Notes: generated by a model from the sequence alone, not told the origin. A stretch of DNA of 64,000 nucleotides from an uncultured Gemmatimonadales bacterium (GCA_963815325.1 CAWFGG010000010.1:213631-277630); one strand, 5' to 3'. Shown: positions 1 through 64,000, counted from the stretch's first letter. Program-made: numbers and translations.

Positions 1-499
1 TCGAGAAGACCTGTTGTACCGGTTGAACGTGGTGGAAATCGAAGTCCCGCCGCTCAGGCAGCGGCTGGAGGACGTCGACGCCTTAGTCGCCCATTTCGTG
101 AGTCAGCTCAGCGCAAGCGCGGGCGTGCCCAAGAAGGAACTCGACGACGATGCCCTCGCCGTGCTCAAGCGCCGCTCCTGGCCAGGCAACATCCGCGAAC
201 TCAGGAACGCGGTCGAGCGGGCGCTCATTCTGGCACCGGGAAAGACGGTCACCGCGGCCGATATCGATCGATTCCTTCCTGCGCCCGGTGGAGGGCGCGG
301 CTCCGGTGCGCTGGGTGATCTGGTCCACGGAGCGCGGTCGTTTGATGAATTCAAGCAGGATTCCGAGCGGGCGTTTTTGGAAGCGAAGCTCAAGGAGCAT
401 GGCTGGAACGTGTCCGAGACAGCCCGGGCCCTCGACATGCCCCGGTCCAATCTCTACAAGAAGATCGAGCGCTTCGGCCTCACGCGGGGGCAGCCGTGA
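1..499 (+). CDS. Sigma54-dependent (NtrC/Fis-family) transcriptional activator, C-terminal part (5' truncated by window)
   Basis: REDLLYRLNVVEIEVPPLRQR and WPGNIRELRNAVER AAA+ motifs; Fis-type HTH WNVSETARALDMPRSNLYKKI; frame open from position 2. Confidence 0.93.
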   Translation, partial: REDLLYRLNVVEIEVPPLRQRLEDVDALVAHFVSQLSASAGVPKKELDDDALAVLKRRSWPGNIRELRNAVERALILAPGKTVTAADIDRFLPAPGGGRGSGALGDLVHGARSFDEFKQDSERAFLEAKLKEHGWNVSETARALDMPRSNLYKKIERFGLTRGQP

Positions 500-957
500 C
501 CGACAAATTCGAGGAGTGGGACAAGAAGCTCGCGGAGGTCGATCGCGTCATCTCGAAGCTGCCTGCCAAGAGCACGGCGCCCGCGGACCCAGTCCCGGCT
601 GCCAAGCCGCAGGGTACGGCCCCCGCCGCCCGGCGCTCTGCGGCCCCGCCCGCCCGCGCGGCGGGAGGTTCCCTGAGCGTATGGACTCGCGTCGGCCTCA
701 CGGCCATCCTGGCGGTGGCCTTGACCCAGTGGCCCTTCGCCATGGCGTGTGGCGTGGGATTATACGGCTACCTCGCCGCAGTCGGGGTCGTGGTCGGGTC
801 GAGTCTCTGGGGTGCGGTCTCGACGTGGCGCCGTCGGTTGCCGAGGGCCCACATCCTGGCGTTGCTCTCGCTCCTCGCGGGCCTGACGCTCCTGGCGCTC
901 GAGGTTCTTCCCCGGATCGGGTATGCCAGGCATGTTCAGGCGTGGACCTGCGGCTAG
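496..957 (+). CDS. Hypothetical membrane protein (about 3 TM helices)
   Basis: GTGA overlap with upstream stop; charged N-terminus, Pro/Ala linker, three hydrophobic segments. Confidence 0.75.
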   Translation: MTDKFEEWDKKLAEVDRVISKLPAKSTAPADPVPAAKPQGTAPAARRSAAPPARAAGGSLSVWTRVGLTAILAVALTQWPFAMACGVGLYGYLAAVGVVVGSSLWGAVSTWRRRLPRAHILALLSLLAGLTLLALEVLPRIGYARHVQAWTCG

Positions 958-1175
958 CCTACTCGGCTGACCGTCAATGAGGACAGCGCAAATTCCCGCA
1001 CGGGGTGGCATTTCGAACACATGATGGGGATGGGTTGCCGACCGAGGGACGGCCGCACGGTCGGAGCCGTTGCATTGCGGGTGTCGTGTGCATAAGGTTC
1101 CACACCACTCAGGACAATGGGGACATTGATGACCTCACGCGCCGCGCCGCTCGCTCTGGATCTTCGTTCGTAGGT

Positions 1176-2045
1176 ATGCGTCCCATCCAAGTCGGGTCCG
1201 GCAAGCGGCGCGCGTCCTTCGATGAGGGATCGCTCGACCAGTATCTCCGCGATATCAGCCGGTACCCGCTCATCAAACAAGAAGACGAAGTCCGGCTGGC
1301 GCAGCAGATCCGCACCGGGGATCAAGAAGCGCTCGACACGCTCGTGCGGAGTAACCTCCGGTTTGTCGTGTCGGTCGCCAAGAAGTACCAGAATCAGGGT
1401 GTCTCCCTGGCGGACCTGATCAACGAGGGCAACCTCGGGCTGATCCGCGCGGCGCACAAGTTCGACGAGACCAAAGGCATCAAGTTCATATCCTACGCAG
1501 TGTGGTGGATCCGCCAGGCCATTCTTCAAGCCCTCGCCGAGCAGAGCCGCATCGTCCGGGTTCCCCTGAACCGGGCCGGGACGCTGCATCGTATCGGCAA
1601 GCGCACATCGGCCCTGCTGCAGGAGCTGGGCAGGGAGCCCACGCCCAAGGAGATCGCCGAAGGAATGGACATCTCCATGGAGGAGGTCCAGAAGACGCTC
1701 TCTATTTCTCAGACCCACCTCTCGCTGGATGCGCCGCTGACACCCGGAGAAGACAACCGGCTGCTCGATTATCTGCCCGACACCCAGAACCCCGGTCCGG
1801 ACTCGGAAACGTTCGAGCATGCCCTGACCAATTCGATTCAAGAAGTGCTGGGTACGCTCAAGGACCGGGAGGCCAAGATTCTGCGGCTCTACTTCGGGCT
1901 CGACAGCGAAGAGCCGATGACGCTCGAAGAAATCGGGAGCCTCCTCGGCATTACCCGTGAGCGGGTGCGCCAGATCAAAGAAAAGGCACTGAGCCGCCTT
2001 CGGCACGTCAGCCGATCCCGCGCGCTCGAGAGTTTCTTGTTCTAG
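1176..2045 (+). CDS. RpoD/SigA-family sigma-70 factor (short form, no region 1.1)
   Basis: Region 1.2 SLDQYLRDI, region 2 NLRFVVSVAKKY / DLINEGNLGLIRAAHKFD / YAVWWIRQAI, region 4 TLEEIGSLLGITRERVRQI; ATG 1176 after TAGGT preferred over 1005. Confidence 0.93.
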   Translation: MRPIQVGSGKRRASFDEGSLDQYLRDISRYPLIKQEDEVRLAQQIRTGDQEALDTLVRSNLRFVVSVAKKYQNQGVSLADLINEGNLGLIRAAHKFDETKGIKFISYAVWWIRQAILQALAEQSRIVRVPLNRAGTLHRIGKRTSALLQELGREPTPKEIAEGMDISMEEVQKTLSISQTHLSLDAPLTPGEDNRLLDYLPDTQNPGPDSETFEHALTNSIQEVLGTLKDREAKILRLYFGLDSEEPMTLEEIGSLLGITRERVRQIKEKALSRLRHVSRSRALESFLF

Positions 2046-2151
2046 TCCCGGTCGGCTTGCCGTCCAGCCCCACGCCTCATTACTGTGCCTAACAGCTCGG
2101 CTCGCCCCCACTGGTGAGCTGGGAATCACTCCTTCGGCATCGCTACCCATC

Positions 2152-2658
2152 ATGGCTGCCAAGTCCTCCTTCGATGTTTCAACCGGCGCCGACCTCCAGG
2201 AGGTCGACAACGCCGTCAACCAGGCCCGGAAGGAAATCCAGCAACGGTTCGACTTCCGCGGCACATCCTGCACCCTCGACTTCGATCGAGCAAAGGCGGA
2301 AGTCCAACTGGCCGCGGACGACGAATTCCGGATGCGCGCGCTGGTGGATGTGCTGCTGGCCAAGCTGGTCAAACGCGGCGTGCCCACCAAGAACTTGACC
2401 GTTGGCGCCTTCCAGCCCGCCACGGGGCAGTCGGTCCGGGCGACCGTGACCCTCACCCAAGGCATCCCGACCGAGACCGCCAAGCTGATCACCAAGGCGA
2501 TTCGGGACAACCCGGCGTTCAAGAAGGCACAGGCCAGCATTCAAGGCGACGAAGTGCGGGTGACCAGCCCGTCGCGAGACGAACTCCAGAGCGTCATCGC
2601 GTTCTTGAAAACCGGCGATTACGGCATCGAATTGAGCTTCGGGAATTTCCGCAGTTGA
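2152..2658 (+). CDS. yajQ: YajQ-family nucleotide/c-di-GMP-binding protein
   Basis: SFDVS..DLQEVDNAVNQARKEIQQRFDFRG, QASIQGDEVRVT..SRDELQ, terminal FGNFR. Confidence 0.93.
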   Translation: MAAKSSFDVSTGADLQEVDNAVNQARKEIQQRFDFRGTSCTLDFDRAKAEVQLAADDEFRMRALVDVLLAKLVKRGVPTKNLTVGAFQPATGQSVRATVTLTQGIPTETAKLITKAIRDNPAFKKAQASIQGDEVRVTSPSRDELQSVIAFLKTGDYGIELSFGNFRS

Positions 2659-4034
2659 GGCCAGGACGGTGTGGGCCTGCCGCCGTATTCGCGGCGCTGG
2701 CGCTGCTCGCCGCGGCGGCATGCACCCGCCATGCCCCGTCCGCCGAGCCCGAGCCCGAAGAGGTGGTGCCGCTCCGAGGCCGCCCGGCCCGGGCCGACAC
2801 CGTCCAGGCTCCGCCTGCAGGGCCCGACCGGGCCCAACCCAGCGACGCCCCCAGTCCGCCCGACACCGTCGTCAGCCTCCGCGACCTGAGGGTCGGGCTC
2901 CTGGTCGGCGTCGACCGGGTCGAGGTTGGGGGTGGCGACGCGCTGGTGGTGCTCGATGAGGACGGTGGATTCCTCGATGCCGTCCCGGACGGTTGGACCA
3001 TGCGGCTCCGGCGCGAGCGTGGCGGCGTCGCCCTGTTCGACGGCAACGGGCAACGGGTGCTTCAGCCGAGGCGGACCCTGGTACTCGCGCCTCGAACGCC
3101 CGGGCAGTTCGTCAGGCTCGACGGGAAGGAATACCGCGGCGAGCTTTGGGCATTCGCCGGCACGAGCGGGCTGACCGTGGTCAACCGCGTCGGGGTCGAA
3201 TCGTACCTGGCCGGCGTGCTTTCCGCCGAGATGGGACGACGTGAGCCACGCGACCTCCCCGCGCTCTTGGCCCAGGCCGTGGTGTCACGGACCTTCGCGG
3301 TGCGCAATCTGGGCAAGCGGGCGGCCGATGGGTTCGACCTGTTGCCGACGGTTGCGGATCAGATCTATGGCGGAGTGGCCAGCGAGACCGCCCAAGCCTG
3401 GGAGGCCGTCCGGCAAACCCGCCACCTGGTCTTGACCTACCATGGGCAGGTCATCGATCCCTTCTTTTCTTCGACGTGCGGCGGAACGACCGCAGCGGGC
3501 GTCGAGGTCTTTCGGGCGGCGGAACGACCCTACTTGCAGGCGCTGCCCGACGTGTCCCCCACGGGCGAAGCGTATTGCAGCCTGTCGCCCCGCTTTCGAT
3601 GGCGGCAGCAATGGACCGGCGCTGAATTGGCCCGCATCGTCCGCCAGTCCCTTCCGACCGTGGCCCAGGTGAGCGAGCGCGAGATCCACACTGTGCGCGA
3701 CGTGGCCGTGACCGAGCATACGCCGTCGGGACGGGTGGCCGCGATCGCGATCCGGCTCTCCGGGCGGAATGGCCCCGGGATCGAGGTTCGCGGACCCGAC
3801 ATTCGCCGCGTCCTGCGTCCCGCACCCGACCAGCTGCTGTTGAGCACGAAGTTCTCTCTCACTGCCGATCGCGGGACGGGATCGGTGGATCGATTGGTGG
3901 CCGACGGGGCGGGCGCGGGCCACGGTGTCGGCTTCTGCCAGTGGGGGGCCGTTGGACGTGCTCGGGCCGGCCAAGACTACGCCAAGATCCTGGCCGCATA
4001 TTTTCCATCTACCGTGTTGGAGCCTCTCAACTGA
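2655..4034 (+). CDS. SpoIID/LytB-domain lytic transglycosylase, probable lipoprotein
   Basis: YRG, ESYLAGVLSAEM, ALLAQAVVSRTFA, DQIYGG, GHGVGFCQWGA, ILAAYFP motifs; signal peptide ending AAAC. Confidence 0.9.
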   Translation: MRPGRCGPAAVFAALALLAAAACTRHAPSAEPEPEEVVPLRGRPARADTVQAPPAGPDRAQPSDAPSPPDTVVSLRDLRVGLLVGVDRVEVGGGDALVVLDEDGGFLDAVPDGWTMRLRRERGGVALFDGNGQRVLQPRRTLVLAPRTPGQFVRLDGKEYRGELWAFAGTSGLTVVNRVGVESYLAGVLSAEMGRREPRDLPALLAQAVVSRTFAVRNLGKRAADGFDLLPTVADQIYGGVASETAQAWEAVRQTRHLVLTYHGQVIDPFFSSTCGGTTAAGVEVFRAAERPYLQALPDVSPTGEAYCSLSPRFRWRQQWTGAELARIVRQSLPTVAQVSEREIHTVRDVAVTEHTPSGRVAAIAIRLSGRNGPGIEVRGPDIRRVLRPAPDQLLLSTKFSLTADRGTGSVDRLVADGAGAGHGVGFCQWGAVGRARAGQDYAKILAAYFPSTVLEPLN

Positions 4035-4690
4035 TGCGTACCGGTCTCCGCTTCTTCACACTGGCCTCGATGCTGTGCGTCGTTCCCGCGCGCGGGGCGC
4101 TGGCGCAGCAGGCTCTCGAAGGATTCTCATACGACAACATCCGCTTCAACGGTGTCCAGGTCGAAGCGGGGGTCATCACGAGCAGTCGGCTCAAAGGGGC
4201 GGCCCAGGTCGGGCTTCGGGTCGACCTGGGGCAGTTTGCGCCGCGGGTCCGGCTCATGGCCGGCGTCTCCTATTTCCGCAGCGACTTTACGGCGCGCGAG
4301 ATTGGGAAGTTCGAGTCGGCCCTCGCGGGCGTCGTGAGCGATCCCGAAGGGAACTTCACCATCGATCTCGGCCGGGTGCGGTGGGGTGACGTGGCGCTCG
4401 ATCTGGATTTCCAGTATCTCCTGGGGACGTGGGGCCGGTGGCAGCCGTACGTCGGTCTGGGTGTCGGTGCGCATTTCCGCAACGGATCCGGCGCGGCCAT
4501 CGACGGCACCTTCGTGGAGGATGCGCTCGACAACACCAGCGCGGGCATCAACTTCACGGCCGGGTGGGATGTGGCCATTGCGCGCGGGTTGATCGTCAAC
4601 ATCGGAGGCCGCGGCGTGCTTGCGAGTGACGCCAGTACCCTGGGGCTTCAGGTCGGCCTCGGGTATCGTCGAACGAGGAGCGGGTCATGA
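4034..4690 (+). CDS. Outer-membrane beta-barrel (OmpA/OmpW-like) protein
   Basis: ATG overlaps upstream TGA; signal peptide ending ALA; amphipathic strands, PYVGLGVG, terminal VGLGY. Confidence 0.75.
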   Translation: MRTGLRFFTLASMLCVVPARGALAQQALEGFSYDNIRFNGVQVEAGVITSSRLKGAAQVGLRVDLGQFAPRVRLMAGVSYFRSDFTAREIGKFESALAGVVSDPEGNFTIDLGRVRWGDVALDLDFQYLLGTWGRWQPYVGLGVGAHFRNGSGAAIDGTFVEDALDNTSAGINFTAGWDVAIARGLIVNIGGRGVLASDASTLGLQVGLGYRRTRSGS

Positions 4691-5694
4691 CCGAACGACT
4701 GCGGGTCGGGGTGATCGGTGCGGGCGCCATCGCCCAAGTCGCCCATCTGCCTACGCTCCGCCGAATGAAAGACGTGGAGGTGGCCGTGGTGTGCGATTCG
4801 GATCTCCCGAAGGCGCGCGCCGTGGCCAACCGATTCAAGATCAACGACGCCTTCGACGACATCGATGACGTGCTGCGGTACGAAGAGCTGGACGCGCTGG
4901 TCATCAGCACGCCCAATCACTTGCATGAGTCCCACGCTATATCGGCCTTGTCGGCCGGGCTCCACGTCCTGGTGGAAAAGCCGCTCGCCACCTCCACCAA
5001 GGGGGTGAACCATGTAATTCGCCAAGCGAAGAAGAGCGATCGCATCCTGATGGTCGGCACCAATCAGCGGTACCGCCCCGATGTGGAGACCGTCCGCGGA
5101 TTCGTCGAAAGCGGTGAGCTCGGCAAGGTCGACAGCGTTCGCGGGAGCTGGCACGTGTTCCGGCCCAGCCGGCTCCAGCTCGGCTGGCGTCTGCGTCAGG
5201 AACTGGCCGGTGGCGGTGCCATGCTCGATCTCGGGCTTGCCGTGCTCGACATCGGACTCTGGCTTGCGGGCAATCCGGTGCCGACCAGGGTCAGCGCCGT
5301 CCTCAACCGCATGAGCGAGCGCTCGGTGGAGCATTCCGGGAGCGCCTTCGTCGTATGCGAGAACGGGGCATCAATCTTCCTCGACGTCACCTGGAACCAC
5401 ATCGGAGACGGCGAACGGTTCGGCGCCGGAGTGCGTGGCAGCAAGGGGACCGCGAGCATCAACCCGTTCGTGGTGTGGAAACAGATGCACGGCGCACCCG
5501 TCAACGTGTCGCCGACGACCTCCTGGGGTCGCGAGACGCCGTACCAGGCATCGTTCCGCGCCGAGTGGGCGCACTTCCTCGCCGCCATCCGTGGCCAGGC
5601 CAAGGCCCCGCCGCTGGAAGACCAGGTCACCCTGCATCAAGTGCTCGACGCGATCTACCAATCCGCCGAAGAGAACCGGGACATCAAGTTGTGA
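4687..5694 (+). CDS. Gfo/Idh/MocA-family oxidoreductase
   Basis: GVIGAGAIA Rossmann motif, TPNHLH, HVLVEKP, GGGAMLDLG. Confidence 0.92.
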   Translation: MTERLRVGVIGAGAIAQVAHLPTLRRMKDVEVAVVCDSDLPKARAVANRFKINDAFDDIDDVLRYEELDALVISTPNHLHESHAISALSAGLHVLVEKPLATSTKGVNHVIRQAKKSDRILMVGTNQRYRPDVETVRGFVESGELGKVDSVRGSWHVFRPSRLQLGWRLRQELAGGGAMLDLGLAVLDIGLWLAGNPVPTRVSAVLNRMSERSVEHSGSAFVVCENGASIFLDVTWNHIGDGERFGAGVRGSKGTASINPFVVWKQMHGAPVNVSPTTSWGRETPYQASFRAEWAHFLAAIRGQAKAPPLEDQVTLHQVLDAIYQSAEENRDIKL

Positions 5695-6974
5695 GGCTGC
5701 GGAGTCTCCGCTGCGCCGGCCTGGCAGCCGTGGCCCTGGCGGCGCTCGGCTCGTTCGGCCACGCCCAACCGCCCGCCACGGCGGCCGAGGATGCCGAGGC
5801 CGGAACCGCGCTCACCGTCTACCTCATGACCATGGGGCCTGGGGCAGCGGTCTGGGAGCGGTTCGGCCACAATGCCATCTGGATCCACGATGCGGTGCAG
5901 GGAACCGATGTCGCCTACAACTACGGCTTGTTCGATTTTCGGCAGGAGAACTTCCTGCTGCATTTCGCCCAGGGCCACTTGCGGTACTGGATGGATAGCA
6001 TGGACGCCGAACGGTCGGCCATGTTCTATATGCGGCAGGATCGGTCGTTGTGGGTCCAAGAACTCAATTTGACAGCCGCGCAACGCGCCGAGCTACAACG
6101 GTTTCTCGAATGGAACCGGCAGGAGCAGCACAAGTTCTACGATTACAACTATTACTGGGACAATTGCTCGACCAGGGTGCGCGATGCGCTCGACCGCGTC
6201 CTGGGCGGTGCCATCAAGCGGCAAACCGAAAGCGTCGTCACCTCAAACACCTACCGCAGCCACACCCGGCGGCTCCTCCAGGTGGACATCCCGGCCTACC
6301 TCGGCATCATGCTCGGGTTGGGCCAACCGGTCGACCGTCCCATTTCCGTATGGGAAGCGGGCTTCCTCCCGGTACAGCTCCAGGAATCGCTGAGGAACAT
6401 TATTGTGAACGAAGGAGGCGAATCGAGCCCGCTGGTGCTCCGGGAGCGGACCTTGTTCGAGAGCAAGGCGCTGCCCGAGCCGACCTCGCTGCAGCGGTTC
6501 TGGCCCCGCTTCGCCTTGCTCGGCTTCATCCTTGGCAGCGTCCTGGTCCTGCTCGGGTGGAAGGCCAGGAACAGTAGATTCGCGCGCGGCAGCTTCTTCA
6601 CCCTCGCCATTCTGTGGAGCGGACTGACGGGGGTCGCGGGAATCATGCTGGCATTCCTCTGGTGGTTCACCGACCACGCCACCTCCGCGGCCAACGAGAA
6701 TCTGTTCCACGCCAACCCCGTGAGCCTTCTCCTGGCCGTGGCACTCGTGGCCGGAGCGCTCGGAGCCCGTCGGCCCCGGTCGGCGGTCCGGTGGCTGGCC
6801 GTCGGTGTCGCGGGCCTTTCGCTTCTTGGGGTTGTGCTCAAGGTGCTCCCCGCGATGTACCAGGTGAACGGCGACGTCATCGCACTCCTCCTGCCAGTCC
6901 ACATGGGCTTGGCACTCGGGGCATGGCACGCGCTCGGCCGCGGTTCGGCGCCCCCCGCCGGCAGTGCCGGGTAG
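5691..6974 (+). CDS. DUF4105 / Lnb-type lipoprotein N-acyltransferase-like membrane protein
   Basis: Signal peptide; FGHNAIWI, YNYGLFDF, YDYNYYWDNCSTRVRD, FLP motifs; C-terminal TM bundle; GTGA overlap with upstream stop. Confidence 0.82.
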   Translation: MRLRSLRCAGLAAVALAALGSFGHAQPPATAAEDAEAGTALTVYLMTMGPGAAVWERFGHNAIWIHDAVQGTDVAYNYGLFDFRQENFLLHFAQGHLRYWMDSMDAERSAMFYMRQDRSLWVQELNLTAAQRAELQRFLEWNRQEQHKFYDYNYYWDNCSTRVRDALDRVLGGAIKRQTESVVTSNTYRSHTRRLLQVDIPAYLGIMLGLGQPVDRPISVWEAGFLPVQLQESLRNIIVNEGGESSPLVLRERTLFESKALPEPTSLQRFWPRFALLGFILGSVLVLLGWKARNSRFARGSFFTLAILWSGLTGVAGIMLAFLWWFTDHATSAANENLFHANPVSLLLAVALVAGALGARRPRSAVRWLAVGVAGLSLLGVVLKVLPAMYQVNGDVIALLLPVHMGLALGAWHALGRGSAPPAGSAG

Positions 6975-6986
6975 GCCAATCTGGTC

Positions 6987-8469
6987 GTGACCCGCCCCTG
7001 GGTGTTGGTCATGGCGGGGGCGGTGCTCGCCGTTCTCGCGTACCCGCCGTTTCATCTGTTCGTTCCCTCTTTCATTGCGCTGGTTCCGCTCTACGTCCTG
7101 CTCGATCGGGCGGCCCGTGACGCGCGTCCCACGCGCGCCGGATGGTACGGCCTCGCTGCCGGCCTGGCCGCGAACGGTGCGCTCCACTGGTGGATGCCGG
7201 CCGCCCTTCGCCCGTACACCGCCCATCCCGAACTGGCGTACGGGCTGGCCGTGGTCCTGCTCTCGCTCTACTGGGGGCTCTTTGGTTGGTGGGTGGTGCG
7301 CACCTGGGTTGGACTACCCCGCGTACCTCGCTGGCTGGTATTCGCGGCCGGATGGACCACAATGGAATGGCTCTTCGGTCATCATGGCCCCATAGCGTTT
7401 CCCTGGCTCGGACTGGGCACATCGCTGACCGGGTTTCCTACCGCGGTCCAGTGGGCCGATATCGCGGGGGCGCGTGGTGTCACGTTTTGGCTCGCCGCGT
7501 CCAGCGCGCTGGTGGCGGTCTTTCTCGCTTCACCGGCGCGGCATTGGCGTTCCGCGCTGGCCGTTGTCGGCTCCGTATTCCTAGCTCTCGGGTACGGCGC
7601 GCTGCGTACGCGGTCGCTCGAAACACACGCAGTTGGGCGTGTCCTCCTGGTGCAGTCCAATGAGAAACTCGCGGTTGAGCGGGATACTGCCGAGTGGAGC
7701 GAAGCCGTGGCCGCGCTGGTCGATCGGACCGAGCGCGCGGTTGCTGCGTCGCGGCCGGACCTGGTGCTCTGGCCCGAGGCGGCGCTCCAACGAGGCTCGA
7801 CCGAAGACCTCGAAATGGTGCAGGATGTGGCTCGCCGGGTGAGCGTACCCATGGTGGTCGGGGCGCTCGAGCGGGTCCCCGACGGCGCATCCAGTGAGCG
7901 GCTCTACAACAGTGCCGTTCTGATCGATCCGGGCAGCCACCTCAGCGGACCCGTCTATCGAAAACGGCACCTGGTTCCCGTTGCCGAACGAGGTGCGATT
8001 CAGTCTGGGGCAGACGGCGTCATCATGCGCCTTCGCACCGGCACTGCTGCCGGTGTCGTAATCTGCTATGAGGTGGCCTTTGAGGGTTTGGCCCGGGCCT
8101 ATCGACGCCGGCAGGCGGACGTGTTGCTCAATCTTTCGAACGATGCGTGGGCCGGGCGCACCAACGCCCGCTCCCAGCACACAGCACATCTCGTCATGCG
8201 GGCCATCGAAACGCGCATGGGTGTGGCCCGTGTGGCGAACACTGGACCGTCGCTGGTGGTGGACCCGCTGGGTCGGGTGACCGCTCACACGTCGAGCGAT
8301 GTGTCGACCAGTCTAACCGCGGAGCTCGCGACGTCCGCGGTGACGTCCGTGGTACGTGCAAATGGGAGATTGGGTCGCGCTCGCGGCTGGTGTCGTCGTG
8401 CTCGGGCTTACGGGAATGCTTGTGTCTTCTTCCAGACTTGGTCGCTCTGGTGTTCGAGACGGATCGTAG
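6987..8469 (+). CDS. lnt: Apolipoprotein N-acyltransferase Lnt (extra base near 8346; true C-terminus in next frame)
   Basis: N-terminal TMs, FPWLGLG, triad WPE / YRKRHLVP / ICYE, SNDAW, MRAIETR, ANTG; conserved T-x-Y-x-x-x-GDW plus last TM appears only in the shifted frame ending TAG 8469. Confidence 0.85.
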
Positions 8470-8896
8470 CGTCGGGGCCCGGCACATAGGTGAAGACGAA
8501 CTCGAAGGGCTTGCCGTGGTTCACGTATACGACCTGGTAGCGCATGTTCGGCCCGTCCTCCTCGGACATGACGCGGCGGATCGGGTGGATCGAGTACTCG
8601 TAGGGTCCGTCTCCCGTTCGGAAGAGGAGGGTGCGCGCCTCGATCTCGAACGGCCGGCCCGCGTAGGCCGGGGCATCCGATTCCCACACCCCGATCAGCG
8701 TTTCCGGGATGTCCTCCGTCGGCGGTGGCATGAGCCTGAACGCCGCGACGGCCATCGCCACCACTGCTGCCGCTATGATGAGCACGCGGCCGCGCGACGT
8801 CGTGCTCGGCCTCGAGGTTGCCGCGGGTCCGTCGACAGGACGCGCTGGATCGTTCCGGCGCATGGTCTCGGCACCGGCCTTGTCTGATGCCGTCAT
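8408..8896 (-). CDS. Small membrane-anchored protein, beta-rich (lipocalin-like GxW) domain
   Basis: ATGA overlap with HD-GYP stop; TM VLIIAAAVVAMAVAAF then LIGVW and beta-rich sequence. Confidence 0.7.
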   Translation of the reverse strand: MTASDKAGAETMRRNDPARPVDGPAATSRPSTTSRGRVLIIAAAVVAMAVAAFRLMPPPTEDIPETLIGVWESDAPAYAGRPFEIEARTLLFRTGDGPYEYSIHPIRRVMSEEDGPNMRYQVVYVNHGKPFEFVFTYVPGPDATIRLEHQSDQVWKKTQAFP

Positions 8897-11088
8897 GAGA
8901 CCGCCTTTCGCGTTGCCGCGACTGCGTCCGATGCTGGAGACGAGCCCACGATTCTCAATCCAGGGGACCCGGTCTGGCGTCGGACCAGGGCCTCCACCTG
9001 GGCCTCGTCCTTCATGATGGTGATGAATGCCGCCGCCATGGGCGGATCGAATTGGGTCGCGGCGCAGTGGTCGATGTAATCGATGGCCTCCCGGTGGGTC
9101 CAGCCGGCGCGGTAGGGCCGATTGGAAGTCAGGGCGTCATACACATCCGGCACTGCCAAGAGCCGGGCCATGAAGGGAATGTCTTCACCTGCCAGGCCGT
9201 CGGGGTAGCCCGCGCCGTCGAACCATTCGTGGTGGTTCCGCACGATGGGAATTGCCGGGGCGAAGGCCGCAATCGGGGCGAGGATCCTGGCTCCGACCGT
9301 GGTATGGTCCTGGATGATGCGCCGCTCCTCCTCGGTGAGCGGACCGGGTTTGTTCAGGATGCTGGTGGGAATCCCGATCTTGCCGATGTCGTGCAACAAC
9401 GCGCCCCGGTGGAGCATGTCGAGCTCGCCCGGCGTCAGCGCCAGCTCCTGGCCCAACCGGACGGCGAGTGCGCTGACCCGCTCCGAATGCCCGGCCGTCC
9501 AGGGCGAGTTCGCGTCGATGGTTCGGGCCAAGGCGGAGAGCGTACCCCAGCTCAACTGATTCAGATCCTCTACCAGGCGGGTATTGGATAAGGCCACCGC
9601 TACCTGATCGGCCAGGCGGCGGGCTTGCAGCAGGTCCTCCCGATCCACGGTGGGGGCGTCGTAATAGTCGAGGGTTATGATGCCTGTCAACGTGCCCATC
9701 TGGAGCAAGGGGAGGGCGATGGAACAGGTGCGCCGGCCCGCGATTTCCTTGGCGTCGTTGAGGTAGGACCGAAGCCCCATGTGCCGGCCCAGAATCAGGT
9801 GGTCCTCGCTCTCTTCGAGTTCCCGTATCTCATCGGTAGCGAGGCGGATGTCCCGGGTGATACGGTATCGCTCGACGGTCGCGACGGCCACGTATTTCCA
9901 CGGGTCGCCGTCGCGCGCCGGGCCGACCGTAATGCTCATCGCATCACACGGCATCACTTCGCCGAAGCGCGACAGCACCGAATCGATGATCGCATCGGCG
10001 TCGAGCGACGAGAGTACGGCCTGGTCGATCTGGTTGATGACGGTGAGAGTGTTGAACTGCTTGCCCAGGGTCCGGCTCATGGCGTTGAACGAACCGGCCA
10101 GGTCCTCGAACTCGTCTCGGGTCGTGACCTCGACCGGGACGTCGAACTCGCTTGCGGCGATCCGCTTGGTACCCTCCTGGAGCTTGAGCAGCGGGTCCAT
10201 GCTGCGCCGGATCTGCACGTTGCTGAGCAGAAAAACGGCCACCAGGGTCAGCACCAGGATCAGGGGGAAGGTGCGCCTGAAGTTACTCATCGGCGCGAGC
10301 GCCAGGGCCGTCGGCTCGCTCGATATCACGGTCCAGCTGGCCGTCTTGAATTCGTAGCTCAAGAATATGGGCCAGTACCCGGCCAGGAAGCGTTCCTTCT
10401 CGTAGAGCCACTCGAAGGTGCCGCCGGCTGTTTGTTGCTGGTCGCGAAAGGCGCTTTCCATGGCGCGAGTGTACCGGGGAGTCGAGCAGAAGAGCACGTG
10501 ACTGGCCCCTGCGAGGACGCAGGGGTGCGTGTCGGGATCGACCAAGTCGGGGCGCCAGAGATAGGCCGGCTCGATCTCACCCCAGAGAATACCCCGGGCC
10601 AGGTTGCCCTGGTCCACCGCCACCCCGAGGAAGAGGGTGCGCGTCGAGCGGGCTTCCTCGATCAGCCCCTTCCCGGACGCGAGATGGGTGCTGTCGGCGG
10701 GTGATATGGCAGTCGGCAGCTGAGCGTCCATCCTGCCGCCAAGTGTGACGTGCCCTGCCTCCGTTTCGAGGACCAGGCTACGGAATCGGGCCCTGAGGGC
10801 GGCCAAGGTTTCCCAGGGCGAGCGCGCCTCGCCTCGCGGGTCGGCCCTGATCGCGTCGGTAGCGGTTCTGAGCTCGGTCTCCAGGAAGTGCAATCGCTCG
10901 ACGATCGCCATGCCTTGAGCCTTGCTGGCCTGAAACACGCGGGCCCGGCTCTGTTCCTCGAGCTGGCCGCCCACCCGCTGGTAGGCGATGAAGCCGACCA
11001 CCGCGACCGGGACCAGCGCACCCAGCATGAAGAGCCCGAGAATCCGGCGCGCCACGCGCGTGCGAAGAAAGGTGGTGGTCTCTAGCAT
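8893..11088 (-). CDS. Membrane HD-GYP cyclic-dinucleotide phosphodiesterase (TM-periplasmic sensor-TM-HAMP-GAF-HD-GYP)
   Basis: HAMP RDEFEDLAGSFNAM; GAF-like LPL..GTLTGII; TAGHSERV, LHDIGKIGIP, HHEWFDGAGYPDGLAGEDIP, DVYDALTSNRPYR. Confidence 0.93.
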   Translation of the reverse strand: MLETTTFLRTRVARRILGLFMLGALVPVAVVGFIAYQRVGGQLEEQSRARVFQASKAQGMAIVERLHFLETELRTATDAIRADPRGEARSPWETLAALRARFRSLVLETEAGHVTLGGRMDAQLPTAISPADSTHLASGKGLIEEARSTRTLFLGVAVDQGNLARGILWGEIEPAYLWRPDLVDPDTHPCVLAGASHVLFCSTPRYTRAMESAFRDQQQTAGGTFEWLYEKERFLAGYWPIFLSYEFKTASWTVISSEPTALALAPMSNFRRTFPLILVLTLVAVFLLSNVQIRRSMDPLLKLQEGTKRIAASEFDVPVEVTTRDEFEDLAGSFNAMSRTLGKQFNTLTVINQIDQAVLSSLDADAIIDSVLSRFGEVMPCDAMSITVGPARDGDPWKYVAVATVERYRITRDIRLATDEIRELEESEDHLILGRHMGLRSYLNDAKEIAGRRTCSIALPLLQMGTLTGIITLDYYDAPTVDREDLLQARRLADQVAVALSNTRLVEDLNQLSWGTLSALARTIDANSPWTAGHSERVSALAVRLGQELALTPGELDMLHRGALLHDIGKIGIPTSILNKPGPLTEEERRIIQDHTTVGARILAPIAAFAPAIPIVRNHHEWFDGAGYPDGLAGEDIPFMARLLAVPDVYDALTSNRPYRAGWTHREAIDYIDHCAATQFDPPMAAAFITIMKDEAQVEALVRRQTGSPGLRIVGSSPASDAVAATRKAVS

Positions 11089-11091
11089 GGG

Positions 11092-11622
11092 TCAGAATTT
11101 CCAGGCGAGGCCGATGAATCCACCGTCGCGGGCCACGATGATGTCATCGCGCCCCTCACCCGAATTCAGCGGGACCGAGGTCGTACCGTTCTTCCCCATG
11201 CTGTAGAGGTCGTAGTAAGTGTTGATTGGCACCATGAAACGGTCCCGTCGCGATCCTTGTGGCATGCCGCGGGCATTGACCCGTACCGTGGCGAAGCTCA
11301 GGTACCGGTAGGGATTACCCCAGGGATCGAGCAGATTGGCCCGGCCGATGTCGGCCAGCGAAGGAGGAAAGGCTTGATGGGTGGAGTGATAGCCCACCAA
11401 CTCCGCGGTGATGTTCTCGAGCTCCCCGGTGGCCCGGGCGTTACGCGCGCGGGTCACGTTGTCCAGGTACTTGGGGTAGCCCAGTGCCACCGCGATGCCC
11501 AGGATGATGACCACCGACATCAATTCAATGAGGGTGAAGGCTCGGCGCCGGTTGTGAGGCGCCCAAATCCAGGCGGGCGGCCTCACCGAGGTGCCCCCAC
11601 ACATGTTGGGCTGGTGGTCCAT
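11092..11622 (-). CDS. Prepilin-type N-terminal cleavage/methylation protein (GspG-like); start uncertain (11586-11676)
   Basis: Class III signal RRRA|FTLIELMSVVIILGIAVALGYP; DPWGNPYRY and YDLYSMGKNG as in GspG. Confidence 0.88.
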   Translation of the reverse strand: MDHQPNMCGGTSVRPPAWIWAPHNRRRAFTLIELMSVVIILGIAVALGYPKYLDNVTRARNARATGELENITAELVGYHSTHQAFPPSLADIGRANLLDPWGNPYRYLSFATVRVNARGMPQGSRRDRFMVPINTYYDLYSMGKNGTTSVPLNSGEGRDDIIVARDGGFIGLAWKF

Positions 11623-11739
11623 CCGGCTCGGCCGGCGGGCTTCGAATGAGCTGTTGCCAATGTTGCCCTCGGGCACGGGTCGACACGTGCGACGTCGGCG
11701 CCAACCGCGTCTATTCCGTTGGTTGTCAACGGGTTGGGG

Positions 11740-11756
11740 TGCAAAATCGGTGCCGG
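11740..11756 (-). promoter_or_regulatory. Putative sigma54 (-24/-12) promoter of the prepilin/HD-GYP operon
   Basis: Minus strand CCGGCACCGATTTTGCA: GG-N10-GC, one mismatch to TGGCAC-N5-TTGCA. Confidence 0.65.
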
Positions 11757-11872
11757 TCGGGACCCCAATGGCAGGTAACGACTTACGGGGTCAAACGGAG
11801 GTTCTTCGACCGTGAGTCCATGCAATCCGCGAATCGGTTGCGGCGCTCGAAGATTCTCTCATTCGCCAGGTG

Positions 11873-11910
11873 AAAACCAAACGCGCCGGACCCCAGGAGA
11901 GTCCGGCGCG
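11873..11910 (-). terminator. Intrinsic terminator after CsgG/TPR gene
   Basis: 10-bp stem CGCGCCGGAC/GTCCGGCGCG (11882-11910) followed on minus strand by TTTGGTTTT. Confidence 0.75.
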
Positions 11911-11936
11911 CTGGCCGTTGATCTTCATGTCGAGTC

Positions 11937-12626
11937 TCAGGATCGGGCCTTCCTGAGTCCCTCCTTCGCCTCGGTGTAGTCGGGGAACAGCGTGATCGCC
12001 TGCTGGTAGAACTCGGCGGCCTTGGCCGTGTCGCCACGATCGTGGTAGAGCAGGGCCCGGCTGAACGCCGTGAGGGCTTCCGTCGGTACCGAGCGGACCG
12101 TACTACCGCCCGCGCCGCCCGGAAGTCCGGTCTTGGTCACGATGCCTGCCGCGAGATCTCGAAGGAGGCCGTACAGGGATTGCCGGTCGGCTGGACCGGC
12201 CTGGACGACCGTGAGGATCTCACCGGTCTCGACGTCCACGATCCGGGCATCGATCCGGAACTTGCCGTAGTAGTCGATGAATGTTCCCATGATCGCGTAC
12301 CGCGCGCCCACCTGTGCTCCGATCCGGGCGGCCGTCGCCGCATCGACCCGGCCCGACTCCTCGAGATCCGACTGATCGAGGAGTCGCTGGGTTTCAGTTC
12401 GCTCGATCACCCGCACCGATGTGTTCCGGCCGAGCTCGGCAATGAGGGTGGCCGGGATGCCACGTTCTAGCGCGGCGAAGATTTCCTTGTCCTGCCCGTA
12501 GGACCCGCCATTGGAGAAGGGAAGGACCGCAAGGCCGGGGCGCGCGTCTTGGGCTGCCAGGGGTGCCGCCATTACGGCGAGTGGTGCCAGAATGCCCAGA
12601 ACGGCTTGGGAAAGGCGCCGATTCAT
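11937..12626 (-). CDS. Exported CsgG/TolB-N-like domain protein with C-terminal TPR
   Basis: Signal peptide ending LAA; LAVLPFSN, RVIERTE, AARIG..VGARYAIMG, RIDARIVDVETGEI; TPR AAEFYQQAITLFPDYTEA. Confidence 0.82.
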   Translation of the reverse strand: MNRRLSQAVLGILAPLAVMAAPLAAQDARPGLAVLPFSNGGSYGQDKEIFAALERGIPATLIAELGRNTSVRVIERTETQRLLDQSDLEESGRVDAATAARIGAQVGARYAIMGTFIDYYGKFRIDARIVDVETGEILTVVQAGPADRQSLYGLLRDLAAGIVTKTGLPGGAGGSTVRSVPTEALTAFSRALLYHDRGDTAKAAEFYQQAITLFPDYTEAKEGLRKARS

Positions 12627-12642
12627 GTCTGCTCGCTCCTCG

Positions 12643-13509
12643 TCAGAGGGTGAGGGTTGCGCCTTCCTGCGCGGCGCCGACGCTGAGACCCGTGCCGGCG
12701 CGCCGTGCGTGCGACTGCGCGTCGGCGAGCAAGCGATCAATGGCGTCGTCGCCGTTGGCCGGCTCGTGGTGAAACAGCACCAGGCGCGGGACACCGGATT
12801 CGATCGCGAGCTCCACTGCCTGCCGGGGTGTCGAATGGCCCCAGCCATGACGCGCGCGGATCGATTCCTCCGAGAACATGCCGTCGTGGATGAGGGTCTC
12901 TACCCCGTGGAGAAACTTAACCAGGCGGGCCCGCCAGTCGGCGGGCACGTCATAATCACCTCCCTGGCCCAGCTCGTTGTCGGTCACATAGGCCAGGGTG
13001 CCGCCCCCGTTGGCGGGGACGAGCTTGTACCCGAGCGTCACCCCCGGATGGCGGAGCCGGATGGCCTCGACCCGAACCGCGCCGATCGCGAAGGCGCCCT
13101 CAGTAACCTCCGTGATGCGGATGTCCGCGGCGAGCTTCTGCATGGGCACCGGGAAGACGACCGGCGCCATCTGCTGGTTCAGGATCTCCTCGAGCGCGAC
13201 CGTGCCCTGTCGAGCCCCGTAGATCCGGACCGTCCGGTCGGCATGATGGAGCGGCTGGAAGAACGGCAGGCCCTGGATGTGATCCCAGTGGGTGTGGGAC
13301 AGCAGGATGTCGACCCGATTCGGGCGCGAGCCCCGATGCACGAGATCCTGACCCAGCGCCCGGATGCCGGTGCCGGCGTCGAGCACCACCAGGTGGTCGT
13401 CGCCAAGCCCGACGGCAACGCACGCCGTGTTGCCGCCATAGCGCGTGGTCGTTGGTCCCGGGGTCGGGATCGACCCGCGGGTGCCCCAGAATGTGAGCGT
13501 GGTTGTCAC
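12643..13509 (-). CDS. MBL-fold metallo-hydrolase (RNase Z / phosphodiesterase-like)
   Basis: FWGTRGSIPTPG, YGGNTAC, LDAGTG, SHTHWDHIQG (HxHxDH), WGHST, LFHHEP; GTG 13509 follows GAGG (ORF track start 13533). Confidence 0.9.
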   Translation of the reverse strand: MTTTLTFWGTRGSIPTPGPTTTRYGGNTACVAVGLGDDHLVVLDAGTGIRALGQDLVHRGSRPNRVDILLSHTHWDHIQGLPFFQPLHHADRTVRIYGARQGTVALEEILNQQMAPVVFPVPMQKLAADIRITEVTEGAFAIGAVRVEAIRLRHPGVTLGYKLVPANGGGTLAYVTDNELGQGGDYDVPADWRARLVKFLHGVETLIHDGMFSEESIRARHGWGHSTPRQAVELAIESGVPRLVLFHHEPANGDDAIDRLLADAQSHARRAGTGLSVGAAQEGATLTL

Positions 13510-13581
13510 GGCAGCGGGAGCCTCATGCTCCAATATCGAGCGCGGAGAACGAGGAAGCGCGAGCGATGGTCACGCCGGGCT

Positions 13582-13597
13582 CGTGACCGCGGTCACG
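13582..13597. promoter_or_regulatory. CRP-box-like perfect palindrome
   Basis: CGTGA-CCGCGG-TCACG (GTGA-N6-TCAC) overlapping the crp stop codon, upstream of the MBL gene. Confidence 0.4.
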
Positions 13598-14276
13598 CGT
13601 GCTGGGCCGCGGCCGCGAGTGAGGCGCGATCCTGGAGGATGATCTCCTTCCGGTTCACCTCGATGACGCCGCGCTGCACCAGGTTCCGCATGGTCCGGGA
13701 GACGGTCTCCCGACTCGACCCGATCATTTGAGCTATCGTGTGGTGGGTGAGGCGCCGGGTGATGCGGTCTCCTCCCTCCTCCTTCGCGAGCTGCAGGAGG
13801 AGATTGGCCACGCGACCGTTCACGTCCAACAGCACCAGGCTGCCGATCTTCTGGTCGGCACTTCGGAGTCGGCGCGACAGCTCGCGCAGGAGCGAGATCG
13901 CCACCTCGGGCGACGCGCGGAGTTGGGCCTGGAAGTCCTCCCGCCTGAGCACCAGGAGGCCCGCATCTTCCATGGCGATGACGTGGGCCGACCGCGGTTC
14001 GTCGTCGAGCAGCGCCATCTCACCGAAAAAGCTTCCCTCCTGGAGCACTGACAGGATCACTTCACGCCCATCCTCGCCGATCAACACCACCTTGACCTGG
14101 CCCGATGCCACCAGGAACATCGAGTCGCCTCGGTCGTCGGCAAAGACGATGATACTGCCCTTGGGATAGGTCCGCTCCCTGGTCAGGGCTGCGAACCGGG
14201 CGAGGGCATCGGGCGGCATGTCCCGGAACAGCGGGACCTTCCGGAGCACATCTACGGGCGATTGCTGCACGGCCAC
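13593..14276 (-). CDS. Crp/Fnr-family transcriptional regulator (CRP-like)
   Basis: cNMP pocket FFGEMALLDDEPRSA; HTH LTHHTIAQMIGSSRETVSR; no Fnr cysteines. Confidence 0.93.
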   Translation of the reverse strand: MAVQQSPVDVLRKVPLFRDMPPDALARFAALTRERTYPKGSIIVFADDRGDSMFLVASGQVKVVLIGEDGREVILSVLQEGSFFGEMALLDDEPRSAHVIAMEDAGLLVLRREDFQAQLRASPEVAISLLRELSRRLRSADQKIGSLVLLDVNGRVANLLLQLAKEEGGDRITRRLTHHTIAQMIGSSRETVSRTMRNLVQRGVIEVNRKEIILQDRASLAAAAQHA

Positions 14277-14304
14277 CTCGGGCGGAGGGAGGGAGTCGGA
14301 GGCA

Positions 14305-14334
14305 AGGTTAGCGGAAGCAGAGGGGACGTGTCAA
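14305..14334 (-). promoter_or_regulatory. Putative sigma70 promoter for crp
   Basis: Minus strand TTGACA-N18-TAACCT about 30 nt upstream of start. Confidence 0.55.
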
Positions 14335-14437
14335 TTCAGCCCTTCCGGACGAGACTCAAGTCTTCTAAATTTTCGGGCTTACGGCAAGTCCGCCTGCCCC
14401 CCTGTGGCGGACCCCTGGAACCGCGAGGAGTCGAGCA

Positions 14438-14662
14438 GTGAAGGCCAATCTCCACCCAATCTACCGCAAGGTCACGGCCGTCTGCGCCTGTGGCAACACA
14501 TTCGAAACCCGGAGCACCCAGGACAACATCCACGTCGAGGTGTGCGCCCACTGCCACCCGTACTTCACCGGCAAGCAGCGGTTGGTCGATACCGCCGGTC
14601 GGGTCGACCGGTTCCGCCGCAGGTACCAAGGCGTTTCGGGGGCGGACTCGGGCCAGGACTGA
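14438..14662 (+). CDS. rpmE: 50S ribosomal protein L31 (Zn-binding type)
   Basis: [38 protein letters not shown]; GAGGAG RBS. Confidence 0.97.
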
Positions 14663-14665
14663 TTC

Positions 14666-15724
14666 ATGGACCCCCGACTCCGCCAGGCGCTGGACCGGGC
14701 GGAGGAGATCGCTCGAGAGCTCGCCGACCCCACGACAATCCGGAACCATCAGCGGCTGAGGACCCTCGGCCGCGAGCGGACCAAGCTCGCGCCGCTGGTT
14801 GAGGCTGCGGAGCGGCTCGAGCGATTGACCGCGGAGTTGTCCGAGGCGCGGGAACTCCTCGATGCGCCCGACCCGGAGCTGGCGCAGATGGCCGGAGCCG
14901 AAGTCGCCCGGCTCACCGGGGACATCGAGGCGGTCGATGCGCAGCTCCGCGAACTCCTCGTTCCCCGCGACCCGCACGATGAGCGGGACGCGATCGTCGA
15001 AATCCGGGCCGGTACCGGCGGCGACGAGGCCGCCCTCTTCGCCGCCGATCTTCACCGCATGTATACCCGGTTCTGTGAGCGGAACGGCCTCACCGTCGAG
15101 CCGATCTCGGCGAGCGAGGGCACTGCCGGGGGACTCAAAGAAGTGATCTTCGCAGTGCGCGGCGAGGGCGCCTACGGCCTGCTGCGCCGGGAGGCCGGAG
15201 TGCATCGGGTCCAGCGCGTTCCCATGACCGAGACCCAGGGCCGCATCCACACCTCGGCCGCGAGTGTCGCCGTCCTGCCGGAGGCCGAAGAGGTGGACGT
15301 CGAAATCGAGCCCCAGGACTTGAAGATCGATGTGTACCGCTCCTCGGGTCCCGGCGGACAGAGCGTCAACACGACCGACAGCGCGGTGCGCATTACCCAC
15401 CTGCCGAGCGGGCTGGTCGTCACCCAGCAGGACCAGAAGAGCCAGCTCCAGAACAAGCTCAAGGCCATGGAAGTGTTGCGGGCGCGGCTGTTGGATCGGA
15501 TGATTGCCGAACAGGAAGCGGCCCGGTCCCGCGAGCGGCGCACCATGGTGGGCACGGGAGACCGGTCCGCCAAGATCCGCACTTACAATTACCCTCAGAG
15601 CCGCGTCACCGATCATCGCATCGGCTTCTCGGTGCATAACCTTCCGGAAGTGATGAATGGCGGCCTCGATGAGATCGTGGATGCGCTGAGGCTCGCGAGC
15701 CGGGAGGAGGCTGCGGTTGCGTGA
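14666..15724 (+). CDS. prfA: Peptide chain release factor 1
   Basis: EIRAGTGGDEAALFA, PxT (PMT), GPGGQSVNTTDSAVR, RTYNYPQSRVTDHRI. Confidence 0.97.
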   Translation: MDPRLRQALDRAEEIARELADPTTIRNHQRLRTLGRERTKLAPLVEAAERLERLTAELSEARELLDAPDPELAQMAGAEVARLTGDIEAVDAQLRELLVPRDPHDERDAIVEIRAGTGGDEAALFAADLHRMYTRFCERNGLTVEPISASEGTAGGLKEVIFAVRGEGAYGLLRREAGVHRVQRVPMTETQGRIHTSAASVAVLPEAEEVDVEIEPQDLKIDVYRSSGPGGQSVNTTDSAVRITHLPSGLVVTQQDQKSQLQNKLKAMEVLRARLLDRMIAEQEAARSRERRTMVGTGDRSAKIRTYNYPQSRVTDHRIGFSVHNLPEVMNGGLDEIVDALRLASREEAAVA

Positions 15725-16568
15725 GGTCGTGACCCCCCGGCGGGACCTGCTGCGTGAGGCCGGGTCCGCCCTCCGCCGGGCCGGCATTGCCGCGCCGGAG
15801 CGCGAGGCCCGGTGGTTGGCCGAGGCGGCCTTGGGCGTCGGGAGTGCGGCGCTGCTGGGCGAGGAGCGTCTCCTTGGGCCCGGACAGATCGAGCACTACC
15901 GCAATGCCGTCGCGCGGCGCCTGGCGGGTGAGCCACTTGCGTACGTGACCGGACAGGCGGCGTTCCGCCATCTGATGCTCCGCTCCGACCGCCGTGCGCT
16001 CATCCCACGGCCCGAGACCGAGGGTCTGGTTGATCTTGCGCTTACCCGCGTACCGGTAGGGCGGGCGCTCGATATCGGCACCGGCACCGGCGCTATCGCG
16101 CTGAGCCTCGCCGCCGAGGGAGGCTACCACGACGTCGTCGCCACCGATCGCTCGCCTGACGCACTGGCGCTGGCCCGAGAGAATCGGTCACTCACCGGGC
16201 TCCGCATTGCGTTGGCATTGGACGATCTGGGATCCTCCTTGAGGCAGGCCTCCTTCGACGTGCTGGTGTCGAATCCGCCGTACTTGAGCGCGGCCGAGGG
16301 TGCCACACTCGACCGGAGTGTGCGAGATTGGGAACCGGCAGAGGCGCTGGTGAGCGGGAGCGACGGACTCGCTGCCACGCGCAGGCTCCTCGTGGAGGGG
16401 CACCGGCTGCTTCGCCCGAGTGGCTGGATCGTCATCGAACTGGAGTGTTCACGCGCCGGCCGTTCGGCCGAGCTGGCGTCGGCGCATGGGTGGCTGGACG
16501 TTGCCGTCCTCGACGACCTATTCAACCGCGCGCGCTACCTCGTGGCCCGCAGGAGTGACAGCCCGTGA
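15717..16568 (+). CDS. prmC: Release factor glutamine methyltransferase PrmC/HemK (start may be GTG 15729)
   Basis: GEPLAYVTG, LIPRPETE, LDIGTGTGAIA, VSNPPY; directly after prfA. Confidence 0.95.
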   Translation: MREVVTPRRDLLREAGSALRRAGIAAPEREARWLAEAALGVGSAALLGEERLLGPGQIEHYRNAVARRLAGEPLAYVTGQAAFRHLMLRSDRRALIPRPETEGLVDLALTRVPVGRALDIGTGTGAIALSLAAEGGYHDVVATDRSPDALALARENRSLTGLRIALALDDLGSSLRQASFDVLVSNPPYLSAAEGATLDRSVRDWEPAEALVSGSDGLAATRRLLVEGHRLLRPSGWIVIELECSRAGRSAELASAHGWLDVAVLDDLFNRARYLVARRSDSP

Positions 16569-16915
16569 TCTGGGAAAAAGCCAAAGAATTGGGACGACTG
16601 ATCGGTCAATCACCTGAGTATCAGACCTTGCGGCGAGCGGAGGCCGGGCTCAGGGAAGACAAAGAAACCGTGGCCAAGCTCGATGCCATCAAGACCTTGG
16701 CGGCCCAGGTGGACCAGGCGGTTTCGAGCGGCCATATGCCCGACGCGGAGATGACCAAATCGTATGAAGAAGCGGTGCGCGAGTTGGAGCTGAGCGTGTC
16801 AGGCCAGGCGTACGTTGTGGCGCGGGCCAACTTCGAGAAGGTGATGCTCAAGGTGAACGAGCAGATCGGGCAGGGCATGGAAGAGGGCACGGCCAGCAAG
16901 ATCATCACCCTCTGA
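16565..16915 (+). CDS. YlbF/YmcA/YheA-family helical protein
   Basis: IWEKAKELGRLIGQSPEY..L N-terminal signature; all-helical, 116 aa. Confidence 0.75.
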   Translation: MIWEKAKELGRLIGQSPEYQTLRRAEAGLREDKETVAKLDAIKTLAAQVDQAVSSGHMPDAEMTKSYEEAVRELELSVSGQAYVVARANFEKVMLKVNEQIGQGMEEGTASKIITL

Positions 16916-17577
16916 TGAAAGTGCCCGGCTATTTCATCGTGGTGGAGGGGCCTGAAGGGTCCGGGAAGTCCACCCTCGTTGCGGAACTGGCCGCGTGGAT
17001 GGAGTCGAGCGGGCTGAAGCCGGTCCGCGTGCGTGAGCCTGGTGGGACGCCGGTCGCGGAGGGGGCGCGCCGCTTGCTGCTCGACCCCCAGCTCGATGTC
17101 GCGCCCCTGGCCGAGGTCTTCCTCTATCTCGCCGCCCGGGCCGACCTGGTGCATCGGGTCATCCGGCCCGCTTTGGAAGTGGGCGGCGTCGTATTGGCCG
17201 ATCGGTTCGACCTGTCGACGGAGATCTACCAGGTCGTCGGTCGGGGCCTCGATCGGGACATGGTGTTGGCGGCCAATCGGGCTGCAACCGGTGGGCTCAG
17301 GCCGGACATGATCCTCATCACGGACGTACCGCCCGGTGTCGGCCTGGCCCGGCAGCAGCAGAGCCGGCAGGCATTGGACCGTCTGGATCTGGAGAATCAG
17401 GCCTTCCACCAGCGTGTCATCGAGGCGTACCTGGCGGCCGAAGGCCCCGGCGTGCGACATTTGGATGGAACCCTGCCGCCCGAGCAGCTCTTTGCCGCCG
17501 CCCGGGACGCCCTGGTGGCGGACCGGCCGGATCTTTTTTCGGGCCGGAACGTAGGGACAGAAAAGCAACGAACCTGA
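16915..17577 (+). CDS. tmk: Thymidylate kinase
   Basis: EGPEGSGKST, REPGGT, LYLAARA, VLADRF..ST..YQ..GRG. Confidence 0.96.
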   Translation: MKVPGYFIVVEGPEGSGKSTLVAELAAWMESSGLKPVRVREPGGTPVAEGARRLLLDPQLDVAPLAEVFLYLAARADLVHRVIRPALEVGGVVLADRFDLSTEIYQVVGRGLDRDMVLAANRAATGGLRPDMILITDVPPGVGLARQQQSRQALDRLDLENQAFHQRVIEAYLAAEGPGVRHLDGTLPPEQLFAAARDALVADRPDLFSGRNVGTEKQRT

Positions 17578-17620
17578 GAGTCGGGCATGAGCGGCCCGCT
17601 CGCTCATGCCGGAGGCAATC

Positions 17621-19258
17621 ATGAAGAATCGGTGGGGCATCATCGTACTCGTCGCCGCAGTCTCCTTCTTTACCGGAGGGTGGCTGCTGCAGCGGGGCGT
17701 CGCGAGCGACGGCAACGTGTACCAGCAGGCCCGTCTGTTCGACGACGTGTTGCACCACGTGCACGACTACTTCGTCGACTCGCTTGGCGAGTCCGAACTT
17801 TACCAGCGCGCCACCACAGGAATGCTCGAGGGCCTCAAAGATCCCTACTCGGTGCTGTTGCAGGGCGAGGACTTCCAACGCCTGACGGAGCAGACCACGG
17901 GGAACTACGGCGGGCTCGGCATCCAGATCGACGTGCGCAATGGCTGGATCACGGTCGTGGCACCGCTACCCGATACCCCGGCCGAAGCGGCAGGGGTACT
18001 GATCGGCGATCAGATCATCGAGGTGGACGGGGTCTCGACCGAAGGCTGGTCGAGCGAGAAGGCCGTGAGCGTGCTGCGCGGCGAAGAAGGCACGTCGGTC
18101 GACATCAAGATCCGCCGTGCCGGGATCGCCGAGTCGCTGCCCTTCAACCTGGCCCGGGCCGTCATCCACCTGCGCTCCGTCTCTCCCGGCATGCTGATGA
18201 GTGATGGTGTCGGCTACGTCGGACTGCGCGCGGTCAGCGAGACATCGGCCGATGAGCTGCAAGCGGAAATCGACAGCCTCGTCTCCCAAGGCATGAAATC
18301 GATGGTGCTCGATCTCCGGGGCAACCCGGGCGGGCTGTTGGACCAAGGAGTGAAGGTCTCCGACCTGTTCCTCGACTCCGGGCAGGAGATCGTCTCGACC
18401 CGGGGACGGGCTCGCGGGTCGTCCCGCGCCTACAGCGACGAAGCCAAGCAGCGCTGGCCCAACCTACCGATCGTCGTGCTGGTGGACGCATGGAGCGCCA
18501 GCGCCTCCGAGATCATCGCCGGCGCCCTCCAGGACCATGACCGCGCGCTGGTGGTCGGCGTGCCCACCTTCGGTAAGGGTCTGGTGCAGACCCTCTTCCG
18601 GTTGGATGATGCCACGGCACTCAAACTCACGACGGCGCGTTGGTTTACGCCCAGTGGACGAACCATTCAACGGGAAGCACGGGACGCCGAGGACCAAGAG
18701 CGGCTAGCGCAGATTGCCGCAGCCCATGACGGCGAGGTGCCCGACTCCCTGCGGCCGGAAGGCGGCGACACGACGGCAGTGCCGGAATTCAGGACTGACG
18801 CGGGACGTATCGTACACGGTGGCGGCGGGATCGTTCCCGATATGATCGTACGGGCGGACACCTTGTCGGATGGGGAACAGGCGTTCTTCAATGACTTGGG
18901 AGCCAACCTCGCGGTCTACCGTGACGCCCTGACGAGTATTGCGCTCGAGCTCAAGGACTCCGGGACGAGTCTGCCCGAGAGCTTCACCATCACGCCCGCC
19001 CTCAGGGCGCAGATGGCCGCGCGGTTGGCGGAGCGGGGCGTTGTCATCGATCCGGCCATGTACCAAGGGGCCCGGAGCATCATCGATGATCAATTGGGGT
19101 ACGAGATTGCCCGCTACGTGATCGGCCGGACCGCCGAAGTTCGCAGACGAGCGGCCAACGACCGGCAACTCCAACGCGCCCTCGTGTTGCTCGAGCAAGC
19201 CGGCTCCCCCCGCGACTTGCTGGCCAAGGTGGAGCAAGAAGCCGGAAAGAACCCATAG
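17621..19258 (+). CDS. S41-family C-terminal processing protease (CtpA/Prc-like), copy 1
   Basis: DPYS, YGGLGIQI (PDZ), LDLRGNPGG, SASASEI, TFGKGLVQ, TTARWFTPSGR; GGAGG RBS before ATG 17621. Confidence 0.95.
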   Translation: MKNRWGIIVLVAAVSFFTGGWLLQRGVASDGNVYQQARLFDDVLHHVHDYFVDSLGESELYQRATTGMLEGLKDPYSVLLQGEDFQRLTEQTTGNYGGLGIQIDVRNGWITVVAPLPDTPAEAAGVLIGDQIIEVDGVSTEGWSSEKAVSVLRGEEGTSVDIKIRRAGIAESLPFNLARAVIHLRSVSPGMLMSDGVGYVGLRAVSETSADELQAEIDSLVSQGMKSMVLDLRGNPGGLLDQGVKVSDLFLDSGQEIVSTRGRARGSSRAYSDEAKQRWPNLPIVVLVDAWSASASEIIAGALQDHDRALVVGVPTFGKGLVQTLFRLDDATALKLTTARWFTPSGRTIQREARDAEDQERLAQIAAAHDGEVPDSLRPEGGDTTAVPEFRTDAGRIVHGGGGIVPDMIVRADTLSDGEQAFFNDLGANLAVYRDALTSIALELKDSGTSLPESFTITPALRAQMAARLAERGVVIDPAMYQGARSIIDDQLGYEIARYVIGRTAEVRRRAANDRQLQRALVLLEQAGSPRDLLAKVEQEAGKNP

Positions 19259-19366
19259 AAATCTGGTCTCGAGGAGAAGCCGGCGGCATTCCCGCCGTCC
19301 GTACACCAAGCCCAGGGAGCGGCCAGTGATGCCACTACCCTGGGCGCTTGCCGTTTCGGGGGCAGC

Positions 19367-20230
19367 ATGACCGGATACCGCGTCGCAATCGTCGGTGCGG
19401 GCCGTATGGGGCAGGCCTTGGGTCTGGCCATGGCGGAGGCCCGCTACACCGTGGTGCTACTCAGCCGGTCCCCGCGCACCCTGGCGCTGCCCGTCGCCAT
19501 CGAGGTCCACGACTGGGCCTCCCGGCTGGCGAAGTCGGAAGTCGTGCTCATTGCCACACCAGACCATGCCATTGAGACGGTTGCGGAACGCCTGCGCGGG
19601 GAGAACGCGATTGGCCCGGATCATGCTGTTTTCCATGTGTCGGGCTGGCACGACCGGCGGGCCATTCGGGCCCTCGAGGGAAGCGGGGCGGCATTGGGTT
19701 CGTTCCACCCGCTTCAGGCGATTGCGAGCCCGTCCCACGCGGCGGAACGCCTGGTCGGCGCGTACGTCGGAATCGAAGGCGATCCGCGTGCGATCGAGAT
19801 CGGGATGCGCATGGCCCACGATCTGCGCATGAACCCGGTGGAGATCCCGGCCGGCGCGAAGGCGGGCTACCACGCCGGTGCGACGATCGTGGCGAGCTAC
19901 ACGGTGGCCCTGATGGCGTTGGCGAGTCGTGTTGCGGAGCGGGCCGGGATTCGACCGGAGCTGGCCCAGCGGTTGTACGTGCCGCTCCTCCGAGGAGTGA
20001 GCGCCAACCTGGCTGAGGGGAATCCGGCCGCTGCGTTGACCGGCCCCATCATGCGAGGCGACGTCGAGACGGTGGTGGCGCACTTGGCCGAGCTGGCACC
20101 GGAGGAGCGGCCACTCTACCGTGCGCTGGGACGCTTTGCGCTGGAGCTGGCGAGGTCGAAGGGTCTGGACGGTGTGGCCGTCGCTGGGCTCGCCCGAGCG
20201 CTGGCCGATGTCGAGGATGGCGATGCGTGA
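19367..20230 (+). CDS. Rossmann-like + DUF2520 protein (PanG-type ketopantoate reductase family)
   Basis: IVGAGRMG, PDHAI, HVSG, SFHPLQ, YHAGA, ALTGPIMRGD. Confidence 0.88.
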   Translation: MTGYRVAIVGAGRMGQALGLAMAEARYTVVLLSRSPRTLALPVAIEVHDWASRLAKSEVVLIATPDHAIETVAERLRGENAIGPDHAVFHVSGWHDRRAIRALEGSGAALGSFHPLQAIASPSHAAERLVGAYVGIEGDPRAIEIGMRMAHDLRMNPVEIPAGAKAGYHAGATIVASYTVALMALASRVAERAGIRPELAQRLYVPLLRGVSANLAEGNPAAALTGPIMRGDVETVVAHLAELAPEERPLYRALGRFALELARSKGLDGVAVAGLARALADVEDGDA

Positions 20231-20310
20231 TGTCGCCCGAGGGCCCAGACGCTGCTCCATCCGGGAGGAGATTCCAGCCCTTGCGGGGGCGCTGAATTGG
20301 AGGGCATGCG

Positions 20311-21900
20311 ATGCGGCGGAGGTGGTTCACCGCCAGTGTGTTCGTGGCGATTCTCTTGGGGAGCGGCGCCTGGTTGGTGCAGGGGTCGATCCCGAGCGAC
20401 CGGCCGGTCTACGACCAGGCCCGGCTGCTCGAGAGCGTCGTGGACCTGGTGGCGAACTACTACGTCGACTCCATCGGCGAGGGCGACCTCTATCAGCGCG
20501 CGGCTCGCGGGGTGGTCGAGAAGCTGAACGACCCCTACAGCGTCTTGCTGATCGGACCCGAATTTCGCCGCGCAAACGAACGGTCGACCGGTAACTACGG
20601 CGGGATCGGGGCTCAAGTCGACGCGCGGGCCGGGTCGATTATGGTCGTCGCTCCGCTCCCTGATTCGCCTGCCGAGCGGGCCGGACTACAATCCGGCGAC
20701 CGCATTCTCGCGATCGACGGCGTCCCGACCCGTGAATGGACTCTGCGTGAAGCCGCGACGAGCCTTCGCGGGCCTATCGGAACGACCGTCGTCCTCACGG
20801 TCAGGCGTATCGGACTCGACGCTCCGCTCACCCTCCCCGTCACTCGAGGCCGCATCCACCGTCGCGGTGTCAAAGAAGGCCTCATGCTCGATGACGGCGT
20901 CGGGTACATTTCCTACGATTTCGTGAGCGAGAACTCGGCCCGGGAGCTTGGGCTGGAGGTTGCGCGCCTGGCGGCGGCCGGCATGCACAGCCTGGTGCTC
21001 GATCTCCGTGGCAACCCCGGCGGGATGCGCGATGAATCGATCGCTGCGGCGGACCTATTTCTGAACCCGGGCGATACGCTACTGGTGACGTGGGGTCGGG
21101 TGGAGAGCGAATCCCACGAGTTCATCGATGAATTTCCCCAACAGTGGCCCGACCTCCGCCTGGCCGTGCTGGTCGACGGCCAGGCGGCGAGCGCGGCGGA
21201 GATCCTGGCCGGAGCCGTGCAAGATCACGATCGTGGCCTGGTCGTCGGGGAGCCGACCTACGGGAAGGGATTGGTGCAGACTCAGTTCCGGCTCGGCGAG
21301 GATGTTGCGCTCCGGATTACGACGGCCCGCTGGTACACGCCAAGCGGCCGGTCGATCCAACGGGCGGAAGCCGATGTAGGGATAGCGCACCCGTCCAGGT
21401 TGGACAGTGGCCCGGTGGTTTATCAAAGCTCGGGCGGGCGCACGCTCCAGGGGGGCGGAGGGATCGTTCCCGATGTGGAGATCCCGCGAGACTCGATGCC
21501 CGACTCCGAGCAGGCACTCGCCGAAGTGCTCACGCCCCATCTCGCGCTCTTTCACGACGCGCTTACGGCGGCTGCGCTGGACATCAAGCGAGTCGGCACG
21601 GTCGAGCCCGAGGAGTTTGCCGTGACCGAGAACATGCGTCGCGACATTCTGCGTCGGTTGGCGGATGCGGGGGTCGAGCTTGAGACCGAGACGGTTCGGC
21701 TCGGCGGATCGCTCATCGATCGTCAGCTCGGGTACGAGATCGCCCGCTACAATTTCGGGCTGGCGGCGGAAATGCGGCGTCGAGCCTTGGACGACGGCCA
21801 GCTCCAGCATGCCGTCCAACTCCTGCGCCAGTTTCGAACGACCGAGGCGCTGCTCGGACTGTTGCCCCAGACCCGCGCCCACGCCGTCAACCCTGGCTGA
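20311..21900 (+). CDS. S41-family C-terminal processing protease, copy 2
   Basis: Same motif set as copy 1: DPYS, YGGIG, LDLRGNPGG, AASAAEI, TYGKGLVQ, TTARWYTPSGR. Confidence 0.93.
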   Translation: MRRRWFTASVFVAILLGSGAWLVQGSIPSDRPVYDQARLLESVVDLVANYYVDSIGEGDLYQRAARGVVEKLNDPYSVLLIGPEFRRANERSTGNYGGIGAQVDARAGSIMVVAPLPDSPAERAGLQSGDRILAIDGVPTREWTLREAATSLRGPIGTTVVLTVRRIGLDAPLTLPVTRGRIHRRGVKEGLMLDDGVGYISYDFVSENSARELGLEVARLAAAGMHSLVLDLRGNPGGMRDESIAAADLFLNPGDTLLVTWGRVESESHEFIDEFPQQWPDLRLAVLVDGQAASAAEILAGAVQDHDRGLVVGEPTYGKGLVQTQFRLGEDVALRITTARWYTPSGRSIQRAEADVGIAHPSRLDSGPVVYQSSGGRTLQGGGGIVPDVEIPRDSMPDSEQALAEVLTPHLALFHDALTAAALDIKRVGTVEPEEFAVTENMRRDILRRLADAGVELETETVRLGGSLIDRQLGYEIARYNFGLAAEMRRRALDDGQLQHAVQLLRQFRTTEALLGLLPQTRAHAVNPG

Positions 21901-21924
21901 GGCCGCCGGCCGGCCCCGACGGGC

Positions 21925-22581
21925 CTACTGATCAACAATCCGGACGCCGCCCGGGGTCCGGAAGTCGAAGATTCCCTTGGGAAGCGCCGCGTTGAGCCGT
22001 GGGGCCGTGAGCGTGATGGTTCGGCTCGTGCCGTTGAGCTCCGTGAGCTGGACCCGCCGTGGCAAAGCGCTTTCCTTGTCCAGCCAGACGACCGCCGCGC
22101 TGAACGGCAGATCGAGGTCGATGGGATCCAACCCAATGACCGCTACCGGGTGCCCCGCCAGCTCTTCGGAGCGGAGCAGGGTTGCCCGGTACCGTTCTTT
22201 TGGCCGGTCGAGAATCCAGCTCATGACGTTCACGCCGTAGGTCGGCGTTTTGGCCAGCAATATTCGAAGTACCTGCTTCGGTGCGGTGCTTGGCGTGTAG
22301 ACCCAGAGGAAGGCACCATCGGCCACAATGGCCTCGTCGGGCGGATCGCGGAAGCGCATGGACAGGCGCGACTCCCCGGCCTGCCACAATTCCCCGCGGC
22401 TCTCGAACCGGCCGATCATGGCGTTGTCGATGACCTGAACGAACTCCGACTGAAGCGACGTCGCGGAGCGATATTGTGCCGCGGCTCGCTCGAGCAAGGG
22501 CCAGGGCGATGGCGACTGGGGTGCAGCTGCCGCAACCTGGAGCGCGGCGGCAACTATGGCCATTGGCAACGCCGGGCTCAT
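21925..22581 (-). CDS. lolA: Outer-membrane lipoprotein carrier LolA
   Basis: Signal peptide; [21 protein letters not shown]...QV, terminal FDFRTPGGV; ATGA overlap with aroF stop. Confidence 0.87.
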
Positions 22582-23618
22582 GAGCGGACGGTCGCGGGCT
22601 CGGCGATGCGGCGCCCGATCGCCTCGGCGATCGAGCGGCACTGATGCATGAGGTCGCTGAATTGGGCCGGGTGGAGGCTCTGGGCCCCGTCCGACAGGGC
22701 ATGATCCGGGTTGGGGTGCACCTCGACCAACAACCCGTCGGCCCCGGCCGCAACCGCAGCCCGCGCCATCGATTGGACCATGCTCCGCCGCCCAATCCCG
22801 TGGCTGGGGTCGGCCACGATTGGAAGGTGCGACAGCTCGCGAATGACGGGAATGGCGCTCACGTCGAACAGGTTGCGCGTGGCCGAGTCGAACCCGCGAA
22901 TGCCACGCTCACAGAGAATGACGTTGGGGTTACCCTCCGCCAGGATATACTCGGCTGAGAGCAGCAGTTCCTCGATGGTGGCGGCGTTGCCCCGCTTGAG
23001 CAGGATCGGCTTCTTGGTGCGGCCCGCCCCCTTCAAAAGCGGATAGTTCTGCATGTTCCGGGCACCGATCTGAAGGATGTCGGCCACCTCGGCAACGGCG
23101 TCCACCTCCCCCGGCTCCATGACCTCCGTGACGATGCGCAATCCGGTTTCCTGGCGAGCCCGGGCCAGCAGTGCCAGGCCGGGCTTGCCGAGGCCCTGGA
23201 ACGAGTAGGGCGAGCTGCGGGGCTTGAAGGCGCCGCCGCGCAGGACGGTCGCGCCGGCTTCTCGCACCGCATGCGCCACGGTCAAGATTTGCCGTTCGCT
23301 TTCCACCGAACACGGGCCCGCCATCACGACGACCTCTCGGTCGCCGATGGCACCCCCGTCGGAGAGCCGCACGATGGTGGGGTCGGGATGCCACTCGCGC
23401 GAGACTTCCCGGTACGGTCGTGTCACGTGGATCACATCCTGCACCCCGCTCAGGGCGGCGAAGCGTGCGCCGTCGAGCCGACCGTCGTTACCGACGACGG
23501 CCACGGCCGTGCGCTGTCCACCCGGCAGCGTCTTGGCCGAGCATCCCATTTCCTGGATCAGGGCCACGACCAGCTGAATATCTTCTGCGGTGGCGCCATG
23601 ACGCATGACCACGAGCAT
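22578..23618 (-). CDS. aroF: DAHP synthase, type I-beta with N-terminal ACT/ferredoxin-like domain
   Basis: [53 protein letters not shown]. Confidence 0.95.
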
Positions 23619-23791
23619 GTGCAACCTCGAAATCGGACAATTCAACCCACGCGCCCTCCGGGCCTCAGCCCGGTGGGCGTCACGATTGCGGGGGCCTCGG
23701 GTCTGCTTGGCAAGTGCCGCTTCCCGAGCCCTCGAAGCCTACCACGGTCTTCGCGTGCGGGAAAGAGGCCTCCCGCGCGGTCTCCCGGCTC

Positions 23792-26700
23792 TCAGGCGAC
23801 CGCTTCGACCGCCTGGTGCTCGCCGAGGCGCACGCCGACCACGCTGGAGACCCCCGGTTCCTGCATAGTGACGCCGTAGACCGCGTCGGCCGCCTGCATG
23901 GTGCGGGGGTTGTGGGTGATCACGATGAACTGGCTGGTCTGCTTGAACTCATCCAAGAGCCGGGTGAAGCGACCGACATTCGCGTCGTCCAGCGGGGCGT
24001 CGACCTCGTCCATCAGGCAGAAGGGGCTCGGCTTCGTCAGATAGATACTGAAGAGCAGGGACACGGCCACCAGCGTCCGCTCACCCGAGGAGAGCAAATG
24101 GATCCGCTGGGTGCGTTTGCCTCGCGGAGCTGCGTGAATTTCGATTTCGCTCTCGAGTGGATCGTCGAGCTCGGCCAGGCTGAGGCTGCACTCGCCGCCT
24201 CCGAACAAGGTCTGAAATACCTTCGAGAAATTCTGTTGGACGGCCTGGAACGTCTCCAAAAACATGGTGCGCGCCGTCGTGTCGATCTCCCGGATTGCCT
24301 GCAGCAGCGATCGCCGAGCCGACACGAGATCGTCCCGCTGGGTCTGCAGAAATTCGAAGCGCTTGACCTCCTCCCCGTGCTCCTCCATGGCGAGGGGATT
24401 GACCGGCCCAATCGTTTCGAGGGTTTCGCGAATGCGTTCGGCCTCGGCCTCGAGGGTCTCAAGATCGAGGTCGAGCACCTCGACGTCCTCACTCAAGGTG
24501 TCGAGCGGTCGTTTCCACTCGGTTTCCACTCGTTCGGTGATCCGCCGCCGTTCCGCTCCGACCTCCGCCGCCTCGAGCCGGAGTGCGTGGAGCTCTTCGT
24601 TCAGGGATTCAGCCTCTCGACGCACTGCGCCGAGCGCCTCCTCGGCGAGTTTGAGTTCTGCGTCCGCTCCCGAGAACATTGCTTCCGCCTCGGCTGTCGC
24701 CGTCTCCAATTCCAGCACGGCCACACGCCCCTCGGCCTTCGCCTCTTCCCACTCGGCTTGTTGGGTCGTCAGTCGCTCAGTTTCGGCGTTGATCCGGTGG
24801 AGCTCGTCGGTCAGGGCCTTGGCTGACGAATCCGCCTCGGCGCGCTCGCGCGCCAGCCGTTCGGCTGCCTCGCGCGATGCGCGTTGTCGGGCGTCGATGT
24901 GGGCGATCTGCACTTGCCAATGCACGCGGCTTTCTCGGGCCGACTCCAGTTCCGTCTCGAGTTCGTTCAATCGGGCCCGGGCCGCACCCAAATCTTCCTC
25001 GAGTCGAGCTCGGGCAACCGCACCCGATGTGAGTTCCTGATCGATCTCTGCCAGCCGCGTCTCCGCACGATGCAGGCGCTCTCGGACTCGTCCGAGTTCG
25101 GTTTCCGCCGTCGCCAGCTCGCGCTCGAGGCCCGCCGCGAGCCGAATCAGGTCCTCCCGCGTCGCGATCCCTCTGCGTTCTTCCTCCCGGGCTTCTTCCA
25201 TCGTCTGGGTTGCTTGGGCCAGCGCCGCTTCGCGGGACGTGATGCGCGACACCGCAGCAGCTACTGTGCTCTCCGCGGTGGTGAGCGACAGGGTTGCCGC
25301 TGCCGCGACTTGCACCAATGCGTCGAGTTCGGCGCGACGCTGAAGCGGACCGGTCGGCCCCGCCGGTGCCGACAACACGATGGCGCCGGTGGGATGACGC
25401 ACCACTTCGCCCGCGTCATCGAGCACTTCGGTCCCACCGAGTATGGCTTCGACCCACCGGGCCGCTGCCCGGTCCTCGATGTGGAGCCGGTTGTCGAGCG
25501 GTTGGCCTGAAGCCGGAACCGGTGGGACCTGATCGGCGGGGAGCAAGACCACGGTGCTGCCTTTGGAGGACGCATGCCACGCCTGGATTGCCGGCAGGCT
25601 AGCCGCATCGCGGATCAGGACCGCGTGCATCCACTCACCGAGAAGACGTTCGGCCAGCTTGGCATCGTCTTGCGAGGCCCGGATGAAATCGCTGAGGGGT
25701 CCGAGCACGGCATCGCCGAAGCGGGCGCGCGCGCCGAGCAAAGCGGCCGCGCCGGGGGCGAGACCGACCCGGTCGCGCTCCAATTCCTCCAGGGCCTGGC
25801 GCCGCGCGGTGATCTGGGCCAAGGACTCCTCGGCGCGCCTCCGGTCGGCCCTGGCCAAGGCCTCCTGTTCCCGCGCTTCCGCGACGAGGTGCCGGCCCCG
25901 TTCCGCGTCGCTGGCGGCCTCGCGCGCCCGCTCGACCAGCCGGTCGGCCTCACTCGATGCCTCAGCCCGCCGGCGCTCGATGGTGCCAAGCTCGGCTTCC
26001 GTAGCGGAGTGACGGGTTGTCGCCTGGGAGAGCTGTTCACGGAGTGTGGCCAAGTCCCCTTCGAGCGCCGAGTGTTCGCCCTCGAGTGAACGGTGGGTCT
26101 GCACTTGCTGGTGCAGGCGCTCTTCGAGCTGGCGCACTTTGTCGCGTTGTTCACCGAGGCGCTGGCGGACCGCGTCCTCCGCGCTGGTTCGAGTGGTCAG
26201 CTCGCCATGGATCCGGTCGTGCTCCAGCGCGGCTTCCTGGAGGTGCTGGCTGGCCGTTTCCCGCTCCCGCTCGGCGACGAGGGCCCGGGACTCGAGGTCG
26301 GCGCGCTCAGCCTCGAGGCGCTCCCGCCGGGCCGCCGCGTTGGCCAGTCGCTCGCGTGCGAGCGCCAGGTCTCCGTCGAGCCGTCCCACGTCGACCGAGG
26401 CGGCCGTGAGTCGGCGGGCGACGTCGGTGCGCTGCGTCTCGGTGGCCGTGCGCTGAGCGGCGCACGCTTCGCGATGCCGCTCCCGGGCTTCGAGCGTCGC
26501 CCGAGCCTCGGGCACCAAGACCTCCAGCTTGGCGTGCCGTGCCTCCATGCCTGCCGCGGCCTGGCGCAGTTGTTCCAGCTTCTTCCGGGCAAAGGTCACA
26601 TCCACCGCGAGCTTTTCTGCCATCAGCTTGGTGTGGCGCTCGGCCTTGCCTCGCTGCCGTGCTAGGCTCCTGATCTGGGTTTGGACCTCGGCAATGAGAT

Positions 26701-27277
26701 CTTCCACGCGCTGGAGGTCGATTCCGGTCTCCTCGAGCCGCCGCTCGGTGCTGTGTTTTCGGTCGCGATAGAGTCCGATGCCGGCCGCTTCTTCGAACAA
26801 CGACCGGCGCTCGTCCGCCCGATCGGAGAGGAGGAGGTCGATCATCTTCGCTTCGATCACGACGCCCGCATCGCTCCCCAGGCCGGTGCCGCGGAGCAGG
26901 TCATGAATGTCGCGCAACCGGACGGGGGTCTTGTTGAGCAAATACTCGCTCTGCCCCGAGCGCGACAGCCGGCGGGTGATTTGAACCTCCCGGTACGCGA
27001 TGGGCAGGTCGCCATCCGTGTTGTCCAAGTAAAGCGAGACTTCGGTGACGTTGATCGGCCGGCGTGTCGCGGCACCCTGAAAGATGACGTCTTCCATCTT
27101 GGCGCCGCGGAGTAAGCGTGCCGATTGCGAGCCGAGGACCCAGCGCATGGCGTCCGATATATTCGACTTGCCGCATCCATTGGGGCCGACGATGGCGGTC
27201 ACCCCGTCCTCGAACGGGAGGGTGATCGTGTCGGCAAACGACTTGAAGCCGGAAAGCTCCAGTTTGGTGAGCCTCAT
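23792..27277 (-). CDS. smc: Chromosome segregation protein SMC
   Basis: GFKSF, Walker A GPNGCGKSNI, coiled coils, hinge, signature LSSGE, Walker B MDEVDAPLD, ITHN. Confidence 0.97.
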   Translation of the reverse strand: MRLTKLELSGFKSFADTITLPFEDGVTAIVGPNGCGKSNISDAMRWVLGSQSARLLRGAKMEDVIFQGAATRRPINVTEVSLYLDNTDGDLPIAYREVQITRRLSRSGQSEYLLNKTPVRLRDIHDLLRGTGLGSDAGVVIEAKMIDLLLSDRADERRSLFEEAAGIGLYRDRKHSTERRLEETGIDLQRVEDLIAEVQTQIRSLARQRGKAERHTKLMAEKLAVDVTFARKKLEQLRQAAAGMEARHAKLEVLVPEARATLEARERHREACAAQRTATETQRTDVARRLTAASVDVGRLDGDLALARERLANAAARRERLEAERADLESRALVAERERETASQHLQEAALEHDRIHGELTTRTSAEDAVRQRLGEQRDKVRQLEERLHQQVQTHRSLEGEHSALEGDLATLREQLSQATTRHSATEAELGTIERRRAEASSEADRLVERAREAASDAERGRHLVAEAREQEALARADRRRAEESLAQITARRQALEELERDRVGLAPGAAALLGARARFGDAVLGPLSDFIRASQDDAKLAERLLGEWMHAVLIRDAASLPAIQAWHASSKGSTVVLLPADQVPPVPASGQPLDNRLHIEDRAAARWVEAILGGTEVLDDAGEVVRHPTGAIVLSAPAGPTGPLQRRAELDALVQVAAAATLSLTTAESTVAAAVSRITSREAALAQATQTMEEAREEERRGIATREDLIRLAAGLERELATAETELGRVRERLHRAETRLAEIDQELTSGAVARARLEEDLGAARARLNELETELESARESRVHWQVQIAHIDARQRASREAAERLARERAEADSSAKALTDELHRINAETERLTTQQAEWEEAKAEGRVAVLELETATAEAEAMFSGADAELKLAEEALGAVRREAESLNEELHALRLEAAEVGAERRRITERVETEWKRPLDTLSEDVEVLDLDLETLEAEAERIRETLETIGPVNPLAMEEHGEEVKRFEFLQTQRDDLVSARRSLLQAIREIDTTARTMFLETFQAVQQNFSKVFQTLFGGGECSLSLAELDDPLESEIEIHAAPRGKRTQRIHLLSSGERTLVAVSLLFSIYLTKPSPFCLMDEVDAPLDDANVGRFTRLLDEFKQTSQFIVITHNPRTMQAADAVYGVTMQEPGVSSVVGVRLGEHQAVEAVA

Positions 27278-27341
27278 AGGGGCGGTCCGGTCTCGGTGTC
27301 AGCGGACGCACACGGGGAGTGGGCCGGAGCGGGTCTCGCGG

Positions 27342-28718
27342 TCACGGCGTGCGCGGTTGGTAGATAAAGTATGGGGCACCCAGCTCGCCGCCCACGGAGT
27401 CTGCTTCCTCGCGGGTTTGATACGGGCCGATGACCACGCGATACCCTTCGTCGCCTTGGCGCGGAGCCATGACGGAGGCGGACAGTCCCGCGGCACTCAG
27501 CCGAGTGGCGAAATCCTCTGCCCACTTGGGGTTCTGCGAGCTGCTCACCTGCAAGTAGATGCGCGGCCTGTCCCCAGGCTCACCGGCCTGGTCGTCTACG
27601 GGCGTCTCGTCGGGCCCGCTCGGCGCTTCGGGAGACCAGCTGAGCGGCAGGTAGAAGTCGACGGCCCCATGCGCGATCCTCTGCACTTCCGGGAAGAGTT
27701 CGTCGGTCAAGTCGAGCGCCACGACATCGTCGCCCTGCCTGACCAGCGCGATGTCGCCGATGATAACCGGGAGGTCATCGGCCCAGGCTCCGGCGATCGT
27801 TCCCCGATATTTCCCTGCCGCCACGTCCACCAGCCAGATCGAATCGACACCTGCCGGGCGCGCCATCAGCCACCCGCCGTAGAGCGTAGAGCGGAGAGCC
27901 TGCGGAGTACCGGGCAGAGTGATGCGGCCGATGGTCTTCTCGGCGTCCCGATCGACTTCCACCAGGCGCTTGGTGGAGCCGGAGACATAGATCCGGTTTC
28001 CCGCAGGCGAAAAGGCAACCGCTCGAGCGGCGCCTGGGATGTCGATGGTTCGCGGACGGCCATCCTTGGGGTTCAGCACGACGAGCGCGCTGTCCGCCGC
28101 GATGGCGAGGAGATCGCCCCAGGAGCTGACGGCGGTGGGGCCGTCGGGCAGATCGACCACGGAGGGGTCGTTGTCGGGCCGCACTACCGCCAGCCGCTGC
28201 GGCGCTCCAGTGAGCACGGCCACCACATCGTGTTGCAGGGTTCCGAACAAGCGCTGCGGTGTACCGACCATTTTCCGGCCCCACCGAGCCGGCGTGCGGC
28301 GGTGGAGTTCGGTGACCGAGCTGTCGGTCCCAACGGCGAACAGCGCACCGTCGGGTGCCAGGAAGGCGTCGTAGACGTCCTCCACAAACACGTTCACCTT
28401 GCCGGTCTCCAGGTCCAGGCCGACGATTTGCTTGTCGCGATCGAGGGCGAACACCAGCCGCTGGTCCAGGTCGGTCCCGATGGGCCGGCGCAAGGCCGGC
28501 AGGGCGTCGGGTGTGCGGGGCCACGGGACCTCCGCCAGCGTGGGCGCCCGGTATAACGTCGGAACCCCGCCATCGTCGGGCATCCGGAGCAGGGTGGTGC
28601 TGGCGGTAACCTGGGTGAGCGCAGCGAAGTCGCCGAGGGACTGCCCAGCCCGCTCACCTCCGCATCCGGCGAGGGCCCAGAGCCCGCAGGCGGCGAGCGG
28701 AAGAAATCGTGTCGGCAC
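27342..28718 (-). CDS. Lipoprotein with beta-propeller-like region and C-terminal SPOR domain
   Basis: Lipobox LAGC; propeller-like blades (AVAFSPAGNRIYV); SPOR YLQVSS...YRVVIGPYQTREEA; start GTG 28718 (ORF-track extension belongs to the Omp85 gene). Confidence 0.8.
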   Translation of the reverse strand: MPTRFLPLAACGLWALAGCGGERAGQSLGDFAALTQVTASTTLLRMPDDGGVPTLYRAPTLAEVPWPRTPDALPALRRPIGTDLDQRLVFALDRDKQIVGLDLETGKVNVFVEDVYDAFLAPDGALFAVGTDSSVTELHRRTPARWGRKMVGTPQRLFGTLQHDVVAVLTGAPQRLAVVRPDNDPSVVDLPDGPTAVSSWGDLLAIAADSALVVLNPKDGRPRTIDIPGAARAVAFSPAGNRIYVSGSTKRLVEVDRDAEKTIGRITLPGTPQALRSTLYGGWLMARPAGVDSIWLVDVAAGKYRGTIAGAWADDLPVIIGDIALVRQGDDVVALDLTDELFPEVQRIAHGAVDFYLPLSWSPEAPSGPDETPVDDQAGEPGDRPRIYLQVSSSQNPKWAEDFATRLSAAGLSASVMAPRQGDEGYRVVIGPYQTREEADSVGGELGAPYFIYQPRTP

Positions 28719-28801
28719 CGGCAAAAGATAGACGCGAACGCGGGCCACATCCAGCCCGGACCGGTGCTGGACGTGGCCCGCGGAGCCCGGCGGCGGGGGG
28801 G

Positions 28802-31800
28802 CTAGAAGGCCGGACCCAGGCTCAACGTCCAGTAATTCCCGATGTTCCGGTCCAGCGGGAAGTTCCAGTCGGCCCGCAGGATCAGGAAGTTGAAGAAGTT
28901 CATGCGGAGCGCGAGGCCCGCGGTGCTCAAAGGAGTTCGGACCCGAATCGGGTCGTCGCCCGCCTCGCGGGTGAACTTGAGGGTGCTGTTCTCGTTCCAC
29001 GCCAAGCCCACGTCGTAGAACAGGGCGCCTTCGATGGGTGGCAGACCGCGCGGCACGAAACCCATGTCCGGCGTGAGAATGGGGAACCGGAGCTCGGCGC
29101 TGGCCACGGCCAGTTGGGTGCCCAGCATGCGGTCGAGTTCGACGCATCCGGTCTCGGCCTGCAAATCGACCCAGGGTGTTGCACTCGTTCCGGTAGTAGG
29201 AGCCCGACGTGTTGCCGCGCAACAGATCCGTCGAGCCCATGAAGACATCGAACCGATCGGCGTCGGGACCGATGCGGCCGAAGTAGAGCGCGCGGGTGGC
29301 GAGCACGAAGGGTCCGGGCAACCGGTCGTAGCGTCGGTAGTCGAGGGTCCCTTGGGTAAAGTCCCAGCCACCGATGGTACGGGAGAGTTCCAGCGATAGC
29401 GCCGGCCCATGAATGGGGCCGTCCAGCCGAACAGGGTGTTGTCGAACACCATGGCGACGCTTGGCTGCACGAAGTTCGTGCTGCCCAAGGATCGTTCTAC
29501 GATGCGGGGCTCGGCCACGAGCAAGCCCGTCTGGGGATTGTATGGCTCCTCGAGCGCCAGGATATCGTCTTCGATGTTGACCAGCCGCATGCCCAGCTCG
29601 ATCCGTCGGAACGTATTGAGCGGGTAGAATCCCTGGGCGAACGCCTGGCGGACGATGAGCCGCCGGATGTTGGTCACGAACGTGTTCAACCCCGGTGCCG
29701 GGTCATTCACCCGCAGCTGATCCAATTCCGCGTAGAAGACCGGGTCCTGTGAGATCCCCACCTGCCAGTTCAGCCGCCGACTCAGGTTGGTGAACGCCAC
29801 GAAGACCTGGGCTTCCTTGATCCGACCATTCAAGAATGCCGCAATCGCCAGCTGGTGATTGTTGAGCATGTCGGTCAGGACAATCGCGCTCCCGCCATAA
29901 AACCCGTTGCCGAACGTGTCTCGGCTGTAGCCGATCGACGGCCGCGACACGTAGTCCGGGCTGAGCTTGGCGCGGTACTTCCCGACGGAGAATTCGCTGG
30001 TGTCCGGCAGGTTGAGAGACACGGAGTCGAGCAGGGAAGCTACGGAAATCGGTCCGCCGGCATTCGGGACCGAGTCCACCCCCGCCACCACCTGGCCCGC
30101 GGCGCGGAAGCCACGCGGAGTCCGATAGATGGTGCCGCCCTCGCGCACCTGGGGCTGCACTTTCGGCGGCGCCTCCAGCACGCCGGGCGGAACCGCCGCA
30201 GAGTCCGGGACGGCAGCAAGTGCGGGCTCAGCTGGGGGCTGCACGTTCGGTGGGGTCTCCAACGCCCCGGGCGGAACCGCCGCGGAATCCGGGGCGGCAG
30301 CAAACACGGGCTCCAGTGGTGGAGCGGCCTCCGACTCGAAGGGGGCGCCCTTGAGCGCTCTCGGATCGTCGAGCGTGTACACGTCGAAGTTGTTCTTTTC
30401 GTAATACACGAACGCGAGACGATCCGCGTCGGCGGCCCATGAGAGCACCGGCGACTCGGGCGTGATCGACTCGGCCCCGGTGTACAGATCGGTCAGTTTG
30501 TAGATGTCCTGGGCTTCGAAATCATAGAGGAAGATGTTCGATACCCCTGTCCGATCGGACACAAACGCGAGGGAACGCCCGTCGGGGGCCCACTGCGGGC
30601 TCATGTTCTTTCCCGCATCCATGTGACGCAGCACCTCTTCCGTGCCGCTATCGAGATGGAACAGGGCGATGCGGAAGTTGCCGAAGGCCAGCGTGGCGAA
30701 GTCCGTCTCTGGTCCGCGATCCGTCACGAACGCGATGGTCCTGCCGTCGGGCGACCAGACAGGCTGGAGGTTGGCGTACTTGTCGTCAGTGAGCTTGCGA
30801 AAGCCGGTGCCGTCACGATTCACCAAGTACAGGTCTGAAATGCCGCCGTCATGGCCGGTGAACACCAGCTGCGCCCCGTCGGGGCTCCACGATGGGTTGG
30901 TGATGCCGTTGAGTTGGACCTTGATTCGCCCGACCTCTTTCCCGTTCTCCCCGTTGATGATGACGATGTCGTCCTGGGCCTTGCGGCCGGCCGCGATGGC
31001 GAGGAATTGGCCGTCCGGCGACCAGCTCATGCTTGCCTTCAGAAAGCGGAGGGTCCGGAAATTGGGATCGAAGGTCGACTTGACCAGGCGGCGCTTGACC
31101 TTGCCGGTAGTCGCGTCCGCCAGATACAGATCGATGAAGAAGAAGTCCTTCTCGCTCAGGTACGCGATGGTGGAGCCGTCCGGCCTCAGGGCCGGGGCAA
31201 TGTGGTATCGGCCCTCGGATCGCTCCTCGGTCAAGACGGGCGACGCGACCACCCGGGCCTTGACTCGGTCCTTGATCTCGGGGAGATACTGCTTCTGGAC
31301 ATCGTCGCGCCACTGCTCGATGAGCTGAAGTACCGTCACGCCGAGCACCCGGCGGAACGAGCCCTCGATGCCGCCGGTCACCGTGCCCTGGAGGAGGGCG
31401 CCGATGGCCTCGTCGCCCCACCGCCGTCCAATGTAGGCCATGATCGAGTGGCCATATCGGTAGGGGAAGACCCGTTCCAACTGGCGCAGGGTCGGCAGGT
31501 CTCCCTCGAGCGCCGCATCGCGAATCCACATGGCCGTTTGCGGCGTGATATCGCCAAGCGAGAGGTACTCGGCCATGCCTTCGGCGAACCACAACGGTGG
31601 GTTGACCCGCAGAATGGTTGAGAGCCCGGAGCCAGCCTTGCCACGGCTCCAGACGTCATATTGGAATTGGTGCACCATTTCGTGCTGGAGCACGTGCTCG
31701 AATTCGGAATAGGAGCCTGTGAACGGCAAAATGGCGCGGTGCTTGAAAAAATCCGTAACGCCGCCCGTGCCCTCCCCAACATTGAGCGTATTGGTCTGTT

Positions 31801-32083
31801 CGAAATCCGCGCTCGAGGCGTACAGAATGATCGGCTTCCGCTCCTTGAACTCATGGCTCAGGATGCGGGAGAGGCGCGCATAGGCGCGCTCGGCCATCCG
31901 GGCGGCGTCCATGGCCGCCGTGCGCTCCCGCTGATAGAAGTAGATATCGAAATGCTCGGTCTTGATGACCTGGAAGTCGAATTTGGTGTACTGGACCTTG
32001 TTTTTCCCGAAGTACTGGGCAGCGCTCACCCCCGGCAAACCGATGACGCACGCCATTACCAACCATGCTGTCCGTCTCGACAT
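28802..32083 (-). CDS. Omp85/BamA-TamA-family protein with N-terminal zincin peptidase and TolB-like PD40 propeller (internal compensating frameshifts)
   Basis: Signal peptide; HEMVH..WFAEGMAEY; repeated PSWSPDG/PVWSPDG blades; beta-barrel with ELRFP, terminal LGPAF. Confidence 0.88.
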   Translation of the reverse strand: MSRRTAWLVMACVIGLPGVSAAQYFGKNKVQYTKFDFQVIKTEHFDIYFYQRERTAAMDAARMAERAYARLSRILSHEFKERKPIILYASSADFEQTNTLNVGEGTGGVTDFFKHRAILPFTGSYSEFEHVLQHEMVHQFQYDVWSRGKAGSGLSTILRVNPPLWFAEGMAEYLSLGDITPQTAMWIRDAALEGDLPTLRQLERVFPYRYGHSIMAYIGRRWGDEAIGALLQGTVTGGIEGSFRRVLGVTVLQLIEQWRDDVQKQYLPEIKDRVKARVVASPVLTEERSEGRYHIAPALRPDGSTIAYLSEKDFFFIDLYLADATTGKVKRRLVKSTFDPNFRTLRFLKASMSWSPDGQFLAIAAGRKAQDDIVIINGENGKEVGRIKVQLNGITNPSWSPDGAQLVFTGHDGGISDLYLVNRDGTGFRKLTDDKYANLQPVWSPDGRTIAFVTDRGPETDFATLAFGNFRIALFHLDSGTEEVLRHMDAGKNMSPQWAPDGRSLAFVSDRTGVSNIFLYDFEAQDIYKLTDLYTGAESITPESPVLSWAADADRLAFVYYEKNNFDVYTLDDPRALKGAPFESEAAPPLEPVFAAAPDSAAVPPGALETPPNVQPPAEPALAAVPDSAAVPPGVLEAPPKVQPQVREGGTIYRTPRGFRAAGQVVAGVDSVPNAGGPISVASLLDSVSLNLPDTSEFSVGKYRAKLSPDYVSRPSIGYSRDTFGNGFYGGSAIVLTDMLNNHQLAIAAFLNGRIKEAQVFVAFTNLSRRLNWQVGISQDPVFYAELDQLRVNDPAPGLNTFVTNIRRLIVRQAFAQGFYPLNTFRRIELGMRLVNIEDDILALEEPYNPQTGLLVAEPRIVERSLGSTNFVQPSVAMVFDNTLFGWTAPFMGRRYRWNSPVPSVAGTLPKGPSTTDATTGCPDPSCSPPARSTSAASVPTPIGSMSSWARRICCAATRRAPTTGTSATPWVDLQAETGCVELDRMLGTQLAVASAELRFPILTPDMGFVPRGLPPIEGALFYDVGLAWNENSTLKFTREAGDDPIRVRTPLSTAGLALRMNFFNFLILRADWNFPLDRNIGNYWTLSLGPAF
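30151..30313 (-). repeat. Intragenic tandem duplication, two copies with 84-bp (28-aa) period
   Basis: EPVFAAAPDSAAVPPGALETPPNVQPPA / EPALAAVPDSAAVPPGVLEAPPKVQPQV; DNA copies begin at 30151 and 30235. Confidence 0.88.
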
Positions 32084-32099
32084 GAGCTACCTCAAACCT

Positions 32100-32480
32100 T
32101 TAGGAGCTGGCCAGCAGCTCCGGTGCATCACCCCACAACCGCTCCAGCTGATAGAACGCGCGGGTCTCGGGATGAAAGACATGAATCACGAAATCCACAT
32201 AGTCCAACAATACCCACCGGCCGCCTCGAACGCCCTCAATGTGGTGGGCCCGGTGCCCGTGCTGCCGCAACCGCTCCTCCACCACGTCGGCGATGCCACG
32301 CACGTGGGCATCAGAGGTCCCTGATGCAATGACGAAGAAGTCGGTGGCATCGCTCACATGTCGGAGATCGAGGACCACGATTTCCCGGCCCTTGCGGTCC
32401 TCGACCGCCTCTACGGCGAGGGCGATTGGCTCGGGGAGCCGAGCCGGCCGCGGGGACCGTTCAGCCGGTGTGCGGGCCAC
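32100..32480 (-). CDS. rsfS: Ribosome silencing factor
   Basis: DRKGREIVVLDLR, DFFVIASG.S..HV, WVLLDYVDFVIHVF..R.FY.LERLWGDA; start approximate. Confidence 0.94.
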   Translation of the reverse strand: MARTPAERSPRPARLPEPIALAVEAVEDRKGREIVVLDLRHVSDATDFFVIASGTSDAHVRGIADVVEERLRQHGHRAHHIEGVRGGRWVLLDYVDFVIHVFHPETRAFYQLERLWGDAPELLASS

Positions 32481-34329
32481 GGGCCTCCTCGGTTGGGCGC
32501 TGGGCGTCTCGGCGGTCCGGGCTATCCTCGACTTGGTAAAAGACGGCCCAGGCGCCGGCACCCACGTGGGTAGCCAACGCGGCGGTTGCGGGGGACACCA
32601 GGCAATCACGGGGCGCAAACCTGGCCACCATGGCGCTCCGGACCTCCTCGGCCACCTCGGGCGCGTCCACGTGTACCACCCCGAGCCGGAACCGCTCCGG
32701 CCGGGGGGTCAAGCGCTGGTCCAGCAGTGCCACCATCCGGGGCAGGACATTGGCGCGGCCGCGCACCCGATCGAGTGGAATCACGGCGCCGCTCGCGTCG
32801 AGGCCCAGTATGGGTTTGACGTCCAGCATCCCGGCCAGCCACGCCTTGCCGCGGCTGACCCGGCCCGAGCGAAGCAGGTTGTCGAACTGGTCGACCGTCA
32901 AGAGGAGGCCCGACCGGCCCCGGATGTGCTCGAGCTCGGCCACGATCTTGGGGACCGGCCAGCCGGACTCCGCAAGCTCCGCCGCCCGGAGGGCCAACAG
33001 CCCAACCCCGAGCGAGGCCGAACGGCTGTCCACCAGATGGATGCCATCCAGCTTGGCCGCCCGGACCGCGGCCTGGACCGACTGGAAAGTTCCCGACAAG
33101 GCCGACGAGAGCAGCACCACGATTACTTCGGCGGCCTCGGCTCTCGCGTCCCTCAGGACCTGAACGATCTCGGCAGGGGTCGGCTGGGATGTGGTGGGGA
33201 TGGTCCGGCTGGTCCTGAGACGACGGAAGAACTCGGCGGGGGTGAGCTCGACCCGATCCCGGAACGTCTCGTCCCCGAACATCACCTGAAGCGGCACCAA
33301 CGCGATCGCGTGGCGGTCCAGCAGGGTGTCGGATAGGTCCGCAGAACTGTCCGCCACCACTGCGACCGCGCGCTGGGTTTCGTGTGACAGGCCACGATGT
33401 TGGGCCCGCATGTCATCCGCTTTGCGGCTCGTGATCGTGCCCCATTGCGCCACATGGGCATAGACGGCCTCGGGCTCATCGGTGTGCACATGGATCTTGA
33501 GCACATCCATGGCCTCCGCCACGACGAGCGACCCACCAAACTTGCGCAGCTGGGCGCGGACCTGGTTGGCAGGCGGGAACCCCGTGCCCTCTATGAGCAC
33601 TTCGGTGCAATACTGGTAATCCCGTTCCGCGTCGACCAGGGCGATGGCGGCCGGCACCATGGCCGAAACCTCTTTCTCCGAGACGCGCCCGACCGGCTCG
33701 ATCGGTTCTCCATCGACCAAGCGGACCATGCCCTCGATCATCCGGACAAATCCCTTGCCGCCGGCGTCCACCACGCCCGCCTCCTTGAGGACAGCCAATA
33801 GCTCTGGCGTCGCTGCCAGGGCCTCCTTCCCGCGGGTCAGCATTCTGTGGAGGAAGTGCCGGATGTCCGGTGAGTCGGCCGCCGCCCGCTGCGCCTCCTC
33901 GGCGGCTTGGCGCGCGACAGTGAGAATCGTGCCCTCGCGGGGATCGTCGATTGAGTTGTAGAGGTGCTCGGCGCCTCGTCTGACCGCGTTGGCCAGCTCT
34001 CGCACCGTCGCGCTCGGGAGGTGGTCCAGAGCCTCCGCAACTCCGAGGAGGAAGTGTGCCAGCATCATGCCCGAGTTGCCCCGCGCACCCATAACGGCCG
34101 CGCGGGCCATGGTGCGGGCCGTCTCGTTGAGCGGCGCCTCTCCGAGTGATTCGAGCGCGTCGGCGACCGAGCGGAGCGTCAGACTGAAATTGGTGCCGGT
34201 ATCGCCGTCAGGTACCGGAAACACATTGATCCGGTTGATCTCCTCCCGTCCCGCCGCCACCCATTCAGACGCCGCAAATAGCGATCGGGCCAGCCGAGGG
34301 CCGTCGAGATACCCGATGCCGACGGTCAC
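32461..34329 (-). CDS. DAK2 (FakA)-DegV (FakB) fusion, fatty-acid kinase system
   Basis: INVFPVPDGDTGTN, GARGNSG, EGTILTV, VDAGG, YCTE, KIHVHT; then DSSADL, TTSQP, SSALSGT, SGRVS, THVGAG. Confidence 0.92.
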   Translation of the reverse strand: MTVGIGYLDGPRLARSLFAASEWVAAGREEINRINVFPVPDGDTGTNFSLTLRSVADALESLGEAPLNETARTMARAAVMGARGNSGMMLAHFLLGVAEALDHLPSATVRELANAVRRGAEHLYNSIDDPREGTILTVARQAAEEAQRAAADSPDIRHFLHRMLTRGKEALAATPELLAVLKEAGVVDAGGKGFVRMIEGMVRLVDGEPIEPVGRVSEKEVSAMVPAAIALVDAERDYQYCTEVLIEGTGFPPANQVRAQLRKFGGSLVVAEAMDVLKIHVHTDEPEAVYAHVAQWGTITSRKADDMRAQHRGLSHETQRAVAVVADSSADLSDTLLDRHAIALVPLQVMFGDETFRDRVELTPAEFFRRLRTSRTIPTTSQPTPAEIVQVLRDARAEAAEVIVVLLSSALSGTFQSVQAAVRAAKLDGIHLVDSRSASLGVGLLALRAAELAESGWPVPKIVAELEHIRGRSGLLLTVDQFDNLLRSGRVSRGKAWLAGMLDVKPILGLDASGAVIPLDRVRGRANVLPRMVALLDQRLTPRPERFRLGVVHVDAPEVAEEVRSAMVARFAPRDCLVSPATAALATHVGAGAWAVFYQVEDSPDRRDAQRPTEEARGPHTG

Positions 34330-34339
34330 GGATCGAATC

Positions 34340-34786
34340 CTATTCCGGCACCACCGTGACTCGCACGCCGGCCGGTACATCGGGGTGGAGTTTGATCGAG
34401 ACCGTGTGATCCCCCAGGGTCTTGATCGGGTGTTCGAGGTCGACCTTGCGCTTATCGATGTCGAATCCCTTGGACGCCAGCGCATCGGCCACATCCTGCG
34501 CCGTGATGGACCCGAACAGCCGCTCACCCTCGCCCACCTTTCCGGGCAGCGTCAGGGTGATGCCCCGCAAGGAATCCGCCAGGCGCTCGGCGTCTCCCTT
34601 TTGGGCTGCGAGCCGGACGCCAAGCGCCCTGGTCTCTGCCGCGATGCGTTTCTTGTTGCCCTCGGTTGCCGAGTAGGCCAGCCCCTTCGGCAGCAGATAA
34701 TTCCTCGCGTAGCCCGGTCGGACCCGTACCATCTCTCCCGCACGCCCGAGCGAACTGACGTCTTGACGCAGAATGACTTCGATCAT
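34340..34786 (-). CDS. rplI: 50S ribosomal protein L9
   Basis: [46 protein letters not shown]; AGGAGG RBS. Confidence 0.97.
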   Translation of the reverse strand: MIEVILRQDVSSLGRAGEMVRVRPGYARNYLLPKGLAYSATEGNKKRIAAETRALGVRLAAQKGDAERLADSLRGITLTLPGKVGEGERLFGSITAQDVADALASKGFDIDKRKVDLEHPIKTLGDHTVSIKLHPDVPAGVRVTVVPE

Positions 34787-35742
34787 GGAGTTCCTCCTGT
34801 GAACAGTCGCTTGGCGCGCTGTCGAAATCCGACCCAGGTATCGGCCAGGCCCACGAGTACCAGACTCGCGGCCACGAACGGGAATAGCAAGAGGCCGCCA
34901 ACGAGCGCAAGCAGCAGCGGCTGCCACCCGCGGCCCTCCAGCGCAATTGCCCACACCACGGCGGCTCCACGGATGCCATAGAGCACTGCCAGCACCGCGA
35001 GCCCGTTCAGCGCCAGGGCGGTGTACGACCGGCCCATGTCGGCAAGGTACACCCCCAGGCCGGCGATGACCGCCCAGACCAAGAAGTCGCTGACGGTGAA
35101 GGCGCGAAACGGCCTCGAGCCCTCGGCTGCCTTGCCTGCAATCCGCTGGTGCCACCGCACGGCCAGAGTGCCACCGGCGACCGCCATGAGCACCGCCAGG
35201 GCAGGGGTGAGCATGGCCGCCGGTCCTACCCCCGCCGCGAACTGATCGAGGGCCACGGCTACGGCGGAGCCCGCTGGCGCCCCTCGGGTCACTTGGCCTG
35301 CGACCGTGCGATAGGTCTCCCACCCTTTGGCCTCGAGCGCCAGTTCGATCTGCCACCAGCCGATGCCGAGATAGCGGCACCAGACGCCGGTCGCGACTAC
35401 CGCCCCCGCGGCCGCCCATAGGGTCTGCGACAGGAGAGACCCTCGCCCGAGGACCACGGCAATGATGAAGGCTCCTGCGAACAGGATCCCACCCGCCCGG
35501 AGACTCTGATCCGCCAAACCTCCCGGCTGCGCAAACCACACCGCCGCCCAGGCCGCGATCGTGGCGAGCCAGAACCACTGGCGGCGCGAGGTAGGGCGGC
35601 GTAGAAGCAAGAGGCCAGCGAGCGGTCCGAGAAAGAAGACCACCATCACTGGCCAGCTGAGCAGAACATACCCACCTAGGACGAAGACCTGGCCAAGCTG
35701 CAGCCGGGAAGGTCCGGAATCGGTAAGGCCGGCAGAGGTCAG
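34783..35742 (-). CDS. DUF2232 (YybS-like) membrane protein; start either CTG 35742 or GTG/ATG 35649/35646
   Basis: Multi-TM protein ending [12 protein letters not shown], between rpsR and rplI. Confidence 0.82.
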
Positions 35743-35960
35743 CCGCTATGGCCCTTGATGTAGGGGAGCAATGCCAGTTCGCGGGCCCGCTTGATGGCGG
35801 TGCTCAGTTGTCGCTGATGCCGGGCGCACGTTCCCGACAGCCTGCTGGGGAGGATCTTCCCCCGCTCCGTCAAGAACCGCGACAGCGTCCGATCGTCCTT
35901 GTAGTCGACGACCCGCACTCCCGACTCGCAAATGGTGCACGTCTTTTGTGGGCGTCTCAT
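35739..35960 (-). CDS. rpsR: 30S ribosomal protein S18 (Zn-binding type)
   Basis: [37 protein letters not shown]. Confidence 0.97.
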
Positions 35961-36316
35961 TTGTCAACGTCCTCCGAGGCGCTGGCGTCGTCAGCGGCGG
36001 CTTCCGGGACCGTGGCCTCGGCCCGCTGGGCGGCCCCTTCGTTGGCAACCATCATGAACCGGAGCACGCTGTCGTCTAGCTTCACGGCTCGCTCGTACTC
36101 GGGTAACGTCTCGGGAGGGGTCTCGAAGCGGGCGATCACGTAATAGCCAGTTTCGTGATTTCGCAGGGGGTAGGCAAGCGTCCGCTTGCCCCAATGGTCG
36201 AGCGCCGGGCTCTCAGGAAGCCCGAGCACGGTGTGGAACCCTTCCAAGCGCTGGGAAATGGCGGCTTCGTCGAGGGCGGAATCGAAAATGTAGACCGCCT
36301 CGTATTGACGGGTCAT
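35957..36316 (-). CDS. rpsF: 30S ribosomal protein S6
   Basis: [30 protein letters not shown]; GGAAGG RBS before ATG 36316. Confidence 0.96.
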
Positions 36317-36372
36317 AGCACCTTCCTTTGGTCTCGTCGCCCCGGCTTCAGGTGGAGGCCGAGGAGGGAATC
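36317..36372 (-). promoter_or_regulatory. Candidate S6:S18 ribosomal-protein leader RNA
   Basis: Minus strand TTCCCTCCTCGGCC...GCCGGGGCGACGAGACCAAAGGAAGG: pyrimidine arm can pair with the SD; position matches known rpsF leaders. Confidence 0.45.
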
Positions 36373-36559
36373 TGTTGGTAACGCCGTAACTTAAGCAGGC
36401 CGGGACCCCGAAGGAAGCCTGGCTCCGCCCGCCCTGGAGCGGGGGCGGCAAGGTAGATTGGGTGCCGTCGGGCGAGCCTTGGCGCTTGGTGTCGAGGCCG
36501 TCCTTCCATGCGTCCGGGTTTCTCGGTGCGCCTGCCGGCGCCTTGCCTGGGAGAGGGTG

Positions 36560-37225
36560 ATGACTGAGCCGGCGATTCAAATCGTCTCGATCCAGATCGG
36601 CCAACCCCAAGCGCTCGGTGTGCCGAACGCGGAGGATCCGCTCGATCGTCCCTGGACAAGTGCCATCAACAAGTCTCCGGTAGAGGGGAAAATCTGGCTG
36701 GGAACCGAAGGGCTCGACGGGGACGGGCAGGCAGACCGTCGGCATCATGGAGGGCCCGAACGCGCCCTCTTGGCGTATGCCGCTTCCCATTACCCGAATT
36801 GGGAGCGGGAACTCGGGGTGGCGGTGCTTGCTCCGGGGGCCTTTGGAGAGAATCTGACGATCGCGGGGCCGACCGAGGATACAGTGTGCATCGGCGATCG
36901 CCTGGCCATTGGTGATGTAATCATCGAGGTGGCCCAGCCCCGGCAGCCCTGTCAGAACCTGGCCCGGAAGCTCCGCGTGGCCGACATGGTCAGGCGCGTC
37001 GAATCATCTGGCCGCGGGGGCTGGTATCTCCGAGTGATCCGCGAGGGTTGGCTCGAAGCAGGCATGATGGCCGAGCTCACCGGCCGGCCCTATCCCGAGT
37101 GGACGGTCCGCGAGGCCGCCCGGGTCTACCAGGCGCGGCGGAACGACCCCACCTCCGCCGCGAGGCTGGCGGAGTGCCCGGCTCTCTCCGGCGAGTGGCG
37201 GGAGCGGCTGGCTCTCGGCGGGTAG
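36560..37225 (+). CDS. MOSC domain protein (YiiM-like)
   Basis: SAINK, GLDGDGQAD..HHGG..RA, FGENLT, QPRQPC, GWYLRVIREG. Confidence 0.92.
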   Translation: MTEPAIQIVSIQIGQPQALGVPNAEDPLDRPWTSAINKSPVEGKIWLGTEGLDGDGQADRRHHGGPERALLAYAASHYPNWERELGVAVLAPGAFGENLTIAGPTEDTVCIGDRLAIGDVIIEVAQPRQPCQNLARKLRVADMVRRVESSGRGGWYLRVIREGWLEAGMMAELTGRPYPEWTVREAARVYQARRNDPTSAARLAECPALSGEWRERLALGG

Positions 37226-37275
37226 CCGCCGGGGCGTTCGCCCTGGCGGCAAAGGCGGTGCCTGGACTCCCCAGT

Positions 37276-38373
37276 TCAGACGTTGAATCGAAACAGAATG
37301 ATGTCACCATCCGCTACCACGTAGTCCCTGCCCTCGGCGCGGATCAGGCCCTGATCCCGTGCCTGCTTCCATCCGCCGGCTCGAACGAAATCGTCATACG
37401 ACACCGTCTCTGCCCGAATAAACCCGCGCTGGAAGTCGGTGTGGATCTCGCCAGCAGCCTCGTAGGCCGTCTCACCTCGGTGGATGGTCCAGGCCCGTAC
37501 TTGTTTCTCGCCCGTGGTGAAGAAGCTGAGAAGCCCGAGCAAGTGATAGGCGGCGTGCGTGAGTCGGTCCAGTCCCGTTTCCGCAACACCGAGTCCGTCG
37601 AGGTACTCCTGCTGTTCCTCCTCGGAGAGGCTCAGCAGGTCGGCCTCCATCTGCGCGGAAAACGTGACGACCTCTGCCGGCTCATGGGACAGCGCGATGG
37701 CCGCCTCGAGTTTGCGGACCGCTGGATTTCCGGTGGCGATATCGTCCTCCGCCACGTTTGCGGCGTACAACTCCGGCTTGGTGGTGAGCAGGTTGAGGGA
37801 TTGGAACGCCGGGCGCTCATCATCGCTGGGCGTGTAGGCCCGTGCCGGTTTGCCCTCGGCCAAGAGCGCCTGGACGCCCTCCAGCATGGCGACTTCGAGT
37901 TTCGCCTGTTCGTCGCCCGAACGCGCGGACCGGGTGGTCCGCTCCAGTCGCTTCTCCACCGTGGCCAGATCAGCCAGACCCAGTTCAACCAGCACGATGT
38001 CACGGTCTCGTACCGGATCGATTGTGGCCATGACATGTTGGACGTTGTCGGTCTCGAAGCATCGCACCACGTTGACGATCGCGTCGACTTCTCGAATGTG
38101 GCCGAGGAACTTGTTGCCGAGACCCTCGCCTTCGCTGGCACCCTTGACCAGGCCCGCGATGTCCACGAACTCGATGGTCGCCGGGACGGTTTCCTTGGGC
38201 TGGACGATGGTCGTGAGGACATCCAGCCGTGGATCGTGCACGGGGACGATGCCCGTGTTGGGCTCGATCGTGGCGAAGGGGTAATTCGCCACCAGGGCGC
38301 CGGCCGACGTGAGGGCGTTGAAGAGGGTGGACTTCCCCACGTTGGGGAGTCCGATGATGCCGAGGCGGAGCAT
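37276..38373 (-). CDS. ychF: Redox-regulated ATPase YchF
   Basis: GLPNVGKSTLFNALT, ANYPFATIEPN, DIAGLVKGASEGEGLGNKFL, terminal FRFNV. Confidence 0.97.
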   Translation of the reverse strand: MLRLGIIGLPNVGKSTLFNALTSAGALVANYPFATIEPNTGIVPVHDPRLDVLTTIVQPKETVPATIEFVDIAGLVKGASEGEGLGNKFLGHIREVDAIVNVVRCFETDNVQHVMATIDPVRDRDIVLVELGLADLATVEKRLERTTRSARSGDEQAKLEVAMLEGVQALLAEGKPARAYTPSDDERPAFQSLNLLTTKPELYAANVAEDDIATGNPAVRKLEAAIALSHEPAEVVTFSAQMEADLLSLSEEEQQEYLDGLGVAETGLDRLTHAAYHLLGLLSFFTTGEKQVRAWTIHRGETAYEAAGEIHTDFQRGFIRAETVSYDDFVRAGGWKQARDQGLIRAEGRDYVVADGDIILFRFNV

Positions 38374-38381
38374 GGGAGAAC

Positions 38382-38446
38382 GCTATCGGCTAACAGCTGT
38401 CGACTAACGGTGTGGAGCCGTTAGCCGTTAGCCGATAGCTGTTAGT
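38382..38446. repeat. Inverted array of heptamer repeats (AGCCGTT/AGCCGAT type)
   Basis: GCTATCG GCTAACA GCTGTCG ACTAACG ... AGCCGTT AGCCGTT AGCCGAT AGCTGTT; 13-bp perfect IR 38382-38394 / 38427-38439. Confidence 0.8.
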
Positions 38447-38469
38447 CCAAATCCGACATCTGCATGCGC

Positions 38470-40534
38470 CTACAAACTCGCAAACCATGGCGCCAGCACG
38501 AGCGATACCACCGACATGAGCTTGATGAGGATGTTCATGGACGGTCCGGAGGTGTCCTTGAACGGGTCGCCCACGGTATCACCGACGACGGCGGCCTTGT
38601 GCGGATCGGATCCCTTGCCGCCGTGTTCGCCGCTCTCGATGTATTTCTTGGCGTTGTCCCACGCGCCACCAGCGTTGGCCATGAACAGGGCCAGGAGCAC
38701 ACCGGCGAGCGTGGCACCGCCGAGCAGACCACCCAACGCTTGAACACCGAGGAAATAGCCGACCACGACCGGTGCGACGACCGCCGTCACGCCCGGCAGA
38801 ATCATCTCGCGCAGCGCGGCGCGGGTCGAGATGTCGACGCACCGCGCGCTATCGGGTTTTCCGGTGCCTTCCATGAGGCCGGGGATCTCACGGAACTGCC
38901 GTCGCACCTCTTCGACCATCCCTGCTGCGGCGCGTCCGACGGCGGTCATCGTCATGGCGCCGATGGCGAACGGCAGCGTGCCGCCGATGAAGAGACCGAT
39001 CACGACTACGGGATTCACCAGGTCGAGCGACAACACCTCGCCGGGCGGACTCACCGCGGTTGCGAACGCGGAGAACAAGGCCAAGCGCGGTCAGCGCGGC
39101 GGACCCGATGGCGAAGCCCTTGCCCATCGCGGCCGTGGTATTCCCGAGGGCGTCGAGGCTGTCGGTGATCTTCCGGACTTCAGGACCGAGATGGCTCATC
39201 TCCGAGATGCCGCCGGCGTTATCCGCCACCGGGCCGTAGGCGTCGACGCTCATGGTGACGCCGACGGTGGCGAGCATCCCGACCGCCGCGATGGCAATGC
39301 CGTAGAGATCGGCCGACTGATAGGAGACGAAGATGGCCCCACAGATGAGCAGCATGGGAATCACCGCAGACTTGAGCCCCACCGCGAGGCCCGCAATGAT
39401 GTTGGTCGCCGGGCCGGTGAGCGATGCTTCCGCGATATCGCGAATGGGTTTGGCGGCCGTGTAGTACTCGGTCGAGAGGCCGATCAAGATGCCCGCGACC
39501 GTGCCGGCGACCACCGCGTAGAAGGCCCCGATAACAGGTTTGCCGGTCATGCCAAGGGGGAGCAGGGTAGTCAACCAGTAGGCCGCCAGCATGAACAGAC
39601 CCGCGGCGATGAACGTCGTGAGCCTGAGCGCGCTGGCCGGTGAGCCGCGCTCCAGCAGCTTCATCGAGGCGATGCCGACGAGGGAGGCGGCCAGGCCCGC
39701 GAGGATCATCGTGATGGGCAGTGCCACCGCATTGGCCCGGTACTCGAGCGGGATCACGGGGCTCGTCGCGGCCAGGGCGACCGTTGCGATGACCGCGCCC
39801 ACGTAGCTCTCGAAGATGTCGGCACCCATACCGGCCACGTCACCGACATTGTCACCCACGTTGTCAGCGATGGTGGCGGGATTCCGCGGGTCGTCTTCGG
39901 GAATTCCCGCTTCCACCTTGCCGACCAAGTCGGCGCCGACGTCGGCGGCCTTGGTATAGATGCCGCCTCCGACGCGGGCGAACAGCGCGATCGACGAGGC
40001 ACCCATAGCGAATCCGCTGATGATCTCGCTGAAGTTCTTGAACATCTCGGCACTCACGATGGCCTCGTCGAGCACGAGGAAGGCCACGGTCCCGATTCCC
40101 AGCAGGCCGAGCGAGGCCACGGCCAGGCCCATGACGGCACCGCCGTTGAAGGCGATCCGCAACGCCTTGGCCTGTCCGCTGTCTCGGGCGGCTTCCGACG
40201 TGCGCACGTTGGCCTTGGTGGCCGCCTTCATGCCGAAGAAGCCGGCGCCGATGGAACACAAGCCGCCGAACACGTACGCCATGGCGGTGTTTCGCCCGAC
40301 CGCGAGGCCAAGCAGCACCGCGACGATCAGGATGAAGGGGAACAGCACCATGTACTCGCGTCTGAGGAACGCCATGGCCCCGGTCTCAATCGACAGGGCG
40401 AGATCCTGCATGATCTCGGAACCAGCGGGCTGCCGTTTGATGTAGCCATAGATCAGCAGCGCGATGACGAGGCCCAGCAGGCCACCTCCGGCGGCATACA
40501 CGGCGTATTGCACGAGTTGAGCGAGGTCGATCAC
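38470..40534 (-). CDS. hppA: Membrane pyrophosphatase, K+-dependent type (extra base near 39083 splits the ORF)
   Basis: [59 protein letters not shown]; the two ORFs join at ALTAL|ALFSAF. Confidence 0.93.
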
Positions 40535-40544
40535 AACTCCTCCG

Positions 40545-41108
40545 TCAGCGATTGAACGTGTTCATGGCTTCTTCCATACCATGGGCCAGCCACAGGTCCA
40601 CGGCGTCAGCCATCGGATCGAGCAGACCTTTGAGCGTCTCTTCCTCATCCGGCAGGAACGGGCTGAGCACGAAATCGGCGAGGTCGTCGACCTCATCGGC
40701 CGGCCCGACGCCAATACGCAAGCGCCCGTAATCCTGCCGGAGCAGGGCGCCTTCGATGCTCTTCAGCCCGTTATGACCTCCGGCGCTGCCTTGGCCGCGC
40801 AGCCGGAACCGTCCGATCGGCAAGGCGACGTCATCCACCAGGACCAGCAGCTCGCGGCTCGGTTCGAAGGCCGGATGCGCGCGGAGCGGGGCCAGGACCG
40901 CCCCGCTCCGGTTCATGTACATCAGGGGTTTGATCAGACGGCATTCATGCCCGTGACGCTGCGCAATACCCTGGCGTGCTCCTCCTACTCGCTTGAGGGA
41001 CCCCACACCCCACTCCTCGACCAAGTGGTCGAGGAGGCGCCAGCCGGCGTTGTGCCGGGTTCGGGCGTATTCCGGCCCGGGGTTGCCGAGCCCCACAATG
41101 ATACGCAG
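40545..41108 (-). CDS. pth: Peptidyl-tRNA hydrolase (probable CTG start)
   Basis: [46 protein letters not shown]. Confidence 0.95.
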
Positions 41109-41117
41109 CGGTCAGCT

Positions 41118-41804
41118 CTACGGCTCTTCTGTCTCTTCCTCGGCCTTTGGCTTCCGAATCAGTTCGGGCTCGGGCGCCGCCTCACCTTCAGCCACGACTT
41201 CGACACCCTCGGCGGCTTCGACGGCCACGGTCTCCTCGATGGCCCTCGGCGCAACCACTGAGCAGACCGCGATGTCCGGATCGTTCATGATCTCGACGTC
41301 GGGCAGCTGGATGTCGCGCACGTAGAGGGCGTCACCGATGGTCAACGCCGTTACATCGAGATCAACCGATTGCGGGATGTCGCGCGGCAGGACCTTGATG
41401 TCCAGCTCCCGGAGCGCTTGATCGAGTACGCCGCCCTCGTTCCGGACGCCCTCCGCCGTTCCCACCAGGTGGATCGGCACGGACAGTTCGATCTTCTCGC
41501 CAGCGTGGACCTCATAGAGGTCGATGTGGAGGATATGATCGGGCCGCAGCGGATTGCGCTGGAGTTCCCGGATCAACGCCTGCACCGGCTCGCCGCTGTC
41601 GATGGACACCTCGAACAGGGTGCTCGAGGAGCCGCCGCGGGCCAACAGGCGCTGGAGCGCCACGGCCTCGATCGTGATCGGCAGGGACTCCCGTCCGCGG
41701 CCATAGATGACGCCCGGCAAGTGGCCGAGGCGTCGGAGCGATCGCGCCGCTCCCTTGCCACTGGTCGTCCGGCGGGCTACGTCGAGTTGTGCGTTCTGCG
41801 GCAT
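41118..41804 (-). CDS. rplY: 50S ribosomal protein L25/Ctc (long form)
   Basis: GKGAARSLRR.G.LPGVIYG, ILHIDLY, VPIHLVG.A.GV..EGG, acidic tail. Confidence 0.95.
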   Translation of the reverse strand: MPQNAQLDVARRTTSGKGAARSLRRLGHLPGVIYGRGRESLPITIEAVALQRLLARGGSSSTLFEVSIDSGEPVQALIRELQRNPLRPDHILHIDLYEVHAGEKIELSVPIHLVGTAEGVRNEGGVLDQALRELDIKVLPRDIPQSVDLDVTALTIGDALYVRDIQLPDVEIMNDPDIAVCSVVAPRAIEETVAVEAAEGVEVVAEGEAAPEPELIRKPKAEEETEEP

Positions 41805-41820
41805 GATTCAGTCCTTCGTT

Positions 41821-42774
41821 TCAGTCGAAGAGCGAACTCACCGACTGATCGCTGTGGGTATAGCCAATCGCCTTGGCGAGGAGCCGCGCGATCGACAGCA
41901 CCGTGAGCCGATCGAACCTCCGCTCGGCCGGCAGCTGGATCGTATTGCTCACCGCCACTTCCTTCACCGGGGACGCCGCGAGCCGGTCGATTGCCGGTCC
42001 GGACAACAACGCGTGCGTTCCGCAGCAGTAGATGTCGCGGGCCCCCAGCCGCTTCAGCGCATGGACGGCCTCGGTCATCGTCCCGCCGGTATCAATCATG
42101 TCGTCGGGAATCAGGCAGTCCCGTCCCTCGACATTGCCCACCACATTCACGACTTCCGCAATGTTGGCCGAGGGCCGGCGCTTGTCGATGATCGCGATCG
42201 ACGCGTTCAACCGGTTCGCGAACCCTCGGGCCATCTTGGCCCCGCCGACATCGGCCGCCACCACCACCAGGTTCTTCAGCGCCTTCTGGCGGTAGTGGCT
42301 GGTGAAGACCGGTGCCGCGTAAAGGTGGTCGACCGGAAGGTCGAAGAACCCCTGCAGCTGGTGCTGGTGAAAATCCATGGCCAGCACCCGGTCGGCCCCT
42401 GCCCGAGTGATCATGTTGGCCATGAGCTTCGCGCTGATGGCCACGCGGGGCTGATCCTTCCGATCCTGCCGGGCGTACCCAAAGTACGGGATGACCGCCG
42501 TGATCCGTGCCGCGCTGGCCCGCCGGGCCGCGTCAATCAGGAGCAGCAGCTCCATCATGTTCTCGGCCGGCGGATTGGTGGGCTGGATGATGAAGACATC
42601 CTTCCCACGCACATTCTCGTCGATCTTGACGAAGATCTCGCCGTCCGAAAAGCGCTTGATGGTGAGCCGGCACAGCGACTCACCCAAGTGACTTGCCACC
42701 TCCTCAGCGAGGGGACGGTTGGCCGTTCCGCTCATGAGAAGCATGCGGCTCTGGGACAGCGAGATGTCCGCCAT
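41821..42774 (-). CDS. prs: Ribose-phosphate pyrophosphokinase
   Basis: FSDGEIFV, PYFGYARQDRK, DKRR, DDMIDTGGT, SVSSLF. Confidence 0.97.
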   Translation of the reverse strand: MADISLSQSRMLLMSGTANRPLAEEVASHLGESLCRLTIKRFSDGEIFVKIDENVRGKDVFIIQPTNPPAENMMELLLLIDAARRASAARITAVIPYFGYARQDRKDQPRVAISAKLMANMITRAGADRVLAMDFHQHQLQGFFDLPVDHLYAAPVFTSHYRQKALKNLVVVAADVGGAKMARGFANRLNASIAIIDKRRPSANIAEVVNVVGNVEGRDCLIPDDMIDTGGTMTEAVHALKRLGARDIYCCGTHALLSGPAIDRLAASPVKEVAVSNTIQLPAERRFDRLTVLSIARLLAKAIGYTHSDQSVSSLFD

Positions 42775-42852
42775 GAGATAGCCTAGAAAGCTAGCGACCC
42801 GTTGCGTCGAGCGTCAACCGCCGCGACCGGCCAAAGCCCGGGGCGGTCGACA

Positions 42853-42923
42853 TTGGCCCTGGTGGATTCGAACCACCATTCTCAGATCCAAAATCTGATG
42901 TCCTGCCATTGGACGAAGGGCCA
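42853..42923 (-). tRNA. tRNA-Gln (TTG); CCA not encoded
   Basis: TGGCCCT acceptor pairs with AGGGCCA; anticodon arm TCAGA-TTTTGGA-TCTGA; T arm GGTGG-TTCGAAT-CCACC; usual ispE-tRNA-prs position. Confidence 0.96.
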
Positions 42924-42938
42924 GCGAAAACCGTGTAG

Positions 42939-42967
42939 AACGTAACCCATCCCGCTGGCGGGGTAAA
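42939..42967 (-). promoter_or_regulatory. Putative sigma70 promoter for tRNA-Gln/prs
   Basis: Minus strand TTTACC-N17-TACGTT just upstream of the tRNA. Confidence 0.4.
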
Positions 42968-43001
42968 CGGTCCCGGCCGTCCCCGGCCCGCCGGGGCAGG
43001 A

Positions 43002-43907
43002 TCACTCATTCGGCAGCGGTTCGGGGCCCAAGGGCGGCGCGGACAGGGTCCAGACGGGGGTCACGGCGCCGTGCCGCCGACCCAGCACCGAGCGGGCGTC
43101 ATCGCGGTCCCGCTCGTTTCGGAACAGACCGAAAATCGTGGCCCCCGAGCCGCTGAGACGGCACGTCAGGGGCCGAGTTTCCGCCAGCGCCCGGAACGCG
43201 TCACCGAGCTCCGGCCGGCGCCCGAACACCGCCGATTCGAAGTCGTTACCCGCCATGCGGGCCACATCGCCCCAGGTCGAGAGCGCATCCAGCGTCAGGG
43301 CGACGGCGCCCCGCCGTGCTGTGTCGGCGCGGACCTCGTCCACCCAGCCGTAGGCGTCTTTGGTCCGGATGCCGGTTGGGGACGACACGAGGAGCCCGGG
43401 ACAGGCCGGGAGCGGGGGCAGGGACAACAGCCGCTCGCCCCGGCCCCAGCCGATGGCCAGCGGGGTGCGGGTCAGGAAGAAGGGGACATCGCTCCCGAGC
43501 CGGGCGGCGAATTGCAGGAGTTCATGCTGCGGCACGGCCCCGCCCGCCAGCGCATTGGCTGCCAGGAGCGCCGCGGCGGCATCACTCGACCCCCCGCCCA
43601 ACCCCGCGGCGACGGGAATGCGTTTGGTGAGGCGAAGCTCAATGCCAAATCGGTTGCCCGTGGCAGCCAGCACCATGTTGGCCGCGCGGGCGGCCAGGTT
43701 CTCGTTTGCCGGTCCGGTGTCGGGTCCTTCCTCTTCCAGGGCCACGGTGCCAGGGGCCCCGCCACGTGCCACCACGATCTCATCCGCCAGGTCGACCAGA
43801 CAGAGAAGCGTCTCGACCGCGTGGAAACCGTCGTGGTCCTTGGCCAGTACCCGAAGGAACAGATTGACCTTCGCGTGCGCGGCAATCCGGAAGGCGCGAG
43901 CGGTCAC
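43002..43907 (-). CDS. ispE: 4-diphosphocytidyl-2-C-methyl-D-erythritol kinase
   Basis: AHAKVNLFL, KRIPVAAGLGGGSSDAA, LGSDVPFF, GRGE, NDFE, LSGSG. Confidence 0.96.
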   Translation of the reverse strand: MTARAFRIAAHAKVNLFLRVLAKDHDGFHAVETLLCLVDLADEIVVARGGAPGTVALEEEGPDTGPANENLAARAANMVLAATGNRFGIELRLTKRIPVAAGLGGGSSDAAAALLAANALAGGAVPQHELLQFAARLGSDVPFFLTRTPLAIGWGRGERLLSLPPLPACPGLLVSSPTGIRTKDAYGWVDEVRADTARRGAVALTLDALSTWGDVARMAGNDFESAVFGRRPELGDAFRALAETRPLTCRLSGSGATIFGLFRNERDRDDARSVLGRRHGAVTPVWTLSAPPLGPEPLPNE

Positions 43908-44935
43908 TCGCTCGCTCGGGAGTCCTGGCGCAAGTGCCCCAGGCTCATGCCGGTCACCGCAAAGGACCAGAGACCGAGCACGGTGATGGGAATGAAGGTG
44001 GTGACGTGATACGTCAGGGCGAAGGACAGGGACTGATCGGGTGGGATGCCGTAGATGGAGAGCACCATCCGGATCACCGCCTCAAACGCGCCAACGAATC
44101 CCGGGGCCAGCGGGACCGCAATGCCAAAGACCAACACACCCTGTAGCAGCAGGGCTCCGGCAAAATTGACCGGCAGGTTGAAGACGGCGAATCCCACATA
44201 GAACGCAAGGCCGTTCAAGAGCCAAATCCCGACCGACCACGCGGCCACGCCAAGGAACCGACCCGGACTCCGCAGCGCGGACATGCCCTGGCGCAGGCCC
44301 TCGATGACCGAATTGATCCGGTCGGCCAGCCCCTTGGCGCGGATCAGGCGGTGCACCAGCCGTTCGGCGGCCAATGGAAAGGCCACCACCAGACCGGCCG
44401 CGACCAGGGCGAGTGCCGAGATGATGCCCGCTGCCATCGCCGCGCGGGTGATGGACACTCCCGAGATCATGACGTCCGCCGGCATGCCCGGAAGGAACAG
44501 CGCGACGGTCAGGAGAAACACCACCGCCAGGCTGTCGAAGACCCGTTCGACCGCGATGGACGAGAGCGCGGCGGTCAGTCGCGCCGAGGTCAGCCTGCTC
44601 GCAGCGTAGGTTCGGAGTAATTCGCCGGCGCGAAAGGGAAGCAGGTTGTTGGCGGCGAACCCGATGGCAACCGCGTGCCACAATGGCTTGTAGGGGTAGG
44701 GGCCACCGTCCGGACGGCGCAGCAACAGGCGCCAACGCAAGAGCCTTGCGGGAAAGGTCAGGGTGGCGAGTACGACGCAGCCGATGAGTGGGAGGATTCG
44801 CGCACCGCGCACGTTGGCGATGAACTGGTCCAAGTGCACGCCCTTGACCGCCCATGCCAAGAGCGCGAGCGAAATCACCACAGCCAGAGCCAGCCGCCAG
44901 ATCGGAGGCCTGGTCGGCGGTGGGACCTCAGTCAT
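43904..44935 (-). CDS. Lysylphosphatidylglycerol synthase TM-domain (UPF0104) flippase-like protein
   Basis: RW..LL, NNLLPFRAGELLR, ERVFD, PGFVGAFE; multi-TM. Confidence 0.88.
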   Translation of the reverse strand: MTEVPPPTRPPIWRLALAVVISLALLAWAVKGVHLDQFIANVRGARILPLIGCVVLATLTFPARLLRWRLLLRRPDGGPYPYKPLWHAVAIGFAANNLLPFRAGELLRTYAASRLTSARLTAALSSIAVERVFDSLAVVFLLTVALFLPGMPADVMISGVSITRAAMAAGIISALALVAAGLVVAFPLAAERLVHRLIRAKGLADRINSVIEGLRQGMSALRSPGRFLGVAAWSVGIWLLNGLAFYVGFAVFNLPVNFAGALLLQGVLVFGIAVPLAPGFVGAFEAVIRMVLSIYGIPPDQSLSFALTYHVTTFIPITVLGLWSFAVTGMSLGHLRQDSRASE

Positions 44936-44959
44936 GCGGCGCCGGTGGGGCCAGGCACG

Positions 44960-46627
44960 CTAGGACGCGACTCCACGCGCCAGCGGCACGAGGTCGAGCA
45001 ACTCCTCGACCAGGGGCTTGACCGATTCCCACGCGTCATTCTTGGCGAGAAGCCCTTGGATCTGATCCCGGACCAACGTGGCACGGTCGAGCGCTCCGGG
45101 TCCTGTGTAGAGCAGCGTCGCGATCGGAACGACCTCCTCGCCAACCGCGCTCGAGGAGGGGAGGGTGGTTGGCCGATCCAGGAAAGCCTCGAGAGACGGC
45201 TCGACCCTGGGGGTCTGTTGCATGAGCCGTGCGAAGGTCACGAAGCTCGTGGCCAAGTCGCTTCGCATGGCGGGCACATCGTCCGCCGGGCCCGGAACAT
45301 CCTCCTCCGTGTCCGGAGCAAGCGCCCTGATCGGCACGATCTCGCCGGGCGGTTCGGCGGGTGGTGTTGCGGGCTCGAGGGTGGCGAGACGCGAAGTCAG
45401 GGCCGCGAGCCGTTCGAGTTGCGCCGCATCCGGCACCCCCTCGTGATGGTCGCGGAGCAGGTGGCCGGCCTCGTCCAGCACCGCCGCAAAGGCATCCAAC
45501 GTGTCGCCCGCCCGCCCGCGGGCGATGTGGGACCGTGCGGCCGCACCAAAGTCCCGGAGGGCGCCGCCAAATGCCGCGCTCGGCGTCTGGCTCAAGGCGC
45601 GCAGCGAGCCGAACACGCTGAAGAGCCTGAGCTTCCGCTCGATGCTCGAGCCGGCAGTTCCGAGCTCGTGGGCGATTGCCAGGAGGTGGTCGGCGTGGCC
45701 GGTGACTTCCATGGCGCTCAGCGACTCGCCCCGCCCACTGGCACGGCCGGTGCCACGCTCCACCACGTAGGCCCCACCATCTTCCGGCGCCAGCGTGGCA
45801 ATTGGGACCACATCCTCCTCTGCCACGAATGCCCGGAGGAGCAGGTCGGCAAAGCGACGCCCCTCTTCGGACTCACGGGTCGTTCGCCCGGTGCCTGCGA
45901 CGTCGCGCGAAATGCGGGTCACCGCACGTGCGGCGGCGTCGAACACGTCGGCGATGCCGGGTGGTGGGGCGTAGGCCCGGTCGAGCTCGGTACACGCGAT
46001 CTCGATCCCATCCAGGATCTCAGGCAGGGGAGGCAGCTCGCCGAGTTCGGCCAGGCCGCGCAACGACTGCAGACGCCGAATCACCGTGTTGACCGGGTCT
46101 TTGGCCCTGGCCTGAACGCGAAGCGCATTGGCCGCACGGTCGAGCGCGCTGGCGATCAACGCCCCTTCACGAGCCACGAATGCCCGGACTCCGGTGCTCA
46201 TTGCGAGCGGACCGGCTTCTCGGCTTGCGTCGGGTTGAGGCGTGCTGAATGCCGCCGGTATCCCGCCGACCTCTTCCAGGGCTTGCCCCACGCGGTGCGC
46301 CCGGCTCCGGTCCTCCTCTGCCCAGTTGCCCGCGGCACGGACCAGGAGCTTGAGATCCTCGATCGCTTGCCCGGTCACCTCACGAACGGCTGGGCCCCAT
46401 TTGAGCGTTCCCTCGCGGTACTGCCGGGCGACCGATTCGAGGCCGGCGGCGGCGTGGGCAATGTCGCTTTGCTTCGCCATGAGGGCCGAGCCGCGCAGGG
46501 CCCGGCTGAACCGCATGAACTCGTCCGGGGCCGGCCCTTCGGGCTTGGCGATCTGGTTGCCCAGCCGCTCGAGATACTCCCCGGCTTCGAGGGCGAAGAA
46601 CTCCGCGGCGCCGAGGGAAGGTGTCAT
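44960..46627 (-). CDS. Hypothetical helical protein with degenerate Hpt-like domain(s)
   Basis: FFALEAGEYLERL...FMRFSRALRGSALMA resembles Hpt (F..EA.E.L...HTLKGSA.M) without the His; GAGG RBS. Confidence 0.7.
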   Translation of the reverse strand: MTPSLGAAEFFALEAGEYLERLGNQIAKPEGPAPDEFMRFSRALRGSALMAKQSDIAHAAAGLESVARQYREGTLKWGPAVREVTGQAIEDLKLLVRAAGNWAEEDRSRAHRVGQALEEVGGIPAAFSTPQPDASREAGPLAMSTGVRAFVAREGALIASALDRAANALRVQARAKDPVNTVIRRLQSLRGLAELGELPPLPEILDGIEIACTELDRAYAPPPGIADVFDAAARAVTRISRDVAGTGRTTRESEEGRRFADLLLRAFVAEEDVVPIATLAPEDGGAYVVERGTGRASGRGESLSAMEVTGHADHLLAIAHELGTAGSSIERKLRLFSVFGSLRALSQTPSAAFGGALRDFGAAARSHIARGRAGDTLDAFAAVLDEAGHLLRDHHEGVPDAAQLERLAALTSRLATLEPATPPAEPPGEIVPIRALAPDTEEDVPGPADDVPAMRSDLATSFVTFARLMQQTPRVEPSLEAFLDRPTTLPSSSAVGEEVVPIATLLYTGPGALDRATLVRDQIQGLLAKNDAWESVKPLVEELLDLVPLARGVAS

Positions 46628-46723
46628 GCGGCCTCGAGGGGGGTGACGGGGAACGGGTCCGATACGCTCATAAAGTACACCGTGCCACGCGTGGTGAGAA
46701 CGGCCCGGCGTTTCACCCGGCGG

Positions 46724-47440
46724 CTACGCGCTGTGCATGAGTCGGGCCATGTCCTCGACGGCCGACCGCATGCCGGTAAAGATCGCGCGGCTCACGATAC
46801 TGTGGCCGATGTTGAGCTCCTCGATTTCGGGAATCCGTGCGACGGGTTGCACATTGCGGTAAGTGAGTCCGTGACCGGCGTGCACGGCCAATTCCAGGGC
46901 TCTCGCGTAACGGGCGGCGTGCTGCAGTTCCTCGAGCGCTGCCGGACTCTGCTGCCAGGTATTGGCGTAGCGTCCGGTGTGCAGTTCGAGAGCGGGGACC
47001 CGGAGCGACTTCGCCGCTTCGATTTGCACTTCCTCCGGATCGATGAACAGGCTGAGGCGGCACCCCGCGGCGGCGAGACGGTCGATGATAGCCTGGAGAC
47101 GGCTGGGGTCTCTGGTCAAATCGAGACCGCCCTCAGTGGTAATCTCTTCGCGTCGTTCGGGGACGAGGGTGGCTTGATATGGCCGGAGGCGGCACGCCAG
47201 GGCGACCACATCCTCACTGCTCGCGAGCTCGAGGTTGAGGATTCGCACGCGCTCCGACAACGCAATCACATCGCGATCCTGGATGTGCCGCCGGTCTTCC
47301 CGCAGGTGGACCGTGATGCCGTCCGCTCCGCCGGCTTCGCATTCGGCTGCGGCGAGTGCGGGGTCGGGCTCATCGGCGCGTCGCGCCTCGCGAACCGTCG
47401 CGACGTGGTCGATATTCACATACAGTCGTGTTGGAGTCAT
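46724..47440 (-). CDS. pdxJ: Pyridoxine 5'-phosphate synthase
   Basis: LYVNIDHVATVREAR, ITVHLREDRRHIQ, TTEGGLD, ELHTG, HAGHGL, ELNIGH. Confidence 0.97.
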   Translation of the reverse strand: MTPTRLYVNIDHVATVREARRADEPDPALAAAECEAGGADGITVHLREDRRHIQDRDVIALSERVRILNLELASSEDVVALACRLRPYQATLVPERREEITTEGGLDLTRDPSRLQAIIDRLAAAGCRLSLFIDPEEVQIEAAKSLRVPALELHTGRYANTWQQSPAALEELQHAARYARALELAVHAGHGLTYRNVQPVARIPEIEELNIGHSIVSRAIFTGMRSAVEDMARLMHSA

Positions 47441-47497
47441 TGATCCGACTCTCCCCCCGGTTTACTTTCGACGTCGGCCACCACCCACGAGGTTCCT

Positions 47498-47935
47498 TTG
47501 AGTCAGCGCTGGATTTTTGCCGCCCTCACCCTTGTCATCGGATGTGGGCAGGGCTCGGTGCAGGTTCCGCCCAGCCCCAATCCCGAATCGGCCGTCGAGA
47601 CGTTCATGCAGAGCGTCAGCGACAGCAACCTGGCGATGATGTCCCAATACTGGGGCACGGCCAAGGGCTCGGCTGCCGAGACGAACGACCCGTCCGACTA
47701 CCTCAAGCGGATCGAAGTGATGCGGGTGTATCTGCGTCACGACTCGTTCAAGATTACGTCCAATCGGGCGAGTCAAGAGGCCGACGACATCCGGGACCTC
47801 ACGGTCGAAATCCGGCGAGACTCGTGTGTGCGCCAGGTTCCGTTCCAGGTGGTCCGGACCCGCGCGCGTCGATGGATCATCCGCAATATCGATCTCACGG
47901 CAATAGGTAACCCTATCGCGCCGTGTCGGGAGTAG
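47498..47935 (+). CDS. Hypothetical lipoprotein (NTF2-like fold possible)
   Basis: Lipobox-like VIGC after hydrophobic stretch; PESAVETFM and W.I..ID pattern; GAGG RBS. Confidence 0.7.
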   Translation: MSQRWIFAALTLVIGCGQGSVQVPPSPNPESAVETFMQSVSDSNLAMMSQYWGTAKGSAAETNDPSDYLKRIEVMRVYLRHDSFKITSNRASQEADDIRDLTVEIRRDSCVRQVPFQVVRTRARRWIIRNIDLTAIGNPIAPCRE

Positions 47936-47987
47936 CGTGCGTCGTGCGAGGGCCTGGCCGGGAACTTTCCGCGTCCACCGGTGTTCC

Positions 47988-48383
47988 TTATTCGGTTAGC
48001 TCGAGCAGGATGCCGGCGGTGGACTTCGGGTGCACGAACGCGACGCGGCGACCGCCGGCCCCGCGCCTGGGGACCTCATCGATGAGCTGGTATCCCTGTG
48101 CCCGGCACGCCTCGAGCGTCTGATCGAGGTCACGTACGCGGTAGCAAATATGATGGATGCCGGGGCCGCGTCGCGCCAGAAATTTTGCGATGGGCCCATC
48201 GGGAGTCTTGGGAGCGAGGAGCTCGACGTGGGAGTCGCCGAACGCAAGCGAAGCGATCATGGCGCCGTCCGCCTCCTCCTGTGGAAGGGGAGCAAGCCCG
48301 AGGATGTCGCGATAGAAGCTCAACGCAGCTTCGAGATCGGGAACGGCAACCCCAACGTGGGCGATGCGAGCGGAATCCGACAC
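47988..48383 (-). CDS. mce: Methylmalonyl-CoA epimerase (VOC family)
   Basis: HVGVAVPDL, VELLAP, KFL..RGPGIHHICY, FVHPKSTAGILLEL; GAGGT RBS before GTG 48383. Confidence 0.9.
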   Translation of the reverse strand: MSDSARIAHVGVAVPDLEAALSFYRDILGLAPLPQEEADGAMIASLAFGDSHVELLAPKTPDGPIAKFLARRGPGIHHICYRVRDLDQTLEACRAQGYQLIDEVPRRGAGGRRVAFVHPKSTAGILLELTE

Positions 48384-48493
48384 GGCTACCTCGTGGGAGT
48401 GTGAGTGGGGTCTCGCGTCGACCGTAGAAAGTAACCAGCACGGTGGCATCTGGTGAGCCCCGTCGGATCGAGAAAATCGAGAAAGAGGAAAGC

Positions 48494-48832
48494 ATGAGCA
48501 CAGCATCGAGCGCGCCGGTCGCCGTCACGGATGATTCCTTTGCCGGGGATGTCGAACAGGCATCGGGACTGGTCCTGGTTGATTTCTGGGCTACCTGGTG
48601 CGGACCCTGCCAAACCATTGCTCCGATCCTAAGCCAACTGGCGGGAGAGTATGCGGGCAAGGTCAAAGTGACGAAACTCGACGTCGACGCCAATCAGCGC
48701 ACGGCCATGCGGTTCAATGTCCGTTCCATCCCGAGCGTGTTGTTCTTCCGGGATGGGAATCACGTGGACACGGTGGTCGGAGCGGTCCCCAAGGCGGTGT
48801 TGGAAGGCAAGATCAAGGAGCATCTCTCCTAG
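48494..48832 (+). CDS. trxA: Thioredoxin
   Basis: LVDFWATWCGPC, VRSIP, GAVPK. Confidence 0.96.
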   Translation: MSTASSAPVAVTDDSFAGDVEQASGLVLVDFWATWCGPCQTIAPILSQLAGEYAGKVKVTKLDVDANQRTAMRFNVRSIPSVLFFRDGNHVDTVVGAVPKAVLEGKIKEHLS

Positions 48833-48883
48833 CCCGCGTCCCGCACGGGGCCGCCCTCGAGGGTGGCCCCCGGTCCAATGTCT

Positions 48884-49900
48884 ATGCGCCCAAGCAGCGC
48901 GTGCCTGCTGCAATCGACTGTTAGACTGCATGACATCGTGTTCCCGGCGGCCGGTTACCTGCTCCGGCGGACCCGCCTTGCATTTGTCGACCTGAACAAT
49001 CTCATCGCATTTGCGACGCGGAGCCGGGACGGGAAGGTCGATGCCTACTTCGCCGGCTACCTGCCGGAGGAAGTGGTGCTGCTCTTCTTCCGGCAGGGGA
49101 AACTGGTAAACGCCGCCACACTGGGACCAACAGTGCGGGGCATCATCCCGATCGACGAGTCGCTCCGGCGGCTCAAAGCGGAATCGGAGCGCGGCGAGGG
49201 AGTCTACGCCACGGCGGAGGCCAGCCAACTCGCCATGATGTACGGCGCGTCGCTCGAGTCAGCCACGCTCCGCTTCGTGAACCCGCCGGACCCTGCCGCG
49301 CTGTTCCCATCCCTCATGGAAGAGCGGTTCTCCGGCACTCTCGAGTTCATCTCAAACGGACGCGTGAATTACTTGCAGTTCGACGACGGTGGGTTCGTTG
49401 GCGGGTTTCTCTGCGACCGCGCCGCGGATGTTTCCGTACCGTCGTACCTGGAGAGCCTGTTCGCGCCGCTCACCGGCGGTGCCTCACCTGCAATCGCCGG
49501 GACCACCCTGCATCCGCCGCCGGCGGTTCCTGTTCAGGCACTCCCCTCGCAGATCCGGATGTATCGCGAGGTGGTGGAACGTCTGGTCCAAGCCGTCGGC
49601 GAGGAAGTGCAGGATGACGCTTCGACCCGCGCCCGACGCGCCTTTGATGATGTCGTCGCCCTCCATCCGGAAGCGACCTATCTCCGTCTCGAAGCATCGG
49701 ACGATGCGGGGTCCCTCGCGATCGAGGCCGATGCCCTGACCCGGGCACTCGCCGCCTGGTCCAGCGAACTGCTGAACGGAGTCGAGATCGTCTCGCCGGA
49801 GGCGGCACCCGGCCTCCTCAGCAAAGCAACCCGCGATCATCGTCACGTGCTTCGCGCCGCCGGCTTCTTCGATACCATCCCGTGGACGCTGGAACCGTAG
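48884..49900 (+). CDS. Hypothetical protein, possible tandem DUF4388/PATAN-like domains; start uncertain
   Basis: Two segments resembling L...sG.l......l.F..G (LLFFRQGKLVNA; FSGTLEFI..YLQFDDG). Confidence 0.6.
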   Translation: MRPSSACLLQSTVRLHDIVFPAAGYLLRRTRLAFVDLNNLIAFATRSRDGKVDAYFAGYLPEEVVLLFFRQGKLVNAATLGPTVRGIIPIDESLRRLKAESERGEGVYATAEASQLAMMYGASLESATLRFVNPPDPAALFPSLMEERFSGTLEFISNGRVNYLQFDDGGFVGGFLCDRAADVSVPSYLESLFAPLTGGASPAIAGTTLHPPPAVPVQALPSQIRMYREVVERLVQAVGEEVQDDASTRARRAFDDVVALHPEATYLRLEASDDAGSLAIEADALTRALAAWSSELLNGVEIVSPEAAPGLLSKATRDHRHVLRAAGFFDTIPWTLEP

Positions 49901-50736
49901 CCGCGTCCGGGACCCTCTACGTCGTCGCGACACCCCTCGGGCATCTCGGGGACCTCACCGCTCGGGCCCGGGAGGTGCTCTGCGTGGTCCCGATCGTGGC
50001 GGCTGAGGACACCCGCCACACGCGGAAACTCCTGACTCATATTGGGGCCACGCCCCGGCTGCTGAGCTTCCACGCGCACTCCCCCCCGACGCGGGCCGTC
50101 CAAATCATCGAGGCGCTCAGAGCCGGGTCGGACGTCGCGTTGGTGTCGGATGCCGGCACACCGGGAATCAGTGATCCCGGGGCATCGCTGGTCCGGACGG
50201 TGCGGAATGCCGGCCTACCCGTCGTCCCCATTCCTGGAGCGTCGGCCGTTGCGGTCGCGCTCTCGGCTGCCGGTCTGCCGGCCGACCGGTTCCTGTTCTT
50301 GGGGTTTCTGCCGCGGAAGGGTGCCGAACGGCGCCGGTTGATCGAGCGTGCGACCACCGAAGAGTGGACCACGGTCATCTTCGAGGCTCCTCCGCGGCTC
50401 TCGGCGCTCTTGACGGAGCTGGCCGCCGTGGCGGAGCCCGACCGTCGGGCCGTGGTCTGCCGAGAGCTGACCAAGGTGCACGAGGAGATACGGGAAGGCA
50501 GTCTCGCGGAGCTGGCAGACCACTATGCGGCGACACCGCCTCGTGGAGAGATCACTGTCCTCGTCGAGGGGACGGGAAAGGAGCGGAAACCACCGCCGGA
50601 TCTCGATGCCCTGCGGTCCGAGGCTCAGGCACTGCTCGGAGAAGGCCTGAGTCGGCGCTCGGTGGTGGGCCGATTGACGGAATCCAGCGGCGTGCCGCGC
50701 AATGAGATCTATCGTCTGGTCATGGAGTTGCGATGA
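49882..50736 (+). CDS. rsmI: 16S rRNA (C1402-2'-O) methyltransferase
   Basis: GTLYVVATPLG.LGD, AEDTR, VSDAGTPGISDPG, FLGFLPRK, RELTKVHEE. Confidence 0.96.
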   Translation: MDAGTVAASGTLYVVATPLGHLGDLTARAREVLCVVPIVAAEDTRHTRKLLTHIGATPRLLSFHAHSPPTRAVQIIEALRAGSDVALVSDAGTPGISDPGASLVRTVRNAGLPVVPIPGASAVAVALSAAGLPADRFLFLGFLPRKGAERRRLIERATTEEWTTVIFEAPPRLSALLTELAAVAEPDRRAVVCRELTKVHEEIREGSLAELADHYAATPPRGEITVLVEGTGKERKPPPDLDALRSEAQALLGEGLSRRSVVGRLTESSGVPRNEIYRLVMELR

Positions 50737-51421
50737 TCACCTGCGTCCGGGCTGCCATTCTCGGAATTGCCGCCGTGGCGAGCGGGCCGTGGAGCGGGGC
50801 GATATCGGGCCGGATCCCCGGGTCGGAGATGACCATTGGGCGGCTTCACTATGAGGGAGGGGGAGACTGGTACGCCAACCCATCGAGCCTTCCCAATTTG
50901 CTGCAGGCCATTCGATCCGGCACGCGGCTTCGCGTCGCCGAGCGGGAGAAGGTCGTTACCCTCGACGACGATGACCTGTGGACCGTGCCTTACTTGTACA
51001 TGACCGGCCATGGCAACGTGCGGCTGAGCGACGCCCAGTTGCGCACGCTCGGGCGGTACCTCGAGCAAGGTGGCTTTCTCCACGCCGACGATAACTACGG
51101 GATGGATGCTCTCTTCGTCGCGAACTTGGCCGGCTGTACCCGAATCTCGAGCTGGTGGAGGTGCCGCTCGAGCATCCGATCTATCACGTGGTCTATCAGT
51201 TTCCCGAAGGCCTTCCCAAAGTGCACGAGCACGACGGCAAGCCGGCTCAAGGACTCGGTCTCTTCATCGACGGCCGCCTCGCGGTGTTCTACAGCTATCA
51301 GTCGGATCTCGGCGACGGCTGGGAAGACCCCGATGTCCACCGTGACCCGCCCGAAGTCCGGGAGGCGGCGCTTCGCATGGGCGTGAACCTGTTCGCGTAC
51401 GCCGTGGCATCCGCCGAATGA
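50733..51421 (+). CDS. DUF4159 domain exported protein (missing base near 51110)
   Basis: Y.GGGDWYANPSSLPNL, PYLYMTGHGN, GGFLHADDNYG; continues in another frame RRELGRLYP..HPIYH..GLPKVHEHDG..DLGDGWED..MGVN. Confidence 0.85.
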
Positions 51422-54400
51422 CCCATCCCACGACCAGAGCGACCCTCCATCGGCTGATCCTCCCGATTCAAGCCCTCGAAGGTGCGGCGTGGCTGGTCGG
51501 CATGCTTGGCAGCATGCTCGTCGTCCTGGGCCTCGCGGCGTGGCTGGCTCGGCTTGGCTGGTTCGATCCACCGTATTGGGTGCTGGTCGGATGGGCCGTC
51601 GCCGTTCTGGCCGTGCTTGGTGCGGTAGTGCGCGGCTGGCGCCACCGTGGCCGGCTGGCGCTCGAAGCGATTGCCCGAGTGCTCGAGGAGAACGGGGTGT
51701 CGCGTCGAGGAGGACTCACGGGCCTCCTGGTACCTCCGGTCGACGGAACCAGTGCCGACCTGTACCGGCTGGCCGATCGCAGTCGTGCCCGCGACCTCGC
51801 CGAGAGTGGGCGCCGCGAAGTCGCCCCGATTGCGCAGGCGGCCCGAGGCAGAGCCGCCGCCGCCGGCGCCCTATTCCTCTTCGGTGTGCTGCTGGTTGCC
51901 TCCGCCGGTCCGGTCCGCGGCGCAGCCGCGCAACTCTGGCGCCCGAAGGCGGCCTGGGATCGGACGACGGCCCCGGTGACGCTCCAGGCATCGGACACGA
52001 TCGTGGATCGTGGTCACTCGGTTGACCTCGCGCTTGCGGCCGTCGGACGCCGGAGCGCGGCCCTGTGGACCCGGTCGCCGGGCGAGGCGTGGCGGAGCGA
52101 ATCGGTGACCTTGGATCAAGCAGGGAACGCCACTCGGACCACTGGGCCCTTGGCGAGCGATCTCCACGCGCGTCTCGTGAGCGGTACGCGAAGTTCGGAA
52201 ACCATCACGGTCCACGTCAGGTTGCCCGCGTTCCTCGGCGCGCTGTCGGTGGTCGCCCGGTATCCGCCCTACCTGGGCTTGGCGGATGAGCCGCTTCCCA
52301 CGGGAGGCGACACGCTGCTTCTGCCGGCCGGAACCGTGTTGGCGACGTCGGGAGAGGCGACGACCATGCTAGCGGAGGCGAACTGGCTTGGCGCCACGAC
52401 CTCGCACCCGTTGACCGTGACGGGATCGACCTTCCAGGGGCAATTCATACCGCGGAACTCCGGGGTGTACCGTCTCGCGATCCACACCGCGGACGGTGGG
52501 ACCCTGGACGGTGACATCCCTCGGCTTCCGATTCGCGTGGTGAGCGATAGTGCGCCGACGGTCGAGGTGCCCGTGCCCGGCAGAGACACCCTGCTGCCGA
52601 GCACGTTGCGCATACCGATCGTGGTCGATGCCCGTGACGACCATGGTCTTCGGGAGATCCGGCTCACCAGCCGGCGGATTTCCCGACTTGGAGTCGTGAA
52701 TGAGCCGCGTGTCGAGCGCGTGCCCCTACCCGAAGGGCAACCTGACCGTGCAATCGTGTCCTACGATTTCAACCTGAGCGCCCGGAGCCTCCTGCCCGGC
52801 GATTCAGTGCGGTACCTGGTCGAGGTCGTGGACAATGCACCGCGCCCCAACATCGGCCGGTCGCAGGAGTATCGCCTTCGGCTTCCGACGCTCAGGGAAA
52901 TACGGGCCCGGACGCGCGAGGCAACCGCGGAATTGGAACAGCGGTTGGATTCGCTCGCGACGGCAAGTCGGCGCATCGAACGACGGACGGAAGATCTGAG
53001 CCGGGAACGGACACGCGGTGAACAGGGACGCACCGCAGGGCAGGAGGAGTCGCTGGCGTTCGAGGATGCCAAACGAGCCGAGGCGGCGGCCCAAGACCAC
53101 GAAGCGCTCATGCGCCAAGCTGAAGAAATGCGCGATGCCCTCGATGCGTTGCGAGAGACCGCGGAGGCGGCAGGGCTCGATGATCCCGACTGGCAGGCTC
53201 GACTGGAGGAAATCCGGCAACAGCTCGATCGGGCCCTCTCGCCCGAGATCCGGGAAAAGCTGGCGGAGCTGCAACAAGCACTCCTGGAGCTCAATGCCCA
53301 ACGCACCCGCGACGCGCTCGAGCGCTTGGCCGAGGCGCAGCGGGAGTTGCGCGAGGTCCTGGAGCGAAGCCGCGACCTCTTCCGCCGCGCGGCGTTGGAG
53401 GGAGACCTCGCCAACCTCGAACAAGACGCCCGCGAGCTAGCCGAGCGGCAGGAACAGTGGAACAGCGCGGTGGCATCGGCCGACAGCACGGAGGCCGCCG
53501 CGGAGGAACGCGACCTGGCCGCGGAGACTGATTCGCTTGCCAAGGTATTGGAGCAGCTCACCGATGCGCTCGAACGCGAAGGGCTGACCGCCGCCAATGA
53601 TCTGGTCCGGCAGGCGATGGAAGCCGCCCAACAGATGCTCGATGCGGCGAAACATGCGCAATCGGGCGACCGGCCAACCGCCGAGCAGAAGGGGCGCCAG
53701 GCACTCGAGCAGCTCCAGCCGCTGGGAGATCGGATCGGTGCCGAACGGAGCGGGTTGCAGCAGCGGTGGCGGGAAGAGATCGCGACGGCACTCGACCGCG
53801 GCCTGACCGAAGTGAGCCGTCTGACCGAGCGGCAGCTCGAGTTGGAGCGCGCTATCCGGTCTGACGCACCACCCGGTCGCGTGCTGGCCGACCAAGGGGC
53901 CATCGAGGAGGGTGTCGAGAACCTCATCCAGCAAATGCAGCGGGCTTCCGGCAAGAATGCGCTGGTATCTCCTGACATTGCCGGTGCGCTCGCTCAGGCC
54001 CAGCGCCAGATGCGCCAGGCCCGCGAGGGACTGGCATCCGCCATGCCCAATGTGCGCGATGCAGCCGAGCAGGCCGGCCAGGCTGTCGACGCCCTCAATG
54101 CCGCTGCCTACCAGATGGTACGATCCCGGGGCGATGTCGCCGGAGCGGGAACGGGCTCGGGCCTGGTGGAAGCGCTGGAGCGCATGAGTGAGCTGGCCAA
54201 GCAACAAGGCCAATTGGGTGAACGGGCCGGGGGGCTGATCCCGCTGGCCGGCGGCGGAATGTTGCGCGAGCAGTTGCGCCGCCTTGCGCAGGAGCAGCGT
54301 CGGCTTGCCGAAGAGCTCGAGCGCATTCGCGCGAGCGGCCAGCTGCCAAACAGCGGCGCGCTGGCGGAAGAGGCGCGAGACCTGGCCCGGCGGCTGGAGG

Positions 54401-54693
54401 CCGGTCGGCTCGACCAGCAGACAGTCGAGCGCCAGCAACGGTTGTTCCGACGGATGTTGGACGCCGGCCGCACGCTCCAGGGGCGGGAAGAGGACGACCG
54501 GAAGGAACGCCAGAGCCAAACCGCGACGGGAGACAATATCCGGCTGCCTCCGGCGCTGCGAGCGCTGGTGAACAGCGGAGCGCGCGGGCCCGAGATTCCC
54601 TCCTGGGAAGAGCTGCAGCGATTCTCGCCCGAGGAACGGCGGCTGGTCGTTGAGTACTTCCGCCGGCTGGCTGAGCCGGCCGGGAGGCCCTGA
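51418..54693 (+). CDS. Large membrane-anchored Ig-like + coiled-coil protein (DUF4175-like)
   Basis: Three N-terminal TMs; YPPYLG, D.APTV, ARDDHGL, PGDSVRYLVEVVDN; Q/E-rich coiled coil; terminal VEYFRRL. Confidence 0.75.
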   Translation: MTHPTTRATLHRLILPIQALEGAAWLVGMLGSMLVVLGLAAWLARLGWFDPPYWVLVGWAVAVLAVLGAVVRGWRHRGRLALEAIARVLEENGVSRRGGLTGLLVPPVDGTSADLYRLADRSRARDLAESGRREVAPIAQAARGRAAAAGALFLFGVLLVASAGPVRGAAAQLWRPKAAWDRTTAPVTLQASDTIVDRGHSVDLALAAVGRRSAALWTRSPGEAWRSESVTLDQAGNATRTTGPLASDLHARLVSGTRSSETITVHVRLPAFLGALSVVARYPPYLGLADEPLPTGGDTLLLPAGTVLATSGEATTMLAEANWLGATTSHPLTVTGSTFQGQFIPRNSGVYRLAIHTADGGTLDGDIPRLPIRVVSDSAPTVEVPVPGRDTLLPSTLRIPIVVDARDDHGLREIRLTSRRISRLGVVNEPRVERVPLPEGQPDRAIVSYDFNLSARSLLPGDSVRYLVEVVDNAPRPNIGRSQEYRLRLPTLREIRARTREATAELEQRLDSLATASRRIERRTEDLSRERTRGEQGRTAGQEESLAFEDAKRAEAAAQDHEALMRQAEEMRDALDALRETAEAAGLDDPDWQARLEEIRQQLDRALSPEIREKLAELQQALLELNAQRTRDALERLAEAQRELREVLERSRDLFRRAALEGDLANLEQDARELAERQEQWNSAVASADSTEAAAEERDLAAETDSLAKVLEQLTDALEREGLTAANDLVRQAMEAAQQMLDAAKHAQSGDRPTAEQKGRQALEQLQPLGDRIGAERSGLQQRWREEIATALDRGLTEVSRLTERQLELERAIRSDAPPGRVLADQGAIEEGVENLIQQMQRASGKNALVSPDIAGALAQAQRQMRQAREGLASAMPNVRDAAEQAGQAVDALNAAAYQMVRSRGDVAGAGTGSGLVEALERMSELAKQQGQLGERAGGLIPLAGGGMLREQLRRLAQEQRRLAEELERIRASGQLPNSGALAEEARDLARRLEAGRLDQQTVERQQRLFRRMLDAGRTLQGREEDDRKERQSQTATGDNIRLPPALRALVNSGARGPEIPSWEELQRFSPEERRLVVEYFRRLAEPAGRP

Positions 54694-54696
54694 GGC

Positions 54697-56466
54697 ATGA
54701 CCCCGGTGTGGCGAGGCACAGCGGGTGGGCAGTCTGTGCCCCGGCATCTGGTTCTATCCGTTCTGCTCGCATTGAGCCTGGTCGGCACATTGCCGGCGCA
54801 GGAAGCCGCGGTGGCGCGCGCGTTCGAACTCGAACGCCGAGGGAAGTACGCCGAGGCGGCTGACGCCTATCGGCTCGTCCTCCTTACCCACGCTACCGAC
54901 GTATCGGCCCTGCTCGGCATGGAGCGGTCGCTCCTCCCGCTTGGCCGATCGGCGGAAATTCTGCCGCCCGTCCGCGCCGCGCTCGAGGGCGACTCCACGC
55001 TCACCGTGGCGCATGGGATCGGAGTGCGGGCCTGGGCCGAGCTGGGGCAGCTCGACAGCCTGAAGGCCCTGGTCGAGCGATGGGTTCGGGTGGAGCCGGA
55101 CGACGAGGCCCCGTACCGGGAGTGGGGCCGCGCGGCGCTTCTCCAGCGCAACCGTGGTGCGGCCCGGGCGGCGTATCACCGTGGACGCGAGCGTTTGGGG
55201 CGTCCCACGGCGCTGGCGGCGGAGCTCGCTCAACTCGCGATGCTCGAGGGAGAGTATGGCGAGGCATCCCGTGAGTGGGTGCATGCCGTGGTGGATCTTC
55301 CCGGGTATCGAAGCGCGGCTCAGTCGGCGCTCGGCAAGGCCCCCGCGAAGGCGCGCCCGGAAATTCTCCAAGCGCTGAACGCGGCGCGCGCACCTGTGGG
55401 GCGCGAGTTGGCTGCCAGCCTCCAAGCAGAGTGGGGCGAGCCGTTGGCGGGGCTCCAACTTCTCGAACGGAACCTTCCTCGAGGTGCCGACGCCGAGGTT
55501 CAAGCCTACCAACAGTTCCTGGAGCAGATCCGGGGACAGCACGGGGACGAAGCGAAACAGGTCCGCGCCAGAATTCTCGAGGCCATAGCCCAGCGTACCG
55601 CCGGCCCACAGAATGCCCGCCTTCGACTCGAGGCTGCCCGGTCGTTCGCCGAGAGCGGTGATGCCGCCGCCGCCCGCCGGATGCTGGCCGGACTGGCTGA
55701 GGACGAGGCGGCACCATCGGACCTTGCGGCCGGTGCGACCCTCACGCTCATCAAGATCCTCGCAGCCGAAGGGAAGTTGGCAGAGGCGGAGCGGCGATTA
55801 GAGCAACATCAGGATGGCCTGAGCGGGGAAGACGTGGCGAACGCATGGCGCGATCTCGCTGTTCGATGGATTGATGCCGGCAACCTGGACCGCGCGGAGG
55901 CGGCCGTCGCTCACGATCAATCCGTGGAGGGACTCGCCGTCGCGGGGAAGGTCCGCCTCTTTCGTGGCGACCTTCGCGGCGCGTTCGAGCGACTCCAGGC
56001 CGCGGGGCCATTTGCCGGCTCGCGCGAGGACGCGGCAAAGAGGACGGCGCTGCTCGCGCTCATCCAGCCGATTCGAGCCGACAGCCTTCCAGCCTTGGGC
56101 CAAGGGCTGTCGGCACTGGAGCGAGGGGATACGGCGACGGCGCTCCGGGCACTCTTGGCCGTGGCGGAAAGACTCCCTATCGGTGCGGGTGGGGCCGAGG
56201 TGTATCTGCTGGCTGGCCGCGTCGAGGCCGCGCGTGGACGGACTGATCGGGCAGAGCGGCTCTTTCGGATGGCGGACAACGCCGATGCGCTGGCCACGGC
56301 TCCGGCCGCCGAACTCGAGTTGGCGCGTCTCTTGGTCGGCCTCGAGCGGGTTGATGAGGCGATCGGGCTCCTCGAACATCTCATCATCACCTATTCGGGT
56401 AGCGCCCTGGTGCCGCAAGCCCGGCGGCTACTCGATGCGGTGCGTGGGGCGGTTCCGCGAACATGA
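54697..56466 (+). CDS. Exported tetratricopeptide-repeat protein
   Basis: Signal peptide; many TPR-like helices, terminal LIITYSGSALVPQARRLL; start may be GTG 54736. Confidence 0.75.
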   Translation: MTPVWRGTAGGQSVPRHLVLSVLLALSLVGTLPAQEAAVARAFELERRGKYAEAADAYRLVLLTHATDVSALLGMERSLLPLGRSAEILPPVRAALEGDSTLTVAHGIGVRAWAELGQLDSLKALVERWVRVEPDDEAPYREWGRAALLQRNRGAARAAYHRGRERLGRPTALAAELAQLAMLEGEYGEASREWVHAVVDLPGYRSAAQSALGKAPAKARPEILQALNAARAPVGRELAASLQAEWGEPLAGLQLLERNLPRGADAEVQAYQQFLEQIRGQHGDEAKQVRARILEAIAQRTAGPQNARLRLEAARSFAESGDAAAARRMLAGLAEDEAAPSDLAAGATLTLIKILAAEGKLAEAERRLEQHQDGLSGEDVANAWRDLAVRWIDAGNLDRAEAAVAHDQSVEGLAVAGKVRLFRGDLRGAFERLQAAGPFAGSREDAAKRTALLALIQPIRADSLPALGQGLSALERGDTATALRALLAVAERLPIGAGGAEVYLLAGRVEAARGRTDRAERLFRMADNADALATAPAAELELARLLVGLERVDEAIGLLEHLIITYSGSALVPQARRLLDAVRGAVPRT

Positions 56467-57756
56467 AGCGGCGCACCTTCCTTCACGGGACGGCCGCGGG
56501 GCTCGCCGTTACTCTCGCCGCTTGGGCGCGCCCTCGGCGTGCCGCCGCGCGAAGCCCCATGGTGGCTGGTGCCGATGGACGACGCCCAAACGGACCATCT
56601 CAAGGCCTACGGTGTCGCGTTCCGGCTCCTCGAACGCGGGGGGCAGGGCGAGTGGTTGCTCAATTACCGTGGCGGCGCCTTCCTGGTTCCAGCCGACTCC
56701 GCCACGACGCGCGATGCGCAACTGGCCGGGGTCACGCTCGAGCCGCTCGCTGAACGCGAATTGTTGGACATTCGGGCCGAAATCGCCGAGGCCAACATGG
56801 ACGCCGTCCCGCTCGAGAAGGCGCCGAAGGTGGCGGTCTACGCGCCGCCCAACGCGCCGCCATGGGACGATGCGGTGACGATGGCGCTCCAATACGCCGG
56901 GATCACTTTTGAGAAGGTGTGGGACCAGGATGTGCTGAGCGATGCTATCCGTCGCTACGATTGGCTGCATTTGCATCACGAAGATTTTACCGGCCAATAC
57001 TCCAAGTTCTTCTTGAACTATGCCGGCACGGCATGGCTCGCGGACATGGTGGATCGCAATCAACGGATGATGCGGCAGCTCGGGTTCCCGACCGTGCCGG
57101 CGCTCAAACGCGCGGTGGCCCAGGCGATCAGGGCGTATGTCGATCAGGGCGGATTCTTGTTTGCGATGTGCACGGCGACCGAAACCATCGACCTGGCCCT
57201 CGCCAGCGCCGACGTCGACATTGCGGCCAACTATGCCGACGGCAATCCGATGGACCCCAATGCGTCGGCGAAGATGGACTGGACCCAGGCCCTGGCATTT
57301 CGGGATGCACGACTGGTGCTGAGCCCGACGGTCTCGCAGTTCTCGGACATCGACGGCCACCAGGTCAACTCACCGGCGCTGCGGCAGCCGCTTGGTTCCT
57401 ACACCTTGTTCGGCTTCAGTGCCAAGATCGACCCGGTGGCCACCATGTTGGTCCAGAACCATCGTCAAGTCATTCCCGATTTTTACGGCCTGACGACCTC
57501 CTTCACGCGTCACACGCTCAAGCCGAGCCTGACCGTGCTTGCCGAGGAGGCAGGGACGCCGTGGGTCAAATACATCCACGGCGAGCAGGGTCAGGGCACG
57601 TGGACCTTCTTCGGGGGACATGACCCGGAAGACCCCCAACATCAGATCGGTGATGCACCAACCGATCTCTCGCTCCACCCGCATTCACCAGGCTATCGTC
57701 TGATCCTCAACAACGTCCTGTTCCCGGCAGCGAAGAAGCGCGAGTTGAAGACGTGA
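56463..57756 (+). CDS. Tat-exported conserved protein, class-I glutamine-amidotransferase-like (extra base near 56550)
   Basis: MKRRTFL Tat signal in one frame; LVPMD..Q.DHLKAYG, WLLNYRGG, PWDDAVT, YDWLHLHHEDFTGQY, FAMC, GGHDPED, LILNNVLFPAA in the next. Confidence 0.78.
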
Positions 57757-57777
57757 GGGGCCGCTGAAAGCGGCCCG

Positions 57778-57955
57778 GGGAGTAGGGAGCAGGAGAGCAG
57801 GGAGTGGGAAGTGCGAGTGGCGAGTCACGAAGTGAGGAGTAAGGAGTACGGGGTAAGGAGGCCCCCGCCGCTCGGAATGACAACGAACGCCGAGTCCGAC
57901 TCCCGACTCCCGACTCCCTACTCCCTCAAGCAGCCAATAGCTGATAGCCATTAGC
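57778..57955. repeat. Composite intergenic heptamer-repeat element with inverted arms
   Basis: About 12 degenerate NGGAGTR units (57778-57860), inverted CGACTCC units (57890-57926), then AGCCAAT AGCTGAT AGCCATT; 12-bp perfect IR GGGAGTAGGGAG/CTCCCTACTCCC. Confidence 0.82.
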
Positions 57956-58032
57956 ACTCGGCCTTGCAGCCTATCTCTCCCTGCACCCAGCCGATAGCCT
58001 CCCAACCCGCCTCCCCCTTACTATTCCGGGCC

Positions 58033-60558
58033 ATGTCTGCCCCCCTGCCGAGCCCGGTCCAACGAATTGCCCAGGCGGCGTGTGCCCGCCTTCGGGCGGA
58101 GATTGGTCGTGCCGGTGGCCGTGAGGTCTGTTTCGTGGCCGACCTCGACGGCGAAGGGATCATCGTCTCGGCCGATGCGGTGTCTCGGGGGACGCCCGAC
58201 ATGGTGCTCGCCCTGCCCGGTGTCGCGAGCCGGGGTCAAATGCTGCTCCACAATCATCCCACCGGAGAGCTCGAGCCGTCGCAAGCCGACCTGAGTGTTG
58301 CCGCCCGGTTGCACGAGGCCGGTATCGGGTTCGGCATCATCAATAACGACGCGTCTGAGCTGTATGTCGTAACCGAGATCCCTGTCCCACGGGTCACCAC
58401 CGCGATCGATCCCTTCGAGGTAGTGGGGACCCTTGCCGAACACGGCGCCGTCAGCCGCGTGCTCGGCCAGTTCGAAGATCGTCCGAGCCAGCGCGACATG
58501 GCGGCCTACATCGCCGACGGCTACAACGAAGGTGGGGTGCAGGTCCTGGAAGCCGGGACCGGGGTGGGGAAGTCCTTCGCCTATCTGGTTCCGGCGTTGG
58601 CATGGGCCCGGGCCAATTCCGAGCGCACGGTCATCAGCACCAACACCATCAACCTGCAGGAGCAATTGGTCGGAAAAGATCTGCCCCTGCTGAAGGAGGC
58701 GCTCGAGTGCGCCGACTACACGCCCACCTTTGCGTTGCTCAAGGGATGGCGCAACTACCTCTGTCTGGCGCGGCTGGAGCAGGCGGCGTCAGCGCAACAA
58801 ACGCTGCTCGAGCCGGAGCGGCTCGATGAACTCCTGACCGTGGTCGAATGGGCAGGGCACACGGCAGACGGCACGCTCAGCGACTTGCCGTTCACCCCGG
58901 CAATGGAAGTATGGGACGAGGTCAGCGCGGAGTCCGATCTGTGCACCCGTCTCAAGTGCTCGTGGTATCAGAAGTGTTTCCTCTTTCAGGCGCGTCAGCG
59001 AGCTGCGGAAGCCGATGTGGTGGTAGTGAATCACCATCTCTTCGCGGCTGATCTTTCGGTGCGTCTGGCTCAGGACAACTGGCTGGACGCGGCCGTGTTG
59101 CCACCCTACCGCCGGCTCATTCTCGACGAAGCCCATCATCTCGAGGACGTCGCGGCCGAGCATCTCGGGACCCAGGTCACGAGTTGGGGGGTGCGGCGGT
59201 TACTCGGCCGATTCGAGCGGAATGGAAAGGGGCTGGCGCCGGCGCTCGCCCAGGAATTGGCTGCGCGCGACGATCTCCTGAGTCGGGCCAGCCTGGACCT
59301 CCTCAGGGAACGCCTCATCCCGGCCCTCTCCACCGCCCGGCGGATGGCCGACGCGCTGTTCGCTCGATTGCAAGGACACTTGTCGAATGTGTCGGGCCGG
59401 ACGCTCCGACTGGCCGACGAATTCCAGGCCGACGAGATCTGGGCCCAAGGTCTGGCCGTCGAATTGGACGGCGCGGTCGGCGCCTTTCGGCAGATCAAGG
59501 ACCTGGTCGAAACAATCGCGGACCGCCTCGCCCAAGGCGAGGAGTCGGAGCGGCAGCAACAGTTGCTCAAGGAACTGCGCGGACTCTACCGCCGGCTCGA
59601 GAGCCAGGAGGACGGACTCAATCGCACGCTCCGTCCGGTGCCGGGCGGCGACCCGGTGGTGCGCTGGATGGAGCGGTGGGGGCAGCGTGGCCAACACGTA
59701 CGGCTGGCGACTGTCCCGCTCGATCTCGCCCCGATCCTGCGCGAGCTCATCTTCGACCGGCTGGAAACGGTCGTCCTCACGAGCGCCACCCTTGCCGCGG
59801 GCGGTGACTTCGATTTCCTGGAACGCCGGCTGGGCCTGGCCGAGGCCCCGTCGCCGGTCACCGTGCGGGAAATACTGCCGTCGCCGTTCGACTTCACCGG
59901 CCAATGCCTGTTCGGCATCCCCAACGACATGCCGGACCCGCGTGCGGATGAATCGGGTCATGATGCCGCCACCGCGGAGATCGTCGCGCAACTAGCCGCG
60001 GCCTCCGATGGCGGCATGTTCGTGCTGTTTACCAGTCACGCCGCGCTGCGACGCGTGGGCGACCTGCTTCGCGCTTCCCTGCCGGTCGAATGGCCCCTGC
60101 TGGTGCAGGGCGAAGCGCCCCGGGACGCGCTGCTCCGTCGCTTTCGCGAGGCGGGGAACGCCATCCTCCTCGGCACCGATTCGTTCTGGGAAGGTGTGGA
60201 CGTGCCGGGTCGGGCCCTTCGGGCCCTGGTGCTCACCAAGCTGCCGTTCAAGGTGCCCTCCGACCCGGTCACCTCGGCACGCCTCGAACGCATCAGCGAA
60301 GAGGGCGGTGACGGGTTCTGGCAGTACCTGGTGCCGCACGCGGCCTTGAAACTGAAGCAAGGGTTCGGTCGGCTCATTCGCTCTCGGCAGGACGTGGGAG
60401 TGGTGCTGCTGCTCGACCCGCGGATCCTCACGAAACGCTACGGCAGCGTTATCCGGTCGGGACTCCCGCCGGCGACCGAGATCGTCGGAACTTGGCGTGA
60501 GGTGCTAATTGCGTGTGAGGACTTCTTTGCCCGGCACGGAATAGGAGCCACGTGGTGA
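58033..60558 (+). CDS. DinG-family Fe-S helicase with N-terminal JAB/MPN domain
   Basis: E...HNHPTG..EPS.AD; RPSQ, EAGTGVGKS, four Cys (YLC..LC....C.....C), DEAH, TSATL, FWEGVDVPG, QGFGRLIR. Confidence 0.92.
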   Translation: MSAPLPSPVQRIAQAACARLRAEIGRAGGREVCFVADLDGEGIIVSADAVSRGTPDMVLALPGVASRGQMLLHNHPTGELEPSQADLSVAARLHEAGIGFGIINNDASELYVVTEIPVPRVTTAIDPFEVVGTLAEHGAVSRVLGQFEDRPSQRDMAAYIADGYNEGGVQVLEAGTGVGKSFAYLVPALAWARANSERTVISTNTINLQEQLVGKDLPLLKEALECADYTPTFALLKGWRNYLCLARLEQAASAQQTLLEPERLDELLTVVEWAGHTADGTLSDLPFTPAMEVWDEVSAESDLCTRLKCSWYQKCFLFQARQRAAEADVVVVNHHLFAADLSVRLAQDNWLDAAVLPPYRRLILDEAHHLEDVAAEHLGTQVTSWGVRRLLGRFERNGKGLAPALAQELAARDDLLSRASLDLLRERLIPALSTARRMADALFARLQGHLSNVSGRTLRLADEFQADEIWAQGLAVELDGAVGAFRQIKDLVETIADRLAQGEESERQQQLLKELRGLYRRLESQEDGLNRTLRPVPGGDPVVRWMERWGQRGQHVRLATVPLDLAPILRELIFDRLETVVLTSATLAAGGDFDFLERRLGLAEAPSPVTVREILPSPFDFTGQCLFGIPNDMPDPRADESGHDAATAEIVAQLAAASDGGMFVLFTSHAALRRVGDLLRASLPVEWPLLVQGEAPRDALLRRFREAGNAILLGTDSFWEGVDVPGRALRALVLTKLPFKVPSDPVTSARLERISEEGGDGFWQYLVPHAALKLKQGFGRLIRSRQDVGVVLLLDPRILTKRYGSVIRSGLPPATEIVGTWREVLIACEDFFARHGIGATW

Positions 60559-61181
60559 CCCTCGTGCATCCGTCGAAGATCGTGTGCGTCGGCCGGAACT
60601 ATCCGGCCCATGCCGCCGAGTTGGGGAACGAGGTTCCCGAGCGGCCGCTCCTCTTCCTGAAACCCCCGAGTGCGCTCGTAGGGAACGGCGAGCCAATAGT
60701 GATTCCGACCCAATCAGCCAGGGTCGATCACGAAGCCGAAATCGGCGTGATCATCGAGCGCCGGGTTCGACGAGCCACCTCGGACGAAGCGGCCGCTGCC
60801 ATCGGATTGTACGTTTGCCTCAACGACGTGACCGCTCGCGACCTCCAGCGGCCCGATGGGCAATGGACCCGAGCCAAGGGATTCGACACGTTCTGTCCCG
60901 TCAGCGATCCGGTCCGGCCGGCGACTGATTGGCAAGAACTCGAGGTGGTGTGCCGGGTCAATGGGCAGGAGCGTCAACGGGGGAGGGCGGCCGACATGCA
61001 CTTCGCCATTCCGGAGCTGATCGCGTATATCAGTGGCATCATGACGCTCGAGCCCGGTGATCTCGTGGCTACTGGCACACCCGCCGGCGTCGGGCCGCTG
61101 GTGGCCGGCGATGTGGTGGAAGTGGAAATCCCGGGCGTGGGACTCTTGACCAACCCGGTCGAGGCGGAGACGATCGCATGA
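60552..61181 (+). CDS. Fumarylacetoacetate hydrolase-family protein
   Basis: KIVCVGRNY, FLKP, HEAE, NDVTARDLQ, KGFDTFCP, TGTPAGVG. Confidence 0.94.
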   Translation: MVTLVHPSKIVCVGRNYPAHAAELGNEVPERPLLFLKPPSALVGNGEPIVIPTQSARVDHEAEIGVIIERRVRRATSDEAAAAIGLYVCLNDVTARDLQRPDGQWTRAKGFDTFCPVSDPVRPATDWQELEVVCRVNGQERQRGRAADMHFAIPELIAYISGIMTLEPGDLVATGTPAGVGPLVAGDVVEVEIPGVGLLTNPVEAETIA

Positions 61182-62375
61182 AGCGACACAATACCCGACT
61201 CCTGTCGTTGCCGGGCTATCCGCTGGCGGAGCTGCCGGGGATCAAACGGCGTCTGATCCAGGAGGGAAGGGACGTGATCGATCTGGGCGCCGGCGACAAC
61301 GACATGCCGCCGCCCGCCGAGGTCGTGGCAGCGATGCAGGAGGCCGTCACCGACCCCGCCATGAGCAAGTACGGATTCCAGCAAGGGCTGCCCGAGTTTC
61401 GCCAGTCGGCCGTCCGATATCTCGAGCGGCGCTTCGGGATCGCGATCGATCCGGTCGCGGAGCTCCTGCCCATGATCGGCTCGAAGGAGGGGATCGCCCA
61501 CCTGCCGTTCGGCCTCGTCGAGCCGGGCGACGTCGCCGTCATTCCCGAGCCCGGGTATCAGGCCTACCTGGGTGGGGCGGTGCTGGCGGGTGCCGAGCCC
61601 TACATTGTGCCGCTTCGGGCGGAGAACGGCTTCCTGCTCGAACTCGACACGCTGCCCAAGGACGTGCTCCAGCGGGCGGCCATTGCGTATCTCAACTACC
61701 CCAACAACCCGACTGCGGCCGTCGCGCCGCGTGAGTACCTCGAGCGGGCGGTCGCCACCTGCCGCCGGTACGACATCGCGCTGGTGTATGACAACGCCTA
61801 CTGCGACCTCACCTTCGACGGCTATGAGGCGCCGTGCATGCTTGGCGCTGCCGGGTGCGCGGGACGTGGCGGTCGAGTACTTCAGCCTGTCCAAGAGCTT
61901 CTCGATGACGGGCTGGCGGATCGGGTTCGTGGCCGGCAATCGGGACCTGATCGCGTGTCTCACCAAGGTGAAGACCTATGTCGACACGGGGCCGTTCCTC
62001 GCCATCCAGCGCGCCGGCTCGGTGGCACTCGACCATGCGGAGCGGTTCGTCGAACCCGTGGTGCGCACTCTCGCGGAGCGGCGGGACGCCGCGGTCGCCA
62101 GCCTGCGGGCGGCCGGGTTTGCGGTCGACCCGCCGCGTGCGACCATGTACCTGTGGATCGCGCTGCCTGCGGGAGTCCGATCCTCTGAATTTGCGCGGGT
62201 GGCGCTCGAGGAGTGCGACGTCTTGGTATTACCGGGGAGTGGATTCGGGCCGGCCGGTGAGGGGTTCTTCCGGATCGCCCTCACGGTGAGTCCTGCGCGG
62301 TTGGCCGAAGGAAGTCAGCGTTTGGGACGGGCCCTGGACCGGGTGCGAGGTGGAGCCGTTGAAACCCGCGTTTGA
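61178..62375 (+). CDS. Class I/II PLP aminotransferase, LL-DAP aminotransferase-like (extra base near 61842)
   Basis: GSKEGIAH, NYPNNPT, DNAY in frame 1; SLSKSFSMTGWRIG, PGSGFG..GEGFFRIAL in the next frame. Confidence 0.88.
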
Positions 62376-63204
62376 CTTGCGGATGCCGCGATCGCGGCGG
62401 TGGTCGCCTTGGGCCATCGGCCTGAGTGTGACGATTCACGTCGTGTTCATTCTCTTCTTCCGGGCCGAGGGCCACCTGCCGCACATCGCACGCAGGCCCA
62501 GTGCCGACATCATCGTGCTCTCCCCGCCGGAGGCGGAGCGTCGCGAAGTGCTCATGCCGTTTGGCGGAGCACCGGCGGTCCCGCCTGCCGCGGGGCGGCC
62601 GGCGGCGCGCACGGCCATCCCGGCGGAGATCCCCGAGCCCGATACCGTCGCCTACGACTTCCCGCCGGTGACCGTGACCGAGACGAGCCCCTACCGGCGT
62701 ACCCTCGGACGCATCGCTCCGAGCTTGGCTGGAGGCGGGCTCTGGGTACGCCCGCTCCCCTTGCCGCCGCAGGAACTGGCCCAGCGGATTACCCGCTCGC
62801 ATGAAGAACTGGTCGACAGCGCGGTCACGGCGATCGTGCAAGCTTTTCTGGATTCGGTCACACCCGTGCCCGGTTCGGTGGTGGCTTCACTCCCGAAATG
62901 GACGACCGAGATTGGCGGCAAGAAGTTCGGCATCGACGGGAGCAACATCTACATCGCAGGACTCAAGATTCCCACTGCCGTGCTCGCGCTCCTGCCGCTC
63001 CAGGGCGGCAACATCGATCAGTCCCGCCGCTACAACGATCTGATGGACATGCGGTCGGATATCTACAACGCCGCTCGCCGCGCGGATAATCTCGAGGAGT
63101 TCAAGCAGGTGATCGAGGAGATTCGCGAGCGGAAAGAGCGTGAGAAGGAGTTCGAGCGGAACCAACGCACGGCCCCACCGCCGGAAGAACCTCCGGTTCC
63201 GTAA
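62350..63204 (+). CDS. Hypothetical membrane-anchored Pro-rich protein with TonB-like TM motif
   Basis: WAIGLSVTIHVVFILFF (S-x3-H), Pro-rich linker, charged helical C-terminus. Confidence 0.68.
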   Translation: MEPLKPAFDLRMPRSRRWSPWAIGLSVTIHVVFILFFRAEGHLPHIARRPSADIIVLSPPEAERREVLMPFGGAPAVPPAAGRPAARTAIPAEIPEPDTVAYDFPPVTVTETSPYRRTLGRIAPSLAGGGLWVRPLPLPPQELAQRITRSHEELVDSAVTAIVQAFLDSVTPVPGSVVASLPKWTTEIGGKKFGIDGSNIYIAGLKIPTAVLALLPLQGGNIDQSRRYNDLMDMRSDIYNAARRADNLEEFKQVIEEIRERKEREKEFERNQRTAPPPEEPPVP

Positions 63205-63213
63205 GCGACCGGT

Positions 63214-64000
63214 CTAGTTGGCCTCGAGCGGCGGCAGGATCTCGCCGCCGTCGCCGATCCTCGCCGCAGTAGCCTTGAAGTCCTCGGTCGAGAGGCGCCG
63301 CACCAGCGCGATGGCCCGGCCGTCGGGGTCGGCGCGCGGTCCGGTCCGGGGTAACTGGTACAGCGGCTGGAGGCGGGCGGATCGGAAGGCGCCGTCGGGC
63401 CCCAATTCCAAATCCAAGATGGCGGTGATGCCCAGGGCTCCCGACAGATTGAACCCCCGGTAGGTGGCGAAGTTGCCCAAGGAGTACGCGATCGGGCGGC
63501 CCCGATAGAATTCGATCCCACGCAACACATGCGGGCCGTGCCCGATAACGGCATCGGCCCCGGCATCCACCACGGCGCGCGCCCACGTTCGGAGATCGCC
63601 GCGGGGCTCGCGTCCCAGGAACTCGGGGCCGTCCGGTGTGTGCACGGCGTCGGCTCCCTCGCTCCCGCCGTGGAAGGTGACGATCAGCACGTCCACCAGT
63701 GGTCGCACGCTCGCGACCAGGCCTTCGCTCGCCGTGACGTCGAGCAGGTTGTACGAATGGGGATATGTCGCGAAGCCGATGAGCCCGACCACGGTGATAC
63801 TGTCCGCTCGGTAGAGCGTGTCGATGCTCAGACGCTCCAGGGGACCGTAGGTCCGAATACCGAGCGCTTCCAACGCACGCTCGGCCATGCCCCGGCCTTC
63901 GGATCCCATGTCGTTGGCATGGTTGTTGGCCAAATTGAGGTGGGTAAACCCGGCCTCGGCCAGACGCGGCAGCAAGTGCGTCGGCGCCACGAAGGCGTAG
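63214..64000 (-). CDS. CapA (PGA_cap) family metallophosphatase, 5' truncated by window
   Basis: LANNHAND, FHGG, GADAVIGHGPHV, YSLGNF. Confidence 0.9.
   Translation of the reverse strand, partial: YAFVAPTHLLPRLAEAGFTHLNLANNHANDMGSEGRGMAERALEALGIRTYGPLERLSIDTLYRADSITVVGLIGFATYPHSYNLLDVTASEGLVASVRPLVDVLIVTFHGGSEGADAVHTPDGPEFLGREPRGDLRTWARAVVDAGADAVIGHGPHVLRGIEFYRGRPIAYSLGNFATYRGFNLSGALGITAILDLELGPDGAFRSARLQPLYQLPRTGPRADPDGRAIALVRRLSTEDFKATAARIGDGGEILPPLEAN

Follow-up and report, generated by a model that had tools for sequence, protein, structure and literature searches.

According to published reports (PMC7196804, PMC6058289), the PilA-PilS system of Pseudomonas aeruginosa and the PilA-PleC-PleD system of Caulobacter sense pilin monomers in the inner membrane, and the outcome in Caulobacter is a change in c-di-GMP. 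In VtrA/VtrC and ToxR/ToxS, a small single-pass protein adjoins a membrane signalling protein as its co-sensor, as described in PMC9214523. The locus described here resembles the former systems in that a pilin is proposed to provide the input of a membrane sensor, and the latter in that a small single-pass protein with a predicted periplasmic barrel is encoded beside a membrane signalling protein. PilS is a histidine kinase with six transmembrane (TM) helices and no periplasmic domain, and VtrC has the fold of a lipocalin-like barrel.

The window that we analysed is a 64,000-nt stretch (C10:213631-277630) of the genome of an uncultured Gemmatimonadales bacterium. Its minus strand carries three co-directional genes, whose products are a GspG-like prepilin, a TM-dCache-TM-HAMP-GAF-HD-GYP enzyme, and a protein that crosses the membrane once and has a predicted lipocalin-like barrel. 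The prepilin ORF (11092..11676) likely starts at ATG 11622, which gives a protein of 176 aa (11092..11622) and agrees with database cluster P0001, or else at ATG 11604. The prepilin stop codon (TGA) is separated by 3 nt (CCC) from the ATG of the receptor-enzyme gene (8893..11088; 731 aa), whose own stop codon overlaps the start codon of the small-protein gene (8408..8896; 162 aa) as ATGA; the close coupling of the three genes described in the initial annotation can thus be read on the minus strand. That annotation also had the trio insulated upstream by a terminator. A terminator-like hairpin, identified by consensus match only, does lie there (11880..11912, minus strand), with a 15-pair stem (10 G-C pairs), a loop of 3, and a T-rich tail (TGGTTTTCAC); it directly follows an upstream CsgG/LpoB-like lipoprotein gene and would separate the trio as its own unit. 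However, because our hairpin scan found 3 terminator-like sites in the region versus 1.6 ± 1.4 in shuffles, the hairpin is only suggestive of a terminator at the upstream edge. Genome-wide profile matches to T2SSE, T2SSF, secretin, and Peptidase_A24 all fell outside the window, which therefore holds no pilus or type II secretion system (T2SS) machinery, as had been claimed, and the trio's pilin is the sole N_methyl match within it.

The pilin has the features of a type IV pilin-like protein, namely a class III signal peptide motif, a hydrophobic helix, and Glu at position +5, and it scores above the cut-offs of N_methyl PF07963 (27.8 bits; cut-off 21.2) and TIGR02532 (26.4 bits; cut-off 16.3). 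A leader of 22-28 aa is predicted to end at the cleavage motif RRRA↓FTLIELM, and the mature part of 148 aa (11095..11538) would consist of a hydrophobic alpha1-N segment, a head containing LDPWGNPY and a family-specific segment (RDRFMVPINTYYDLYSMG), and a tail (RDDIIVARDGGFIGLAWKF). The GspG-like sequence with an extended tail, RRDRFMVPINTYYDLYSMG...RDDIIVARDGGFIGLA, is present as first annotated, and an alignment of the pilin relatives (A2) contains 14 invariant columns. The residue at position -1 is Ala, where Gly is usual; Ala was found in 10 of 79 related loci.

The similarity of the pilin to GspG, the major pseudopilin of the T2SS, covers the class III signal peptide with F1 and E5, the DPWGNPY motif, and the DLYS.G.DG ... 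DDI segment. In the ESM Atlas, its closest clusters are T2SSG (score 0.97), and JGI gives relatives the name 'general secretion pathway protein G'. Unlike GspG, however, the pilin contains an insert specific to its family (R.D.F.VPIN..Y) and is extended at the C-terminus; it matched the GspG equivalog model TIGR01710 at 48.4 bits, under the cut-off of 88.85, and Pfam T2SSG PF08334 at 20.1 bits, under the cut-off of 21. Whereas GspG of a T2SS operon is expected near GspE, GspF, and GspD, none of these lies in the window, and in the 159 loci surveyed below the pilin was never found beside secretion ATPase, platform, or peptidase genes. No second GspF or dedicated T2SS secretin was seen in the host genome.

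The sensor end of the receptor (residues 1-268; 10285..11088), analysed with an AF2 model and Foldseek, comprises TM1 (residues ~14-36), a predicted double-Cache fold (residues ~37-265), and the start of TM2. The model (pLDDT 92.2) shows a long N-terminal helix and two PAS-like alpha/beta modules between the TM helices, and a helix at residues 265-311 continues TM2 into the HAMP domain (residues 293-341; 10066..10212; PF00672, 46.3 bits). Foldseek matched the sensor end to 106 PDB chains at E <= 0.001, and the crystal-structure matches were dCache domains of chemoreceptors and kinases; PctA, Mlp24, Tlp3, and DctB share the predicted fold (E 1e-7 to 1e-5), and residues ~37-265 matched 5t65_B at E 1.8e-7 (target-normalised TM 0.66). 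The sensor end had no Pfam hit; Pfam dCache_1 gave no match at E <= 0.1 in the window receptor and two weak matches among 67 relatives (best E 0.0044).

The HAMP domain is followed by a GAF-like domain (residues 363-500; 9589..10002), which is marginal in the window copy (22.3 bits against a cut-off of 22.4) and reaches E 1e-10 to 1e-13 in relatives, and by an HD-GYP domain (residues 520-682; 9043..9531) that matches HD_5 (PF13487; 141.9 bits) and HD (PF01966; 65.2 bits). The strings LLHDIGK, RNHHEW, and DGAGYP are intact. Judged by its HD dyad and GYP motif, the receptor is an HD-GYP phosphodiesterase with predicted catalytic activity, and all of the parts first attributed to the enzyme (periplasmic sensor, HAMP, a marginal GAF, and an intact HD-GYP site) were recovered. 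The HD_5 domain and the HD and GYP strings are shared with RpfG-type phosphodiesterases, and the nearest named NCBIfam model is a response-regulator c-di-GMP phosphodiesterase (126 bits; cut-off 400). Unlike in the RpfG type, the input runs through a membrane dCache-HAMP-GAF chain with a proposed pilin partner and not through a receiver domain.

An AF2 model of the small protein (pLDDT 90.0) predicts a cytoplasmic N-terminal tail followed by a single TM helix (residues ~35-54), with an 8-stranded barrel in the periplasm (residues ~69-160). No Pfam family was matched. The best Foldseek match was the lipocalin-like BT_0869 (E 0.024), in a set of weak matches to lipocalin-like proteins and avidins, and the VIA Z of the barrel (<= 7.4) is within the range of common arrangements. 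VtrC and ToxS have no sequence similarity to the small protein and are not among the fold matches listed; unlike the partner of a ToxR-type transcription factor, it neighbours an enzyme-linked dCache receptor and a pilin. Its family comprises 1807 representative clusters, and with occurrences in 38 of 79 pilin loci it is a recurrent third member of the module. The host genome also encodes a paralogue of it, at the head of a minor-pilin operon.

The neighbourhoods of the 80 best matches to a query were surveyed in genomes (79 loci) and in metagenomes (80 loci), 159 loci that over-represent one subfamily because of this selection. A homologue of the receptor N-terminus was encoded directly downstream of the pilin, on the same strand and within ~500 nt, in 72 of the 79 genome loci; the sensor was divergent in two others and beside a second pilin copy in one, and four loci had the pilin and small protein without any sensor. 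Four of the 80 metagenome loci were left out for having <200 nt of downstream sequence, and the sensor was downstream in all 76 evaluable ones. A tblastn search with the PilB, second GspE-like ATPase, PilT, PilC, PilQ, PilD, TadA, TadB, and CpaC sequences of the host genome found assembly-gene homologues in one of the 79 genome loci (PilQ in L005) and in none of the 80 metagenome loci. The initial annotation had linked this pilin to signalling proteins, and the neighbour counts strongly favour that link; in the loci surveyed, the homologues do not lie mostly in T2SS or type IV pilus operons lacking a sensor, as would be expected if the link were spurious. In an all-against-all clustering of ORFs, only the pilin, sensor, and small protein were conserved across loci. 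Judged from record titles, the 79 genome loci belong to Gemmatimonadota (27), Acidobacteriota (12), delta-type/Desulfobacterota (12), Beta/Gammaproteobacteria (24), Eisenbacteria (2), Nitrospirales (1), and Krumholzibacteriia (1). Orphan pilin genes are common, with 20 N_methyl matches in the host genome, and one of them could by chance adjoin an unrelated phosphodiesterase gene; nevertheless, the recurrence of this neighbour (72 of 79 genome loci and all 76 evaluable metagenome loci), in at least seven major lineages and with four output classes, makes the probability of such an accident negligible, and we rejected it on these neighbourhood counts.

The pilin co-occurs with this sensor across those four output classes: the output of the 72 downstream proteins is HD-GYP in 37, GGDEF+EAL in 23, HisKA/HATPase in 6, and a nucleotide cyclase in 2, the other 4 being cut by contig ends. 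HAMP is present in all 72 except two of the four that are cut. An HMM of the 37 HD-GYP-type N-termini, built with HAMP left out, recovered every one of the 30 sensors whose output differs, at E <= 1.7e-9 (Z = 1e6). What remains the same beside the pilin is thus the sensor end, whatever the output, which places the pilin on the input side: its link is to the periplasmic dCache-HAMP input module of the receptor rather than to the HD-GYP enzyme itself. Neither pilin nor sensor always has the other beside it. Among 201 sampled Gemmatimonadota genomes, no sensor lay near 12 of the 30 pilin matches (the small protein was present in 12 of 12), and 19 of 37 evaluable sensor-family loci had no pilin, mostly with frames of ~1000 aa.

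On balance, we lean towards regarding the trio as belonging to a widespread but so far unnamed sensory module, in which a dedicated GspG-like pseudopilin sits at the input of a dCache-HAMP receptor. A literature search found no paper describing the module and no experiment on any of its members. If this reading is correct, a pairing that recurs across many phyla would represent a previously undescribed type of signalling receptor with a pilin partner.

The complex prediction, with receptor residues 37-268 and pilin residues 22-148 as input, gave a score of 0.54 (runs of 0.54, 0.28, and 0.66) versus 0.00 for the best of three controls; the runs agreed in at least 8% of contacts, the partner pLDDT was at least 84, and no interface was returned. 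Of 157 solved complexes, 116 reach the mark applied, as do 2 of 215 mismatched pairs; with scores <= 0.60, only 18 of the 157 solved complexes reach it, together with both passing mismatches. These counts apply only roughly here because our own alignments were used. The prediction lends weak support to a pilin-receptor association. It points the same way as the original proposal that the pilin is a partner of the receptor, while binding itself is something that we infer. Pilin-sensor distance matrices were correlated (Pearson 0.47, Spearman 0.20; reached by 0 of 999 permutations), although this correlation is confounded by shared phylogeny. The mean pairwise identity is 48% for the pilin versus 24% for the dCache domain; a pilin that contacts nothing but that domain would not be expected to be so much better conserved.

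The same genes might instead form a cassette in which the dCache domain alone binds a small molecule and the pilin, with the barrel protein, is a specialised adhesin or pseudopilus that is co-expressed with the regulator controlling it and makes no contact with the receptor. Direct binding of small ligands is common among dCache domains, the matched PctA, Mlp24, Tlp3, and DctB being examples, and these four receptors are not known to need a pilin partner. The four output classes (c-di-GMP enzymes, kinase, and cyclase) could conceivably feed pilus control, and the pilin and small protein do occur without a sensor, in the 4 genome loci and 12 phylum-sample matches noted above. We nevertheless find this arrangement very unlikely. 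The enzymatic outputs could not act directly on the product of an adjacent gene, whereas tight coupling (the 3-nt gap and ATGA) with a constant input and a varying output is the usual signature of an input-side partner. In addition, pilins of this family are fused to or adjoin HAMP and REC modules, the periplasmic domain of the sensor shows little sequence conservation (outside TM1, only L66 is nearly invariant), and the complex prediction weakly supports contact against zero-scoring controls.

The conservation of the pilin bears on another explanation, in which it is a subunit of a filament assembled and retracted by machinery encoded elsewhere (here the type IVa pilus) and the receptor reads how large the unassembled pool in the inner membrane is; c-di-GMP would then be tied to filament dynamics. 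The assembly hallmarks are kept among the relatives (F1; E5 in 67 of 67, P22 in 60 of 67, and G14 in 48 of 67; G or A at -1), and a filament-forming subunit accounts for them no less well than a static co-receptor does. In its degree of conservation the head equals that of a major pseudopilin, and the host genome encodes a type IVa pilus set, a Tad set, and two A24 prepilin peptidases. The small-protein paralogue at the head of the minor-pilin operon also fits, and PilS reading PilA and PleC responding to PilA are precedents (PMC7196804, PMC6058289). However, assembly-gene homologues occurred in only 1 of the 159 loci, and the presence of the 230-residue periplasmic dCache domain co-varies with that of the pilin, a domain that PilS-like intramembrane sensing would not need. 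We therefore consider pool sensing rather unlikely. With its two TM helices, large periplasmic domain, and HD-GYP output, the receptor is PilS-like at most by analogy. PilS and PleC are kinases unrelated to it and respond to the major subunit of a working pilus, whereas the pilin of the trio is an orphan and the output of the module is HD-GYP, GGDEF-EAL, a kinase, or a cyclase.

Under the favoured reading of a pseudopilin at the receptor input, the prepilin would enter the inner membrane and be processed by either of the two A24 peptidases, leaving the mature pilin anchored by its N-terminal helix with the conserved head in the periplasm. The head may then associate with the double-Cache domain, probably together with the lipocalin-like protein, as the gene linkage and, weakly, the complex prediction suggest. 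A change in the state of the pilin, either bound versus free or in the membrane pool versus withdrawn into a filament, would pass through TM2, HAMP, and GAF to HD-GYP, so that cyclic-di-GMP is hydrolysed at a different rate. In this scheme, the processing step, the physical contact of pilin and receptor, the stimulus, and the direction in which the signal travels are all conjectural. The pilin may in this way act as the ligand or partner that couples pilus or secretion state to the enzyme, as first proposed.

A more specific idea is a new receptor class that has the processed pilin as an obligate subunit and in which type IV filament biology is itself the signalling step, through a short 'sensory pseudopilus' of the GspG-like protein serving dCache-HAMP receptors as an antenna, or through regulated cleavage and release of the prepilin by the prepilin peptidase. 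We think this unlikely; regulated cleavage is suggested by relatives whose leader is a whole 2TM-HAMP-coiled-coil module or a receiver domain with G↓FTLIE kept. Such links to HAMP and REC modules also speak for the favoured reading of a pseudopilin at the receptor input. Among the longer database relatives of the pilin, 14 of 27 have an N-terminal extension of 180-235 aa that ends in G↓FTLIE and is laid out as TM, short loop, TM, HAMP-like region, and coiled coil, and one of the 27 has a receiver domain in its place. With hhalign, the extension aligned to the TM2-HAMP region of the receptor at 94.4% probability (E 9.4e-8). The same 2TM-HAMP unit is also encoded as a separate mini-protein gene beside the module in 5 of the 79 genome loci and 12 of the 80 metagenome loci; in the five genome loci, it lies directly upstream of the pilin in four and downstream of the sensor in the remaining one (L028).

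The prepilin gene, the receptor gene and the gene of a small membrane protein follow one another in the same direction on the minus strand. The prepilin frame is open to 11676 and ends at 11092, with a likely start at ATG 11622 (otherwise ATG 11604); the former start yields a 176-aa product that corresponds to P0001 in the protein collection. The receptor gene (731 aa, 8893..11088) begins 3 bases past the prepilin stop, and the start of the small-protein gene (162 aa, 8408..8896) overlaps the receptor stop in ATGA, in agreement with the gene coupling described in the initial annotation. The terminator that had been placed upstream of the trio was recovered as a hairpin at 11912..11880 on the minus strand, which is a consensus match only; a scan of the region returned 3 such sites versus 1.6 ± 1.4 in shuffled sequences.

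The pilin matched N_methyl in Pfam (27.8 bits), with T2SSG slightly below its cut-off. Its nearest NCBIfam model was GspG, and because the score of 48.4 bits is below the cut-off of 88.85, the protein is GspG-like, as first described, without qualifying as a GspG under that model. Ala precedes the cleavage site in the window pilin, a position at which most relatives have Gly; Ala was found there in 10 of 79 related loci drawn from the best 80 of 399 matches. The domains originally ascribed to the receptor were also recovered: a modelled dCache-like sensor, HAMP, a marginal GAF match (22.3 bits against a Pfam cut-off of 22.4) and an HD_5 match of 141.9 bits with intact HD and GYP strings. No Pfam match was obtained for the window copy of the small protein.

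An apolipoprotein N-acyltransferase (Lnt) ORF on the plus strand (6987-8489) is convergent with the small-protein gene, meeting it at its 3' end, and is preceded by an Lnb-like gene (5355-6974); lipoprotein-maturation genes therefore flank the module. As listed, the Lnt ORF overlaps the small-protein gene (8408-8896, minus strand) by approximately 80 nt. Upstream of the trio, the minus strand encodes a CsgG/LpoB-like TPR lipoprotein (11937-12848), a metallo-beta-lactamase-fold protein (12643-13533) and a Crp/Fnr-type cyclic-nucleotide-binding regulator (13593-14276), and ORF clustering of the related loci showed that none of the three is kept beside the module elsewhere.

To survey the neighborhood of pilin relatives, we searched 79 loci, one genome per species from the best 80 of 399 confirmed pilin matches, with the three proteins of the window. 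The pilin gene was followed directly, in the same orientation, by a homologue of the receptor's N-terminal third in 72 of the 79 loci. In L004 and L050 the sensor homologue was divergent and upstream of the pilin, and in L030 it adjoined a second pilin copy; the small protein took the place of the sensor in L019, L032 and L038 and beside the first pilin of L030, and L067 had neither. According to Pfam, the outputs of the 72 downstream proteins were HD-GYP (37), GGDEF+EAL (23), HisKA/HATPase (6, some also with a receiver domain) and nucleotide cyclase (2), the other 4 being cut by contig ends; HAMP was present in all of them except 2 of these 4. A word search for the sensor domain returned 21 proteins, too few to be included in this census. 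To verify homology of the sensor ends across these output classes, we trained an HMM on only the 37 N-termini of HD-GYP type, leaving out HAMP. It found all 30 of the other N-termini, with E <= 1.7e-9 when database size was set nominally to 1 million sequences, mostly over their full length; the Acidovorax-type sensors were shorter and more divergent.

All-against-all ORF clustering indicated that the pilin, the sensor and the small protein were the only families kept across the loci. The other clusters found in at least 6 loci all coincide in position with the gene of the pilin or of the sensor, for the most part antisense to it, and were read as shadow frames. Using tblastn with nine assembly proteins of the host genome, we detected assembly-gene homologues in only 1 of the 79 loci, namely PilQ in L005.

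The arrangement was replicated in metagenomes, where the best 80 matches to an alignment of fused forms were kept: the sensor lay downstream in 76 of 80 loci, the remaining 4 contigs ended less than 200 nt past the pilin, and no assembly-gene homologue was found in any of the 80. By BLAST, the 33 complete metagenome sensors comprised 25 HD-GYP, 5 GGDEF-EAL, 1 kinase and 2 unclassified proteins; one of the latter, in L149, is a kinase by Pfam. Chance adjacency of the pilin and receptor genes is thus excluded. Mirror-tree correlation was set aside, being confounded by phylogeny.

Both surveys are biased toward the subfamily of the query, and we applied profiles of the three proteins to a less biased sample of 201 Gemmatimonadota genomes. 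This revealed 30 pilin matches in 26 genomes; 18 of the matches adjoined a sensor, and all 12 sensor-less pilins had the small protein 250-700 nt downstream. The small protein was present in 26 of the 26 pilin-bearing genomes and in 30 of the 201 overall, and within this sample the pilin was always accompanied by the sensor, the small protein or both. From the sensor side, a pilin was found at 18 of 37 evaluable loci and was absent at 19 (counts that include one row from the unpublished genome G056), and the sensor family therefore has pilin-free branches. The pilin-free loci mostly carry frames of approximately 1000 aa, nine of them with an insertion in the domain that splits the domain match. 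Such long dCache sensor paralogues without an adjacent pilin occur in genomes G190, G174, G197, G117, G144, G124, G164 (contig C2) and G189 (contig C25), and likewise in nine g4/g20 Gemmatimonadota genomes.

On balance, we consider it probable that the trio is a pilin-dependent receptor in which the pilin is the input-side partner, since the sensing end is constant beside the pilin, the output is interchangeable and the genes are translationally coupled. The HAMP and receiver modules that are joined to the prepilin leader or lie next to it fit the same pattern. Of 27 database proteins that are related to the pilin and longer than it, 14 (P0121-P0126, P0128-P0130, P0132, P0134, P0136, P0140 and P0143) share a conserved N-terminal extension of 180-235 residues, in which two TM helices separated by a short loop are followed by a HAMP-like segment and a coiled coil, and which leads directly into an invariant G|FTLIE; in P0137 (284 aa), a receiver domain (PF00072, 75.5 bits) directly precedes the prepilin cleavage motif. 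The extension aligned with TM2-HAMP of the receptor (hhalign probability 94.4%, E 9.4e-8). Separate versions, here termed mini-HAMP, resemble the receptor minus its dCache domain and output and stay below the Pfam HAMP threshold (best 22.7 bits versus 25). The mini-HAMP gene is directly 5' of the pilin in L014, L059, L068 and L073 and downstream of the sensor in L028. Among the 80 metagenome loci it occurs in 12, a common arrangement being barrel protein, mini-HAMP, pilin, sensor; it is absent from the genome of the window. In metagenome loci that match the whole fused query, mini-HAMP and pilin are separate stop-to-stop frames, so the giant-leader fusions derive from database gene calls only. 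We know of no described prepilin with a domain-sized leader.

The model of the receptor N-terminus (pLDDT 92.2) places a long helix and, after it, two alpha/beta modules between two TM helices, and it matches the double-Cache ligand-binding domains of PctA, Mlp24, Tlp3 and DctB; Pfam dCache_1 did not recognize this region. Two cysteines spaced 12 residues apart at approximately 187-202 of the receptor (HPCVLAGASHVLFC; window 10480-10530) correspond to C.x12.C in the majority consensus that the sensor alignment gives for the periplasmic domain across relatives, and may form a disulfide. The pilins are better conserved than the paired dCache domains (mean pairwise identity, 48% versus 24%), with 14 invariant columns including E5, DPWGNPY, P104, N106, D110, S113, G115 and D132. 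The segment DLYS.G.DG...DDI probably corresponds to the calcium loop of GspG. The pilin family numbers 2684 clusters at E <= 1e-10; databases call the pilin 'general secretion pathway protein G' or give it a generic name.

The assembly hallmarks of the pilin are intact, which speaks for the main alternative, namely that the pilin is a bona fide filament subunit and that the receptor reads its pool in the membrane. Precedents are PilA with PleC-PleD in Caulobacter and PilA with PilS in Pseudomonas, as reported in PMC7196804 and PMC6058289, respectively. The host genome (3.33 Mb, 98% complete, with Gemmatimonadota relatives) has 20 N_methyl matches, two A24 peptidases, a type IVa pilus set and a Tad set, and a T2SS platform or secretin distinct from these was not apparent in it. 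These peptidases and sets all lie outside the window, which, as the initial annotation stated, contains no pilus or T2SS machinery. The absence of assembly genes near the module and the large periplasmic domain of the receptor argue against pool sensing, which we regard as rather unlikely.

The initial annotation had also proposed the pilin as a ligand or partner of the phosphodiesterase. Complex prediction for the soluble parts (receptor 37-268 and pilin 22-148, each with its own alignment) gave a score of 0.54 (median of 0.54, 0.28 and 0.66), against 0.00 for the best of three controls; the runs shared at least 8% of contacts and partner pLDDT was at least 84. When the tool was calibrated, 116 of 157 solved complexes and 2 of 215 mismatched pairs attained the mark, and at scores of 0.60 or below only 18 of the 157 did so, along with both passing mismatches; these counts are approximate here because author-made alignments were used. 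The prediction weakly supports the proposed pilin-sensor contact and returned no interface. That the module is a sensor-plus-effector cassette in which pilin and receptor make no contact seems to us improbable.

The model of the small protein (pLDDT 90) shows a single TM helix and a barrel of eight strands, with weak fold matches to lipocalin-like proteins, to avidins and, at Z 7.4, to Tp0751. Its family has no Pfam model and comprises 1807 representative clusters. It was found in 38 of the 79 genome loci (from the best 80 of 399 pilin matches) and in none of the 24 Beta/Gammaproteobacterial loci among them. An apparent link to PilP was discarded: our first HMM matched a PilP-like ORF in L005 by construction, because that ORF had entered the seed cluster, and an HMM rebuilt from the small-protein alignment without it left the 38 of 79 loci unchanged. 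A second copy in the host genome (contig C7, 202062-202739, or 8063-8740 of L080, the region of the window's own genome; 116 bits to the family profile) heads a minor-pilin operon encoding a GspH-like protein, two N_methyl proteins and two PilX_N proteins, which runs down to position 3141 of L080. The barrel family is thus again tied to pilins, which suggests that its members are factors associated with pilins in general.

A few model systems are known in which an accessory protein feeds a receptor, and a few in which a pilin is sensed within the membrane. The module seems to unite the two in a dedicated form of wide distribution; unlike the known accessory-protein-dependent receptors and pilin sensing by kinases, it joins three uncurated families in a new combination. 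A pseudopilin and uncurated dCache and barrel families appear to be wired to c-di-GMP, cAMP/cGMP-type and two-component outputs in lineages from soil, sediment and wastewater. A search of the full-text literature outside subscription-only papers returned no account of a module that pairs a pilin with dCache or with HD-GYP, and a review census of c-di-GMP inputs (PMC8846402) has no occurrence of 'pseudopilin'. If the pilin is a receptor subunit, it would represent a new type of input for second-messenger signalling, many 'general secretion pathway protein G' entries would need correcting, and the module would offer a tractable handle on sensing by filament proteins because cultured Acidovorax, Rhodanobacter and Desulfobulbus have it. 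A system in which filament assembly or prepilin cleavage were the signalling step itself would be categorically new.

Short contigs identical to parts of the receptor gene were found in two sediment metatranscriptomes from two studies, at 10292-10442 and 10463-10786 in X1 and at 9007-9257, 9871-10021 and 10051-10201 in X2. No contig in these libraries bridged a gene junction or covered the pilin and small-protein genes; DNA carry-over is possible, and the contigs speak neither for co-transcription nor for silence. Two estuary libraries (X3 and X4) contained more divergent relatives.
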